Shown: positions 1 through 32,831 of the stretch, in pieces | Position numbering within the stretch: position 1 is the first letter of the stretch | How the letters are laid out: each line of letters begins with the position of its first letter | NCBI GenBank assembly: GCA_964384825.1 | Contig: CAYLMM010000031.1 | Location: 1 to 32,831, forward strand | Reading direction: 5' to 3' | Length of the DNA: 32,831 bases | Source of the DNA: an uncultured Fibrobacteraceae bacterium | GTDB lineage: Bacteria; Krumholzibacteriota; Krumholzibacteriia; LZORAL124-64-63 | Position numbers and translations under genes: made by a program | Notes under the pieces: generated by a model | What the model saw: the letters and a program-made list of their open reading frames with translations, nothing else | The model's database searches: none | What the model was told of the DNA's origin: nothing

Positions 1-1076
1 TCCAGGGACTTCTCGTAGTTGCGGATGGCGGGCCCGGTTTCGCCCGCGGTCATGTAGGCCTCGCCCAGGCTGTCGTAGGCGTTCGCCGATCCGGGTCGGC
101 TGTCGGCGCAGTACTCGAAGTACCCGATCGCCTCTTCGGTCCGCCCCGCCCGCAGCATTTCGTATCCGATCAGGTTGACCCACGCTTCGGATGGCCTGGC
201 CGCGAATCCGTACTTCGCCGCGAGGGCCGCGTACTGGCTGCGCATCCGGTCGGGATCGGCGCCCGGCGCGGTCGCGTCGAAGAGCCATCCGGCGAACAGC
301 CATTCCAGGCCGTCGTAGAAGGCCCGGTACGATGTCGTGGGATGGATGTCGCCGGGCAGGCAGGCGAACTTCCATTCCAATTCCGGCGGGGCCTGCGCCG
401 CGAGCAGCCCGGCGAAGCGGTTCACGGACCTGACGATGTCCACGTTGTAATCCCGGGCGTGCGTGAAGTAGAGGAATCCGTCGAGGGGATCCCGCCGGTC
501 GCAGGCCGCGAGCATCTTTTCGACCAGCATCCCGTCGTTCCGATACAGGCTCGGGCTGGCCGCGATGTGGGCGTCGAAGAGATCCGGATGGTTCAGCAGG
601 GTGTGCACCGTGAAGTATCCGGCCAGGGAATGGCCCATCAGCACGTTGAAATCCTCGGTGCGGTAGCGCTTGTCGATCTGCGGCATCAATTCGTCGCCGA
701 TGAACGCGGTGAACCTTTCGGCCCCGCCAAGGTCGCCTTCGCCGCCCTCGGGATCAGGCAGTCCGGTCATGTCGAGCGTGCGGTGGGTGTTGAGGATCCC
801 GACCACGATCATCGCCGGGGCCGTATTCGCGCCGGCGAGGAAATCCGCCGCCCCCGAGACGTGCAGGAAATGGGTGCGGCCGTCCAGCACGTAGACCACC
901 GGATAGCGATCGGTCCCATCCTCGTATCCGTCGGGCAGATGGACCATCACGCCCCGGTCCTCGCCGAGGACGTCGGAGTGGATGACGATCCTCTCGCCGA
1001 GCACGATCTCCGAATCGCCGGCGCCGGCCGACGGGACGGAGGCGAGGCACAGGCATATCAGCAGCGCGTATTTCAT
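1..1076 (-). CDS. Alpha/beta-hydrolase esterase (esterase D / enterochelin-esterase-like fold) with a C-terminal TPR-like region. The 3' end is truncated by the window edge.
   Basis: Reverse-strand translation starts at the ATG at 1076. The protein begins MKYALLICLCLASVPSAGAG (signal peptide), then contains GHSLAGYF (a GxSxG nucleophile elbow), PVVYVLDG and HARDYNVD. The far C-terminus reads SLGEAYMTAGETGPAIRNYEKSL, which is TPR-like. There is a GAGGAGA ribosome-binding site 8 nt upstream of the ATG. The gene runs off the window edge, so it is not in the ORF track. Confidence 0.7.
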   Translation of the reverse strand, partial: MKYALLICLCLASVPSAGAGDSEIVLGERIVIHSDVLGEDRGVMVHLPDGYEDGTDRYPVVYVLDGRTHFLHVSGAADFLAGANTAPAMIVVGILNTHRTLDMTGLPDPEGGEGDLGGAERFTAFIGDELMPQIDKRYRTEDFNVLMGHSLAGYFTVHTLLNHPDLFDAHIAASPSLYRNDGMLVEKMLAACDRRDPLDGFLYFTHARDYNVDIVRSVNRFAGLLAAQAPPELEWKFACLPGDIHPTTSYRAFYDGLEWLFAGWLFDATAPGADPDRMRSQYAALAAKYGFAARPSEAWVNLIGYEMLRAGRTEEAIGYFEYCADSRPGSANAYDSLGEAYMTAGETGPAIRNYEKSL

Positions 1077-1220
1077 GGGGCGGATCTCCTCTCGCGGGTT
1101 CGGCGGCCTGGATCTCGCCATGCTGCGGTCGTTGGGACGCGGCCGCCCCGAGACCGGCGCATCGCTCAGGCTAGCGTATACGGATCGGCCCCGGATTTGT
1201 TGGAGGATCTTCGTCGCCTC

Positions 1221-2600
1221 TCACCGCCCCTCCGGCGCGCTCCCCCCGTCAAAGAACACTACCGCATCGGCCTGCTCCCTCAACACCGCGCTCGATATCG
1301 ACCCGTTCTGCCGGAACATCCGTTCGCGGTCCAGATAGGCGGCGCCGTCCGCATCGCCATCGAGATCGATCAGAAACCCAGTCCCCACTCCGGCCAGCAG
1401 GCTCTCGACCGTCCCCGGCACCGAAGCCACATCCTCGAAGGCCGCCGGCGAGAGCACCGAGCCGTGCCGCCCGTGGTCGTAGGTCATCCACACCGCGTGG
1501 ATCTCGCCGGGAAAGCGGCGGGCCATATGGGTGCCGATCGAGCGCCACATCGTCGGCGCGGGCGATCCCGGCGGCCCGAAGCGGATGCTCTCGCTGTCGA
1601 GGTTCAGATGCAGGTTGTGGCCCAGCAGGATGATCTTCTCGTCCGCGGGCAGGCCGGCCAGGATCTCGTCGGTCAGCGCGCACATGGCCCGTTCGCGGAC
1701 CGGCAGGGCGGCCATCCATTCCGGGGTGCTCGGTCCGGCCATGGCCGCGTCCAGGAACCGGTAGGCTACGGCCATGTGTCTGAGGAACCGCAGCGTCAGC
1801 TTCGTCGGTTCCAGGCCGATCAGTTCGGCCAGCCGCCCCGAGCGCGGCACCAGATCGGCGTGCAGTTTTTCGAGCCGTCCGGCCTCCTCGAGACGGGATT
1901 CCCCCGGCGCCCTTTCGAGACGGTCGAGGATCTCCCGGACCAGGAGCTGCGACCGCTGATCCGCCAGAAGTTCATCGAGCTCCTCGTACCCCACCGTCGG
2001 CATCATCCCGATGTCGAAACCGAACCAGCGCAGCCGCTTCCCGTCCGGCGGCAGCGCCGCGTTCAGGCTCCGCAACTCGCCCAGGAACCGGTTCTCCTCG
2101 GCCCGGAACGAGGCCCGCAACGCGGGGTTCTCGAAGCCCGCAAAACCCTCGGGCCGGTCGTTGCGATCGGGGCGCTTGCCGCCGGTGTAGCCGTAGAGGG
2201 CCACCCGGTCCAGTTCGCCGGAGTCGCCGGACGCCAGGTAGCGGTCCACGCGCCGGCCGTCGAGGTGGTCCATCTCCATGCCGATCGTCCGCCAGCCGCG
2301 GGCGAACAGCAGGCGGATGAAGCGCAGCCGGTAGTCGTACTTCTCCCTGATCCAGTGGTCCGAGGCGCCCAGGTAGATGATGCGTTTGCCGGCCAGCGCC
2401 TCGTCGAGGTAAGCGGCCAGTTCGCTGTCCTCGATGTTTCCGGCGCCGGGCGCGATGGGGATCCGGGCGCTCTCGGCCCAGCGGACGAATTCCTCGGCCG
2501 CGGTGTCCGCCCCGCCCGCCGCCGGCGCCGGCGCCAAGACGGCCGCGGCCATCGCCGGCAACAGCCATCGGATATGCCGGATGATCCTGTTCCAGTTCAT
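1221..2600 (-). CDS. Secreted protein of the erythromycin esterase (Ere/ChaN/Tiki) family.
   Basis: This gene is the in-frame C-terminal 459 aa of track ORF 1221..3791. It starts at the ATG at 2598-2600 (MNWNRIIRHIRWLLPAMAAAVLAPAPAAG, a signal peptide). The motif IIYLGASDHWIREKY matches the Ere-family lGEatHGt.Ef signature. The upstream 397 aa of the track ORF is Arg/Pro-rich junk, a shadow of the LuxR gene in another frame. Confidence 0.75.
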   Translation of the reverse strand: MNWNRIIRHIRWLLPAMAAAVLAPAPAAGGADTAAEEFVRWAESARIPIAPGAGNIEDSELAAYLDEALAGKRIIYLGASDHWIREKYDYRLRFIRLLFARGWRTIGMEMDHLDGRRVDRYLASGDSGELDRVALYGYTGGKRPDRNDRPEGFAGFENPALRASFRAEENRFLGELRSLNAALPPDGKRLRWFGFDIGMMPTVGYEELDELLADQRSQLLVREILDRLERAPGESRLEEAGRLEKLHADLVPRSGRLAELIGLEPTKLTLRFLRHMAVAYRFLDAAMAGPSTPEWMAALPVRERAMCALTDEILAGLPADEKIILLGHNLHLNLDSESIRFGPPGSPAPTMWRSIGTHMARRFPGEIHAVWMTYDHGRHGSVLSPAAFEDVASVPGTVESLLAGVGTGFLIDLDGDADGAAYLDRERMFRQNGSISSAVLREQADAVVFFDGGSAPEGR

Positions 2601-2776
2601 GTCGTTTTCCCTTCGTCGGGGGAGAAGGCGGCGCGCCGCCCTGCATGCTCGCACCCAGGAAAAGACATCGGACCGGCGTGTTCCATCGCCCTCGGGGGTG
2701 ATTTCGGGGTCCGCGGCGGTGATCATGCCGAAGGGTGAGCGGGGCGTATCCGCGAACGGAATGGCGGGCGGGCGGG

Positions 2777-3700
2777 TCAACGGGCGAGATGCCGCAGCTT
2801 CATGACCAGCTCGAAGCGGCTCTTGACGCCCAACCTCTTGAATATGTTGCGGTTGTGCGTCTTGACGGTGTTCGGCGAGATGAACAGCTCGTCGGCGATC
2901 CGCTGGTTGCCGTAGCCTTGGACGATCAGCGCGACGACCTCGCGCTCGCGGGCCGAGATTCCGGCTTCGTCGAGAATCGTGCCGACATCCGCCAGATCGA
3001 CGGCCGCCTGCCCGCCCGCGGGGGTCGAAAGGAACCGCCGGCCGATGTAGATCGCGGCGACGACGCAGAAGCAGCCGTAGATCAGCGGGGTGGCGAGCAT
3101 GACCCGGTGGCGGGCCAGCAGCAGCACGTCGAGCGGGAACGCGGTCACCAGCACCAGGTTCAGCAGCAGGAGATTGCGGACCACGAGCCGGGCCTCGCCC
3201 GCCAGCCGCCGCAGCGAGACCAGCTTGACGACCGTCGCGTAGACGATCACCAGCAAAAAAAGGATCAGCGACAGGTACATCCAGAATCCCCGGTCCTGCG
3301 CGATCGTTTCGGTGGCCGTGTCGATCCGCAGCGACAGCCGCGACGACACGAGGATGGCCGCCGCCGCGACCGCGGCGATGACCGTGCGGATCCGGCGCGG
3401 ATCGTCCTGGACCAGGGCGTGGGTCAGCGCGGGGATGGCGAAGGCCAGAGCCGCGGTGGAAACCATGGCGACCGCGATGATCGCCAGCAGCACTCCGAAG
3501 GGCGGCTCGTCCACGTTCAGGTTCGTGTAGGAAAGAGCCAGCCCGTAGCTCAGCAGAAAGGCCGTGAACGCGGTGATGTGGAGGATGAAGGCGCCCAGCA
3601 CCCTTTCGCGGGTCCGGACGAAGGCGGACACGGCGACCGCGATGGCCGCCATCGCCAGCAGGATCACCAGCAGGTACAGCAGGATGAAGGCGTGCCCCAC
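2777..3700 (-). CDS. LuxR-family transcriptional regulator with an N-terminal polytopic membrane domain. The start codon is uncertain: either GTG 3700 or the track's GTG 3787.
   Basis: The C-terminus reads REREVVALIVQGYGNQRIADELFISPNTVKTHNRNIFKRLGVKSRFELV, the canonical LuxR/GerE helix-turn-helix. The N-terminal ~250 aa contains about six hydrophobic helices (ILLYLLVILLAMAAIAVAV, AFTAFLLSYGLAL, LLAIIAVAMVSTAALAFAI and others). The GTG at 3698-3700 has an AAAGGA ribosome-binding site 11 nt upstream. The track start at 3787 would add a Pro/Arg-rich 29-aa extension, which is unlikely to be translated. Confidence 0.75.
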   Translation of the reverse strand: MGHAFILLYLLVILLAMAAIAVAVSAFVRTRERVLGAFILHITAFTAFLLSYGLALSYTNLNVDEPPFGVLLAIIAVAMVSTAALAFAIPALTHALVQDDPRRIRTVIAAVAAAAILVSSRLSLRIDTATETIAQDRGFWMYLSLILFLLVIVYATVVKLVSLRRLAGEARLVVRNLLLLNLVLVTAFPLDVLLLARHRVMLATPLIYGCFCVVAAIYIGRRFLSTPAGGQAAVDLADVGTILDEAGISAREREVVALIVQGYGNQRIADELFISPNTVKTHNRNIFKRLGVKSRFELVMKLRHLAR

Positions 3701-3787
3701 GGGAATTCCGGTCCTTTCGTGATGATCCGGGCGCCGGGCGGCAAGGGCGCGAGGCGTTGACGAAGCCGGCAAATTCCAGCATAACAC

Positions 3788-3940
3788 CCATTTTCCCGGT
3801 CAGACAGCAGATTCGGCCCCCGTTTTATTGCGGACAATCTCAATCTTGTATATCTCTGGCGACGTAATTTTCGATCATGACCCCAGCGTCGGAACGCCGC
3901 CCCCGCGGGGAGGCGGACCGATTCCGAGGAGGAATTCCGA
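3788..3940. promoter_or_regulatory. Divergent promoter region between the LuxR gene (minus strand) and ahpC (plus strand). It is an AT-rich island.
   Basis: The locally AT-rich stretch reads ttttattgcggacaatctcaatcttgtatatctctggcgacgtaattttcgatcatga. It contains a candidate -35/-10 pair (TTGCGG, 15 nt, TATATC) upstream of the ahpC GGAGGA ribosome-binding site. No canonical PerR or OxyR box was recognised. Confidence 0.3.
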
Positions 3941-4534
3941 ATGTCGCAGTTCATCGGCCGGCAGGCCCCGGATTTCGAAGCGGCGGCCGTCATGCCCGAC
4001 GGCTCGATCAACGAGACCTTCAAGCTCAGCGACCACCGCGGCAAATACGTGGTCCTGTTCTTCTATCCCCTGGACTTCACCTTCGTCTGCCCGACCGAGA
4101 TCATCGAGTTCAGCCGCAAGGTCGGCGAGTTCGCGGCGCGCGGCGTCGAGGTGGTCGGAGTTTCGGTCGACAGCCAGTTCAGCCACTGGGCCTGGCGCAA
4201 CACCCCGGTCGATCAGGGCGGCATCGGCGATATCGCCTATCCGCTTGTGGCCGACATCACCAAGAGCATCAGCCGCGACTACGGCGTGCTGGCCGACGAC
4301 AGCGTCTCGCTGCGCGGCACCTTCCTGATCGACAAGGAAGGCGTGATCCAGCACATGACCGTCAACAACCTGGGCCTGGGCCGCAACATCGACGAGACCG
4401 TCCGGATGGTCGACGCCCTGCAGCATCTCGAACGGAACGGCGAGGTCTGCCCGGCGGGATGGACCAGGGGCGACGAGGCCATGGCGCCCACCGCCGAGGG
4501 CGTGGCCGGATATCTGGCCAAGCACGGCGCCTAG
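3941..4534 (+). CDS. ahpC: Typical 2-Cys peroxiredoxin (AhpC/Tsa family).
   Basis: The 197-aa product contains the peroxidatic-cysteine motif FTFVCPTE and the resolving-cysteine motif EVCPAGW near the C-terminus. There is a GGAGGA ribosome-binding site 7 nt upstream of the ATG. Confidence 0.95.
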
Positions 4535-4566
4535 ATCAGGCATCGGAGCGGGGGGATGGGGGATCG

Positions 4567-4601
4567 GGCCGGAAGCCTTCGCGCTTCCGGCCTTGAATTT
4601 T
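4567..4601 (+). terminator. Rho-independent terminator of ahpC.
   Basis: A GGCCGGAAGC-cttcgc-GCTTCCGGCC hairpin is followed by TTGAATTTT. Confidence 0.6.
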
Positions 4602-4676
4602 CCGGGCGGGGGCGTTTCCGTTAAGGGGAACCCGCATGGGGGAAACAAGTGCAGCCGGAACCCGCGCAGCCGGAGG

Positions 4677-5621
4677 ATGGATTTGAGCAGGGATGGCCGA
4701 CAGCCGCGTCACGCGGTTCTGGTCTTCGTGGACGGGCTGGGCTGGGGCGGCGCGGATCCGCAGCGGAATCCTTGCCTCACCTACGGCGGCGACGTGTTCC
4801 GCCTCGACGGCGCGCCTCCGGGAGAGGCCTCGGGCGCCGATCCCCGGCCGGCGGCCTGCGGCGGCTGGGCGCGGCCGATCGACGCCTGCCTGGGTGTCGA
4901 CGGCATCCCCCAGAGCGCCACCGGCCAGACCTCGCTGTTCACCGGCGTGAACGCCCAGCGCCGCGTCGGCGGCCACGTGACCGGTTTCCCCTCGCCCTCG
5001 CTGCGCGAGATCCTGCTGGCCGAGTCGATCTTCCTGAAGCTGCGCGACGCCGGCCGCGACGGCATCTTCCTGAACGCCTTCCGGCCGCTGTTCTTCCGGA
5101 TCCCGCGCGAGATGCAGCTGCGCCTCTCGGCCACGACCGTCGCCCACTTGGCGGCCGACCGGCCGTTCTTCGGCATCGGGGACATCCGGGCGGAAAGGTC
5201 GATCTACCAGGAATTCACCAACCGCGAGCTGATCGAGCGCGATTTCGACGTGCCCGAATTCACGCCCGAGAAGGCCGGCGCGATCCTGGCCCGCAACGTC
5301 CCGCTGCGCGACTTCACCCTCTTCGAGTACTTCCAGACCGACCGGGCGGGCCACGCGCAGGACCATGGCCGCATCGAGCGCGAGCTCGACGGCCTGGACC
5401 GTTTCCTGCGGGCCGCGCTGGACGATCTGCTGCCCCGCGGCGACACCCTGGTCGTGCTGACCAGCGACCACGGCAATCTCGAGGACACCGGCACCCGCAG
5501 CCACACCCGCAATCCGGTGCCCCTGCTGGCCTGGGGGCCGGGAGCGGCGGAATTCTGCGCCGGGGTCGAGGCCATCGACCAGGTGGCCCCGGCGCTGCTG
5601 CGCGGGCTGGCGGCGTCCTGA
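4677..5621 (+). CDS. Alkaline-phosphatase-superfamily metalloenzyme (PF01676-like; related to cofactor-independent phosphoglycerate mutase and phosphopentomutase).
   Basis: The motifs VLVFVDGLGWG, GIPQSATGQTSLFTG (a Ser/Thr nucleophile region) and VVLTSDHGNLEDTG (a metal-binding DHG motif) are present. The ATG at 4677 is chosen over the track's TTG at 4593. The GGAGG abuts the ATG, so the start is uncertain by up to 28 codons. Confidence 0.7.
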   Translation: MDLSRDGRQPRHAVLVFVDGLGWGGADPQRNPCLTYGGDVFRLDGAPPGEASGADPRPAACGGWARPIDACLGVDGIPQSATGQTSLFTGVNAQRRVGGHVTGFPSPSLREILLAESIFLKLRDAGRDGIFLNAFRPLFFRIPREMQLRLSATTVAHLAADRPFFGIGDIRAERSIYQEFTNRELIERDFDVPEFTPEKAGAILARNVPLRDFTLFEYFQTDRAGHAQDHGRIERELDGLDRFLRAALDDLLPRGDTLVVLTSDHGNLEDTGTRSHTRNPVPLLAWGPGAAEFCAGVEAIDQVAPALLRGLAAS

Positions 5622-5650
5622 CGCTGCATCCGGGCGGCGCCGTCCCGAAC

Positions 5651-5695
5651 GCGAAAAACGCCGGCCCCCGTGCGGGAGCCGGCGTCGTGATTTCC
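5651..5695. terminator. Hairpin between convergent genes; a putative bidirectional terminator.
   Basis: A GAAAAACGCCGGCCCC-cgtgc-GGGAGCCGGCG hairpin is followed by TCGTGATTTCC. Confidence 0.4.
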
Positions 5696-5709
5696 GGAAC
5701 GCGATGCCG

Positions 5710-6603
5710 CTAGGGGCGCTTGCCCTCCAGGTAGAAGACCTCGAAGACCTTCTTGTGGAAGATCGGGCCGTGGCCGAAGAAACCGTCTTCGCCGAAGAGC
5801 TCGCCGTGGTCGCTCATCACCAGGAAGTAGGTGTTCTTCGGGCAGCGCTCGAGGAACTTGCCGACCACGCCGTCGAGATATTCCACGTTGGCGATCTGCT
5901 TGTCGTAGAAGGCCTTGAACTGCTGGGGCGTGAAGAACTCGTCCTGCGGCTTGTCGGTCATGAACTCCGAGGGGTTCTTCAGGAAATCGTCGAGGTGCTT
6001 GAAGACGCCGTGCACTCCCGAGATGTGGGGCAGGTCCTCGGCCTTCTCGCCGGGGATCAGGTACGGATAGTGCGTCTCGCCGGTGTTGATGAAGAAGAAC
6101 GACGGCTTGTCGTCGCGGAACTTCAGCTGATCGAAGATGGCCCCGAGGTCGTTGTGGCTCGGCGCCAGTTCGTACTTGTCGAAATGCTCGCTCATGCTGG
6201 TCATCGGGTTCAGCACCGGCAGGCTGACCCATCCCTCGCACCAGTACCCGTTCTCCTTCAGGAAGTGGGGCAGCGACAGCTGGGGGACGAACTTGCCGAA
6301 CTCCACGTCCGGGATGTTCAGGCGCGTCGACCAGGTGGCGAATTCCTCGCGGTAGACGTTCGAGGCGAAGACGCCCTTGGGGCTGCGGTGCGGCACCATC
6401 CCCATCAGGAAGGTGTAGTGGCTCGGACTGGTCCAGCTGGCGTAGCTGAAACGCTGCTCGGCGCCCGCGATGCGGTCGAGGTTCGGCGTCCTGGCGGCCA
6501 TGTAGGCGTCGTAGCGGCAGCTGTCGAAGACCAGCAGCACCAGGTTGTTCGGCTTGTCGCCGGCGTGGAAAATCTTCTTCACGTTGTCGATCAGTCCGGC
6601 CAT
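5710..6603 (-). CDS. Hydrolase of the type I phosphodiesterase / nucleotide pyrophosphatase (NPP, PF01663) family. It is cytoplasmic (no signal peptide).
   Basis: The gene starts at the ATG at 6603 (MAGLIDNV) with an AAGGGA ribosome-binding site. LVLLVFDSCRYDAY matches the NPP DGfRxDY motif. WTSPSHYTFLMG matches the Thr-nucleophile PTxTfPNhytl.TG motif. VMSDHGELFGEDGFFGHG is the C-terminal metal site. The protein is unusually rich in Phe, Lys, Tyr and Asn for this genome, yet uses GC-ending codons. Confidence 0.75.
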   Translation of the reverse strand: MAGLIDNVKKIFHAGDKPNNLVLLVFDSCRYDAYMAARTPNLDRIAGAEQRFSYASWTSPSHYTFLMGMVPHRSPKGVFASNVYREEFATWSTRLNIPDVEFGKFVPQLSLPHFLKENGYWCEGWVSLPVLNPMTSMSEHFDKYELAPSHNDLGAIFDQLKFRDDKPSFFFINTGETHYPYLIPGEKAEDLPHISGVHGVFKHLDDFLKNPSEFMTDKPQDEFFTPQQFKAFYDKQIANVEYLDGVVGKFLERCPKNTYFLVMSDHGELFGEDGFFGHGPIFHKKVFEVFYLEGKRP

Positions 6604-6695
6604 GGGTTTTCCCTTCTTGTGACTGGGCCCGCGAACACAGCCATCCATTATGGACTCCCGATGCGGGCGGGGCAAGACCCGGACACAATGTACGG

Positions 6696-6732
6696 CAAAA
6701 GAAACGCCGCCGGCAGGGGAGGGCCGGCGGCG
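6696..6732 (-). terminator. Rho-independent terminator of trxA (minus strand).
   Basis: A perfect 10-bp stem CGCCGCCGGC / GCCGGCGGCG with loop aggggagg is flanked by CAAAAGAAA. On the minus strand the hairpin is followed by TTTCTTTTG. Confidence 0.6.
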
Positions 6733-6775
6733 CGTCTCGGGCAACGGTGGATCCGCGCCATCGTTCTGCGGAGGA

Positions 6776-7099
6776 TCAGATGGCCCCGTCGATGATCTTG
6801 GCGATCTCGTCCTTCGGCTTCAGGCCGACCATGGTGTTGACGACCTTTCCGTCCTTGAACAGCAGCAGCGCGGGGATGCCGCGGATGCCGAACTGCACGG
6901 CCAGGTCCTGGTTGTCGTCGACGTTGACCTTGGCGAACTTCATCTTGCCGTCGTACTCGGCGGCCAGCGATTCGACCGTCGGGGTCAGCATCTTGCAGGG
7001 GGCGCACCAGGGGGCCCAGAAATCGACCAGGACGGGGATGTTGCTCTTGAGGACTTCGTTCTCGAAGGTGCTGTGCTCGATCTTGATGGGCTCGGACAT
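6776..7099 (-). CDS. trxA: Thioredoxin.
   Basis: The 107-aa product has the active site VDFWAPWCAPCK (a WCxPC motif) and a thioredoxin fold. There is a GAGGAG ribosome-binding site upstream. Confidence 0.95.
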   Translation of the reverse strand: MSEPIKIEHSTFENEVLKSNIPVLVDFWAPWCAPCKMLTPTVESLAAEYDGKMKFAKVNVDDNQDLAVQFGIRGIPALLLFKDGKVVNTMVGLKPKDEIAKIIDGAI

Positions 7100-7299
7100 G
7101 GGTGACTCCTCTTGTTCGATCTGTCGTGTCTGCTCTCGGAGAATGCCGCCCGGCTTGCGTCCGGCGGCCGTCGTATTGCGATTCCTATGCCCCGCCTATT
7201 GCAGTCGCCGTGCCAGATCGGTCCGCGATGGTCCCTTGATCGAAGTATTTTCCATCTACTTTTTCAACAACGGCTTGCGGCTTCGTCTGCCGGGTGCGC

Positions 7300-7400
7300 C
7301 GCTCCGATCCGATCCCGCGGAGGATGGCTATGGATGGAAAAAATGTTGCGGCGCAACGTTTCTGTTGCAACACTATCGTTGTATTCCAACACATGCAGGC
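7300..7400 (+). promoter_or_regulatory. Candidate sigma-54-type -24/-12 element (TGG-N9-TTGC at 7335-7349) followed by TGTTGC/GCAACA palindromes, upstream of the sigma-54 activator gene.
   Basis: The sequence tggaaaaaatgttgc has GG and GC separated by exactly 10 nt, as in the TGGCACG-N4-TTGCW consensus. TGTTGCGGCGCAAC (7344-7357) is a near-palindrome and TGTTGCAACA (7363-7372) is a perfect 10-bp palindrome. TTGTATTCCAACA follows. Confidence 0.3.
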
Positions 7401-7412
7401 GGGAGGTTCGTC

Positions 7413-8780
7413 ATGATTGCGAGAGAGAAGGGCGGTGATGGAGCAGGGCTGGGGCGACTCTGCCGGTTCCGGGCCCAGAGCGTCCAGGATATCCTCGACG
7501 CCCTGAGCGAGGGGGTCCTGGTGGTCGATGACCGGCTGCAGATCATCGCGGTGAACCGGGCCGTCGAACTGCTGCTCGGACGCGGGGCCGACGACCTGGT
7601 CGGCCGGAACGTCTGCGAGATCTTCGGCGAGGATTCCTGCCCCCGCGAATGCCTCGACCAGACCCTGCGGACCGGCGAGACGATCTCCGACTACCAGACC
7701 GAGGTCCGGCTCGCCGACGTCCGCCGGGGCCAGGTGCTGATCCGGACGGTCGCCCTGCGCGACGTGAAGAGCGACGACGAGGCTGTGTCCGGGGCGGCGA
7801 TGATCCTGAGCGACGTCTCGGAGGTCGTCAGCCTGCGCAAGGAGGTCGCCCGCCGCCGGTTCGGGGGCATGGTGGGCGAAAACGTGCGGATGAAGCGTCT
7901 CTTCGGCCTGATCGAGGACGTGGCCCCGAGCGACGCTTCGGTTCTGATCCGCGGCGAGACGGGCACCGGCAAGGAGCTCGTGGCCCGCGCCCTGCATTTC
8001 GCCGGTTCGCGGCCCGACGGGCCCTTCGTGATGGTCAACTGCTCGGCGCTGTCGGAAACGCTGCTCGAGAGCGAGCTCTTCGGGCACGTCCGCGGCGCCT
8101 ACACCGGTGCGGTCGCCGATCGCGCCGGCCGCTTCGAGGCGGCATCCGGCGGAACGATATTCCTCGACGAGATCGGGGACATCAGCCCGGTCGTGCAGGT
8201 GAAGCTGCTGCGCGTCCTGCAGGAGAAGGTCGTCGAGCGGGTGGGGGACAACAGGCCGATCCCGGTCGACGTGCGCATCGTCTCGGCCACCAACCGCGAT
8301 CTCGAGGCCCTGATGGCGGCCGGGCGCATGCGCGAGGATTTCTACTACCGGATCAAGGTCGTGGCTCTCGACGTCCCGCCCCTGCGCGAGCGGCGCGAGG
8401 ACATCGCCCTTCTGGTCGAGCATTTCCTCGAGCGGCGCGGCGCGAGCCCGATCGATCCCGAGGCCATGCGTCTGCTGATGGCCTATTCCTGGCCCGGCAA
8501 CGTGCGCGAACTGGAGAACGCGATCGAGCACGCGCTGGTGCTGGCGCGGGGCGGAGTCGTCGGCAGGCGCCATCTGCCCGTCGAAGTTCTCGAAGCCGAT
8601 TCCCGGGAACGTCCGGCACGGCGCCCGCGGCCGCATTCCGATCAGGAGCGCGAGATGATCGCGGCCGCCCTGGACGCCGCCGGCTGGAACCGCAGCCGCG
8701 CGGCCCGGCGTCTGGGCATCGACCGCAGCACGCTCTGGCGCAAGATCCGCGAGTACGGCCTGAAGCCCGAAGACGATTGA
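7413..8780 (+). CDS. Sigma-54-dependent transcriptional activator (bacterial enhancer-binding protein) with an N-terminal PAS sensor domain.
   Basis: The gene starts at the ATG at 7413 (MIAREKGG) with a GGGAGG ribosome-binding site 7 nt upstream. The AAA+ core has GETGTGKE (Walker A), ESELFGHVRGAYTGA (the GAFTGA loop) and GTIFLDEIGD (Walker B). The C-terminal Fis-type helix-turn-helix reads RSRAARRLGIDRSTLWRKIREYGL. The N-terminal 120 aa is PAS-like (ILDALSEGVLVVDDRLQIIAVNRA). Confidence 0.9.
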   Translation: MIAREKGGDGAGLGRLCRFRAQSVQDILDALSEGVLVVDDRLQIIAVNRAVELLLGRGADDLVGRNVCEIFGEDSCPRECLDQTLRTGETISDYQTEVRLADVRRGQVLIRTVALRDVKSDDEAVSGAAMILSDVSEVVSLRKEVARRRFGGMVGENVRMKRLFGLIEDVAPSDASVLIRGETGTGKELVARALHFAGSRPDGPFVMVNCSALSETLLESELFGHVRGAYTGAVADRAGRFEAASGGTIFLDEIGDISPVVQVKLLRVLQEKVVERVGDNRPIPVDVRIVSATNRDLEALMAAGRMREDFYYRIKVVALDVPPLRERREDIALLVEHFLERRGASPIDPEAMRLLMAYSWPGNVRELENAIEHALVLARGGVVGRRHLPVEVLEADSRERPARRPRPHSDQEREMIAAALDAAGWNRSRAARRLGIDRSTLWRKIREYGLKPEDD

Positions 8781-8817
8781 ATCCGAAGCGATCGCCCGCA
8801 GCGGGAAGGAGAACCGA

Positions 8818-9651
8818 TTGAGCGGAAAATCCTCGAATCTGATGATGGGACTGGGCGTCGGCTGCGGCGTGCTGGTGCTGGTCCTGGTGGTGGGCGTGGT
8901 GCTGTTCGTCGCGGCGGTCCGCGATCTGGACCGCGACAGCAAGGAATCCGAGCGGCTGCAGGAGGAGCTGGTGCGGGCCTACGGCGAGGTCTCGGCATTC
9001 GTTCCGCCGGCCGACGGCGCGATCGATCCGCAGCGGGTCGAGATCTTCCTGGCGGTGCGCGATTCGCTGATCGCCCCGCGCAGGGAGATGCTGGCCGAAC
9101 TGGCGACCCTGGTCGAGATTTCCGGCGGCGGCCGGGGGCCGGGCAAGGTCGTTTCCGGCCTGAAGAGCGGCCTGAGGTTCGGCGGTTGCCTCAGCGCCTT
9201 CATGGCGACCCGCAACCGCGCGCTGCTGGCCCGCGGGATGGGCCCCGGGGAATACTGCTGGCTCTATTCGCTCGCGTACTACGGGATGCTGGACAAGCCG
9301 GCGCGGCCGATCCTGGGGGCGGGGCTGCTCGGCGGCGAGGATGTCGAGCGGATCGACGACGGCCTGCGCAGCTCCTGGCGCGAGGTCGCCCGCGAACTGC
9401 GCGGGATCACCGCCAACCATCTGGCGGCGGTGGAGCAGCAGGGGGATCCGGCCGGCCTGGCGTCGGCCCTGCGCGCCGAACTGGGACTGCTGGAGGCCGA
9501 TCCGAGCCGGTTCCCCTGGGAGGACGGCGCGCCCGAGATCCTGACCGGGGGCCTCGAACCGTTCCGCGTCCGGCTGGAAGCCTCCTACGATCCGGCGGGC
9601 GGCCCGCTGGAATTCATGACCGACGACGACGAGGTGCGGTTCTCGTTCTGA
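8818..9651 (+). CDS. Hypothetical membrane-anchored protein (one N-terminal transmembrane helix). The start could be the TTG at 8818 or the ATG at 8839.
   Basis: The N-terminus reads MMGLGVGCGVLVLVLVVGVVLFVAAV (transmembrane). The remainder is soluble with GC3-rich codon usage consistent with coding. A GGAAGGAG ribosome-binding site lies 16 nt before the TTG. No family was recognised. Confidence 0.55.
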   Translation: MSGKSSNLMMGLGVGCGVLVLVLVVGVVLFVAAVRDLDRDSKESERLQEELVRAYGEVSAFVPPADGAIDPQRVEIFLAVRDSLIAPRREMLAELATLVEISGGGRGPGKVVSGLKSGLRFGGCLSAFMATRNRALLARGMGPGEYCWLYSLAYYGMLDKPARPILGAGLLGGEDVERIDDGLRSSWREVARELRGITANHLAAVEQQGDPAGLASALRAELGLLEADPSRFPWEDGAPEILTGGLEPFRVRLEASYDPAGGPLEFMTDDDEVRFSF

Positions 9652-9723
9652 CGCGGCCGGGGCGCGGCTGCGGCGTTCCAGCCGGCCGCGCCCCCGTCCC
9701 GAAAGGGCCGGTCGATCTCGCGC

Positions 9724-9909
9724 TCAGGATCGTTCGCCGTTCCTTCGCCCGCCGGCCGGCTTCCGGTCCGATCCCCGCCGCCGGACCGCATCGCGCAGCA
9801 GGAACTCGATCTGGCCGTTCACGCTGCGGAATTCCGCCTCCGCCCACCGCCGCAACTGCTCGTAGAGCTCGGGGCTGATGCGCAGGGGGAATGACTTGCG
9901 CGGGGGCAC
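9724..9909 (-). CDS. Small ribbon-helix-helix (Arc/CopG/HicB-C-terminal type) DNA-binding protein. GTG start.
   Basis: The 61-aa product contains [36 protein letters not shown], the classic RHH pattern (beta-strand LRI, helix, G-x-S-hN-x-x-I-x-x-hL). An AGGAGAA ribosome-binding site lies 6 nt upstream of the GTG. The gene begins 10 nt after the stop of the SPFH gene. Confidence 0.6.
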
Positions 9910-9918
9910 GGCGTTCTC

Positions 9919-10785
9919 CTACTGGTAGAGCGTTCCGGTGTTCACGACAGGCTGGGCCGCGTGCTCGCTGCACAGGACCACCAGCAGGTTGCTGATCATC
10001 ACGGCCTTGCGATCGGAATCGAAATCGGCCAGGTCGCGGTCTCCGAGCTCCTTCAGGGCCATCTCCACCATCCCGACCGCTCCCTCGACGATCTTCTGCC
10101 GGGCGGCCACCACCGCGTGGGCCTGCTGCCGCTGCAGCATGGCGCCGGCGATCTCCGGGGCGTAGGCCAGGTGGCTCAGGCGCGCCTCGACGACCTTCAC
10201 GCCCGCGCGCGACAGCCGTTCCTGCAGCTCGGCTTCGAGCCGCTCGTTGATCTCCTCGGTCGTGCCGCGCAGCGTCAGCTCCTCGTCGCCGCCGTCGTAG
10301 GAATAGGCCGAGGCCAGATGCCGGACGGCGGCCTCGCTCTGGGTCGTGACGTATTCCTCGTAGTCGTCGACGTCGAAGACGGCCTGGCTGGTGTTCTCGA
10401 TCTGCCAGACGACGACTACCGCGATCTCGATGGGATTGCCGTCCTTGTCGTTGACCTTCAGCCGCTCGCCGTTGAGGTTGCGGGCGCGCTGGGAGATGGG
10501 GGTCTTGGTCATGAACGGATTGGTCCAGCCGAAGCCGTTGCGCTTGCAGGTGCCCTTGTAGCTGCCGAACAGCAGCATCACGCGGGCCTCGTTGGGGTTC
10601 ACGATGAAGAATCCGCCCCACATGATGAAGGCGACGACCATCAGGACGATGCCTGCGATCAGGCGGAACGCATCGCCGCCGCCGATGCCTCGGATGAGCA
10701 GCAGGATGCTCACCGCATGCAGCACGATGACCAGCGGCAGCATCAACCAGCCCGATACCGTGGATATGGTTCGCTCCTCGTGCAT
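9919..10785 (-). CDS. SPFH/band-7 (stomatin/prohibitin/HflK-C family) membrane protein.
   Basis: The 288-aa product has two N-terminal transmembrane helices ([21 protein letters not shown]; [20 protein letters not shown]). It then has an SPFH core ([51 protein letters not shown]) and a C-terminal coiled-coil. There is a GGAGGA ribosome-binding site 7 nt upstream of the ATG at 10785. Confidence 0.85.
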
Positions 10786-10811
10786 CGTTCCATCCTCCGG
10801 ATTAGGGGTGC

Positions 10812-10870
10812 GCGGGGAAGGTGTCTGATATGTTTATGATATCATATAGATATCTCATACGTCAATAGGC
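10812..10870 (-). promoter_or_regulatory. AT-rich promoter/operator island upstream of the SPFH-RHH operon.
   Basis: On the minus strand the sequence reads TTGACG (10860-10865), then 18 nt, then TATCAT (10836-10841). This is a good sigma-70-like -35/-10 pair about 45 nt upstream of the ATG. It overlaps the perfect palindromes TATGATATCATA (10835-10846) and AGATATCT (10848-10855). Confidence 0.45.
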
Positions 10871-10905
10871 GAAAAAGGGCCCTCCGTCGCGAGGACGGAG
10901 GGCCC
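10871..10905 (-). terminator. Rho-independent terminator of the Cys-rich protein gene.
   Basis: On the minus strand, GGGCCCTCCGTC-ctcgc-GACGGAGGGCCC is followed by TTTTTCGCC. Confidence 0.7.
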
Positions 10906-10933
10906 GGCGGATTCGGATGCTCGGATCCGGGGA

Positions 10934-11467
10934 TCAGGCTTCCTTCTTTTCCTTCCCGGCCTCGGCGGCGGGACAGACGCAGGCGCCGCCCGCGGCGGTC
11001 GAGATGCAGCAGTGCTTCGCGGCCTGGGCCTCGCCCTCGGATCCGGCGGCCGCGGCGCGGGCCGGGCACAGGCTCGCATCCAGGCAGACGCCGTCGGTCT
11101 TGCAGCGGCTCATCGCGGCGGCGCGCAACTCGAGGCAGCCGGGGCACTCGGTGTCGCCCTGCTTGCATCCGGCCGAGCAGACGATTCCGTCGCAGGCCTT
11201 GGCGCAGGCGGTCGCGCAGTCCTCGGGGCATTTGGCGCAGCATGAGGCGGCGTCCTTGCCGGTGCAGCGCTTGGCGGCGACTTCCTTGGCCGCGTCCGAA
11301 GCCTTGTCCTCATTGCCGGCCTTGGCGGCCTTGGCGGCCTTGGCGCAGCCGGGGCTGCAGTCTGCGGTCGAGGCCGTGATGCCCGGGTCGGCCTGCGCCG
11401 CCATCACGGGCACCGACAGCGTCAGCGCCAGCGCCAGCGCGATCAGGGTAGCAGAGAAGCGTTTCAT
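10934..11467 (-). CDS. Secreted cysteine-rich protein. The mature part has 20 Cys in about 150 aa, possibly for metal binding or storage.
   Basis: The gene starts at the ATG at 11467 (MKRFSATLIALALALTLSVPVMAAQA, a Sec signal peptide) with an AAAGGAAG ribosome-binding site. The mature sequence has CSPGC, SCCAKCPEDCATACAKACDGIVCSAGC, CKQGDTECPGC, CKTDGVCLDASLC and HCCISTAAGGACVC. The track ORF start at 11584 adds a non-coding-looking 39-aa leader. Confidence 0.7.
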   Translation of the reverse strand: MKRFSATLIALALALTLSVPVMAAQADPGITASTADCSPGCAKAAKAAKAGNEDKASDAAKEVAAKRCTGKDAASCCAKCPEDCATACAKACDGIVCSAGCKQGDTECPGCLELRAAAMSRCKTDGVCLDASLCPARAAAAGSEGEAQAAKHCCISTAAGGACVCPAAEAGKEKKEA

Positions 11468-11640
11468 GGCGATCTTCCTTTCCGGTTTCCCCCGGCCGGA
11501 GGCGTGGGGGAGGGGGAGTCGATATCCAAAAGGTTCAGTTAATCCTAGTTGACCGATGGGATTTCGGCAAGGGTCAGGGTTCATTTTCCGTCCGGCGAAG
11601 GAATCGTCTTTTCAATTGCGGGACAAGGGGTTGCGGGCAT

Positions 11641-11671
11641 GAAAAAGGGCCCGGCGCGCGGCGCCGGGCCC
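11641..11671 (-). terminator. Rho-independent terminator of pepT.
   Basis: On the minus strand, GGGCCCGGCGC-cgc-GCGCCGGGCCC is followed by TTTTTCATG. Confidence 0.7.
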
Positions 11672-11687
11672 GGGGGACGGATTCGGA

Positions 11688-12947
11688 TCAGGCTTCCTTC
11701 TCGGCCCAGACCGCGATGGTTTGCAGGACGGTGTCGGTGGCCAGCACCATGTCCTTGACGCAGACCCACTCGCCGAGGCTGTGGAAGCTCTGCTCGCCGG
11801 TGAAGATGTTCGGCGTGGGCAGGCCGCGGGCCGAGAGGTTCGACCCGTCGGTGCCGCCGCGGATCGATCCGAGATGGGGATCCATGCCGGCGCGGCGGAT
11901 GGCCTCGGTGGCGTAGGCGATCGCCCGGGGCTCCTTCTCCAGGTCGTACTTCATGTTCCGGTAGTATTCCTTGATCTCGACCTCGACCTTCGATCCGGGC
12001 CAGGCGGCGCTGGCGGCCTCGGCCATCTCGCGGATCCGGTCGGCCTTGGGGCCCAGCTCGGCGGCGTCGAAATCGCGGATCAGCAGCGTGACCACGACCT
12101 GGCTGGTGTTGCCCTCGATGCCGATCGGATGGATGTAGCCCTCCATCCCTTCGGTGGTCTCCGGCGCGCCTTCCCGCGGCAGCGAGGCCACGAATTCCGC
12201 GGCGACCTTCACCGCGGGGACCATCTTGTCCTTGGCGTATCCGGGATGGATGTCGCGGCCGGTGAAGGTCACGACGGCGCTGTCGGCGCAGAAGGTCTCG
12301 TTCTCGATCTCGCCGCGCTTGCCGCCGTCCATCGTGTAGGCCACCGTCGCGCCGAACTTCTCGATGTCGAAGTACTTCACGCCCGCGCCGACTTCCTCGT
12401 CGGGGGTGAACGCGACCTTCACGGTGCCGTGCTTGAAATCGGGGTTCTCGCCGATCAGGGTCAGGGCCTCCATGATCTCGGCGATGCCGGCCTTGTCGTC
12501 GGCCCCCAGCAGGGTGGTGCCGTCGCTGGTGATGATCGTCTCGCCGACGCACTCGTTCAGGTACGGGTTGTCCTGCACGGTGATCGTGGGACCGTTGGGC
12601 AGGGGGATGTCGCCGCCCTGGTAGTTCTCGTGGAAGGTCGGCTTGACGTTCTCGCCGGAGACCTCGGGGTAGGTGTCCATGTGCGAGATGAACCCGACGG
12701 CCGGGACCTTGGCCAGGGCCGGGTCGTTGGCGGGCAGGGTGGCGGTCACGTAGCCGTACTTGTCCATCGCCGCGTCGGCGAGGCCGAGCTCCTTCAGCTC
12801 CTCGACCAGGACCCGGGCCAGATCGAGCTGGCAGGCGGACGAGGGGTAGGAATCGGATCCCTCGACGGCCTGCGTGTTGATGCGGGCGTATTTCACGAAG
12901 CGCTCGACAAGGGTCGGGAACTTGGTGTCCGGCTTGCGTTCGAGCAT
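11688..12947 (-). CDS. pepT: Peptidase T (tripeptide aminopeptidase, M20B family).
   Basis: The gene starts at the ATG at 12947 (MLERKPDTKFPTLVERFVKYARINTQ) with an AAAGGAGA ribosome-binding site. It contains M20 metal-binding motifs: GFISHMDT, GADDKAGIAEIMEAL and the terminal GTDGSNLS block. It is 419 aa, the typical PepT length. The track's 481-aa version has a spurious N-terminal extension. Confidence 0.9.
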   Translation of the reverse strand: MLERKPDTKFPTLVERFVKYARINTQAVEGSDSYPSSACQLDLARVLVEELKELGLADAAMDKYGYVTATLPANDPALAKVPAVGFISHMDTYPEVSGENVKPTFHENYQGGDIPLPNGPTITVQDNPYLNECVGETIITSDGTTLLGADDKAGIAEIMEALTLIGENPDFKHGTVKVAFTPDEEVGAGVKYFDIEKFGATVAYTMDGGKRGEIENETFCADSAVVTFTGRDIHPGYAKDKMVPAVKVAAEFVASLPREGAPETTEGMEGYIHPIGIEGNTSQVVVTLLIRDFDAAELGPKADRIREMAEAASAAWPGSKVEVEIKEYYRNMKYDLEKEPRAIAYATEAIRRAGMDPHLGSIRGGTDGSNLSARGLPTPNIFTGEQSFHSLGEWVCVKDMVLATDTVLQTIAVWAEKEA

Positions 12948-13208
12948 GGAAATCTCCTTTTTCTTCACGCAGGTCGATGGCGGGGGCCTGCATTCAAATA
13001 GAACCGGCGTCGCGCGGGACGAGGCCGGGATGGGACCGGTCGGGCCGACTGGCCGCCGACAAATGTATCCTTTCGGAGCGGAGGTAGCAAGAAGCCTCCC
13101 CGGCAACTTTTCTTGTCTGGGTCGGTCGGCCATGCTAATTTTCGGTGATCGGGCCGCGGCGACGCGGCCTTTTCCTGCCTACACCCGCGCGCATTTATGG
13201 AGGTATCC

Positions 13209-15230
13209 ATGGACGTCAGTGGCAACGCCAACCGACTGCCGGAGAATGCGTACCGCAAGCTGAATCCCGGTGAGGAATTCGTGCCCATCGTTCCGGCCGC
13301 CAAGATCGTGCCGGAGCTGACGCCGTACGCCCTCTTCTGGGGTCTGTTCTACGCGGTGCTCTTTTCCGCGGCCTGCGCCTACCTGGGCCTGAAGATCGGA
13401 CAGGTCTTCGAGGCGGCCATCCCGATCACGATCCTGGCCATCGGTCTGAGCAGCTCCCTGAAGAAGAAGGACGCGCTGCAGCAGAACGTGATGATCCAGT
13501 CGATCGGCTCGGCCTCGGGCGTGGTCGTGGCCGGCGCGATCTTCACGCTGCCGGGCATCTACATCCTCGGTTTGGCCGATCAGACCAACTTCATGCAGAT
13601 GGCCCTGGCGTCGCTGCTCGGCGGCATCATCGGCATCCTGTTCCTGATTCCGTTCCGGCGCTACTTCGTCAAGGATATGCACGGGGAGTTCCCCTTCCCC
13701 GAGGCCACGGCCTCGACCGAGGTCCTGATGGCCGGCGAGTCGGGCGGAGGCCAGGCGAGCATCCTGCTGAAGTCGGGCTTCATCGCCGCGGGCTACCAGC
13801 TGCTCTCGCAGACCTTCGGCCTGTGGCGCGAGACCTTCGTCACCACCGCCTTCAAGTGGGGCGAGACGGTGTCGCAGAAGGTGCGGCTGGAATTCCACAT
13901 GATGACCGAGGCGGCCATCATCGGCCTGGGCTACATCATCGGTCTGCGCTACGCGCTGGTCATCGCCTGCGGCTCGTTCCTGAGCTGGTTCGTGATGGTG
14001 CCGATGGTCGGCATCCTGGGCAAGGGCGTGAACATCGGCGACCAGGTCTACAGGATCGAGGCCCTCGACGCCCTGAGCACTCCGGACATCTTCGCCAACT
14101 TCGTCCGTCCGGTCGGCATCGGCGCGATCGCCATGGCCGGCCTGATCGGCGTCTGGAAGAGCCGCAGCATCATCGTCGGGGCCTTCAAGCTGGCCGCCGG
14201 CGGCGCCAAGACCGAGGGCGCCGGCGACGGCGCCGCGCAGAAGGTCGAGCGCACCCAGCGCGACCTGTCGATGAACCTCGTCACCTCGCTGATCATCATC
14301 AGCCTCGCGGCGATCTTCGCCTTCTTCCTGTTCCTGGTGCCCGGCGTGAACTTCGGCCAGTCGGTGACCGGCCTGCTGATCGTCGCCGGCATCGCCTTCC
14401 TGTTCGCGACCGTCGCGGCCCGGGCCATCGCAATCGTCGGCACCAACCCGGTTTCGGGCATGACCCTGATGACCCTGATCATCAGTTCGGTCATCCTGAA
14501 GGCCGTCGGCGTCGAGGGCGAGAGCGGCATCGTGGCCGCCCTGCTGATCGGCGGCGTGGTCTGCACCGCGCTGAGCATGAGCGGCGGCTTCGTCAGCGAC
14601 CAGAAGATCGGCTACTGGCTGGGCACCACGCCGGCCACCCAGCAGAAGTGGAAGTTCCTGGGCACCTTCGTCTCGGCGATCTCGGTGACCCTGGTGATCA
14701 TGCTGCTGGACAAGACCTACGGCTTCGCCGAGGGCGGGCTGCCCGCCCCCCAGGCCAACGCCATGGCCGCGGTGATCGAGCCCCTGATGACCGGACAGCC
14801 CGCTCCGTGGCTGCTCTACATGGCCGGCATCTTCATGGCCCTGATCCTCGAGTGGACCGGTCTGCCGGCCCTGGCCTTCGCGCTGGGCATGTACCTGCCG
14901 ATGTCGGTCAACACCCCGGTGCTGGCCGGCGGCCTGATCGCCTACTTCGTGACCAAGGGCGGATCGAAGGAGGAGCAGGGCAAGCGGCGCGAGAAGGGCA
15001 CCCTGATGGCCAGCGGCTTCGTGGCCGGCGGCGCCATCATGGGCGTCATCTCCGCCATCGTGCGGTTCGCGGGCATCAGCGCCACCGGCGAGTCGAACTG
15101 GAGCGTCGAGCACGCTCTGGGCATGACCCACTGGATCGAGGCCAATCCCCTGTCCGCCATCGTGACCCTGGTCTGCTTCATCGCGCTGGGTTACTACCTC
15201 TACAAGGGCGCACGCAACGCGGCGGCCTGA
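13209..15230 (+). CDS. OPT-family oligopeptide transporter.
   Basis: The product has about 16 predicted transmembrane segments and OPT-superfamily length and composition. The ATG at 13209 has a GGAGGT ribosome-binding site 6 nt upstream. An alternative ATG lies 4 codons earlier, at 13197. The gene is divergent from pepT, which suggests a peptide-uptake module. Confidence 0.85.
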   Translation: MDVSGNANRLPENAYRKLNPGEEFVPIVPAAKIVPELTPYALFWGLFYAVLFSAACAYLGLKIGQVFEAAIPITILAIGLSSSLKKKDALQQNVMIQSIGSASGVVVAGAIFTLPGIYILGLADQTNFMQMALASLLGGIIGILFLIPFRRYFVKDMHGEFPFPEATASTEVLMAGESGGGQASILLKSGFIAAGYQLLSQTFGLWRETFVTTAFKWGETVSQKVRLEFHMMTEAAIIGLGYIIGLRYALVIACGSFLSWFVMVPMVGILGKGVNIGDQVYRIEALDALSTPDIFANFVRPVGIGAIAMAGLIGVWKSRSIIVGAFKLAAGGAKTEGAGDGAAQKVERTQRDLSMNLVTSLIIISLAAIFAFFLFLVPGVNFGQSVTGLLIVAGIAFLFATVAARAIAIVGTNPVSGMTLMTLIISSVILKAVGVEGESGIVAALLIGGVVCTALSMSGGFVSDQKIGYWLGTTPATQQKWKFLGTFVSAISVTLVIMLLDKTYGFAEGGLPAPQANAMAAVIEPLMTGQPAPWLLYMAGIFMALILEWTGLPALAFALGMYLPMSVNTPVLAGGLIAYFVTKGGSKEEQGKRREKGTLMASGFVAGGAIMGVISAIVRFAGISATGESNWSVEHALGMTHWIEANPLSAIVTLVCFIALGYYLYKGARNAAA

Positions 15231-15244
15231 TGATTTGGGGGCCC

Positions 15245-15400
15245 CGGAGGGGGCCGGACGAGTGATGGTCGTCTTGTGAGGCCGGCGGGCCCGCACTTCC
15301 TGTGCGGGCCCGCCTTGGCGTTCGGGCGGCTTCGGCATCCTGCCTTCGCTCGCCCTCTCGACACCTCACAAGACGACCATCACCCGTCCGGCCCCCAGGC
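15245..15400. repeat. A 33-bp near-perfect terminal inverted repeat flanking an 82-bp core that has its own 13-bp perfect hairpin. It may be a MITE-like element, a REP-like element or a structured RNA.
   Basis: The left arm (15249-15281) reads gggggccggacgagtgatggtcgtcttgtgagg. The right arm (15364-15396) reads cctcacaagacgaccatcacccgtccggccccc. There are 32 matches out of 33. The inner hairpin is GGCGGGCCCGCAC-ttcct-GTGCGGGCCCGCC (15284-15314). Confidence 0.5.
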
Positions 15401-15441
15401 CCCCCCTCCGACCGGGGACCGCCTCACCCTTCCCATCCGCC

Positions 15442-17109
15442 TCACTCGGAATCCCGGAGGACGCCCCACAAACCCCAAGCCCCGTCGCTCCGCCCGTAAT
15501 GCCCGTCGCTAGGCGGCATGGCCCGCCCGTCGGTGGCCGTCGCGATCCAGCGCACGATCAGGTAGTCGCGGCCTTCGAGCAGATCCGCGGGCACGGTGAC
15601 CGCCGGGGTCGCGGAGCGGTCGACCAGCAACCGCAGGGGGCGATGATCGGCGTCGAGGGCTTCGATCCGCCAGGTCAGGCCGCGGATCAGGCCGCTCTCG
15701 GCCGGGAGGTCGCGGGCCTTGATCAGCAGTCCCGCGGGAACAGCGCGCGCGTCGGAGAGCCCCTCGACGGGCGAGACCCTGGTCAGGGCCCAGCGCAGGG
15801 TCTTGTCGCGGCGGCGTTTCAGGACGTCGACCAGCAGCGGGGCCGCGGCGGGGTCGTGGTAGCGCCCGCTGGCGACGGCGGCTTCGATCATCTGGTCGGT
15901 CATCCGCGCCAGAACCGTCCCGGCCCAGTAGATGTCGGCGGCGCGGGCGTCGCAGAGGGCGTCGTTGACGTAGTTGGCGCGCCAGGCGGCGGGATCGTAG
16001 ATGTCGGCTTCGAACATCCCGATCTCGCGGTTGGCCGGCCCTTCGAGACGTTCGTAGGGCCGCACCCACAGCCCGAGGGTGGGCATCGAGGTCAGGATCT
16101 CGCGGAAGTCGATGTCGTAGGCGAAGCCGATCCTTTTTTCGTGACGGGCGGCCCAGTAGCCGCCGAGGCAGCCGTCGAAATCCACCAGGTAGTGGCGCAG
16201 GAAGCGGCGGCCGTCCTGCTCGATGTAGAGGTCGAGGGTGTTGTCGAATTTCTGGTCGACGTGGTTCAGCCAGGCGCCGAAGACCCGCAATCCGCGCAGC
16301 GACCGGCGGCGCTGGTGGGGGATGCGGTCGTTCGGATCGTCGTCGCGCACGCCGGCGTAGTCGTAGCCTCCGCGCGGCGATCCTTCGAGAAAGCGGCTGA
16401 CCAGGGCGCGGTACCCGCCCTCCTCGGTGCGGCAGGGCAGCAGGGTCATCAGCCGGTCGATGTCGTTGCGGTCCAGGGGGCGCTTGCGATCCTTCTCCTT
16501 CACGGTCGCGCCCGCGGCGATCTCCAACTCGCCGGGCCGGAAATAGACGATGCGGTCGTCGGGCACGAAGTAGCCCAGGGCCCACAGCAGGCGGGCGGCC
16601 ACCGCGCCGGCGGCGGTCGCGGTCACCGGTTCGCCGCGCTTGTCGAACTTGCAGATGTACCGCGCGCCGCGGGAATCCTCGAAATTGAAGCCCGGATTGC
16701 GGCCGCCGATCTTCAGGCCGGTCACCTTCCAGGGCTTGAAGGCCTCGGGCCCGGGATCGTCGCCGCCGGGCCCGGCCGCGACGTCCCGGGGCGAGAGCGC
16801 GCCGATGCGGTTGGTGTACCACGACGAATCCGGCACCCGGCCCAGGCGGTTGACGTCCTCGGCGGGCATCGCCCGGGTCGGCGAGAGGCCGGTGCGGGCC
16901 TGCCGCAGCACGAAGTTCTCGATGTGATGGCTCAGCCGGCGGAACTCGTTCTCGGACGGTTCCGGGATGTCGGCGTCGTCGGCGATGCGCGTGATCACCG
17001 TTCCGGGAACGAAGCGCGGCGGCGCCGAAGAGCATCCCGGCAGGGATGCCGCCGCGAGGGCGGCCAGGGCCGCGCCGAGCAGCACCAGGATGTCGCGGCG
17101 GGCGTTCAT
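15442..17109 (-). CDS. Lipoprotein with a protein-kinase-like catalytic signature (an atypical secreted kinase fold).
   Basis: The gene starts at the ATG at 17109 (MNARRDILVLLGAALAALAAASLPGCSS, a signal peptide plus lipobox). An AGGAGG ribosome-binding site lies 6 nt upstream. FGAWLNHVDQKFDNTLD contains an exact HxDxKxxN catalytic loop. It is followed 20 aa later by YLVDFDGCLGG, a DFG-like motif. Earlier, YICKFDKRGEPV is a possible VAIK-like Lys. The first 437 aa of track ORF 15442..18420 is Arg-rich junk, a shadow of the Omp85 gene. Confidence 0.75.
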   Translation of the reverse strand: MNARRDILVLLGAALAALAAASLPGCSSAPPRFVPGTVITRIADDADIPEPSENEFRRLSHHIENFVLRQARTGLSPTRAMPAEDVNRLGRVPDSSWYTNRIGALSPRDVAAGPGGDDPGPEAFKPWKVTGLKIGGRNPGFNFEDSRGARYICKFDKRGEPVTATAAGAVAARLLWALGYFVPDDRIVYFRPGELEIAAGATVKEKDRKRPLDRNDIDRLMTLLPCRTEEGGYRALVSRFLEGSPRGGYDYAGVRDDDPNDRIPHQRRRSLRGLRVFGAWLNHVDQKFDNTLDLYIEQDGRRFLRHYLVDFDGCLGGYWAARHEKRIGFAYDIDFREILTSMPTLGLWVRPYERLEGPANREIGMFEADIYDPAAWRANYVNDALCDARAADIYWAGTVLARMTDQMIEAAVASGRYHDPAAAPLLVDVLKRRRDKTLRWALTRVSPVEGLSDARAVPAGLLIKARDLPAESGLIRGLTWRIEALDADHRPLRLLVDRSATPAVTVPADLLEGRDYLIVRWIATATDGRAMPPSDGHYGRSDGAWGLWGVLRDSE

Positions 17110-18485
17110 CGCAACCTCCTGGATCTGAGGTCGAAGATCGAGCCGGTGCCGATGTAGAACTGGGCGCCCTCGTCGCTCCAGGCGCCCTGGACCGACACCG
17201 AGGTCGGCCCGAGGCGCACGACCATCGCCAGTCCCATCGAGCGCTTCATCTCGTCGAGGTGCAGCGCGTCCCATTCGGGAACGGCGGCGCCCCATTCGGT
17301 GAAGATCCGACCCTGGATGTAGTTGCACAGGGGGTAGCGGTACTCGAGGGTCGCGAGCAGGATGTCCGCGCCGGTGAAGCGGTCGCGGTCGAAGCCGCGG
17401 CCGAGCCGGCGCCCGCCGAGGCGGCAGAATTCGGTGAACGGGATCTCGGTCGGGTCGTTGCGGCTCATGCCCTCGGCGTAGACGCGCAGCGCCAGGCTGC
17501 GGTTCTCGCGGTAGATGTCGGCGAAGAGTTGGGCCTCGGCGCTGTAATGGCGGTAGGCGTAGTTCCCGACCGAGCGGGCGTCGTTGGTGCCTCCGATCAG
17601 ACGCAGCAGGCCGCCCCGGGTGGAGAATTCGCCGTCGTTGCGGCGGTCGAACTCGATCCCCGCCTCGAGCCCCACGTAGTCGCTCTGTTCGGCTTTGGCG
17701 TAGAGATCGGGGAAGCCCTCGGAGATCCGGGGGCCGTGGCCGGGATCCTTCAGGGTGATCTCGCGCGCCCAGGCCGAACCGAACACCCGCACGCGCGGAT
17801 GGATCCGCCACCCGAGCGTGGTTTCGAGCAGCGAACGGCGTCTGCCGGTGTCGTGGCGCACGTCCGGCGCGTCCATCCCCAGGCCGTAGAACGGGACGTC
17901 GTCCTTGCGCTCGGAGCGGGCCACGACGTCGAAGTCGAACGGGCCCGAGGCGGTCTCCATCTCGAAGATCAGCAGGTTGTCCTCGGAGGTCAGGTAGCTG
18001 CCGCCGGCGGTGAAGTCGATGCCGGTGCCGAGCCAGTCCCGGGATTTCGCGCGCAGGCCGGCCACCGACCAGCCGAAGCCCGTCTCCCAGCCGAAGCTGG
18101 CCGCGATCTTCGTGTCCAGCGACGAGATGTTCCAGACCATCAGCTTCTTCAGCTTCCCGACCAGGTCGTAGGTGTCCTGGAGGCCGACCAGGTAGACGAT
18201 CGGCCGAAAAACGGTCTCGATTGCGATGTAGGGGACGAAGCCCAGTCCCGAGACGATGTCGCGCTGCCTGCCGCCGGCCCGGCCGAGGGGTTCGGCGGTG
18301 CCGCGCAACAGCTCGGGTCGGCCCGGCACCGGAGTCCGCACCGCGGCGGAATCCGGCCCCGCGCCGGCGGCTTCGATGGCGGATCCGGCGGCGGCCGAGT
18401 CGGCGGCGGCCGCCGCGCAAAGGGCGTCCGCCGGGGAAAGAGCGGCCGCGAACAGGACGGCCAGGACCAGCGCCGCGCGCGTCAT
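17106..18485 (-). CDS. Omp85-family (bacterial surface antigen D15 / TpsB / TamA-like) outer-membrane beta-barrel protein.
   Basis: The gene starts at the ATG at 18485 (MTRAALVLAVLFAAALSPADA, a signal peptide) with a GGGAGGA ribosome-binding site. The C-terminal barrel signature reads LGGRRLGRGFDRDRFTGADILLATLEYRYPL...GRIFTEWGAAV...MGLAMVVRLGPTSVSVQGAW, of the LGG..LRGF...G...E.R.P type. The stop overlaps the downstream ATG as ATGA. Confidence 0.7.
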   Translation of the reverse strand: MTRAALVLAVLFAAALSPADALCAAAAADSAAAGSAIEAAGAGPDSAAVRTPVPGRPELLRGTAEPLGRAGGRQRDIVSGLGFVPYIAIETVFRPIVYLVGLQDTYDLVGKLKKLMVWNISSLDTKIAASFGWETGFGWSVAGLRAKSRDWLGTGIDFTAGGSYLTSEDNLLIFEMETASGPFDFDVVARSERKDDVPFYGLGMDAPDVRHDTGRRRSLLETTLGWRIHPRVRVFGSAWAREITLKDPGHGPRISEGFPDLYAKAEQSDYVGLEAGIEFDRRNDGEFSTRGGLLRLIGGTNDARSVGNYAYRHYSAEAQLFADIYRENRSLALRVYAEGMSRNDPTEIPFTEFCRLGGRRLGRGFDRDRFTGADILLATLEYRYPLCNYIQGRIFTEWGAAVPEWDALHLDEMKRSMGLAMVVRLGPTSVSVQGAWSDEGAQFYIGTGSIFDLRSRRLR

Positions 18486-19840
18486 GCGGGATCCTCCCGC
18501 GTCAGGCGGCGGTGGCGGCGGGCGATGTCCACGACCAGCGCCAGCCACACGACGACCAGCGCCACGTTGGCCAGCGCGAACTGCCGGGTGGCGAAGCCGA
18601 AGCTCGTTCCCAGCAGCACCACGCCGGCCGATGCCACGTCGCCGGTGCGGACGAAGAAGGTGTCGATCGCCTGCTTGGCCTTGTACTTCGCCGCCCGGCT
18701 GGTGGGCAGGAACAAGGTCTGCCGCACCGTGTTCTGCAGCGAGTAGTCGGTGGAGTTCTCCATGATCTTGGCGATGCGGATGACGCCCAGCACGGCGCTG
18801 AAGGCCATCAGGGCGTAGCCGCCGATGGCGATCAGCGGCAGCACGAACAGGGCCTTGCGCACGCCGGCGTACTTCAGGATCCGCGAGACGGCGAACAGCT
18901 GCAGCGCCGCGCTCAGCAGGTTGACCCAGGTGAAGAACCCGGAGTAGAAGCCGCCGATCATCTGCTCCGCGTCGCCGCCGGAGGCCAGCGCCACCTCGGT
19001 GATCTTCGCCCCGAGGATGTACTCGCCGTTGGTGTTGACCACGTTGGTCACCAGCAGCATCAGGGCGATCGACAGCAGGTAGCGGTCGCGCAGGACCATC
19101 GTGAAACCCGAGGCGTCGTCGTCCGCGGCGGGGGAGCCGTCGGCGCCGGTCCCGGCCGTCTCGGCCCTCGGCGGCGCGGCTTCCCGCCGTTCCAGGGCCG
19201 CGCGCTCCCGCCGGCTCACGACGTTGATCAGCAGCATGCAGACGCCCAGCAGGCCGGCGGCGATCAGCATCATCTCGTAGGCGCCGATCCCGACCGCGAA
19301 CAGGCGGCCGGCGACCACCGCGCCGAGGATCGCGCCGAGCGAGCTGCCGAAGGCCACCAAAGGGAACAGGCGCTTGCCCTGCTCCTGGGTGTAGATGTCG
19401 TTGGCGAAGGACCAGGCCTGGGCGATGATCATCAGGCTGAAGATCCCGACCCAGAGGAAGAAGGCCACGCCCAGATAGGGAACGCCGGCCCGGGCCAGGA
19501 GGTAGAAGAGCGCCAGGTTGCCCATGAAGAACAGCGTGACCCGGTTGATCAGCCGGACGCGGTCGATGCGGTTGACCAGGGCGCTGTAGAGCGGAACGAT
19601 CCCGATCAGCAGCAGGGCCTGGCCGGCCGCGGCGTAGCTCTTCAGCTCGGCGCCGCCCCCCATCAGGATCAACGGTTCGCGGACGGTCTTGAGGATGTAG
19701 TAGGCGGTCAGCAGCAGGAACAGGTTCAGCATCAGCAGCAGGGCCGTGCCGGCTTCACCCGGGCGGACGGGCGTGAAAACCGAAAGCAGGCGGGATGCCC
19801 AGGGGGCACCGTTCGGCGTCGGGGCGTTCGATCGCTCCAT
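18482..19840 (-). CDS. Inner-membrane transporter resembling the TLC/NTT ATP:ADP antiporter (AAA) family. It could alternatively be an MFS-like transporter.
   Basis: The 452-aa product has about 11-12 transmembrane segments. Its first helix, ALLLMLNLFLLLTAYYILKTVREPLIL, matches the TLC-family hallmark (LL..F..Y.ILR/K....L). A GGAGGA ribosome-binding site lies 6 nt upstream of the ATG at 19840. The stop overlaps the next ATG as ATGA. Confidence 0.6.
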   Translation of the reverse strand: MERSNAPTPNGAPWASRLLSVFTPVRPGEAGTALLLMLNLFLLLTAYYILKTVREPLILMGGGAELKSYAAAGQALLLIGIVPLYSALVNRIDRVRLINRVTLFFMGNLALFYLLARAGVPYLGVAFFLWVGIFSLMIIAQAWSFANDIYTQEQGKRLFPLVAFGSSLGAILGAVVAGRLFAVGIGAYEMMLIAAGLLGVCMLLINVVSRRERAALERREAAPPRAETAGTGADGSPAADDDASGFTMVLRDRYLLSIALMLLVTNVVNTNGEYILGAKITEVALASGGDAEQMIGGFYSGFFTWVNLLSAALQLFAVSRILKYAGVRKALFVLPLIAIGGYALMAFSAVLGVIRIAKIMENSTDYSLQNTVRQTLFLPTSRAAKYKAKQAIDTFFVRTGDVASAGVVLLGTSFGFATRQFALANVALVVVWLALVVDIARRHRRLTREDPA

Positions 19841-20028
19841 GAAAGTCCTCCGTACGGGTTCCCAGCCCGTTTCAACCTAGCCATTCCGGCCCGGATTGCC
19901 TACAACTTTCCGCTGGCCGTTGGCGCGGGCGGGATCGGTGTGCTACCGTCGGGCCGACATCGTTGACGGCGCCGGCCGGCGGGAATTCCGAGCCGGGAAG
20001 CGCAACATCTTCCGCACCGAGGATCGTG

Positions 20029-21129
20029 ATGAAACAGGTATGGATCACCAGGGCGGGCGAGCCCGAGACGATGGCCGTGCGCGAGGCTCCCGATCCCGTC
20101 CCCGGCCGGGGCGAGGTCCGGATCCGCGTGCATGCCGCGGGCGTGAACTTCGCCGACGTCATGATGCGCTTGGGGATCTATCCCGACGCCCCCGCCCTGC
20201 CCGCGGTCCCCGGCTACGAGGCCGCTGGCGTGATCGACGCGGTCGGCGAGGGCGTCGACGACGGCCTGGTCGGAACCGGCGCGGTCGCCTTCCGGGCCTT
20301 CGGCTGCTACGCGGACGTGATCTGCGTGGACCGTCGCTTCGCCTTCCCGCTGCCCGAAGGAATGCCGGCCGCGGTCGGCGCCGGGCTGATCGTCAACTAC
20401 GTCACCGCCTGGCAGATGGTCGAGGCGATGGCTCCGGTGCGCGAGGGCATGACCGTGCTGATCCACGGCGCCGCCGGCGGGGTGGGCCTGGCCGCGGTCC
20501 AGCTCTGCCGCCGCCGCGGGGCCCGGATCCTGGGCTCGGCCTCGCCCGCCAAGCACGCCTTCCTGCGCGAGGCCGGGGTCGAGGCCGTCTTCGATTCCCG
20601 CCGCCGGCACTATGCGTCGTCGGTGCTCGCGGCCACCGGCGGGCTCGGCTGCGACGTGGTGCTCGAACCCCGCAACGGCCGCTGGATCGGCGAGAGCTAC
20701 GACTGCCTGGGCGCCACCGGGCGCCTGATCCTTTTCGGCTTCTCGGACGCCGCCGTCGGCAAGCGCGGCTCGAAGCTGGCCGCCCTGCGCACCCTGGCCT
20801 CGGTGCCGTGGCTGCGCCTGAACCCGATGCGGCTGATCAACGACAACCGTGGCGTGATGGGGGTCAACGTGGGCCGGCTCTGGGACCGGCGCGAGATGGT
20901 CGCCGGCTGGATCGCCGAGATCCTCGCCGGAGTCGAGCAGGGCTGGATCGCGCCGCGCATCGATCGCGGCTTCAGGCTCGAGGACGCCGCGAAGGCCCAT
21001 CACTTCCTGCAGGACAGGCGCAACGTCGGCAAGGTCGTGCTGCTGACCGGGGCGGGGCTCGCCGCCGGACCGGGTTGCCGGATGGACGGGGACGGAAACG
21101 GGAACGGAAACGGGGGGGAAGAGGCGTGA
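20029..21129 (+). CDS. NADPH:quinone oxidoreductase / zinc-type alcohol dehydrogenase-like (MDR superfamily).
   Basis: Motifs include GEVRIRVHAAGVNFADV, PAVPGYEAAGVIDAVG and the Rossmann motif VLIHGAAGGVGLAAVQL. The ATG at 20029 has a GAGGA ribosome-binding site 5 nt upstream. The C-terminal tail is low-complexity (GDGNGNGNGGEEA). Confidence 0.85.
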   Translation: MKQVWITRAGEPETMAVREAPDPVPGRGEVRIRVHAAGVNFADVMMRLGIYPDAPALPAVPGYEAAGVIDAVGEGVDDGLVGTGAVAFRAFGCYADVICVDRRFAFPLPEGMPAAVGAGLIVNYVTAWQMVEAMAPVREGMTVLIHGAAGGVGLAAVQLCRRRGARILGSASPAKHAFLREAGVEAVFDSRRRHYASSVLAATGGLGCDVVLEPRNGRWIGESYDCLGATGRLILFGFSDAAVGKRGSKLAALRTLASVPWLRLNPMRLINDNRGVMGVNVGRLWDRREMVAGWIAEILAGVEQGWIAPRIDRGFRLEDAAKAHHFLQDRRNVGKVVLLTGAGLAAGPGCRMDGDGNGNGNGGEEA

Positions 21130-21866
21130 AGATCTCGGCCGTGCTGATAACCCGCGACGCCGCAGCTCATCTGGAAGGCTGCCTGGCCTCGCTCGATTTC
21201 GCCGACGAGATCGTGGTCCTGGACCAGAACAGCTCCGACGGCACCGTCGCGATCGCCGAGAGGATGGGAGCGAAGGTCCACCAGGGAGTCTGGCGCGGCT
21301 TCGGGCCCACCAAGCGCGCGGCGGTCGATCTGGCCCGCAACCGCTGGATCCTGAGCATCGACGCCGACGAGGAGGTCACGCCCGAGCTGAGGGAGGCGAT
21401 CCTGGCCCTGCCCGCAGCCCCGCCCGAAGCCGCGTTCGCGATCAACCGCCTCTCGCGTTTTTTGGGCCGATGGATGCGGCATTGCGGCTGGCATCCCGAC
21501 TGGGTGGTCCGCCTCTTCGACCGCGAACGGGCCGGATTCGACGAGAAGATGGTCCACGAATCCGTGCGGACCGAGGGGTCGGTCGGCAGGCTCGACGGCC
21601 TGCTGCGGCATTACACCTACGACAACCTCGAACAGTACCTGGACAAGGTGAACCGATACACGACCCTGTCGGCCGAGGCCGCCTACGACGCCGGCCGTCG
21701 CGTCACCCCGATCGGCGCTCTTGTGCGGGGCAAGCTGACCTTCGTGCGCTTCTTCGTGCTGCGCCGCGGTTTCCTCGACGGTTGGCACGGGCTGCTGCTG
21801 AGCCTCTGCTCGGCCTGGGGCGTCTTCGTGAAATACGTGAAGATCTGGTGGAAGGGGCGCTCGTGA
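21126..21866 (+). CDS. Family-2 glycosyltransferase (KdtX/WaaE-like, LPS core or cell-envelope glycosylation). GTG start.
   Basis: The N-terminus VKISAVLITRDAAAHLEGCLASL is a typical GT2 start. A DxD region is present (ILSIDADEEV). The GTG overlaps the upstream stop as GTGA, and a GGAAGAGG ribosome-binding site is present. The track shows this gene fused to a 400-aa Arg-rich shadow ORF. Confidence 0.8.
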   Translation: MKISAVLITRDAAAHLEGCLASLDFADEIVVLDQNSSDGTVAIAERMGAKVHQGVWRGFGPTKRAAVDLARNRWILSIDADEEVTPELREAILALPAAPPEAAFAINRLSRFLGRWMRHCGWHPDWVVRLFDRERAGFDEKMVHESVRTEGSVGRLDGLLRHYTYDNLEQYLDKVNRYTTLSAEAAYDAGRRVTPIGALVRGKLTFVRFFVLRRGFLDGWHGLLLSLCSAWGVFVKYVKIWWKGRS

Positions 21867-21925
21867 ATCGACCGGCGAGCGCCGGCGCGATGCGCGGAAG
21901 ATCGCAATTATCCGGAGGATGGAGA

Positions 21926-23065
21926 ATGCGCGCGAGAATCCTGTTTCTGATCTGCTGCTGCCTGGCCGTCGCGGCCGTCGTTCCCGCCGCCGCGCGTCCG
22001 CCGCAGGTTCCCGCCGAGGCGGCCGCGGTCCAGGAACAGCTGCTGGGCGACGTGCGCGCCCGCATCGCCGACGCCCGCCGGCTGAACGGGCATAAATACG
22101 CTCCGGCGGCCTATAGCGAGGCCCGGACGGCTCTGGCCGCGGCCGAAGAGGCCGTCGCCGCCGATTTCGCGGCCGCCCGCGACGGAGCCTGCGCCGCCGA
22201 GATCCGCGCCGCCCGGATCGCCGCCTCCGCCTTCTACGCCAAGGCCGCATTCATCGAGGAACTGCGCGACTACCGCTACGGTTGGGAAGAGGCCGTGGAC
22301 CGCTACGAATCCCTGGTGAACGACGTGGCCGTGGTTTCCGGCATCCGGCTCGATCCCTTCCTGGGCGGATCGGCCGCCGCCGGCGCCGTCGTGGATTCGC
22401 TGACCGCCCGGCGGGGCCGCACCCGCGCCCTGCTCGATTCCCTCTCGCGGGAGAACGAGATGCTGCGCCTGCGGACGACGACCGAAGGGGCGGTCCAGGA
22501 CACGGTGATCGCGGGCCTGCGGGCCGAGTTGGGGGAACTGCGCAGCCGCCTCTGGGAGATGGAGCTGCGCGCCGGCGTGGCCGAGGCCGATCGATCGGCC
22601 GCCGAGGAGGTCCTGCGGCGCAACCGGCTGCGCGAGGAGCAGGTCGCCGGGCTGGTGGGATTGTTCACGCCCGACGAGGGGGAGATCCTGCTGACGCCCG
22701 AGGGGGACGTGCGCATCAGGCTGACGGGTCTGGGTTTCGCGGTGGGCAGCGCCTGGCTGGGATCGAAACAGCAGCCCCTGCTGGCCAAGCTGCACGAGGC
22801 GGTCAAGCGCTTCCCGGGCGCTCCGCTGCGGGTCGAGGGCCACACCGACGACACCGGGCCGCGCGACGTGAACCTCGATCTGTCGCTGCGCCGGGCCGCG
22901 GCGGTGGCCAAGGATCTGGCCGGGAAACTGGGCGTCGATCCGGCCGGCATCGCGACCCGGGGGCTGGGACCGGATCGTCCGACGGCCACCAACGCCACGG
23001 CCGAGGGCCGGGCCCTGAACCGGCGGATCGAGGTCGTGATCCTGGCGGCGGACAAGGTCGAATAG
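21926..23065 (+). CDS. OmpA-family protein with an N-terminal signal peptide, a long coiled-coil region and a C-terminal OmpA/MotB peptidoglycan-binding domain.
   Basis: The gene starts at the ATG at 21926 (MRARILFLICCCLAVAAVVPAAA) with a GGAGGA ribosome-binding site 6 nt upstream. The C-terminus reads LRVEGHTDDTGPRDVNLDLSLRRAAAVAKDL...NRRIEVVI. Confidence 0.85.
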   Translation: MRARILFLICCCLAVAAVVPAAARPPQVPAEAAAVQEQLLGDVRARIADARRLNGHKYAPAAYSEARTALAAAEEAVAADFAAARDGACAAEIRAARIAASAFYAKAAFIEELRDYRYGWEEAVDRYESLVNDVAVVSGIRLDPFLGGSAAAGAVVDSLTARRGRTRALLDSLSRENEMLRLRTTTEGAVQDTVIAGLRAELGELRSRLWEMELRAGVAEADRSAAEEVLRRNRLREEQVAGLVGLFTPDEGEILLTPEGDVRIRLTGLGFAVGSAWLGSKQQPLLAKLHEAVKRFPGAPLRVEGHTDDTGPRDVNLDLSLRRAAAVAKDLAGKLGVDPAGIATRGLGPDRPTATNATAEGRALNRRIEVVILAADKVE

Positions 23066-23072
23066 CCGCGGG

Positions 23073-23660
23073 TCAGGGCGCCCGCCGCGGAGGTTCGGGG
23101 CTCTCCTTGAGGATGTCGGCCACGGCCTTGAAGTCTTCTGTCCGGGCGACCCTCAGGATCTCGAACATGATCATCTCGGCGCTCATCACCTGGACGCCGG
23201 CGTCGCGCATGCGCGCGATCCCCAGCACGCGGTCCGATGTCCGGCGCGACGAGACCGCGTCGGCGGCCAGGATCACCTGGTACCCTTCCCTTTTCAGGTC
23301 GAGGGCCGTCTGATAGACGCAGATGTGGGATTCGATCCCGCACAGCACGACCTGGTCGCGCCGCGACCCCTCCAGCCGCGACATGAAGCCCGGATCCCCG
23401 GCGCAGGAGAAGTGGATCTTCTCGACGACCTCGCGGCCGCGATGCAGTGCGGCCAGCTCGGGCACCGTGCGGCCCAGCTTGGCGGGGTAGTGCTCGGTGA
23501 CCGTGACCGGCAGGTCCAGGCGGTCGCAGAAGCGCATCAGGCGCGAGCAGTTCGCAATCACGCAGGCCATGCCGTGGATGTGGCGGCGGAAGGGCTCCTG
23601 CATGTCGATCACCGTCAGCAGGACGCGGGATTTCTCGATCCGGTCGGCGATGGCGGCCAT
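23073..23660 (-). CDS. Isochorismatase-family cysteine hydrolase.
   Basis: The 195-aa product contains LLTVIDMQEPF and the catalytic Cys motif VVLCGIESHICV. A GAGGAGAA ribosome-binding site is present. Confidence 0.9.
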   Translation of the reverse strand: MAAIADRIEKSRVLLTVIDMQEPFRRHIHGMACVIANCSRLMRFCDRLDLPVTVTEHYPAKLGRTVPELAALHRGREVVEKIHFSCAGDPGFMSRLEGSRRDQVVLCGIESHICVYQTALDLKREGYQVILAADAVSSRRTSDRVLGIARMRDAGVQVMSAEMIMFEILRVARTEDFKAVADILKESPEPPRRAP

Positions 23661-23691
23661 GGTTCTCCTCGGGATGCGCCGGTCTCCGGAC

Positions 23692-24891
23692 CTACTGCCG
23701 GCGCGGCGCCCGGTAGCTGCCGCAGGGGTCGACGGTCTCGGCGTAGGGGCCGCGCCAGCCCTGCTCGAAGAAGGCGATCAGCCGCGAGGCCCCGGCCACC
23801 CCGTCCCCGAACAGGCTCACGTTGCGCGACTGGTGGAAGTAGTCCTCGGCCCAGTTGGCCGTTCCGATCCAGAACCGGCCGCGGTCGGCCACCAGATACT
23901 TGGCGTGCTCGACCCGGGCGTAGGGCACGAATCCCCCCGACCACTGCGGGATGTTCGTGAAGCGGATCTCGACGTTCGGCAGCACCGCCAGGCTCTGGAT
24001 CCACGGCAGCATATAACTGCGTTTCGACCAGTTGGCCAGGATGATCCGCACCTGCACCCCGCGGGCGGCGGCCCGGCGCAGGGCGTTGTCCAGGGTGAAG
24101 TAGACGGTGTTGTCGCGGTTGCCGGGATTGTAGCTCAGCAACTGCAGGCGCAGGGTCTCCCGCGCGCCGTCGATCATCTCGACCAGCAGGGGCTCGTCGT
24201 GCGGGACGCCCGGCGGCAGGGCGGCGGGCGGACTGGCCGCCAGGCGGAGGCCGATCGAATCCCCGTCGGCGACCGCCAGGCGGAACGGGCCGGACGCGAT
24301 TTCGGCCGCCGGCGGCTCTTCGCCTCCGGCCAGCGCCCAGTCGGTCGCGAAGACAGCGGCCAGCGCGGCGGTCAGGCCGGGATGGCCCACGCGCGCGCCC
24401 AGTTCGCGGATCTGGACCAGCGCGCGCCAGTCCCAGTTCTGGCTGCCGACGTAGAACTCGCGGCCGTCGACCAGGAAGAATTTGGCGTGCTGGACCCCGC
24501 CCCAGAGCGCGCGGGCGTCCAGGGCGCGGGCTTCGGCTCCGGGCAGCGCCCCGATGCGGTCGTAGACGTCGGAGTAGGTGCGCAGGAATCCCTTGTCGCC
24601 GATCGCCCGGATCCTCACCCCGCGCTCCGCGGCGGCGGCCAGGGCTTCGATCACCGCGTCCAGCGCGTCTTCGGGGTCGTCGGGATCCTGGCTGAAGTAG
24701 AAACTCTCGATGTCGATCGATTCGGTCGCGCCGCGGATCATCTCGAGCCAGACACCGGGGGCGTCGGGCATCGAATCCAGACCGTAGACGGTTTCTGCGG
24801 GGACGCTCTCGACAGGAGTCAATTGCGCCGTCGCCGTCGTGGCCAGCAGCGCCAGCAGGACCAAGGTCATCGCGGCAGGGTTCGGTCGCAT
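23692..24891 (-). CDS. Secreted phospholipase D superfamily protein with two HKD motifs.
   Basis: The gene starts at the ATG at 24891 (MRPNPAAMTLVLLALLATTATAQ, a signal peptide) with a GGAGGT ribosome-binding site 6 nt upstream. The two HKD motifs are HAKFFLVDGREFYVGSQNW and HAKYLVADRGRFWIGTANW. It lies 32 nt upstream of the isochorismatase gene, so an operon is likely. Confidence 0.85.
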   Translation of the reverse strand: MRPNPAAMTLVLLALLATTATAQLTPVESVPAETVYGLDSMPDAPGVWLEMIRGATESIDIESFYFSQDPDDPEDALDAVIEALAAAAERGVRIRAIGDKGFLRTYSDVYDRIGALPGAEARALDARALWGGVQHAKFFLVDGREFYVGSQNWDWRALVQIRELGARVGHPGLTAALAAVFATDWALAGGEEPPAAEIASGPFRLAVADGDSIGLRLAASPPAALPPGVPHDEPLLVEMIDGARETLRLQLLSYNPGNRDNTVYFTLDNALRRAAARGVQVRIILANWSKRSYMLPWIQSLAVLPNVEIRFTNIPQWSGGFVPYARVEHAKYLVADRGRFWIGTANWAEDYFHQSRNVSLFGDGVAGASRLIAFFEQGWRGPYAETVDPCGSYRAPRRQ

Positions 24892-25282
24892 TCCATACCT
24901 CCATGAGAGTATTTCGAGTGCCACGATAGCACGTTGCCGGCCTTGATCCAATGCATTGTGTTGAAACGTTTTCCGGGATCGCCTGCGACTTGGGCGCAAC
25001 CGATTCCGGCGCGTGACCGGCCGGCCTCTATTTAATCTTGCCGAAGGAGCGTAATTTTCAGATCGTACGCTGGCTCGAACGCTCGGACCGCGGTGGCTGG
25101 CGGGGGTGCGATCCATCCCCGGCAGGAGCTTCCCCGCCGCTGTCGCATGAGCGGGAAGAACAACGATTCGTTCAACCAACCCGGGTCCGGCGGGCGAATC
25201 CGGGCGCAGGAAGCGCGCCTCGGGCCGGCAGGATCCACGAGGGGGCGGTACTTCACCGACACTCTTGTCAAGGAGGTGGGCC

Positions 25283-25681
25283 ATGGGCGCCACCGGATTC
25301 GGTCCTCACCTGATGCTGGATCTCAACGGCTGCGACGTTGCGCGGCTGAACGATCTGGACCTCTGCTTCAAGGTCCTGAACGAGCTGCCCGATCACATCG
25401 GGATGACCAAGATCACCCAACCCCACGTGTTCCGGTACAGCGGGGTTGTGCCCGAGGATGAAGGCATCACCGGCGTGGTGATCATCGCGGAGAGCCACAT
25501 CTCCTTGCACACCTTTCCCCGGAAGAAATACGCCTTCCTGGACGTTTTCTCGTGCAAGCCGTTCGACATCGCACTGGGACGGGATTATCTGATCGAGGCC
25601 TTCGCCTCGCAGGATCCCGAGGTTTTCGTCGTCGAACGGGGAGCCAAGTTCCGCCGATCCGAGATCAGGGCTTCCGCCTGA
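25283..25681 (+). CDS. speH: S-adenosylmethionine decarboxylase proenzyme (small prokaryotic class 1 form).
   Basis: The 132-aa product contains GVVIIAESHISLHTFP, the pyruvoyl-forming ES cleavage site. An AAGGAGGTG ribosome-binding site lies upstream. Confidence 0.9.
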   Translation: MGATGFGPHLMLDLNGCDVARLNDLDLCFKVLNELPDHIGMTKITQPHVFRYSGVVPEDEGITGVVIIAESHISLHTFPRKKYAFLDVFSCKPFDIALGRDYLIEAFASQDPEVFVVERGAKFRRSEIRASA

Positions 25682-25744
25682 CCGGACCGGCCAGCGTCTG
25701 ACGTCCAAGCCCGGCGCCGCGTCGACGCCGGCGGAAGGATTTCC

Positions 25745-26623
25745 ATGCCCGGTTTGCTGCATGACGCCCCCGGCGCCTTCGGCGGCATCGATCCGGCGCC
25801 CGCGTTCGCGGACGCCCGCTTCATCGTGCTGCCGCTACCCTATGACGGTACGGCCACCTGGCAGAAGGGCGCGGCCCGCGGCCCCGCCGCGATCCTGGCG
25901 GCCTCGGCCAACATGGAGCTCTTCGACATCGAGACCGGCACCGAGCCCTGGCGGTCGGGCATCCTGACCGCCGCTCCGGTGGGCGACGCCGGCGACCCCG
26001 AATCCACGGTCGACGCGGTCGCGGCCGCGGCCGGCCGCTTCCTGGACGGCGGGAAGTTCGTGCTCGGCCTCGGCGGCGAGCATTCGGTGACCGCGGGCCT
26101 GGTCCGCGCCCACGCCGAGCGCATCCCCGGCCTCTCGGTTCTGCAGTTCGACGCCCATTGCGACCGGCGCGAATCCTACGAGGGCTCGCCCTGGAACCAC
26201 GCCTGCGTCATGGCGCGGGTGGCCGAGATCTGCCCCTGCGTGCAGGTCGGGATCCGCAGCATGGACGTTTCCGAGAGCGCCCTGCTGGATTCGGGCCGGA
26301 TCTTCACGGCCTCCCGCATCGCCGGCGACAGCAGCTTCGCCTCGGACGTGGCCGACCTGCTGACCGACGACGTCTACGTGACCGTCGATCTCGACGTGCT
26401 CGACCCCGGCATCATGCCTTCGACCGGTACGCCCGAGCCCGGCGGCATGGATTGGTGGCAGCTGCTGTCGGTGCTGCGCCGCGTGTCCCGGCGCCGGCGC
26501 ATCGTCGGCTGCGACATCGTCGAGCTTATGCCGCGGGACTGCGACCGCGCCCCCGATTTCCTGGCCGCGAGATTGGCCTACCAGGTCATGGCCTACGTCC
26601 TGACCGGAAAGGAATCAACATGA
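25745..26623 (+). CDS. speB: Agmatinase (arginase/ureohydrolase family).
   Basis: Ureohydrolase Mn-binding motifs are present: GGEHSV, QFDAHCD and VTVDLDVLDPG. A GGAAGGA ribosome-binding site is present. Confidence 0.9.
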   Translation: MPGLLHDAPGAFGGIDPAPAFADARFIVLPLPYDGTATWQKGAARGPAAILAASANMELFDIETGTEPWRSGILTAAPVGDAGDPESTVDAVAAAAGRFLDGGKFVLGLGGEHSVTAGLVRAHAERIPGLSVLQFDAHCDRRESYEGSPWNHACVMARVAEICPCVQVGIRSMDVSESALLDSGRIFTASRIAGDSSFASDVADLLTDDVYVTVDLDVLDPGIMPSTGTPEPGGMDWWQLLSVLRRVSRRRRIVGCDIVELMPRDCDRAPDFLAARLAYQVMAYVLTGKEST

Positions 26624-27648
26624 ATCCCGAGAAGAGGGAACTGCTGAGCACCGAGGTGCGCCACCTCGACATCACGATCTGCGATCCGAGCCCGCTGATC
26701 GAGGCCTTCGACAGCATGGCCTTCCAGGCCCGCAATTTGGCGTCGGCGGCCCGGATCTACGATCGGATGCTCGCCGACCGCGACTGCGGGATCATCCTGA
26801 CCCTGGCCGGTTCGCTGTGCTCGGCCGGGCTGAAGGACCTGATCGTGCGGATGATCGAGGACGACATGGTCGACGCCGTGGTGTCGACCGGCGCCAACAT
26901 CGTCGACCAGGATTTCTTCGAGGCCCTGGGCTTCCGCCATTGGCGCGGGACCCCGGACGCGGACGACAATCGTCTGCGCGAACTGGCCATCGACCGGATC
27001 TACGACACCTTCATCGACGAGGACGAGCTGCGGATCTGCGACATGACCGTTGCCGAGATCGCGGCGGGGCTGGAGCCGCGGCCTTATTCCTCGCGCGAGT
27101 TCATCGCCGCGATGGGCGCCTGGATCGAGAGCAACGGTCTGAAGGCCGACAGTTCGATCGTGCACTCCGCCTGGCGCAAGGGCGTACCGATCTTCGTGCC
27201 GTCGTTCTCCGACTGTTCGGCCGGCTTCGGGCTGGTCCACCACCAGGTGAACAATCCGGACCGGTGCCTGACCATCGACTCGGTGGCCGATTTCCGCGAG
27301 CTCACCGAACTGAAGATCCGGATGGGGGAGACGGGCATCCTGATGATCGGCGGCGGCGTGCCCAAGAACTTCACCCAGGACGTGGTGGTGGCGACCGAAA
27401 TCCTCGGCCGGGAACAGCCGATGCACAAGTACGCGATCCAGATCACCGTGGCCGACGAGAGGGACGGCGCTCTCTCGGGTTCGACGCTGCAGGAGGCCTG
27501 CTCCTGGGGCAAGGTGGAGCTGACCTACGAACAGATGGTCTACGGCGAGGCCACGGTCATGCTGCCCCTGCTGGCCGGCTATGCCTGGCACCGCGGCAAC
27601 TGGCGCGGACGTCGGCAGCGCCGGCTGAACGACATCTTCCAGGATTGA
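26620..27648 (+). CDS. Deoxyhypusine-synthase-like enzyme (NAD-dependent aminobutyl transferase; bacterial DHS/homospermidine-synthase-like).
   Basis: The gene starts at the ATG at 26620, overlapping the speB stop as ATGA. An AAAGGAA ribosome-binding site is present. DHS-family blocks are present: GIILTLAGSLCSAGLKDLIVRMIEDDMVDAVVSTGANI and GILMIGGGVPKNFTQD. It is the in-frame C-terminal 342 aa of track ORF 26158..27648. Confidence 0.85.
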   Translation: MNPEKRELLSTEVRHLDITICDPSPLIEAFDSMAFQARNLASAARIYDRMLADRDCGIILTLAGSLCSAGLKDLIVRMIEDDMVDAVVSTGANIVDQDFFEALGFRHWRGTPDADDNRLRELAIDRIYDTFIDEDELRICDMTVAEIAAGLEPRPYSSREFIAAMGAWIESNGLKADSSIVHSAWRKGVPIFVPSFSDCSAGFGLVHHQVNNPDRCLTIDSVADFRELTELKIRMGETGILMIGGGVPKNFTQDVVVATEILGREQPMHKYAIQITVADERDGALSGSTLQEACSWGKVELTYEQMVYGEATVMLPLLAGYAWHRGNWRGRRQRRLNDIFQD

Positions 27649-27691
27649 TCGGGGAATCCCGCCGGCTCCGCGGGAAGATCGGATCGTCATC

Positions 27692-27726
27692 GCTGGGCGG
27701 CCGCCGGGCCGCCCAGCCTGTTTCGG
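27692..27726 (+). terminator. Terminator hairpin after the DHS-like gene, possibly bidirectional.
   Basis: GCTGGGCGGCC-gccg-GGCCGCCCAGC is followed by CTGTTTCGG. Confidence 0.6.
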
Positions 27727-27736
27727 CGGGCCCGGG

Positions 27737-28180
27737 CTACAGCTCGGCCAGCCCCGCGAACATCGCGCCCCCGAGAACGAGCATCCCGATCAGGATCATG
27801 AAGAGCTCCAGCGCCATCATCACGCCCAGGATGATGAAGAAGGTCTTCATGCGCTTCAGCGCCTCGATCAGCGAAACGGATTCGCCGGAGCGGTGGGACG
27901 CCTCGATGTCGCCGGCGGTCTTGATCAGCAGCACGCCCAGCCAGATGGGGATCCAGCAGATCAGGATGCCCCATAGGCTCAGGATGCTCAGGGCGCCGAG
28001 CAGGATCAGCGCCAGGCCGGTGAATTGCATCCAGGTCCGCACCTCGTTCAGCGGCCGGCTGATCTCGCGGACCAGGGCGGAACCGTTCTGCCCCGAGTGG
28101 AAGGCGCCGTCGGCGGGCGGGGCGGTCGGGAAGGATTCCGGCGAAGGATCGGGCGCCGATGGGGGCGGAACTTCCTGCAT
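27737..28180 (-). CDS. Small hypothetical membrane protein with a Pro-rich N-terminus and 3 transmembrane helices.
   Basis: The gene starts at the ATG at 28180 (MQEVPPPSAPDPSPESFP...) with a GGAGG ribosome-binding site 6 nt upstream. The transmembrane helices are FTGLALILLGALSILSLWGILICWIPIWLGVLLI and FFIILGVMMALELFMILIGMLVLGGAMFAGL. The track version has a 41-aa non-coding-looking extension. Confidence 0.55.
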   Translation of the reverse strand: MQEVPPPSAPDPSPESFPTAPPADGAFHSGQNGSALVREISRPLNEVRTWMQFTGLALILLGALSILSLWGILICWIPIWLGVLLIKTAGDIEASHRSGESVSLIEALKRMKTFFIILGVMMALELFMILIGMLVLGGAMFAGLAEL

Positions 28181-28302
28181 GATGAGCCTCCGGTCATGGG
28201 AACGGACGAGATGCCTGCCGAGAGTAAACCGGCAGAACGGAGGGGCGTCAAGCGGCGGGACGGTTATACTGTCGGGATGACCCCCCGAATGGAGGCGACG
28301 CA

Positions 28303-29715
28303 TTGATCCGATTTCTCCCGGCCGCCGCCGCCCTGGCCGCAGCGGCTTTCCTGATGACCACCGGCGGCTGCGGCGACGACGCCGTCGGTCCCGAGGCGTC
28401 GTCGATCCTCGCGGTGCGGGTCGTCGATCGCGACGACGGCGGTCCGCGGGCCGGCGTCAAGGCGATGCTGCTCGATCCTGCCGCCAACCTGCCCGCGGCT
28501 CCGGTCGCGGTCACCGACAGCTCCGGCGCGGTCCTTTGGCGCGATGTTCCGACCGGCGTCTACGCCCTGCTGGTGATTCCGGGGCCGAACCGCGAGCTCT
28601 TCTCGGTTCCGGCGACGGTTTCGCCGGGCTCCGCCGATATCGCGCCGTCGCCGTACGTCGTGCTCACCATGCCGGCCCGGCGACAGACCGGCGGCAGCAG
28701 CATCGCCGGCGCGGTGTTCGACGCCGTGACCGGCCAACCCCTGGATTCCGCCATAGTCGGTTCGCGCGACGACTGGCTCGGAGCCTATCCGGGCTGGTCG
28801 CCCGAGAAGGCCGACATCACCGACAGCACCGGGGCGTTCACCGTTCGCGGCATCGCCTTCACCCGGTCCCCGCTTTCCGATCTGCTGCTGCAGGTCGAAC
28901 CCCTGATCGTCCAACGGGCCGGATACCGCCCCCTGGAATGGTTCGCGGATTCCCGCCGCATCTCCGGCACCGACATCACGGGCGTGGAACTGGAACTCGA
29001 GCCGATCGCCGATCCGCAGGCCGCCGGAGTGGACACGGCCAGGGGGATCGAGGGCGTCGTGACCTACCGCGGCGAACCCGTCGGCGGCCTGCTGGTGGGG
29101 CTGTCGTACTGGGGTGATTTCGAACCGCCGCCGGGATTCGATTCCGGATCCGACGCGCCGCCTGCGGAAGTTTCGGGTCCGGCCGATCCCCGGAGCCCGG
29201 CCGTGACCGGGGCCGGCGCGGGGGCTCCGGGCCGCACGGCCGTCACCGACGACGAAGGCCGTTACGCCTTCTCCGACCTGAAGACCGGATGGTACCTGGT
29301 GCATGCCGCCTATCCGGTGGGCGACGGTTTCATGATGGCGCAGCCGCTGGGCCCGGGCTATCCGGCCAACGGGATCAATCCGTTGCCGGTGAAGGTGATC
29401 GACGAGGGGATCGCCGCCGCCGACACGGTGCCCGTCTTCCGGGCGATCCGGGTGCTCGAGCCGGCTCCCGGGGCGACCGGCGTCTCCAACCTGCCCACCG
29501 TGCGCTGGACGTCGGTGCCCGGCGCGGCGACCTACGACCTGGCGCTCGACCAGCTGGTCATCGCGGACATTTCCGACACGACGGTGGCCGTGCCCGCGGA
29601 TTTCCCCTTGTCCGGCGGGGTGTGGACGGTCTCGATCGCCGCCTACGACGCCGACGGCATCCCCGTGGGCGCGGTCGAGACGGCCTCGCGGTTCCTGGTC
29701 TCGAACGTTCCCTGA
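28303..29715 (+). CDS. Lipoprotein with two carboxypeptidase-regulatory-like (CarboxypepD_reg/transthyretin-like) beta-sandwich domains. TTG start.
   Basis: The N-terminus IRFLPAAAALAAAAFLMTTGGCGDD is a signal peptide plus lipobox Cys. Two VTDssGxyxfxdlxxGxYxl-type repeats are present (VTDSSGAVLWRDVPTGVYALLV and VTDDEGRYAFSDLKTGWYLVHA). A GGAGG ribosome-binding site lies 7 nt upstream of the TTG. Confidence 0.65.
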   Translation: MIRFLPAAAALAAAAFLMTTGGCGDDAVGPEASSILAVRVVDRDDGGPRAGVKAMLLDPAANLPAAPVAVTDSSGAVLWRDVPTGVYALLVIPGPNRELFSVPATVSPGSADIAPSPYVVLTMPARRQTGGSSIAGAVFDAVTGQPLDSAIVGSRDDWLGAYPGWSPEKADITDSTGAFTVRGIAFTRSPLSDLLLQVEPLIVQRAGYRPLEWFADSRRISGTDITGVELELEPIADPQAAGVDTARGIEGVVTYRGEPVGGLLVGLSYWGDFEPPPGFDSGSDAPPAEVSGPADPRSPAVTGAGAGAPGRTAVTDDEGRYAFSDLKTGWYLVHAAYPVGDGFMMAQPLGPGYPANGINPLPVKVIDEGIAAADTVPVFRAIRVLEPAPGATGVSNLPTVRWTSVPGAATYDLALDQLVIADISDTTVAVPADFPLSGGVWTVSIAAYDADGIPVGAVETASRFLVSNVP

Positions 29716-29755
29716 GCCTCCGTCGCGGACAGGTGGGCGGCGAAGGCGGGAGGAT

Positions 29756-29796
29756 GAAAAAAAGGGCGGACGGCAAAAAACCGTCCGCCCTTCTTC
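29756..29796. terminator. Bidirectional rho-independent terminator between convergent genes.
   Basis: GAAAAAAA-GGGCGGACGG-caaaaaa-CCGTCCGCCC-TTCTTC. The A-tract and T-tract flank a perfect 10-bp stem. Confidence 0.7.
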
Positions 29797-29830
29797 ATGT
29801 CCGCGCCCAGCGGCCGGATGCCGCGTTCGC

Positions 29831-32179
29831 TCAGACCTCCACCGCCGCTCCCACCATCTCCTGCAGCCGGCGGATACGATCGTCGCGGTCCTCGGCGAAG
29901 CGGATCACCGCGGCCGTGATGCCGGCCGGATGGATCCCCGCGTCCTCGCAGACCTCGTCCAGGCCGCCGCCGCCGCGCCACCGGTTGTCGGCGTCGCTGC
30001 TCAGCGCGTATTCGTCGGCCAGCGGATTGAAGTTCCAGTCGACCATCGCACGGCGGCACCGGTTGGTGATGTAGGTGCTGTCGGCGTGGTCGGCCTTGGT
30101 GATCACGGTCTGGCGGTACTGCTCGGGCTGCATCCGGAACAGCTGCGGGCTCGGGCAGGCCACGATCTTCACGTTCACGCCCGCGGCGTCGATATCCGGC
30201 AGGGCCCGGATCAGGTTGTAGGTCGACATCGTGCCCTGGACGAAGACGCAGCCTCCGCGCGGCAGGCCGGGCTTGTAGTCGCGCAGGATGTACGCGCCCT
30301 TGGCGGCCTCGAAATGCGATCCCAGCCCCAGCTTCTCGCGGTCGGGGATCTCGACCCCGGGCCGGGTCAGGTGCAGCGCCACGATCGGCGCGTCGGTCTT
30401 CAGGGCGGCGGCCAGCATCACCGGCACCTCGTTGTACTCCCAGGGATGGATGTCGATGACAGCCCCTTCGGGGAACAGCTGGGTGATGCTCGGCGAGAAG
30501 ATGCCGAAGTGCGTGCGCGAGTCCTCGGCCGTCTCGGGGCCGGAATGGCCGGCGATCCAGACCACCTTGCCCAGCTTCAGCTCGCAGTCCTGGGCCAGCT
30601 GGCTGTACAGGCGCATCGCGCCGTACTTCAGGTACGAGAACGAGCCGTAGGTCGAGCACGCGGTCCAGAAGCCGTTGAAGGCCTTCTCCGGATCCGGCGC
30701 CAGGTTCACGCTCGCCGCGCCGACGCAGAGGCCCGAATTGGTGAACTCGGTGATCTCCTGGGGCAGGATCACGCCCTCGGGATCCTTGTCCCGGTCGTAC
30801 CAGCCGTAGTTCGGCTTGTCGTCGTAATCCTTGCCGAAGCCCGAGATGTTGGTCGAGTCGGCCAGGTCGGCCGAGCAGACCAGGAACTGCGGCCGGCCGT
30901 ACTTCTCGCGGCAGACGCTGTTGATCCACGATCCCCAGCGGCTCAGCCCGGCGCGGTTGGGCTTCTTCTCGCCCGGCTTGGCCCACATCGATTCGGGATA
31001 GGCCGCGACGTCGAGCAGCTCGGGGTCGTCCAGCGGGTTGCGTTCGAAGGGGATGCGGAAGGTCGGGATCTCGGCCGGAACGCTGTCGCCGAGTTCGACC
31101 AGGCGGTCGGCCAGGTAGGCCAGGGCCTGCTCGTCGTCGCGCAGCACGTCCATCGCGGTGTTGATGTGCGAGGTCGACTGCGCGAGCAGCGCCGCGGCGT
31201 TCTCGGGCTTGCCGGCGCCGAAGTTCTCCCATTCCACGCCGTACTTGTCGGAGAAGTCCTTGCGGCAGGCCCAGTAGCCCTCGGCGTTGATCGGATGGGC
31301 CGCGCCGTGGCTCTTGTTGTCGTACTTGTGGTAGCCGCGGCCCTTGCGCGTCTTGCCGAACATCATGCCCGGACGCAGGGCGGGGTTGTCGCCGTGCACC
31401 ATGTCGAGGACGGCGCTGGTGACGTCGTTCCAGTCGCTGCCGTCGGCGGCCTCGTGCACGTGGAAGCCGTAGCTCGAGAACCAGTCGCGCGGCGTGCCGT
31501 GGACGACGCTGCTCACCGACTGGTCGTCGATGCCGTAGTCGTTCCAGTCGAGCAGGAAGAAGAGGTTGTCCAGGCCCAGGCCGTAGGCGCTGTTCTTGGT
31601 CTCGTGCCAGCAGCCGGCGGTGTGGCCGCCCTCGCCCTCGATGCCGAAGACCTTCACGCCCTCGGCTCCGGCCCGCTTGAGCGCCAGGGCCTGGCCCGCG
31701 CAGGTCGGGGCGCCGTGGCCGCTCGGGCCGGTGTTGAACTTCACGAAGAGGTTCTTGCCCGCCATCTCCACGTGCCCGGGCAGTCCGCCGCGGTTGCGCA
31801 GGGTCAGCAGATCCTCCCAGGTCAGGGTGCGCTCGGAGCCGCCGGCGACCAGGTACTTGTCGTCGCCGGTGCGTTGGTGCATCAGACGCAGCGCCTCGTT
31901 GAAGACCGCCAGGGCGCCGTAGACCAGCGGTGCGGTGTGCCCGGCCACCAGCACGAACCGGTCGCCGAAGCGCTTCTCGGGGTGGCGGATGTCCCACCGC
32001 ATCGCGCCGCCGAGCAGCAGCGAGGTCAGCATGTGGTTCTTCGACCGGCTGCCGCCGGGATGCCCGCTCTGGCGGTGGTTGAGCATGATGTCGATCTGCT
32101 GATCGATGACGTCCTTGATCAGCTCCCAGTGCCTGAAATGGGCTTGCTGGGCCTGGAAGAGGTTGTCGACGTGGGACAC
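29831..32179 (-). CDS. Transketolase-family thiamine-diphosphate enzyme. It is divergent and long (782 aa). GTG start.
   Basis: TK blocks are present in the right order: SGHPGGSRS (TPP-binding GHPG), DRFVLVAGHTAPLVY, NTGPSGHGAPTCAGQALA (TGPLGQG-like), GEGGHTAGCWHE and DWNDYGIDD (DDN..IDG-like). The GTG at 32179 has a GAGGAGA ribosome-binding site 6 nt upstream. The track ORF starts 31 codons earlier, with no ribosome-binding site. Confidence 0.8.
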   Translation of the reverse strand: MSHVDNLFQAQQAHFRHWELIKDVIDQQIDIMLNHRQSGHPGGSRSKNHMLTSLLLGGAMRWDIRHPEKRFGDRFVLVAGHTAPLVYGALAVFNEALRLMHQRTGDDKYLVAGGSERTLTWEDLLTLRNRGGLPGHVEMAGKNLFVKFNTGPSGHGAPTCAGQALALKRAGAEGVKVFGIEGEGGHTAGCWHETKNSAYGLGLDNLFFLLDWNDYGIDDQSVSSVVHGTPRDWFSSYGFHVHEAADGSDWNDVTSAVLDMVHGDNPALRPGMMFGKTRKGRGYHKYDNKSHGAAHPINAEGYWACRKDFSDKYGVEWENFGAGKPENAAALLAQSTSHINTAMDVLRDDEQALAYLADRLVELGDSVPAEIPTFRIPFERNPLDDPELLDVAAYPESMWAKPGEKKPNRAGLSRWGSWINSVCREKYGRPQFLVCSADLADSTNISGFGKDYDDKPNYGWYDRDKDPEGVILPQEITEFTNSGLCVGAASVNLAPDPEKAFNGFWTACSTYGSFSYLKYGAMRLYSQLAQDCELKLGKVVWIAGHSGPETAEDSRTHFGIFSPSITQLFPEGAVIDIHPWEYNEVPVMLAAALKTDAPIVALHLTRPGVEIPDREKLGLGSHFEAAKGAYILRDYKPGLPRGGCVFVQGTMSTYNLIRALPDIDAAGVNVKIVACPSPQLFRMQPEQYRQTVITKADHADSTYITNRCRRAMVDWNFNPLADEYALSSDADNRWRGGGGLDEVCEDAGIHPAGITAAVIRFAEDRDDRIRRLQEMVGAAVEV

Positions 32180-32294
32180 GGGGGATCTCCTCTCGGGGGT
32201 ACGGGCGGGGCCGACGGATTCGGGATTCTGGTCCGGCGGCCCAATTCTGTCAACCGGGCCGGCCGGAATCAAGGGAAAGACGTTTCTCGATATC

Positions 32295-32831
32295 TCAGCG
32301 TTCGAGCGCGAAGCCGAGATGGAAGACCTGCAGGACGGCCGCCGCCGCGCGCGCGTCGTCCACCGCGCGGTGCATCTGCAGGTCGAGGTCGATCTCCATC
32401 TTCTGGAGGATCGATTCGAGCTTCAGACCCGAAGTGCGGTGGTGGTTCTGGGCCAGCCAGGCGGTCGCCACCGCGCGGATGTCGTAGGCCCCCCCGGCGA
32501 CGCTCGCGGCGTAGTCCAGGCCGCAGAGGTCGCATTCCCGCCGGATCAGCGGGATGTCGTAGTAGACCCCGAAGGCGCCGATGATGGCCTTGTTGCGCGG
32601 TCCGTACCAGTCGAGGAACCGCCGGCCCACGACGTCCCAGCCGTCCTTTTCGGCCACGTCGGCGGGCTCGATGCCCGTCAGGCGGGTGATGAACGGGGGG
32701 ATCGGATAGTCCCGCGGCCGCACCAGCTCGCTGAAACTGTCGATCTCGGCCAGCGTCCGGCGGTCCAGACGCACCGCGCCGATCTCGATTATGTTGCTGC
32801 GTTCTATGGAGTTGCGACCCTCGTCCTCGGC
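32295..32831 (-). CDS. DnaQ-like 3'-5' exonuclease (DEDDh family). The N-terminus extends beyond the window.
   Basis: The Exo III motif HRAVDDARAAAAVL (H-x-A-x-x-D-A) lies near the C-terminus. The reading frame stays open upstream of the track's M to the window edge and encodes ...IIEIGAV, the strand that follows Exo I. The gene is therefore N-terminally truncated by the window. Confidence 0.75.
   Translation of the reverse strand, partial: AEDEGRNSIERSNIIEIGAVRLDRRTLAEIDSFSELVRPRDYPIPPFITRLTGIEPADVAEKDGWDVVGRRFLDWYGPRNKAIIGAFGVYYDIPLIRRECDLCGLDYAASVAGGAYDIRAVATAWLAQNHHRTSGLKLESILQKMEIDLDLQMHRAVDDARAAAAVLQVFHLGFALER

Follow-up and report, generated by a model that had tools for sequence, protein, structure and literature searches.

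The genes A, B and C analysed here are one case of a widespread, undescribed envelope module whose core, as shown by synteny, pairs an Omp85-type outer-membrane barrel (B) with a co-translated partner (C) that is exported and usually carries a lipid anchor. Together with a transporter gene (A), the pair is found again in many bacterial phyla and may be the signature of an ATP-dependent phosphorylation system operating outside the cytoplasm; no published description of the module was found in the literature. The window (the whole stretch of DNA analysed, 32,831 nt) comprises positions 1 to 32,831, forward strand, of contig CAYLMM010000031.1 (assembly GCA_964384825.1) from an uncultured Fibrobacteraceae bacterium (GTDB lineage Bacteria; Krumholzibacteriota; Krumholzibacteriia; LZORAL124-64-63). 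The cassette lies on the minus strand at 15442-19840, in the order A, B, C, and its other neighbours in the window are housekeeping genes. Its features are:

18482..19840, minus: gene A, predicted 452-aa inner-membrane transporter of the TLC/NTT superfamily (MFS-like; Pfam, NCBIfam and PDB matches)
19391..19414, minus: A motif WSFANDIY, aligning with FWGFANEI of solved NTTs (phmmer to 9j3n and 9j3j)
18662..18688, minus: A motif KYKAKQAID, aligning with KVKGKAAID of solved NTTs (phmmer alignment)
18492..18498, minus: Shine-Dalgarno-like GGGAGGA 5' of B (direct reading)
18482..18485, minus: ATGA overlap of A stop and B start (direct reading)
17106..18485, minus: gene B, predicted 459-aa Omp85-family outer-membrane protein (Pfam, model, Foldseek)
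17109..18137, minus: predicted beta-barrel region of B, about residues 117-459 (DSSP of model; Pfam stretch 265-451)
17391..17402, minus: B loop-6 type motif GRGF, LRGY in homologues (alignment of homologues)
17289..17303, minus: B motif F-T-E-W-G, FxDxG-type, strand 13 (alignment of homologues)
17115..17120, minus: Shine-Dalgarno-like AGGAGG 5' of C (direct reading)
17106..17109, minus: ATGA overlap of B stop and C start (direct reading)
15442..17109, minus: gene C, predicted 555-aa exported lipoprotein, atypical protein-kinase-like fold plus C-terminal beta-sandwich
17032..17109, minus: C signal peptide and lipobox L-P-G-C, residues 23-26, with Cys26 (direct reading)
16807..16836, minus: C N-terminal family motif VPDSSWYTNR, residues 92-101 (S95, W97 and R101 96% conserved)
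15775..16797, minus: predicted kinase-like core of C, about residues 105-445
16687..16713, minus: C Gly-rich loop K133-IGGRNPG-F141, between strands 1 and 2 (conservation and model)
16642..16659, minus: C strand-3 motif YICKFD (K154 90% and D156 97% conserved; strand 150-154)
16294..16341, minus: C family-specific motif DDPND..H...R..R, residues 257-272 (invariant residues)
16240..16263, minus: C catalytic-loop motif HVDQKFDN (H283-V-D285-Q-K287-F-D-N290), residues 283-290
16174..16182, minus: C DFG-equivalent D310-F-D312, residues 310-312
15445..15762, minus: predicted C-terminal Ig/FN3-like beta-sandwich of C, about residues 450-555

Both ATGA overlaps, first pointed out in an initial annotation of this DNA, are read directly in the sequence: A ends in E-D-P-A-TGA (stop 18484-18482) with the ATG of B at 18485-18483, and B ends in R-R-L-R-TGA (stop 17108-17106) with the ATG of C at 17109-17107. 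A lone 4-nt ATGA overlap is frequent in operons and is little proof by itself. The 4-nt A/B overlap is also present at locus L001, and an ATGA or GTGA overlap joins the B stop to the C start in at least 23 other loci from several phyla. Longer open reading frames are listed for B (480 aa from GTG) and C (992 aa from TTG); the ATG starts are favoured because of the Shine-Dalgarno motifs, the signal peptides beginning there and the lengths of homologues.

Gene C models confidently as a kinase fold in which HxDxKxxN and DF(D/G) are predicted to occupy the canonical catalytic-loop and DFG positions, and the structure it matches best is that of the secreted kinase CtkA. The modelled order of helix 274-281 (helix E), catalytic loop, strands 291-298 and 301-308 and DFG motif is the canonical one, and strands 127-133 and 140-144 flank the Gly-rich loop (K133 92% conserved, G136 95%, G140 94%). 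Conservation figures are drawn from 255 diverse relatives, in which the active site is under selection: D285, N290 and D310 are conserved at 96%, 96% and 99%, respectively, K/R287 at 90% and F311 at 89%, and position 312 is G (64%) or D (31%). The strand-3 lysine K154 gives way to S, I or E in about 10% of relatives, and the 255-relative alignment shows no obvious helix-C glutamate. The residues that vary least across the family (D261, H265, R269, R272, D392, W395 and R433) lie outside the classical kinase motifs, the first four being identical in 255/255 relatives. A signal-like h-region occurs in 221/228 relatives (∼97%) and a lipobox-like Cys in 136/228. The annotation had read C as a lipoprotein carrying HxDxKxxN followed by DFD, and had proposed comparison with kinase folds; the motifs are present as read, and the modelled fold agrees with a kinase-fold assignment, with the motif residues conserved family-wide.

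Gene B is an Omp85 barrel, matching Pfam Omp85 (PF01103) at 35 bits (cut-off 24) over residues 265-451, and its model finds BamA/TamA barrels as best Foldseek matches (E 1e-10); matches to NCBIfam Omp85_fam, BamA and TamA all fall under cut-off. A Pfam search detected no POTRA family in B at E up to 1. Besides its barrel of about 16 strands, placed by DSSP of the model between approximately residues 117 and 446, B has a signal peptide, an Ala-rich linker and a short conserved helical segment; the low confidence of the model (pLDDT 57) leaves the N-terminal anatomy uncertain. Residues 356-386 contain LGG and ATLEYRYPL of the signature originally reported for B, although the letters given there as LRGF are in fact GRGF. 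The loop-6 type and FxDxG-type motifs belong to the lid-lock motif of Omp85 barrels defined in PMC11358297. Lid-lock motifs without POTRA also characterize the ‘noNterm’ Omp85 proteins (Heinz & Lithgow 2014; Leptospira paralogues 2024), which are often encoded beside lipoprotein genes and have no assigned function (PMC4104836, PMC11358297); B differs from these in that its N-terminal ∼90 residues form a conserved segment and it has a dedicated kinase-fold partner, no such partner being found described in PMC4104836 or PMC11358297.

Clustered at 50% identity, the C family forms about 4,800 groups, and it occurs in the genomes of at least 581 species; its pairing with B is nearly obligate: B lies directly 5' of C in 64/72 testable loci, with the pair found in Acidobacteriota, Myxococcota, Calditrichia, Ignavibacteria, Krumholzibacteria, Latescibacterota, Zixibacteria and others. 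Of 43 long loci, 17 (∼40%) carry an NTT-like gene no more than 8 kb from C, and about 60% of loci show none in that search span; in 19 of the 30 loci having one it is on the same strand and within 2 kb. Approached from the A side, three of six homologues sampled lie in B-C(-Metallophos)-A operons and two beside an Omp85 fusion. Co-occurrence in other genomes, which the annotation had suggested examining, holds for B-C in most loci and for A in about 40%. The cassette could be an ordinary operon of unrelated envelope genes, given that ATGA overlaps are frequent between co-directional genes in GC-rich genomes and that the cassette's remaining neighbours in the window are housekeeping genes, but this is highly improbable: chance adjacency of B and C is refuted by its recurrence across phyla, and the frequency of A compares with an expected ∼1% (an estimate assuming few copies in a ∼5 Mb genome).

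Exported phosphoesterases (Metallophos lipoproteins, DSP phosphatases with signal peptides, and PAP2 proteins) also recur in C loci, with a membrane PAP2 recurring directly 3' of C; these PAP2 neighbours are polytopic, of lipid-phosphatase type. A related barrel protein carries a fused Metallophos domain in some relatives, an arrangement that suits sequential processing as well as reversal of phosphorylation. The phosphoesterases add fresh support to the envelope phosphorylation model of the initial annotation.

Gene A is, judging from sequence, a TLC/NTT-superfamily member distant from characterised ATP/ADP translocases. It exceeds the Pfam TLC (PF03219) threshold with 58.6 bits (cut-off 21) and falls under the cut-off of MFS_1; the closest known carriers are the NTT/TLC nucleotide transporters such as Rickettsia Tlc1, Chlamydia Npt1 and plastid NTT1; its only PDB sequence matches (phmmer) are the NTT ATP/ADP carriers 9j3n (E 4.7e-7) and 9j3j, with 32 bits to a solved NTT. 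Gene A is not an ordinary MFS protein, an identity raised at the outset as a possible objection. The protein has at least nine hydrophobic segments, six of them in the N-terminal half, and shares FAN(D/E)I and K-x-K-x-K-x-A-I-D motifs with solved NTTs; unlike the classical carriers, it is ∼50 residues shorter and comes from a free-living lineage. The TLC hallmark assigned to its first helix is a local match, but a weak one (phmmer domain score 2.7), and the best Pfam stretch is C-terminal (residues 341-441). More than 7,900 homologues are automatically annotated as ATP:ADP antiporters; since A scores 60 bits against NCBIfam TIGR00769, far under the cut-off of 387 for this AAA family, ATP as its substrate is an assumption. 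Characterised TLC/NTT carriers all move nucleotides, many being ATP/ADP exchangers, and the branch containing A has no assigned function (PMC5381601). The same 2017 study described NTT homologues as widely distributed among free-living bacteria (PMC5381601), so that such a gene is not unusual here, contrary to the earlier view; NTT-HEAT and cNMP-binding genes, reported there in free-living bacteria, are also found in related loci.

We tentatively favour the reading, reaching beyond fold and synteny, that C acts as a phosphotransferase outside the cytoplasm, anchored at the B barrel or exported through it, with an NTT exchanger supplying its ATP. C would be active there, either kept by B at the periplasmic side of the outer membrane or reaching the surface through B, and would phosphorylate an envelope substrate (lipid or glycolipid, glycan, or protein). 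With the periplasm presumed to lack an ATP supply of its own, A would export ATP from the cytoplasm in exchange for ADP (plus phosphate), running as the plastid and chlamydial carriers do with gradients reversed. In other genomes, exported Metallophos, PAP2 and DSP phosphoesterases whose genes share the operon would reverse or further process the product, and NTT-HEAT carriers with cNMP-binding partners may regulate the ATP supply. Several points count against this reading: A is a distant relative of characterised NTTs, about 60% of C loci show no A-like gene within 8 kb, K154 varies and a helix-C glutamate is not evident, the Metallophos fusions fit sequential processing equally well, and ATP set free in the periplasm could be lost through porins. 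A possible model for B holding C is PlpD (type Vd), a single polypeptide in which an Omp85 barrel is physically coupled to a patatin lipase and POTRA, as opposed to the separate kinase-fold lipoprotein and undetectable POTRA seen here; fused N-domain-Omp85 relatives have the same layout as PlpD. The PlpD enzyme domain has been shown to stay in the periplasm, with the barrel as its scaffold (PMC11116518), and on this precedent surface export of C is no more likely than periplasmic anchoring.

A minor possibility is that B exports C to the surface or medium as an ecto-kinase or effector, C acting on other cells or extracellular material with the ATP present there (as H. pylori CtkA does in host cells) and A importing nucleotides or otherwise supplying no ATP to C. 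The barrel-then-partner order, co-expression and translational coupling recall tpsB-tpsA of two-partner secretion (type Vb), the CtkA match points the same way, C's Ig/FN3-like domain is of a kind frequent in surface proteins, and the family is present in predatory Myxococcota, Bdellovibrionales and Bradymonadales. Most carriers are, however, non-predatory soil Acidobacteriota, B has neither detected POTRA nor a ShlB/TpsB-type signature in the window copy, its barrel is BamA/TamA-like with lid-lock motifs, C has no TPS domain, and the co-encoded periplasm-facing PAP2 and lipoprotein phosphoesterases would go unexplained. Of the annotation's interpretation, the three identity calls stand, while the two-partner-secretion reading is weakened.

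It is rather unlikely that C serves nucleotide or organophosphate scavenging, binding or processing extracellular or periplasmic nucleotides at the outer membrane while Metallophos and PAP2 proteins act as periplasmic nucleotidases or acid phosphatases. Periplasmic nucleotidases (UshA, CpdB) and acid phosphatases (PhoN, for example) are members of these superfamilies, which recur in C loci; yet nucleotide binding alone would not call for 96-99% conservation of the catalytic Asp, the Asn and the DFG Asp, the PAP2 neighbours are of the lipid-phosphatase type, hydrolysis to nucleosides would destroy NTT substrates, and no Omp85 barrel is known to act as a solute channel. A slimmer chance still is that C is a non-catalytic accessory of a specialised BamA/TamA-like insertase or lipid-handling barrel, or performs other nucleotide chemistry (AMPylation, as in SelO; glutamylation, as in SidJ), its link to A being indirect. 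BamA-type barrels function together with lipoprotein partners, kinase folds are often reused as pseudokinases or for different chemistry, and the most invariant residues fall outside the kinase motifs; the full D-x-K-x-x-N plus DFG set is nevertheless kept, which is atypical for pseudokinases, and tight same-strand linkage to NTT-like and phosphoesterase genes in many phyla is unexpected for a structural accessory. For scavenging, A would import nucleotides, the canonical direction, as characterised NTTs do (PMC5381601).

Among the systems closest to C are Fam20C and Fam20B, kinases of the eukaryotic secretory pathway that have a lumenal ATP supply; no sequence similarity to them is detectable, and C differs in being bacterial, lipidated and Omp85-paired, its candidate carrier being NTT/TLC rather than SLC35-type. 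CtkA (H. pylori) and the HipA-family kinases are also among the closest, the sole sequence link being one family member with a sub-threshold HipA_2 match (E 0.028). The HipA catalytic motif is D-x-H-x-K-N, in contrast to D-x-K-x-x-N in C, which further differs from both in its Sec/lipoprotein signal, Omp85 partner and additional C-terminal beta-sandwich. WaaP and KdkA are kinase-fold (PKL) enzymes that phosphorylate envelope glycolipids; a Pfam search found no Kdo/WaaP family match in C, and these LPS kinases act in the cytoplasm before export, whereas C is itself exported.

Three genes on the minus strand, each overlapping the next by an ATGA, make up the cassette:

18482-19840, minus strand: gene A, a TLC/NTT-like transporter of 452 aa, with its TGA stop at 18484-18482
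17106-18485, minus strand: gene B, an Omp85 barrel, with ATG at 18485-18483, GGGAGGA ahead of it, and TGA at 17108-17106
15442-17109, minus strand: gene C, a predicted lipoprotein modelled with a kinase fold, with ATG at 17109-17107 and AGGAGG ahead of it

Stop and start codon positions read at both junctions confirm that the A/B and B/C overlaps reported in the initial annotation are real. In a mechanical ORF list, B begins at an upstream GTG and C grows into an ORF of 992 aa; we favour the ATG starts, as signal peptides, Shine-Dalgarno motifs and homologue lengths fit them. The G+C content of the window is 64-73%, and its other frames are rich in shadow ORFs. The following, of 552-992 aa, overlap or lengthen A, B or C, and were rejected as genes because they are artefacts of ~70% G+C:

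15442-18420, minus strand: shadow ORF
15499-17157, plus strand: shadow ORF
17046-18746, plus strand: shadow ORF
18221-19966, plus strand: shadow ORF

A scan of 15100-20200 returned no promoter-like site and a single terminator-like site, located inside gene A, with no excess over shuffled sequences; Rfam gave no match over the whole window.

Gene C carries the motifs first claimed for it: HVDQKFDN (residues 283-290), DFD (310-312) and the lipobox LPGC (23-26). Its N-terminus, MNARRDILVLLGAALAALAAAS-LPG-C26, comprises a signal peptide followed by the lipobox cysteine, as predicted for a lipoprotein; a hydrophobic N-terminus of the signal type recurs in 221 of 228 full-length relatives, and a lipobox-like cysteine in 136 of the 228. 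No match to C was found in Pfam, NCBIfam or PADLOC (an anti-phage defence role was set aside for want of a PADLOC match), and nothing was retrieved from PDB sequences with either the single sequence or a profile. The named kinase families (Pkinase, HipA, CotH, Fam20, PI3_PI4_kinase, APH, Kdo) likewise gave no Pfam or NCBIfam match in C; only one of 42 relatives has a sub-threshold Pfam match to HipA_2 (E 0.028).

The structural model of C, built on a 42-sequence alignment (pLDDT 94.4, pTM 0.92), bears out the kinase assignment: it has a bilobal kinase fold, with HxDxKxxN and DFD in their canonical places. The N-lobe runs from strand 1 through a Gly-rich loop (K133-IGGRNPG-F), strand 2 and strand 3 (YICK154FD) to helix C; helix E (274-281) is followed by H283-x-D285-x-K287-x-x-N290, two strands and D310-F-D. 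As modelled, these elements follow one another as in a canonical kinase. Structural neighbours, with their scores, are CtkA (14.8), Fam20 (13.9), PI4K2-alpha (12.9), CotH (12.0), a HipA-like protein (11.9), MavQ (11.3) and actin-fragmin kinase (11.1).

Conservation of selected positions of C among 255 diverse relatives (position; element; conservation)
K133; Gly-rich loop; 92%
K154; strand 3; 90%
D156; strand-3 motif; 97%
D285; catalytic loop; 96%
K/R287; catalytic loop; 90%
N290; catalytic loop; 96%
D310; position of the DFG metal-binding aspartate; 99%
F311; DFG-equivalent motif; 89%
312; true DFG in most relatives; G 64%, D 31%

No helix-C glutamate was identified in C from the model and conservation; D156 is a candidate partner of the strand-3 lysine, K154, for which K133 could act as a stand-in. 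Given the order of kinase elements, the conservation of the active site and the signal-type N-termini of its relatives, C is probably an exported and active kinase-fold protein that represents a new sequence family. One further motif lies ahead of the catalytic loop:

16294-16341, minus strand: DDPND..H...R..R (residues 257-272 of C), with D261, H265, R269 and R272 invariant in 255 of 255 relatives

This motif varies less than the catalytic aspartate of C, has no counterpart among the kinase-family motifs known to us, and may constitute a substrate-binding or second metal-binding site.

Gene B exceeds the Pfam threshold for Omp85 (PF01103, 35 bits; cut-off 24), and the LGG, GRGF and ATLEYRYPL motifs by which it had been recognized are all present. 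GRGF occupies residues 362-365 (LRGY in homologues), and an FTEWG of the FxDxG type residues 395-399; a (V/L)RG(F/Y) motif in loop 6 and an FxDxG motif in strand 13 have been described for Omp85 proteins (PMC11358297). The POTRA domains anticipated alongside the barrel did not appear, with no Pfam POTRA family matching B at E up to 1, and the equivalog scores fall far short for both BamA (22.7 vs. a cut-off of 297) and TamA (9.8 vs. 625). Low-complexity words swamped the homologue search, and the B model, built on a shallow alignment of six homologues, is poor (pLDDT 57) and was therefore taken for strand count and barrel class only: it has ∼16-17 strands from residue 117 on, preceded by a region of helix and coil, and is matched by Foldseek to BamA/TamA barrels (E 1e-10, probability 1.0). 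B belongs with the POTRA-less ‘noNterm’ Omp85 proteins (PMC4104836, PMC11358297).

The assignment of gene A to the TLC family is upheld by Pfam (PF03219, 58.6 bits; cut-off 21; E 6.6e-16, over three stretches), the MFS_1 match being under that model's own cut-off. Against NCBIfam TIGR00769 (NTP/NDP exchange transporter) A scores 60.2 bits, far under the cut-off of 387.2, which places it outside the characterised NTT clade. A crude hydropathy profile gives nine strong segments, six of them ahead of the central loop; the reference topology is MFS-like, with ∼12 helices. The only solved structures that match A by sequence are the NTT ATP/ADP carriers 9j3n (E 4.7e-7) and 9j3j, with which it has FAN(D/E)I and K-x-K-x-K-x-A-I-D motifs in common; LKTVRE aligns with LRDTKD and KYKAKQAID with KVKGKAAID, basic residues being conserved in kind. 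ATP transport by AtNTT1 needs four charged residues, K155, E245, E385 and K527 (PMC10654386). More than 7,900 close homologues of A occur across many phyla, automatically annotated as ATP:ADP antiporters. The remark that an NTT-like carrier is unusual in a free-living bacterium is outdated, since NTT homologues, including NTT-HEAT fusions (the long form) followed by cNMP-binding genes, were catalogued as widely distributed in free-living bacteria in 2017 (PMC5381601).

With C as query, a profile search reached 4,809 representatives of clusters formed at 50% identity, 1,654 of them at E up to 1e-30, and C-encoding stretches number at least 581 when one genome is taken per species. Carriers among the matches listed include Acidobacteriota, Myxococcota, Calditrichia, Ignavibacteria, Krumholzibacteria, Latescibacterota, Eisenbacteria, Zixibacteria, Gemmatimonadota and Bdellovibrionales. 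Every ORF in 80 species-level loci was compared with HMMs of A, B and C. Of the 72 loci with enough upstream sequence, 64 have B immediately ahead of C, the B stop and C start overlapping as ATGA or GTGA in 23 loci, and an A-like gene (short or long NTT-HEAT form) is found in the flanks of 17 of the 43 loci of ≥15 kb, so that the association seen in the window recurs in other genomes. We estimate the chance rate for A near C at ∼1%, from a few copies per ∼5 Mb genome. Where A is present (30 loci), it abuts the B-C pair on the same strand within 300 nt in 11; in a further 8 it is on that strand no more than 2 kb away, and a Metallophos phosphoesterase gene usually intervenes. Among six sampled homologues of A, three are in Omp85-C(-Metallophos)-A operons (loci L089, L090, L093) and two are next to an Omp85 fusion of 850 aa (L088, L091); four have Metallophos as a neighbour (L089, L090, L092, L093).

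Within-locus duplication of the module is seen in L003:5750-12239 (also L004), L026, L040, L050, L064 and L065, and suggests paralogous specialisation. In L003 a secreted DSP phosphatase separates two convergent B-C pairs, L040 is arranged B-B-C, and L064 and L065 contain tandem C-C.

Clustering of all remaining ORFs in the 80 loci identified Metallophos phosphoesterases (12 loci), PAP2 phosphatases (11), DSP/PTP-like phosphatases (4) and cNMP-binding proteins (12, and 10 of the 43 long loci). PAP2 directly follows C in L018, L041, L053, L070 and L080, and the second C copy in L026. All inspected Metallophos neighbours have signal peptides, in most cases with a lipobox-like cysteine, as does the DSP neighbour a signal peptide, and the PAP2 neighbours are polytopic membrane enzymes; several extracytoplasmic phosphoester-cleaving enzymes are thus co-encoded with the predicted exported kinase-fold protein. 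Metallophos, PAP2 and DSP genes are missing from the window's own cassette. NTT-HEAT genes followed by cNMP-binding genes occur a few kb from B-C at L005:11171-14436, L090:409-3702 and L023:12165-13103, an arrangement described by Major et al. (2017).

A cluster of Ser/Thr kinases, histidine kinases and response regulators (36 loci) was discarded as a single-linkage artefact of common domains. A Hanks-type Ser/Thr kinase, in which a membrane domain of ∼6 TM helices at the N-terminus is combined with a kinase domain (residues 231-502), shows translational coupling to a long NTT-HEAT transporter at L091:11995-15922, L088:13060-17003, L097 and L127, and two copies flank the B-C pair of L007. This coupling may tie regulation of the carrier to cytoplasmic phosphorylation; the kinase was rejected as a core member because it is present in only two C-centred loci.

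A second family joins an Omp85 barrel to an unannotated N-terminal domain of ∼570 aa, in proteins of 850-1285 aa:

L091:9340-11907, plus strand: fused Omp85 protein
L088:10278-12830, minus strand: fused Omp85 protein
L094-L173: further fused Omp85 proteins

The 850-aa fusions of L088 and L091 lie next to A and are 43% identical to one another; at least 119 fusion relatives occur in metagenomes. Invariant motifs of the N-domain (GG..P....G.QT, G....FR..DK, GDWDRH..QW, DRDQA, RRD.L) are co-linear, in order, with the Gly-rich loop, strand 3, catalytic loop, DFD and C-lobe helix of C, and the domain may be kinase-like. Profile-profile comparison with the C family recovered only the C-lobe helix motif (Prob 3-26%), and one fusion member has a faint HipA_C match (E 0.078); with one shared helix motif and one faint match, we make no claim of homology. 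The two families never share a locus among those examined, and their accessory sets are the same (of 29 fusion loci, 9 have Metallophos, 5 have PAP2 and 4 have A). In L168:4849-8511 and L166:2285-5947 (both plus strand), a single 1221-aa ORF encodes a Metallophos domain (31-224), the DWDRH N-domain and the barrel, so that a phosphoesterase is physically coupled to the module in some lineages. The parallel offered by the fused family supports the view that enzyme domain and Omp85 barrel form a physical unit.

Taking as established the identities of the three products, the export signal and conserved active-site residues of C, and the linkages of B with C and of A with both, we infer, with confidence somewhat short of even, a model in which C is an extracytoplasmic phosphotransferase. 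C would transfer phosphate outside the cytoplasm in concert with B, and A would supply the nucleotide; an ATP/ADP exchanger would be a fit means of sustaining ATP-dependent chemistry where no ATP synthesis occurs, and would run outward, cytoplasmic ATP being high and periplasmic ADP being made by the kinase. PlpD illustrates that the barrel of an Omp85 protein may do no more than retain an enzyme in the periplasm (PMC11116518). Alternatively, the exported C might be a secreted ecto-kinase or effector, which we consider unlikely; the classical two-partner route, in the style of which the initial annotation had cast the barrel, is made less likely by the missing POTRA in B and by the missing TPS (haemagglutination-activity) domain, for which Pfam gave no match in C or 42 relatives.

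The direction of A would be reversed were the genes to serve nucleotide or organophosphate scavenging, with A as an importer, a rather improbable reading. A non-kinase or structural role for C, to be weighed against its conserved active site, is less probable again, and chance adjacency, given the recurrence of B-C and of A near C, is highly improbable. For C as a phosphotransferase, PAP2 adjacency and the lipid-kinase structural neighbours PI4K2-alpha and MavQ point to a lipid or glycolipid substrate; a protein or glycan is equally compatible, fitting the likeness to CtkA, Fam20C, CotH and HipA and the DSP and Metallophos neighbours.

Extended to many diderms, the phosphotransferase model would have ATP-dependent phosphorylation proceed in the periplasm or at the outer membrane. 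An enzyme of kinase fold, tethered by an Omp85 protein, would modify an envelope lipid, glycan or protein, NTT-type exchangers would export ATP and retrieve ADP, and exported phosphoesterases would reset the modification. We regard this wider proposal as possible and rather doubtful. If true, it would provide a bacterial counterpart of eukaryotic secretory-pathway kinases and explain the role of NTT homologues in free-living bacteria. To our knowledge, the periplasm is generally regarded as ATP-free, and known envelope modifications made there rely on donors that are lipid-linked or otherwise independent of ATP. Genetic linkage of a nucleotide exchanger to a conserved exported enzyme whose kinase active site is intact would run counter to that view, and would offer a concrete, testable role for the NTT and NTT-HEAT homologues whose wide occurrence in free-living bacteria was described in 2017 (PMC5381601).

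A full-text literature search, not exhaustive, turned up neither an account of an Omp85/kinase-fold/NTT system nor one of a periplasmic kinase that has its own ATP supply, in agreement with the first impression that the combination is not a recognised one. The module falls outside two-partner secretion, BAM/TAM and all named kinase families; we rate its parts as members of known superfamilies, the module as new at the system level and its function as proposed. It adds a large kinase-fold family (∼4,800 clusters at 50% identity) for which neither Pfam nor NCBIfam has a model, and supplies some of the poorly understood POTRA-less Omp85 proteins with a defined partner. Even if the idea of ATP export fails, B and C together would remain a new and widespread outer-membrane module.

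Besides the cassette, the window encodes an OPT transporter, an M20 peptidase, a zinc dehydrogenase, a GT2 and an OmpA-like protein, in synteny with L001, a related 1-Mb contig. Gene order is shared across 11688-15230 and 19963-23065, where genes for the M20 peptidase and the OPT oligopeptide transporter lie to one side, and those for the GT2 glycosyltransferase and the OmpA-family protein to the opposite side. L001 carries an additional Acyl_transf_3 gene directly after C, whereas the window has the zinc-dehydrogenase gene upstream of A; the closest resemblance of the window is to Krumholzibacteria-labelled MAGs.

Follow-up and report, generated by a model that had tools for sequence, protein, structure and literature searches.

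Results

The genes at the locus

The window, i.e., the whole stretch of 32,831 nucleotides that was analysed, carries three coupled genes on the minus strand. The last of them encodes a kinase-like lipoprotein. The three genes and the parts of the lipoprotein, with lobes and C-terminal domain as predicted from its structural model, are as follows.

18482..19840, (-): TLC/NTT-family transporter gene, 452 aa; opens the operon
17106..18485, (-): gene for an outer-membrane barrel of the Omp85 family, 459 aa with signal peptide; joined to each neighbouring gene by an ATGA overlap
15442..17109, (-): kinase-like lipoprotein gene, 555 aa, from open reading frame and translation; stop codon 15442-15444
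17032..17109, (-): signal peptide and lipobox MNARRDILVLLGAALAALAAASLPGC, read from sequence; Cys26 is the predicted lipidated residue
17032-17043, (-): LPGC lipobox, residues 23-26, at the N-terminus of the kinase-like lipoprotein
16735..17031, (-): N-terminal extension, residues 27-125, with the family-specific motif VPDSSWYTNR; pLDDT about 90-98
16390..16734, (-): kinase N-lobe, residues 126-240, with Gly-rich loop and β3 strand
16687-16713, (-): Gly-rich loop KIGGRNPGF, residues 133-141, within the N-lobe
16642-16659, (-): β3 strand YICKFD, residues 151-156, with K154, within the N-lobe
15763..16389, (-): kinase C-lobe, residues 241-449, with signature, catalytic loop and DFD
16294-16347, (-): family signature RDDDPNDRIPHQRRRSLR, residues 255-272, within the C-lobe
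16240-16263, (-): catalytic loop HVDQKFDN, residues 283-290, within the C-lobe
16174-16182, (-): DFD, residues 310-312, within the C-lobe
15445..15762, (-): C-terminal β-sandwich domain, residues 450-555, Ig/FN3-like

The start codon of the Omp85-family gene overlaps the stop codon of the TLC-like gene as ATGA, and the start codon of the kinase-like gene, with an AGGAGG 7 nt ahead of it, overlaps the stop codon of the Omp85-family gene in the same way. Because these overlaps occur at both junctions, we regard the three genes as coupled. An earlier note on this DNA had already proposed coupling but counted only two genes; there are three, with the Omp85-family gene in the middle. The 555-aa reading frame with an LPGC lipobox that the note described is borne out by the translation. 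Promoter and terminator scans of the operon returned nothing above shuffled expectation, and an Rfam scan of the operon region returned nothing above gathering.

Motifs and their conservation

The earlier note had also pointed to an exact HxDxKxxN loop, to a DFD downstream of it and to a candidate ATP-anchoring lysine. All three are found in the translation: the loop lies at residues 283-290, D310 follows exactly 20 residues past N290, and the lysine is K154 in YICKFD. In a protein of the same composition, HxDxKxxN is expected 4.7e-4 times; if DF[GD] is required 10-30 aa downstream, the expected count drops to about 5e-6. In all six frames of the window (65,658 translated residues) there is a single instance of HxDxKxxN. 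The kinase-like motifs are not a product of chance.

Conservation was scored over 244 near-full-length representatives of the family. Three of the motif residues are kept in almost all of them: D285 in 97.5%, N290 in 96% and D310 in 99.6%. Position 287 holds K or R in 91% (K 70%, R 21%), K154 is conserved in 91% (with Ser instead in 6.5%), F311 in 89%, and the loop glycines G136 and G140 in 94-96%. Position 312 is G in 64% of the representatives, which gives a literal DFG, and D in 32%. H283 of the HxD is kept in only 77% and is therefore the least conserved motif residue. A conserved αC glutamate was not evident in the family alignments.

The family also has an invariant cluster of its own, D258-x-N-D261...H265..R268-R269..R272, D392, W395 and R433, in which D261, H265, R269, R272, D392, W395 and R433 are conserved in 100% of the 244 representatives. 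The N-terminal extension carries a further motif, A83..N87..V92-P-x-S95-x-W97..R101, with N87, S95 and W97 invariant or nearly so in the family. It is our conjecture that this extension docks to the Omp85 partner.

Fold and superfamily

The AlphaFold2 (AF2) model of the kinase-like protein is of high confidence (pLDDT 94.4, pTM 0.92). It is bilobal, with a β-sheet and a helix in the N-lobe and a helical C-lobe, as in the protein-kinase-like (PKL) superfamily. In the model the Gly-rich K133-x-x-G136-x-x-x-G140-F sits between strands β1 and β2, and K154 closes the β3 strand (150-154), after which a helix begins. D285-x-K-x-x-N290 directly follows helix 274-281, the equivalent of αE, and strands 291-298 and 301-308 form a β-hairpin ahead of D310-F-G/D, where D310 takes the place of the DFG aspartate. 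Helix, loop, β-hairpin and DFG thus come in the order of the kinase topology. Foldseek matches include Golgi casein kinase/Fam20 at E 3.7e-4 and also CtkA; the closest structural relatives are bona fide kinases, secreted ones among them. The structure prediction called for in the earlier note has therefore turned out in favour of a kinase-like fold, as has the conservation of the motif residues (96-99.6% for D285, N290 and D310). We are almost certain that the protein adopts a PKL fold. The model resembles the atypical CtkA/HipA/PI4KII/Fam20 group, at fold level only.

Sequence comparison did not place the protein in a described family. A Pfam scan of the query gave no family at E <= 1, and an NCBIfam scan was also empty. 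Searches of PDB sequences with phmmer, a full-length profile and a kinase-core profile found no kinase. Membership in the Hanks-type Ser/Thr/Tyr kinases (PF00069/PF07714) is rejected, with no Pkinase match for the query or for the 55 members scanned. We likewise reject membership in HipA: the query matches neither PF07804 (HipA_C) nor PF20613 (HipA_2), the members show faint matches (HipA_2 in 2/55 at E 0.016, HipA_C in 1/55 at 0.087), and hhalign of the family alignment against a single E. coli HipA sequence gave a probability of 0.2% and was of no use for mapping the motifs. The Fam20, CotH and PI3_PI4_kinase families of Pfam match neither the query nor the 55 members. A match of the αC region to the ATP-grasp of pyruvate carboxylase (E 0.11-0.55) is not significant. 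The kinase-like lipoprotein is a new family inside a known superfamily.

This family is widespread. A word-index search found 133 homologues and a full HMM search 4,893 cluster representatives (clusters at 50% identity); the family reaches across several diderm phyla and at least 567 species. A good number of its carriers fall in lineages of predators or saprophytes, such as Myxococcota, Bdellovibrionales and Bradymonadales. The longer members P0191 and P0238 have C-terminal extensions that contain neither a Pfam domain nor a second kinase copy. The family is thus very large and unannotated; judged from its sequences it is exported and has the catalytic constellation of kinases intact.

Export and lipidation

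A hydrophobic N-terminus is present in 237 of the 244 representatives. A lipobox-like Cys is found in 76 of those 237; in the wider family, signal peptides of the ordinary kind are present in about two thirds of the members. Cys26 of the query aligns with canonical lipoboxes (LAGC, AAGC, VIGC) in the closest clades, and with its signal peptide and lipobox Cys the protein is a predicted bacterial lipoprotein. The Pro at position -2 of the query lipobox LPGC is unusual. An RR is present in the query, yet there is no conserved Tat motif across the family, and we reject Tat export. The kinase core is followed by an Ig-like C-terminal domain of a kind typical for envelope proteins. It is very probable that the protein resides outside the cytoplasm; it is probably exported by Sec and anchored by its lipid as an outer-membrane lipoprotein.

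Conserved neighbours

In 70/78 loci the gene immediately upstream of the kinase-like gene is an Omp85 gene; the loci come from Krumholzibacteria-like metagenome-assembled genomes, Gemmatimonadota, Myxococcota, Acidobacteriota, Calditrichia, Zixibacteria and Latescibacterota. The 4-nt overlap between the two genes recurs in loci L001, L002 and L004. No other partner of the kinase-like gene is as conserved as the Omp85-family gene, and we regard the two as an obligate two-gene module. In the window, the product of 17106-18485 combines a modelled 16-stranded barrel with the loop-6 RG[FY] motif, as expected of Omp85 proteins. The barrel resembles CdiB and FhaC, both TpsB proteins, to about the same degree as BamA and TamA. 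Residues 1-123 of this model have a pLDDT below 50, and the underlying alignment contains 6 homologues only.

The transporter is a more variable neighbour. The protein encoded at 18482-19840 scores 58.6 bits against Pfam TLC (PF03219; cut-off 21), but its 60.2 bits against TIGR00769 are far below the cut-off of 387.2. It matches the solved 'ADP,ATP carrier protein 1' 9j3n at E 4.7e-7 and shares with it the motifs WxFAN(D/E)I and K-x-K-x-K-x-AID. By this match it is a true homologue of the solved ADP/ATP carriers. The 'nucleotide transporter' of the earlier note appears to be a distant member of the TLC/NTT family. TLC or TLC-HEAT genes occur within 7 kb of the kinase-like gene in 33/84 loci and in at least two gene orders: TLC, Omp85, kinase; and Omp85, kinase, (Metallophos), TLC, TLC-HEAT, cNBD. 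In the other 51/84 loci there is no TLC gene within 7 kb, and therefore ATP supply by an adjacent NTT cannot be general. Genes for secreted phosphatases are also found near the module, often along with the transporter genes (Metallophos in 14 loci, PAP2 in 6). Some loci have Hanks kinases and σ54 two-component genes in the vicinity; these are probably genome background of Myxococcota, and we left them out of the module.

Discussion

A proposed phosphotransferase outside the cytoplasm

Taken as a whole, we lean towards the explanation that the outer-membrane lipoprotein is an active extracytoplasmic phosphotransferase paired with Omp85. That the protein is an active phosphotransferase we consider likely. 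Against this count the lack of a sequence-level tie to any kinase family, the Ser that replaces K154 in 6.5% of the representatives and the αC region with no evident conserved glutamate. The enzyme would work in the periplasm at the outer membrane, where K154 together with the Gly-rich loop would bind the nucleotide, Mg2+ would be coordinated by N290 and D310, and D285 would serve as the catalytic base. The Omp85 barrel could anchor the kinase-like protein, present its substrate or translocate the kinase-like protein itself. As candidate substrates we consider a lipid or glycan of the outer membrane, or a protein of the envelope.

In the general view there is no ATP in the periplasm, and accounts of envelope processes do without it. 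The simplest role for the TLC/NTT protein would be that of an antiporter that swaps cytoplasmic ATP for periplasmic ADP and so provides the phosphate donor. We put forward delivery of ATP by the NTT only tentatively. We know of no bacterium in which nucleotide export by an NTT has been shown, and our literature search returned nothing relevant on periplasmic kinases with a link to Omp85 or NTT, nor on ATP export to the periplasm. In other genomes, an adjoining secreted metallophosphoesterase or PAP2 phosphatase may reverse or complement the reaction. One could extend this to a complete ATP-driven modification system of the periplasm, in which the NTT exports ATP, the kinase is docked to Omp85, Metallophos or PAP2 enzymes reverse the mark, and NTT-HEAT and cNBD proteins regulate the supply. 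In this complete form the system is rather doubtful.

Alternative explanations

One could also argue that the Omp85 barrel works in the manner of a two-partner-secretion transporter and brings the lipoprotein to the cell surface, where the kinase would target extracellular, prey or host molecules; CtkA, Fam20C and CotH also act outside the cytoplasm that produces them. The near-constant Omp85 pairing is compatible with this argument, as are the resemblance of the barrel to CdiB and FhaC, the secreted kinases among the best structural relatives and the predatory or saprophytic habit of many carriers. We nevertheless consider a surface kinase unlikely. ATP would be diluted outside the cell, a POTRA domain is not confirmed in the low-pLDDT N-terminus of the Omp85 partner, and the lipobox is absent from about two thirds of the family. 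Moreover, PlpD, an Omp85-linked enzyme, is reported to be able to stay periplasmic (PMC11116518). Alternatively, the genes could serve nucleotide scavenging: the barrel, the kinase-fold protein as a binder or processor of nucleotides, Metallophos/PAP2 nucleotidases and an NTT importer would together capture external nucleotides, including ATP. Periplasmic Metallophos enzymes do include nucleotidases (UshA family), and Omp85, kinase-like, phosphatase and NTT genes are all linked. Furthermore, all characterised NTTs are importers (PMC5381601). What makes scavenging distinctly unlikely is that conservation extends beyond the Mg/nucleotide ligands N290 and D310 to the near-invariant catalytic base D285, which argues for catalysis, and that the kinase-Omp85 pair comes without any transporter in most loci. 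We also know of no Omp85 barrel that functions as a nucleotide pore.

The fold leaves room for other chemistry. PKL folds also perform non-kinase reactions, with SelO and SidJ as examples, and the protein could catalyse a SelO-like AMPylation or a different nucleotide-dependent transfer with an envelope component as acceptor. The invariant cluster 258-272, D392, W395 and R433, absent from canonical kinases, would fit such a departure; the D-x-K/R-x-x-N and DFG constellation is intact and in canonical order, however, and the structural neighbours are bona fide kinases, so that we regard non-kinase chemistry as improbable. The protein could instead be an inert accessory lipoprotein (a pseudokinase) of the Omp85 machine, comparable to BamB-E for BamA. 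This would agree with the strict pairing, with the lipoprotein nature and with the general view of a periplasm devoid of ATP. Pseudokinases usually lack the catalytic Asp, the Asn or the DFG Asp, whereas here these residues are kept at 96-99.6% in about 240 diverse representatives. Together with the repeated linkage to nucleotide transporters and phosphatases this makes an inert protein highly improbable. Finally, the idea that kinase-like motifs arose by chance in an unrelated fold is refuted by the joint expectation of about 5e-6, the conservation of the motifs and the kinase-like predicted fold; we see no point in its favour.

If the family is active, it would represent a new pathway of envelope modification, and ATP-dependent chemistry in the periplasm would become a directly testable question. 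If the reading of the NTT as an ATP exporter is true, this would be the first function for NTTs of free-living bacteria. Should the protein prove to be a pseudokinase or to have a binding function only, it would still be a new conserved class of partner for Omp85 proteins.

Comparison with known systems

Most known secreted kinases come from the secretory pathways of eukaryotes; a few are bacterial effectors. CtkA (JHP0940; PDB 3AKJ) is the cell-translocating Ser/Thr kinase of Helicobacter pylori. It is alike at the level of the fold, with an identity of about 10% and no sequence-profile match, and its solved chain, at 275 residues, falls far short of the 555 aa here. To our knowledge, CtkA has no Sec signal, lipobox, Ig-like domain, or Omp85 or NTT neighbours. 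Its activity is reported to depend on a type IV secretion system (PMC5536186). HipA and HipT are cytoplasmic toxins with the antitoxins HipB and HipS, whereas our protein bears an export signal and has Omp85 as its partner. PI4K type IIα and Legionella MavQ are eukaryotic enzymes or effectors of the cytosolic face, and the query has no PI3_PI4_kinase match; a lipid substrate like theirs is pure conjecture.

For the neighbours, precedents exist as well. NTTs are widespread in free-living bacteria, where they have no assigned role, and the arrangement of NTT-HEAT and cNBD described by Major et al. 2017 is also found in related loci here; that study mentions no linkage of NTTs to a kinase-like protein or to Omp85 (PMC5381601). 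In PlpD, a patatin-Omp85 protein, and in TpsB/TpsA systems an Omp85 barrel serves one adjacent enzyme or passenger, as it may do here. The difference is that the partner is a separate kinase-fold lipoprotein; no TPS domain was detected. A further parallel is provided by the Golgi casein kinase Fam20C, the xylosylkinase Fam20B and the spore-coat kinase CotH. Like our protein, they are exported from the cytoplasm and would have to work in a compartment to which nucleotides must be supplied separately. What sets the new family apart from them is its bacterial diderm context, the signature DDPND...H..RR..R, the predicted lipoprotein anchor and the Omp85 partner.

Results

The kinase-like gene is the last of three genes on the same strand, and its protein carries the four motifs listed below.

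18482-19840, minus strand, TLC/NTT (nucleotide-transporter family) gene
17106-18485, minus strand, Omp85 gene
15442-17109, minus strand, kinase-like ORF (translation, 555 aa)
Residues 23-26 of the kinase-like protein, lipobox-like LPGC (sequence)
Residues 151-156, YICKFD (sequence)
Residues 283-290, HVDQKFDN (sequence)
Residues 310-312, DFD (sequence), with D310 20 residues past N290

The ORF that the earlier note had described is real, and all four motifs lie where it had placed them. Of the operon context, the note had seen the transporter and missed the Omp85 gene in between. AGGAGG precedes the ATG of the kinase-like gene, which overlaps the Omp85 stop codon (ATGA). The likeliest Omp85 start, MTRAAL..., is the same as in public gene calls and overlaps the TLC stop, again as ATGA. 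Because starts and stops overlap at both junctions, we consider the three genes to be translationally coupled. The frame of the kinase-like gene also stays open for 437 codons 5' of its ATG, through the Omp85 gene in another frame (15442-18420, minus strand), and mechanical ORF lists therefore hold a 992-aa ORF. This longer ORF is a high-GC artefact: AGGAGG and the signal peptide, together with the homologues, fix the true start.

A chance origin of the kinase-like motifs is excluded. HxDxKxxN is expected 4.7e-4 times per protein of this composition, the joint expectation with a downstream DF[GD] is about 5e-6, and the motif occurs once in the complete six-frame translation of the window.

Searches of Pfam, NCBIfam and PDB sequences gave no match for the kinase-like protein. 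By word index, 133 homologues were retrieved, every one labelled 'hypothetical'. When 1.84 billion cluster representatives were searched in full with an HMM, 4,893 matched at E <= 1e-3 and 1,696 at E <= 1e-30. Among GTDB species, each represented by one genome, at least 567 are carriers. The nearest relatives come from MAGs that bear the label Krumholzibacteria, 'Fibrobacteraceae' or Gemmatimonadota; remoter ones belong to Myxococcota, Acidobacteriota, Calditrichia, Ignavibacteria, Zixibacteria, Latescibacterota, Eisenbacteria, Bdellovibrionales and Bradymonadales. A few members only (P0191, residues 550-1158; P0238, residues 550-742) share a C-terminal extension, in which neither a Pfam domain nor a second kinase copy was found.

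Conservation of motif positions among 244 near-full-length family representatives
K154: 91% (Ser 6.5%)
H283: 77%
D285: 97.5%
Position 287: K 70%, R 21%
N290: 96%
D310: 99.6%
F311: 89%
Position 312: G 64%, D 32%

Most members have a literal DFG, of which the DFD in the window is a variant. In the same sample the Gly-rich stretch K133-x-x-G136-x-x-x-G140-F is 93-96% conserved. D261, H265, R269, R272, D392, W395, R433 and G179 are fully invariant in the family, which also has a conserved N-terminal motif, VPDSSW[FY]xNR. Canonical kinases have neither this invariant set nor this motif.

The AlphaFold2 model, built from a 55-sequence alignment (pLDDT 94.4, pTM 0.92), almost certainly represents a kinase-like fold. 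Its predicted N-lobe includes a strand (127-133), the Gly-rich loop, two further strands (140-144 and 150-154, ending in K154) and a helix (163-177). The C-lobe would follow with a helix (274-281), the loop D285 to N290, a hairpin (291-308) and D310-F-D. This predicted order matches kinase topology, from which we infer that the motif residues would cluster around a putative pocket. The structural relatives, with their figures as listed, are CtkA (14.5), PI4KIIα (12.2, 10.9), Fam20 from Hydra (12.0), zebrafish (11.2) and human (10.6), HipA-like kinases (11.2, 10.4, 9.6), Golgi casein kinase (10.2), CotH (10.2), actin-fragmin kinase (9.9) and MavQ (9.7). Independently, the Foldseek comparison proposed in the earlier note puts Golgi casein kinase (E 3.7e-4) and CtkA at the top. 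With respect to fold and to conservation of the motifs, the kinase reading of that note is supported. A weak profile match of the αC-helix region (window 16580-16642, residues about 156-198) to the ATP-grasp part of pyruvate carboxylase (4qsl) was non-significant (E 0.11-0.55) and is regarded as noise.

The N-terminal signal peptide of the kinase-like protein ends in the lipobox-like LPGC, whose Cys lines up with the canonical lipoboxes of the nearest clades. A hydrophobic N-terminal signal is present in 237 of 244 family members; about one third have a lipobox Cys, the rest ordinary signal peptides, and no twin-arginine motif is conserved. We therefore take export to be characteristic of the family, and lipid anchoring to be characteristic of clades within it. 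An extracytoplasmic location is very likely.

The Omp85 gene of the window scores above the PF01103 gathering threshold, and its protein has an RGF motif at the loop-6 position. In a low-confidence AF2 model the barrel best fits BamA, TamA, CdiB, FhaC and Sam50. Of 84 related loci, 78 have enough upstream sequence, and in 70 of these the gene immediately upstream, in the same orientation, is an Omp85 gene. The 4-nt overlap recurs in L001, L002 and L004. Several genomes carry two such modules, tandem or divergent (L024, L043, L083; L002 and L014 on one contig), and in L043 the two pairs stand head to head.

In 33 of the 84 loci a TLC/NTT gene is found no more than 7 kb away, with at least two gene orders: TLC>Omp85>kinase, which is that of the window, and Omp85>kinase>(Metallophos)>TLC>TLC-HEAT>cNBD. 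The genes stay linked although their order differs, which is a good argument for functional coupling. By an estimate from typical genome sizes, a rare gene family would fall inside a 14-kb window by chance in about 1% of cases. The TLC protein of the window appears to be a distant but genuine NTT, judging by its Pfam score (58.6 bits, cut-off 21) and by a match to the solved ADP/ATP carrier 9j3n (E 4.7e-7) with signature motifs in common; it is far under the TIGR00769 cut-off. Secreted or lipoprotein Metallophos phosphoesterases occur in 14 loci, often directly downstream of the kinase-like gene, and PAP2 phosphatases in 6; after either of the two often stands a TLC gene. In the window neither adjoins the operon. 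Long TLC-HEAT fusion genes are found in 20 loci, with small cNMP-binding genes beside them in 12.

Neighbour genes at related loci
Metallophos or PAP2 gene straight after the kinase-like gene: L016 8638-9906; L033 8666-9916; L055 8602-9939; L037 8455-9456; L046 8596-9579; L070 8624-9625
TLC-HEAT/cNMP-binding genes: L002 502-2760; L033 11308-14175, 14222-14671; L075 10032-13246; L021 6613-12103

An OPT oligopeptide transporter and an M20 peptidase (11688-15230) adjoin the operon, and the 56%-identical locus L001 has both (11652-15114) a few kb from its module. Because they are absent from distant loci, this looks like lineage-local synteny and not part of the module. Between the convergent OPT and kinase-like genes lies a 33-nt inverted repeat (arms 15249-15281 and 15364-15396, 97% complementary), unique in the window, which encloses a perfect 13-bp GC-rich hairpin (15284-15296/15302-15314). 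There is no T-run, and Rfam gave nothing but sub-threshold generic hairpin models at 15249-15396. The repeat is probably a bidirectional terminator, though the long outer stem is unusual. Divergently upstream (19963-25305) are Zn-dependent dehydrogenase-like, OmpA-family (21470-23065) and PLD-like genes (23695-25305, two HKD motifs), which may form an envelope-related neighbourhood. In L001, too, GT2 and OmpA genes lie upstream of TLC.

Discussion

Our results suggest that the kinase-like protein is an exported, outer-membrane-associated phosphotransferase of atypical kinase type, acting with its Omp85 partner. An extracytoplasmic kinase requires a phosphate donor, and the obvious candidate source is the co-encoded NTT antiporter. 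NTTs are exchangers. At a high cytoplasmic ATP/ADP ratio, established NTT properties would have ATP delivered outward and ADP retrieved. This role as ATP supplier is a tentative proposal, and the 51 of 84 loci with no TLC gene within 7 kb argue against its general validity. Adjoining secreted phosphatases would fit a reversible mark. The structural relatives span protein kinases, lipid kinases and one sugar kinase; as to the substrate, the PAP2 neighbours give a hint of a lipid phosphate, and the invariant Arg/His cluster one of an anionic molecule.

One could also argue that the operon serves nucleotide scavenging and that the kinase fold just binds or processes nucleotides, or that the protein is an inert accessory lipoprotein of the Omp85 machine. 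Both a purely binding and an inert role are disfavoured by the near-invariant catalytic base D285, which is kept besides the metal ligands. The fold could also support non-kinase chemistry, or the protein could be exported to the surface via the Omp85 barrel and have extracellular targets. On balance, catalytic activity is likelier than not, though well short of certain.

The finding exceeds its first description for three reasons: the family is huge and without annotation, an Omp85 barrel is its obligate partner, and the repeated linkage with NTTs and with secreted phosphatases yields a concrete, testable model of ATP-dependent chemistry in the bacterial envelope. In the part of the literature covered, no paper describes coupling between a kinase-like lipoprotein and Omp85 or NTT, or periplasmic phosphorylation that is fed by an NTT. 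NTTs and NTT-HEAT(+cNBD) proteins are known from free-living bacteria without an assigned function (PMC5381601), and the TLC-HEAT and cNMP-binding genes at related loci show the NTT-HEAT/cNBD arrangement of Major et al. 2017 (PMC5381601).

In its predicted fold and proposed function, the kinase-like protein would look and work like the atypical kinases CtkA, HipA, PI4KII, Fam20 and CotH. Sequence-profile membership failed for this group and for Hanks kinases. Taken together, the likeness and the failure of all profile tests lead us to class it as a new family inside the protein-kinase-like superfamily.
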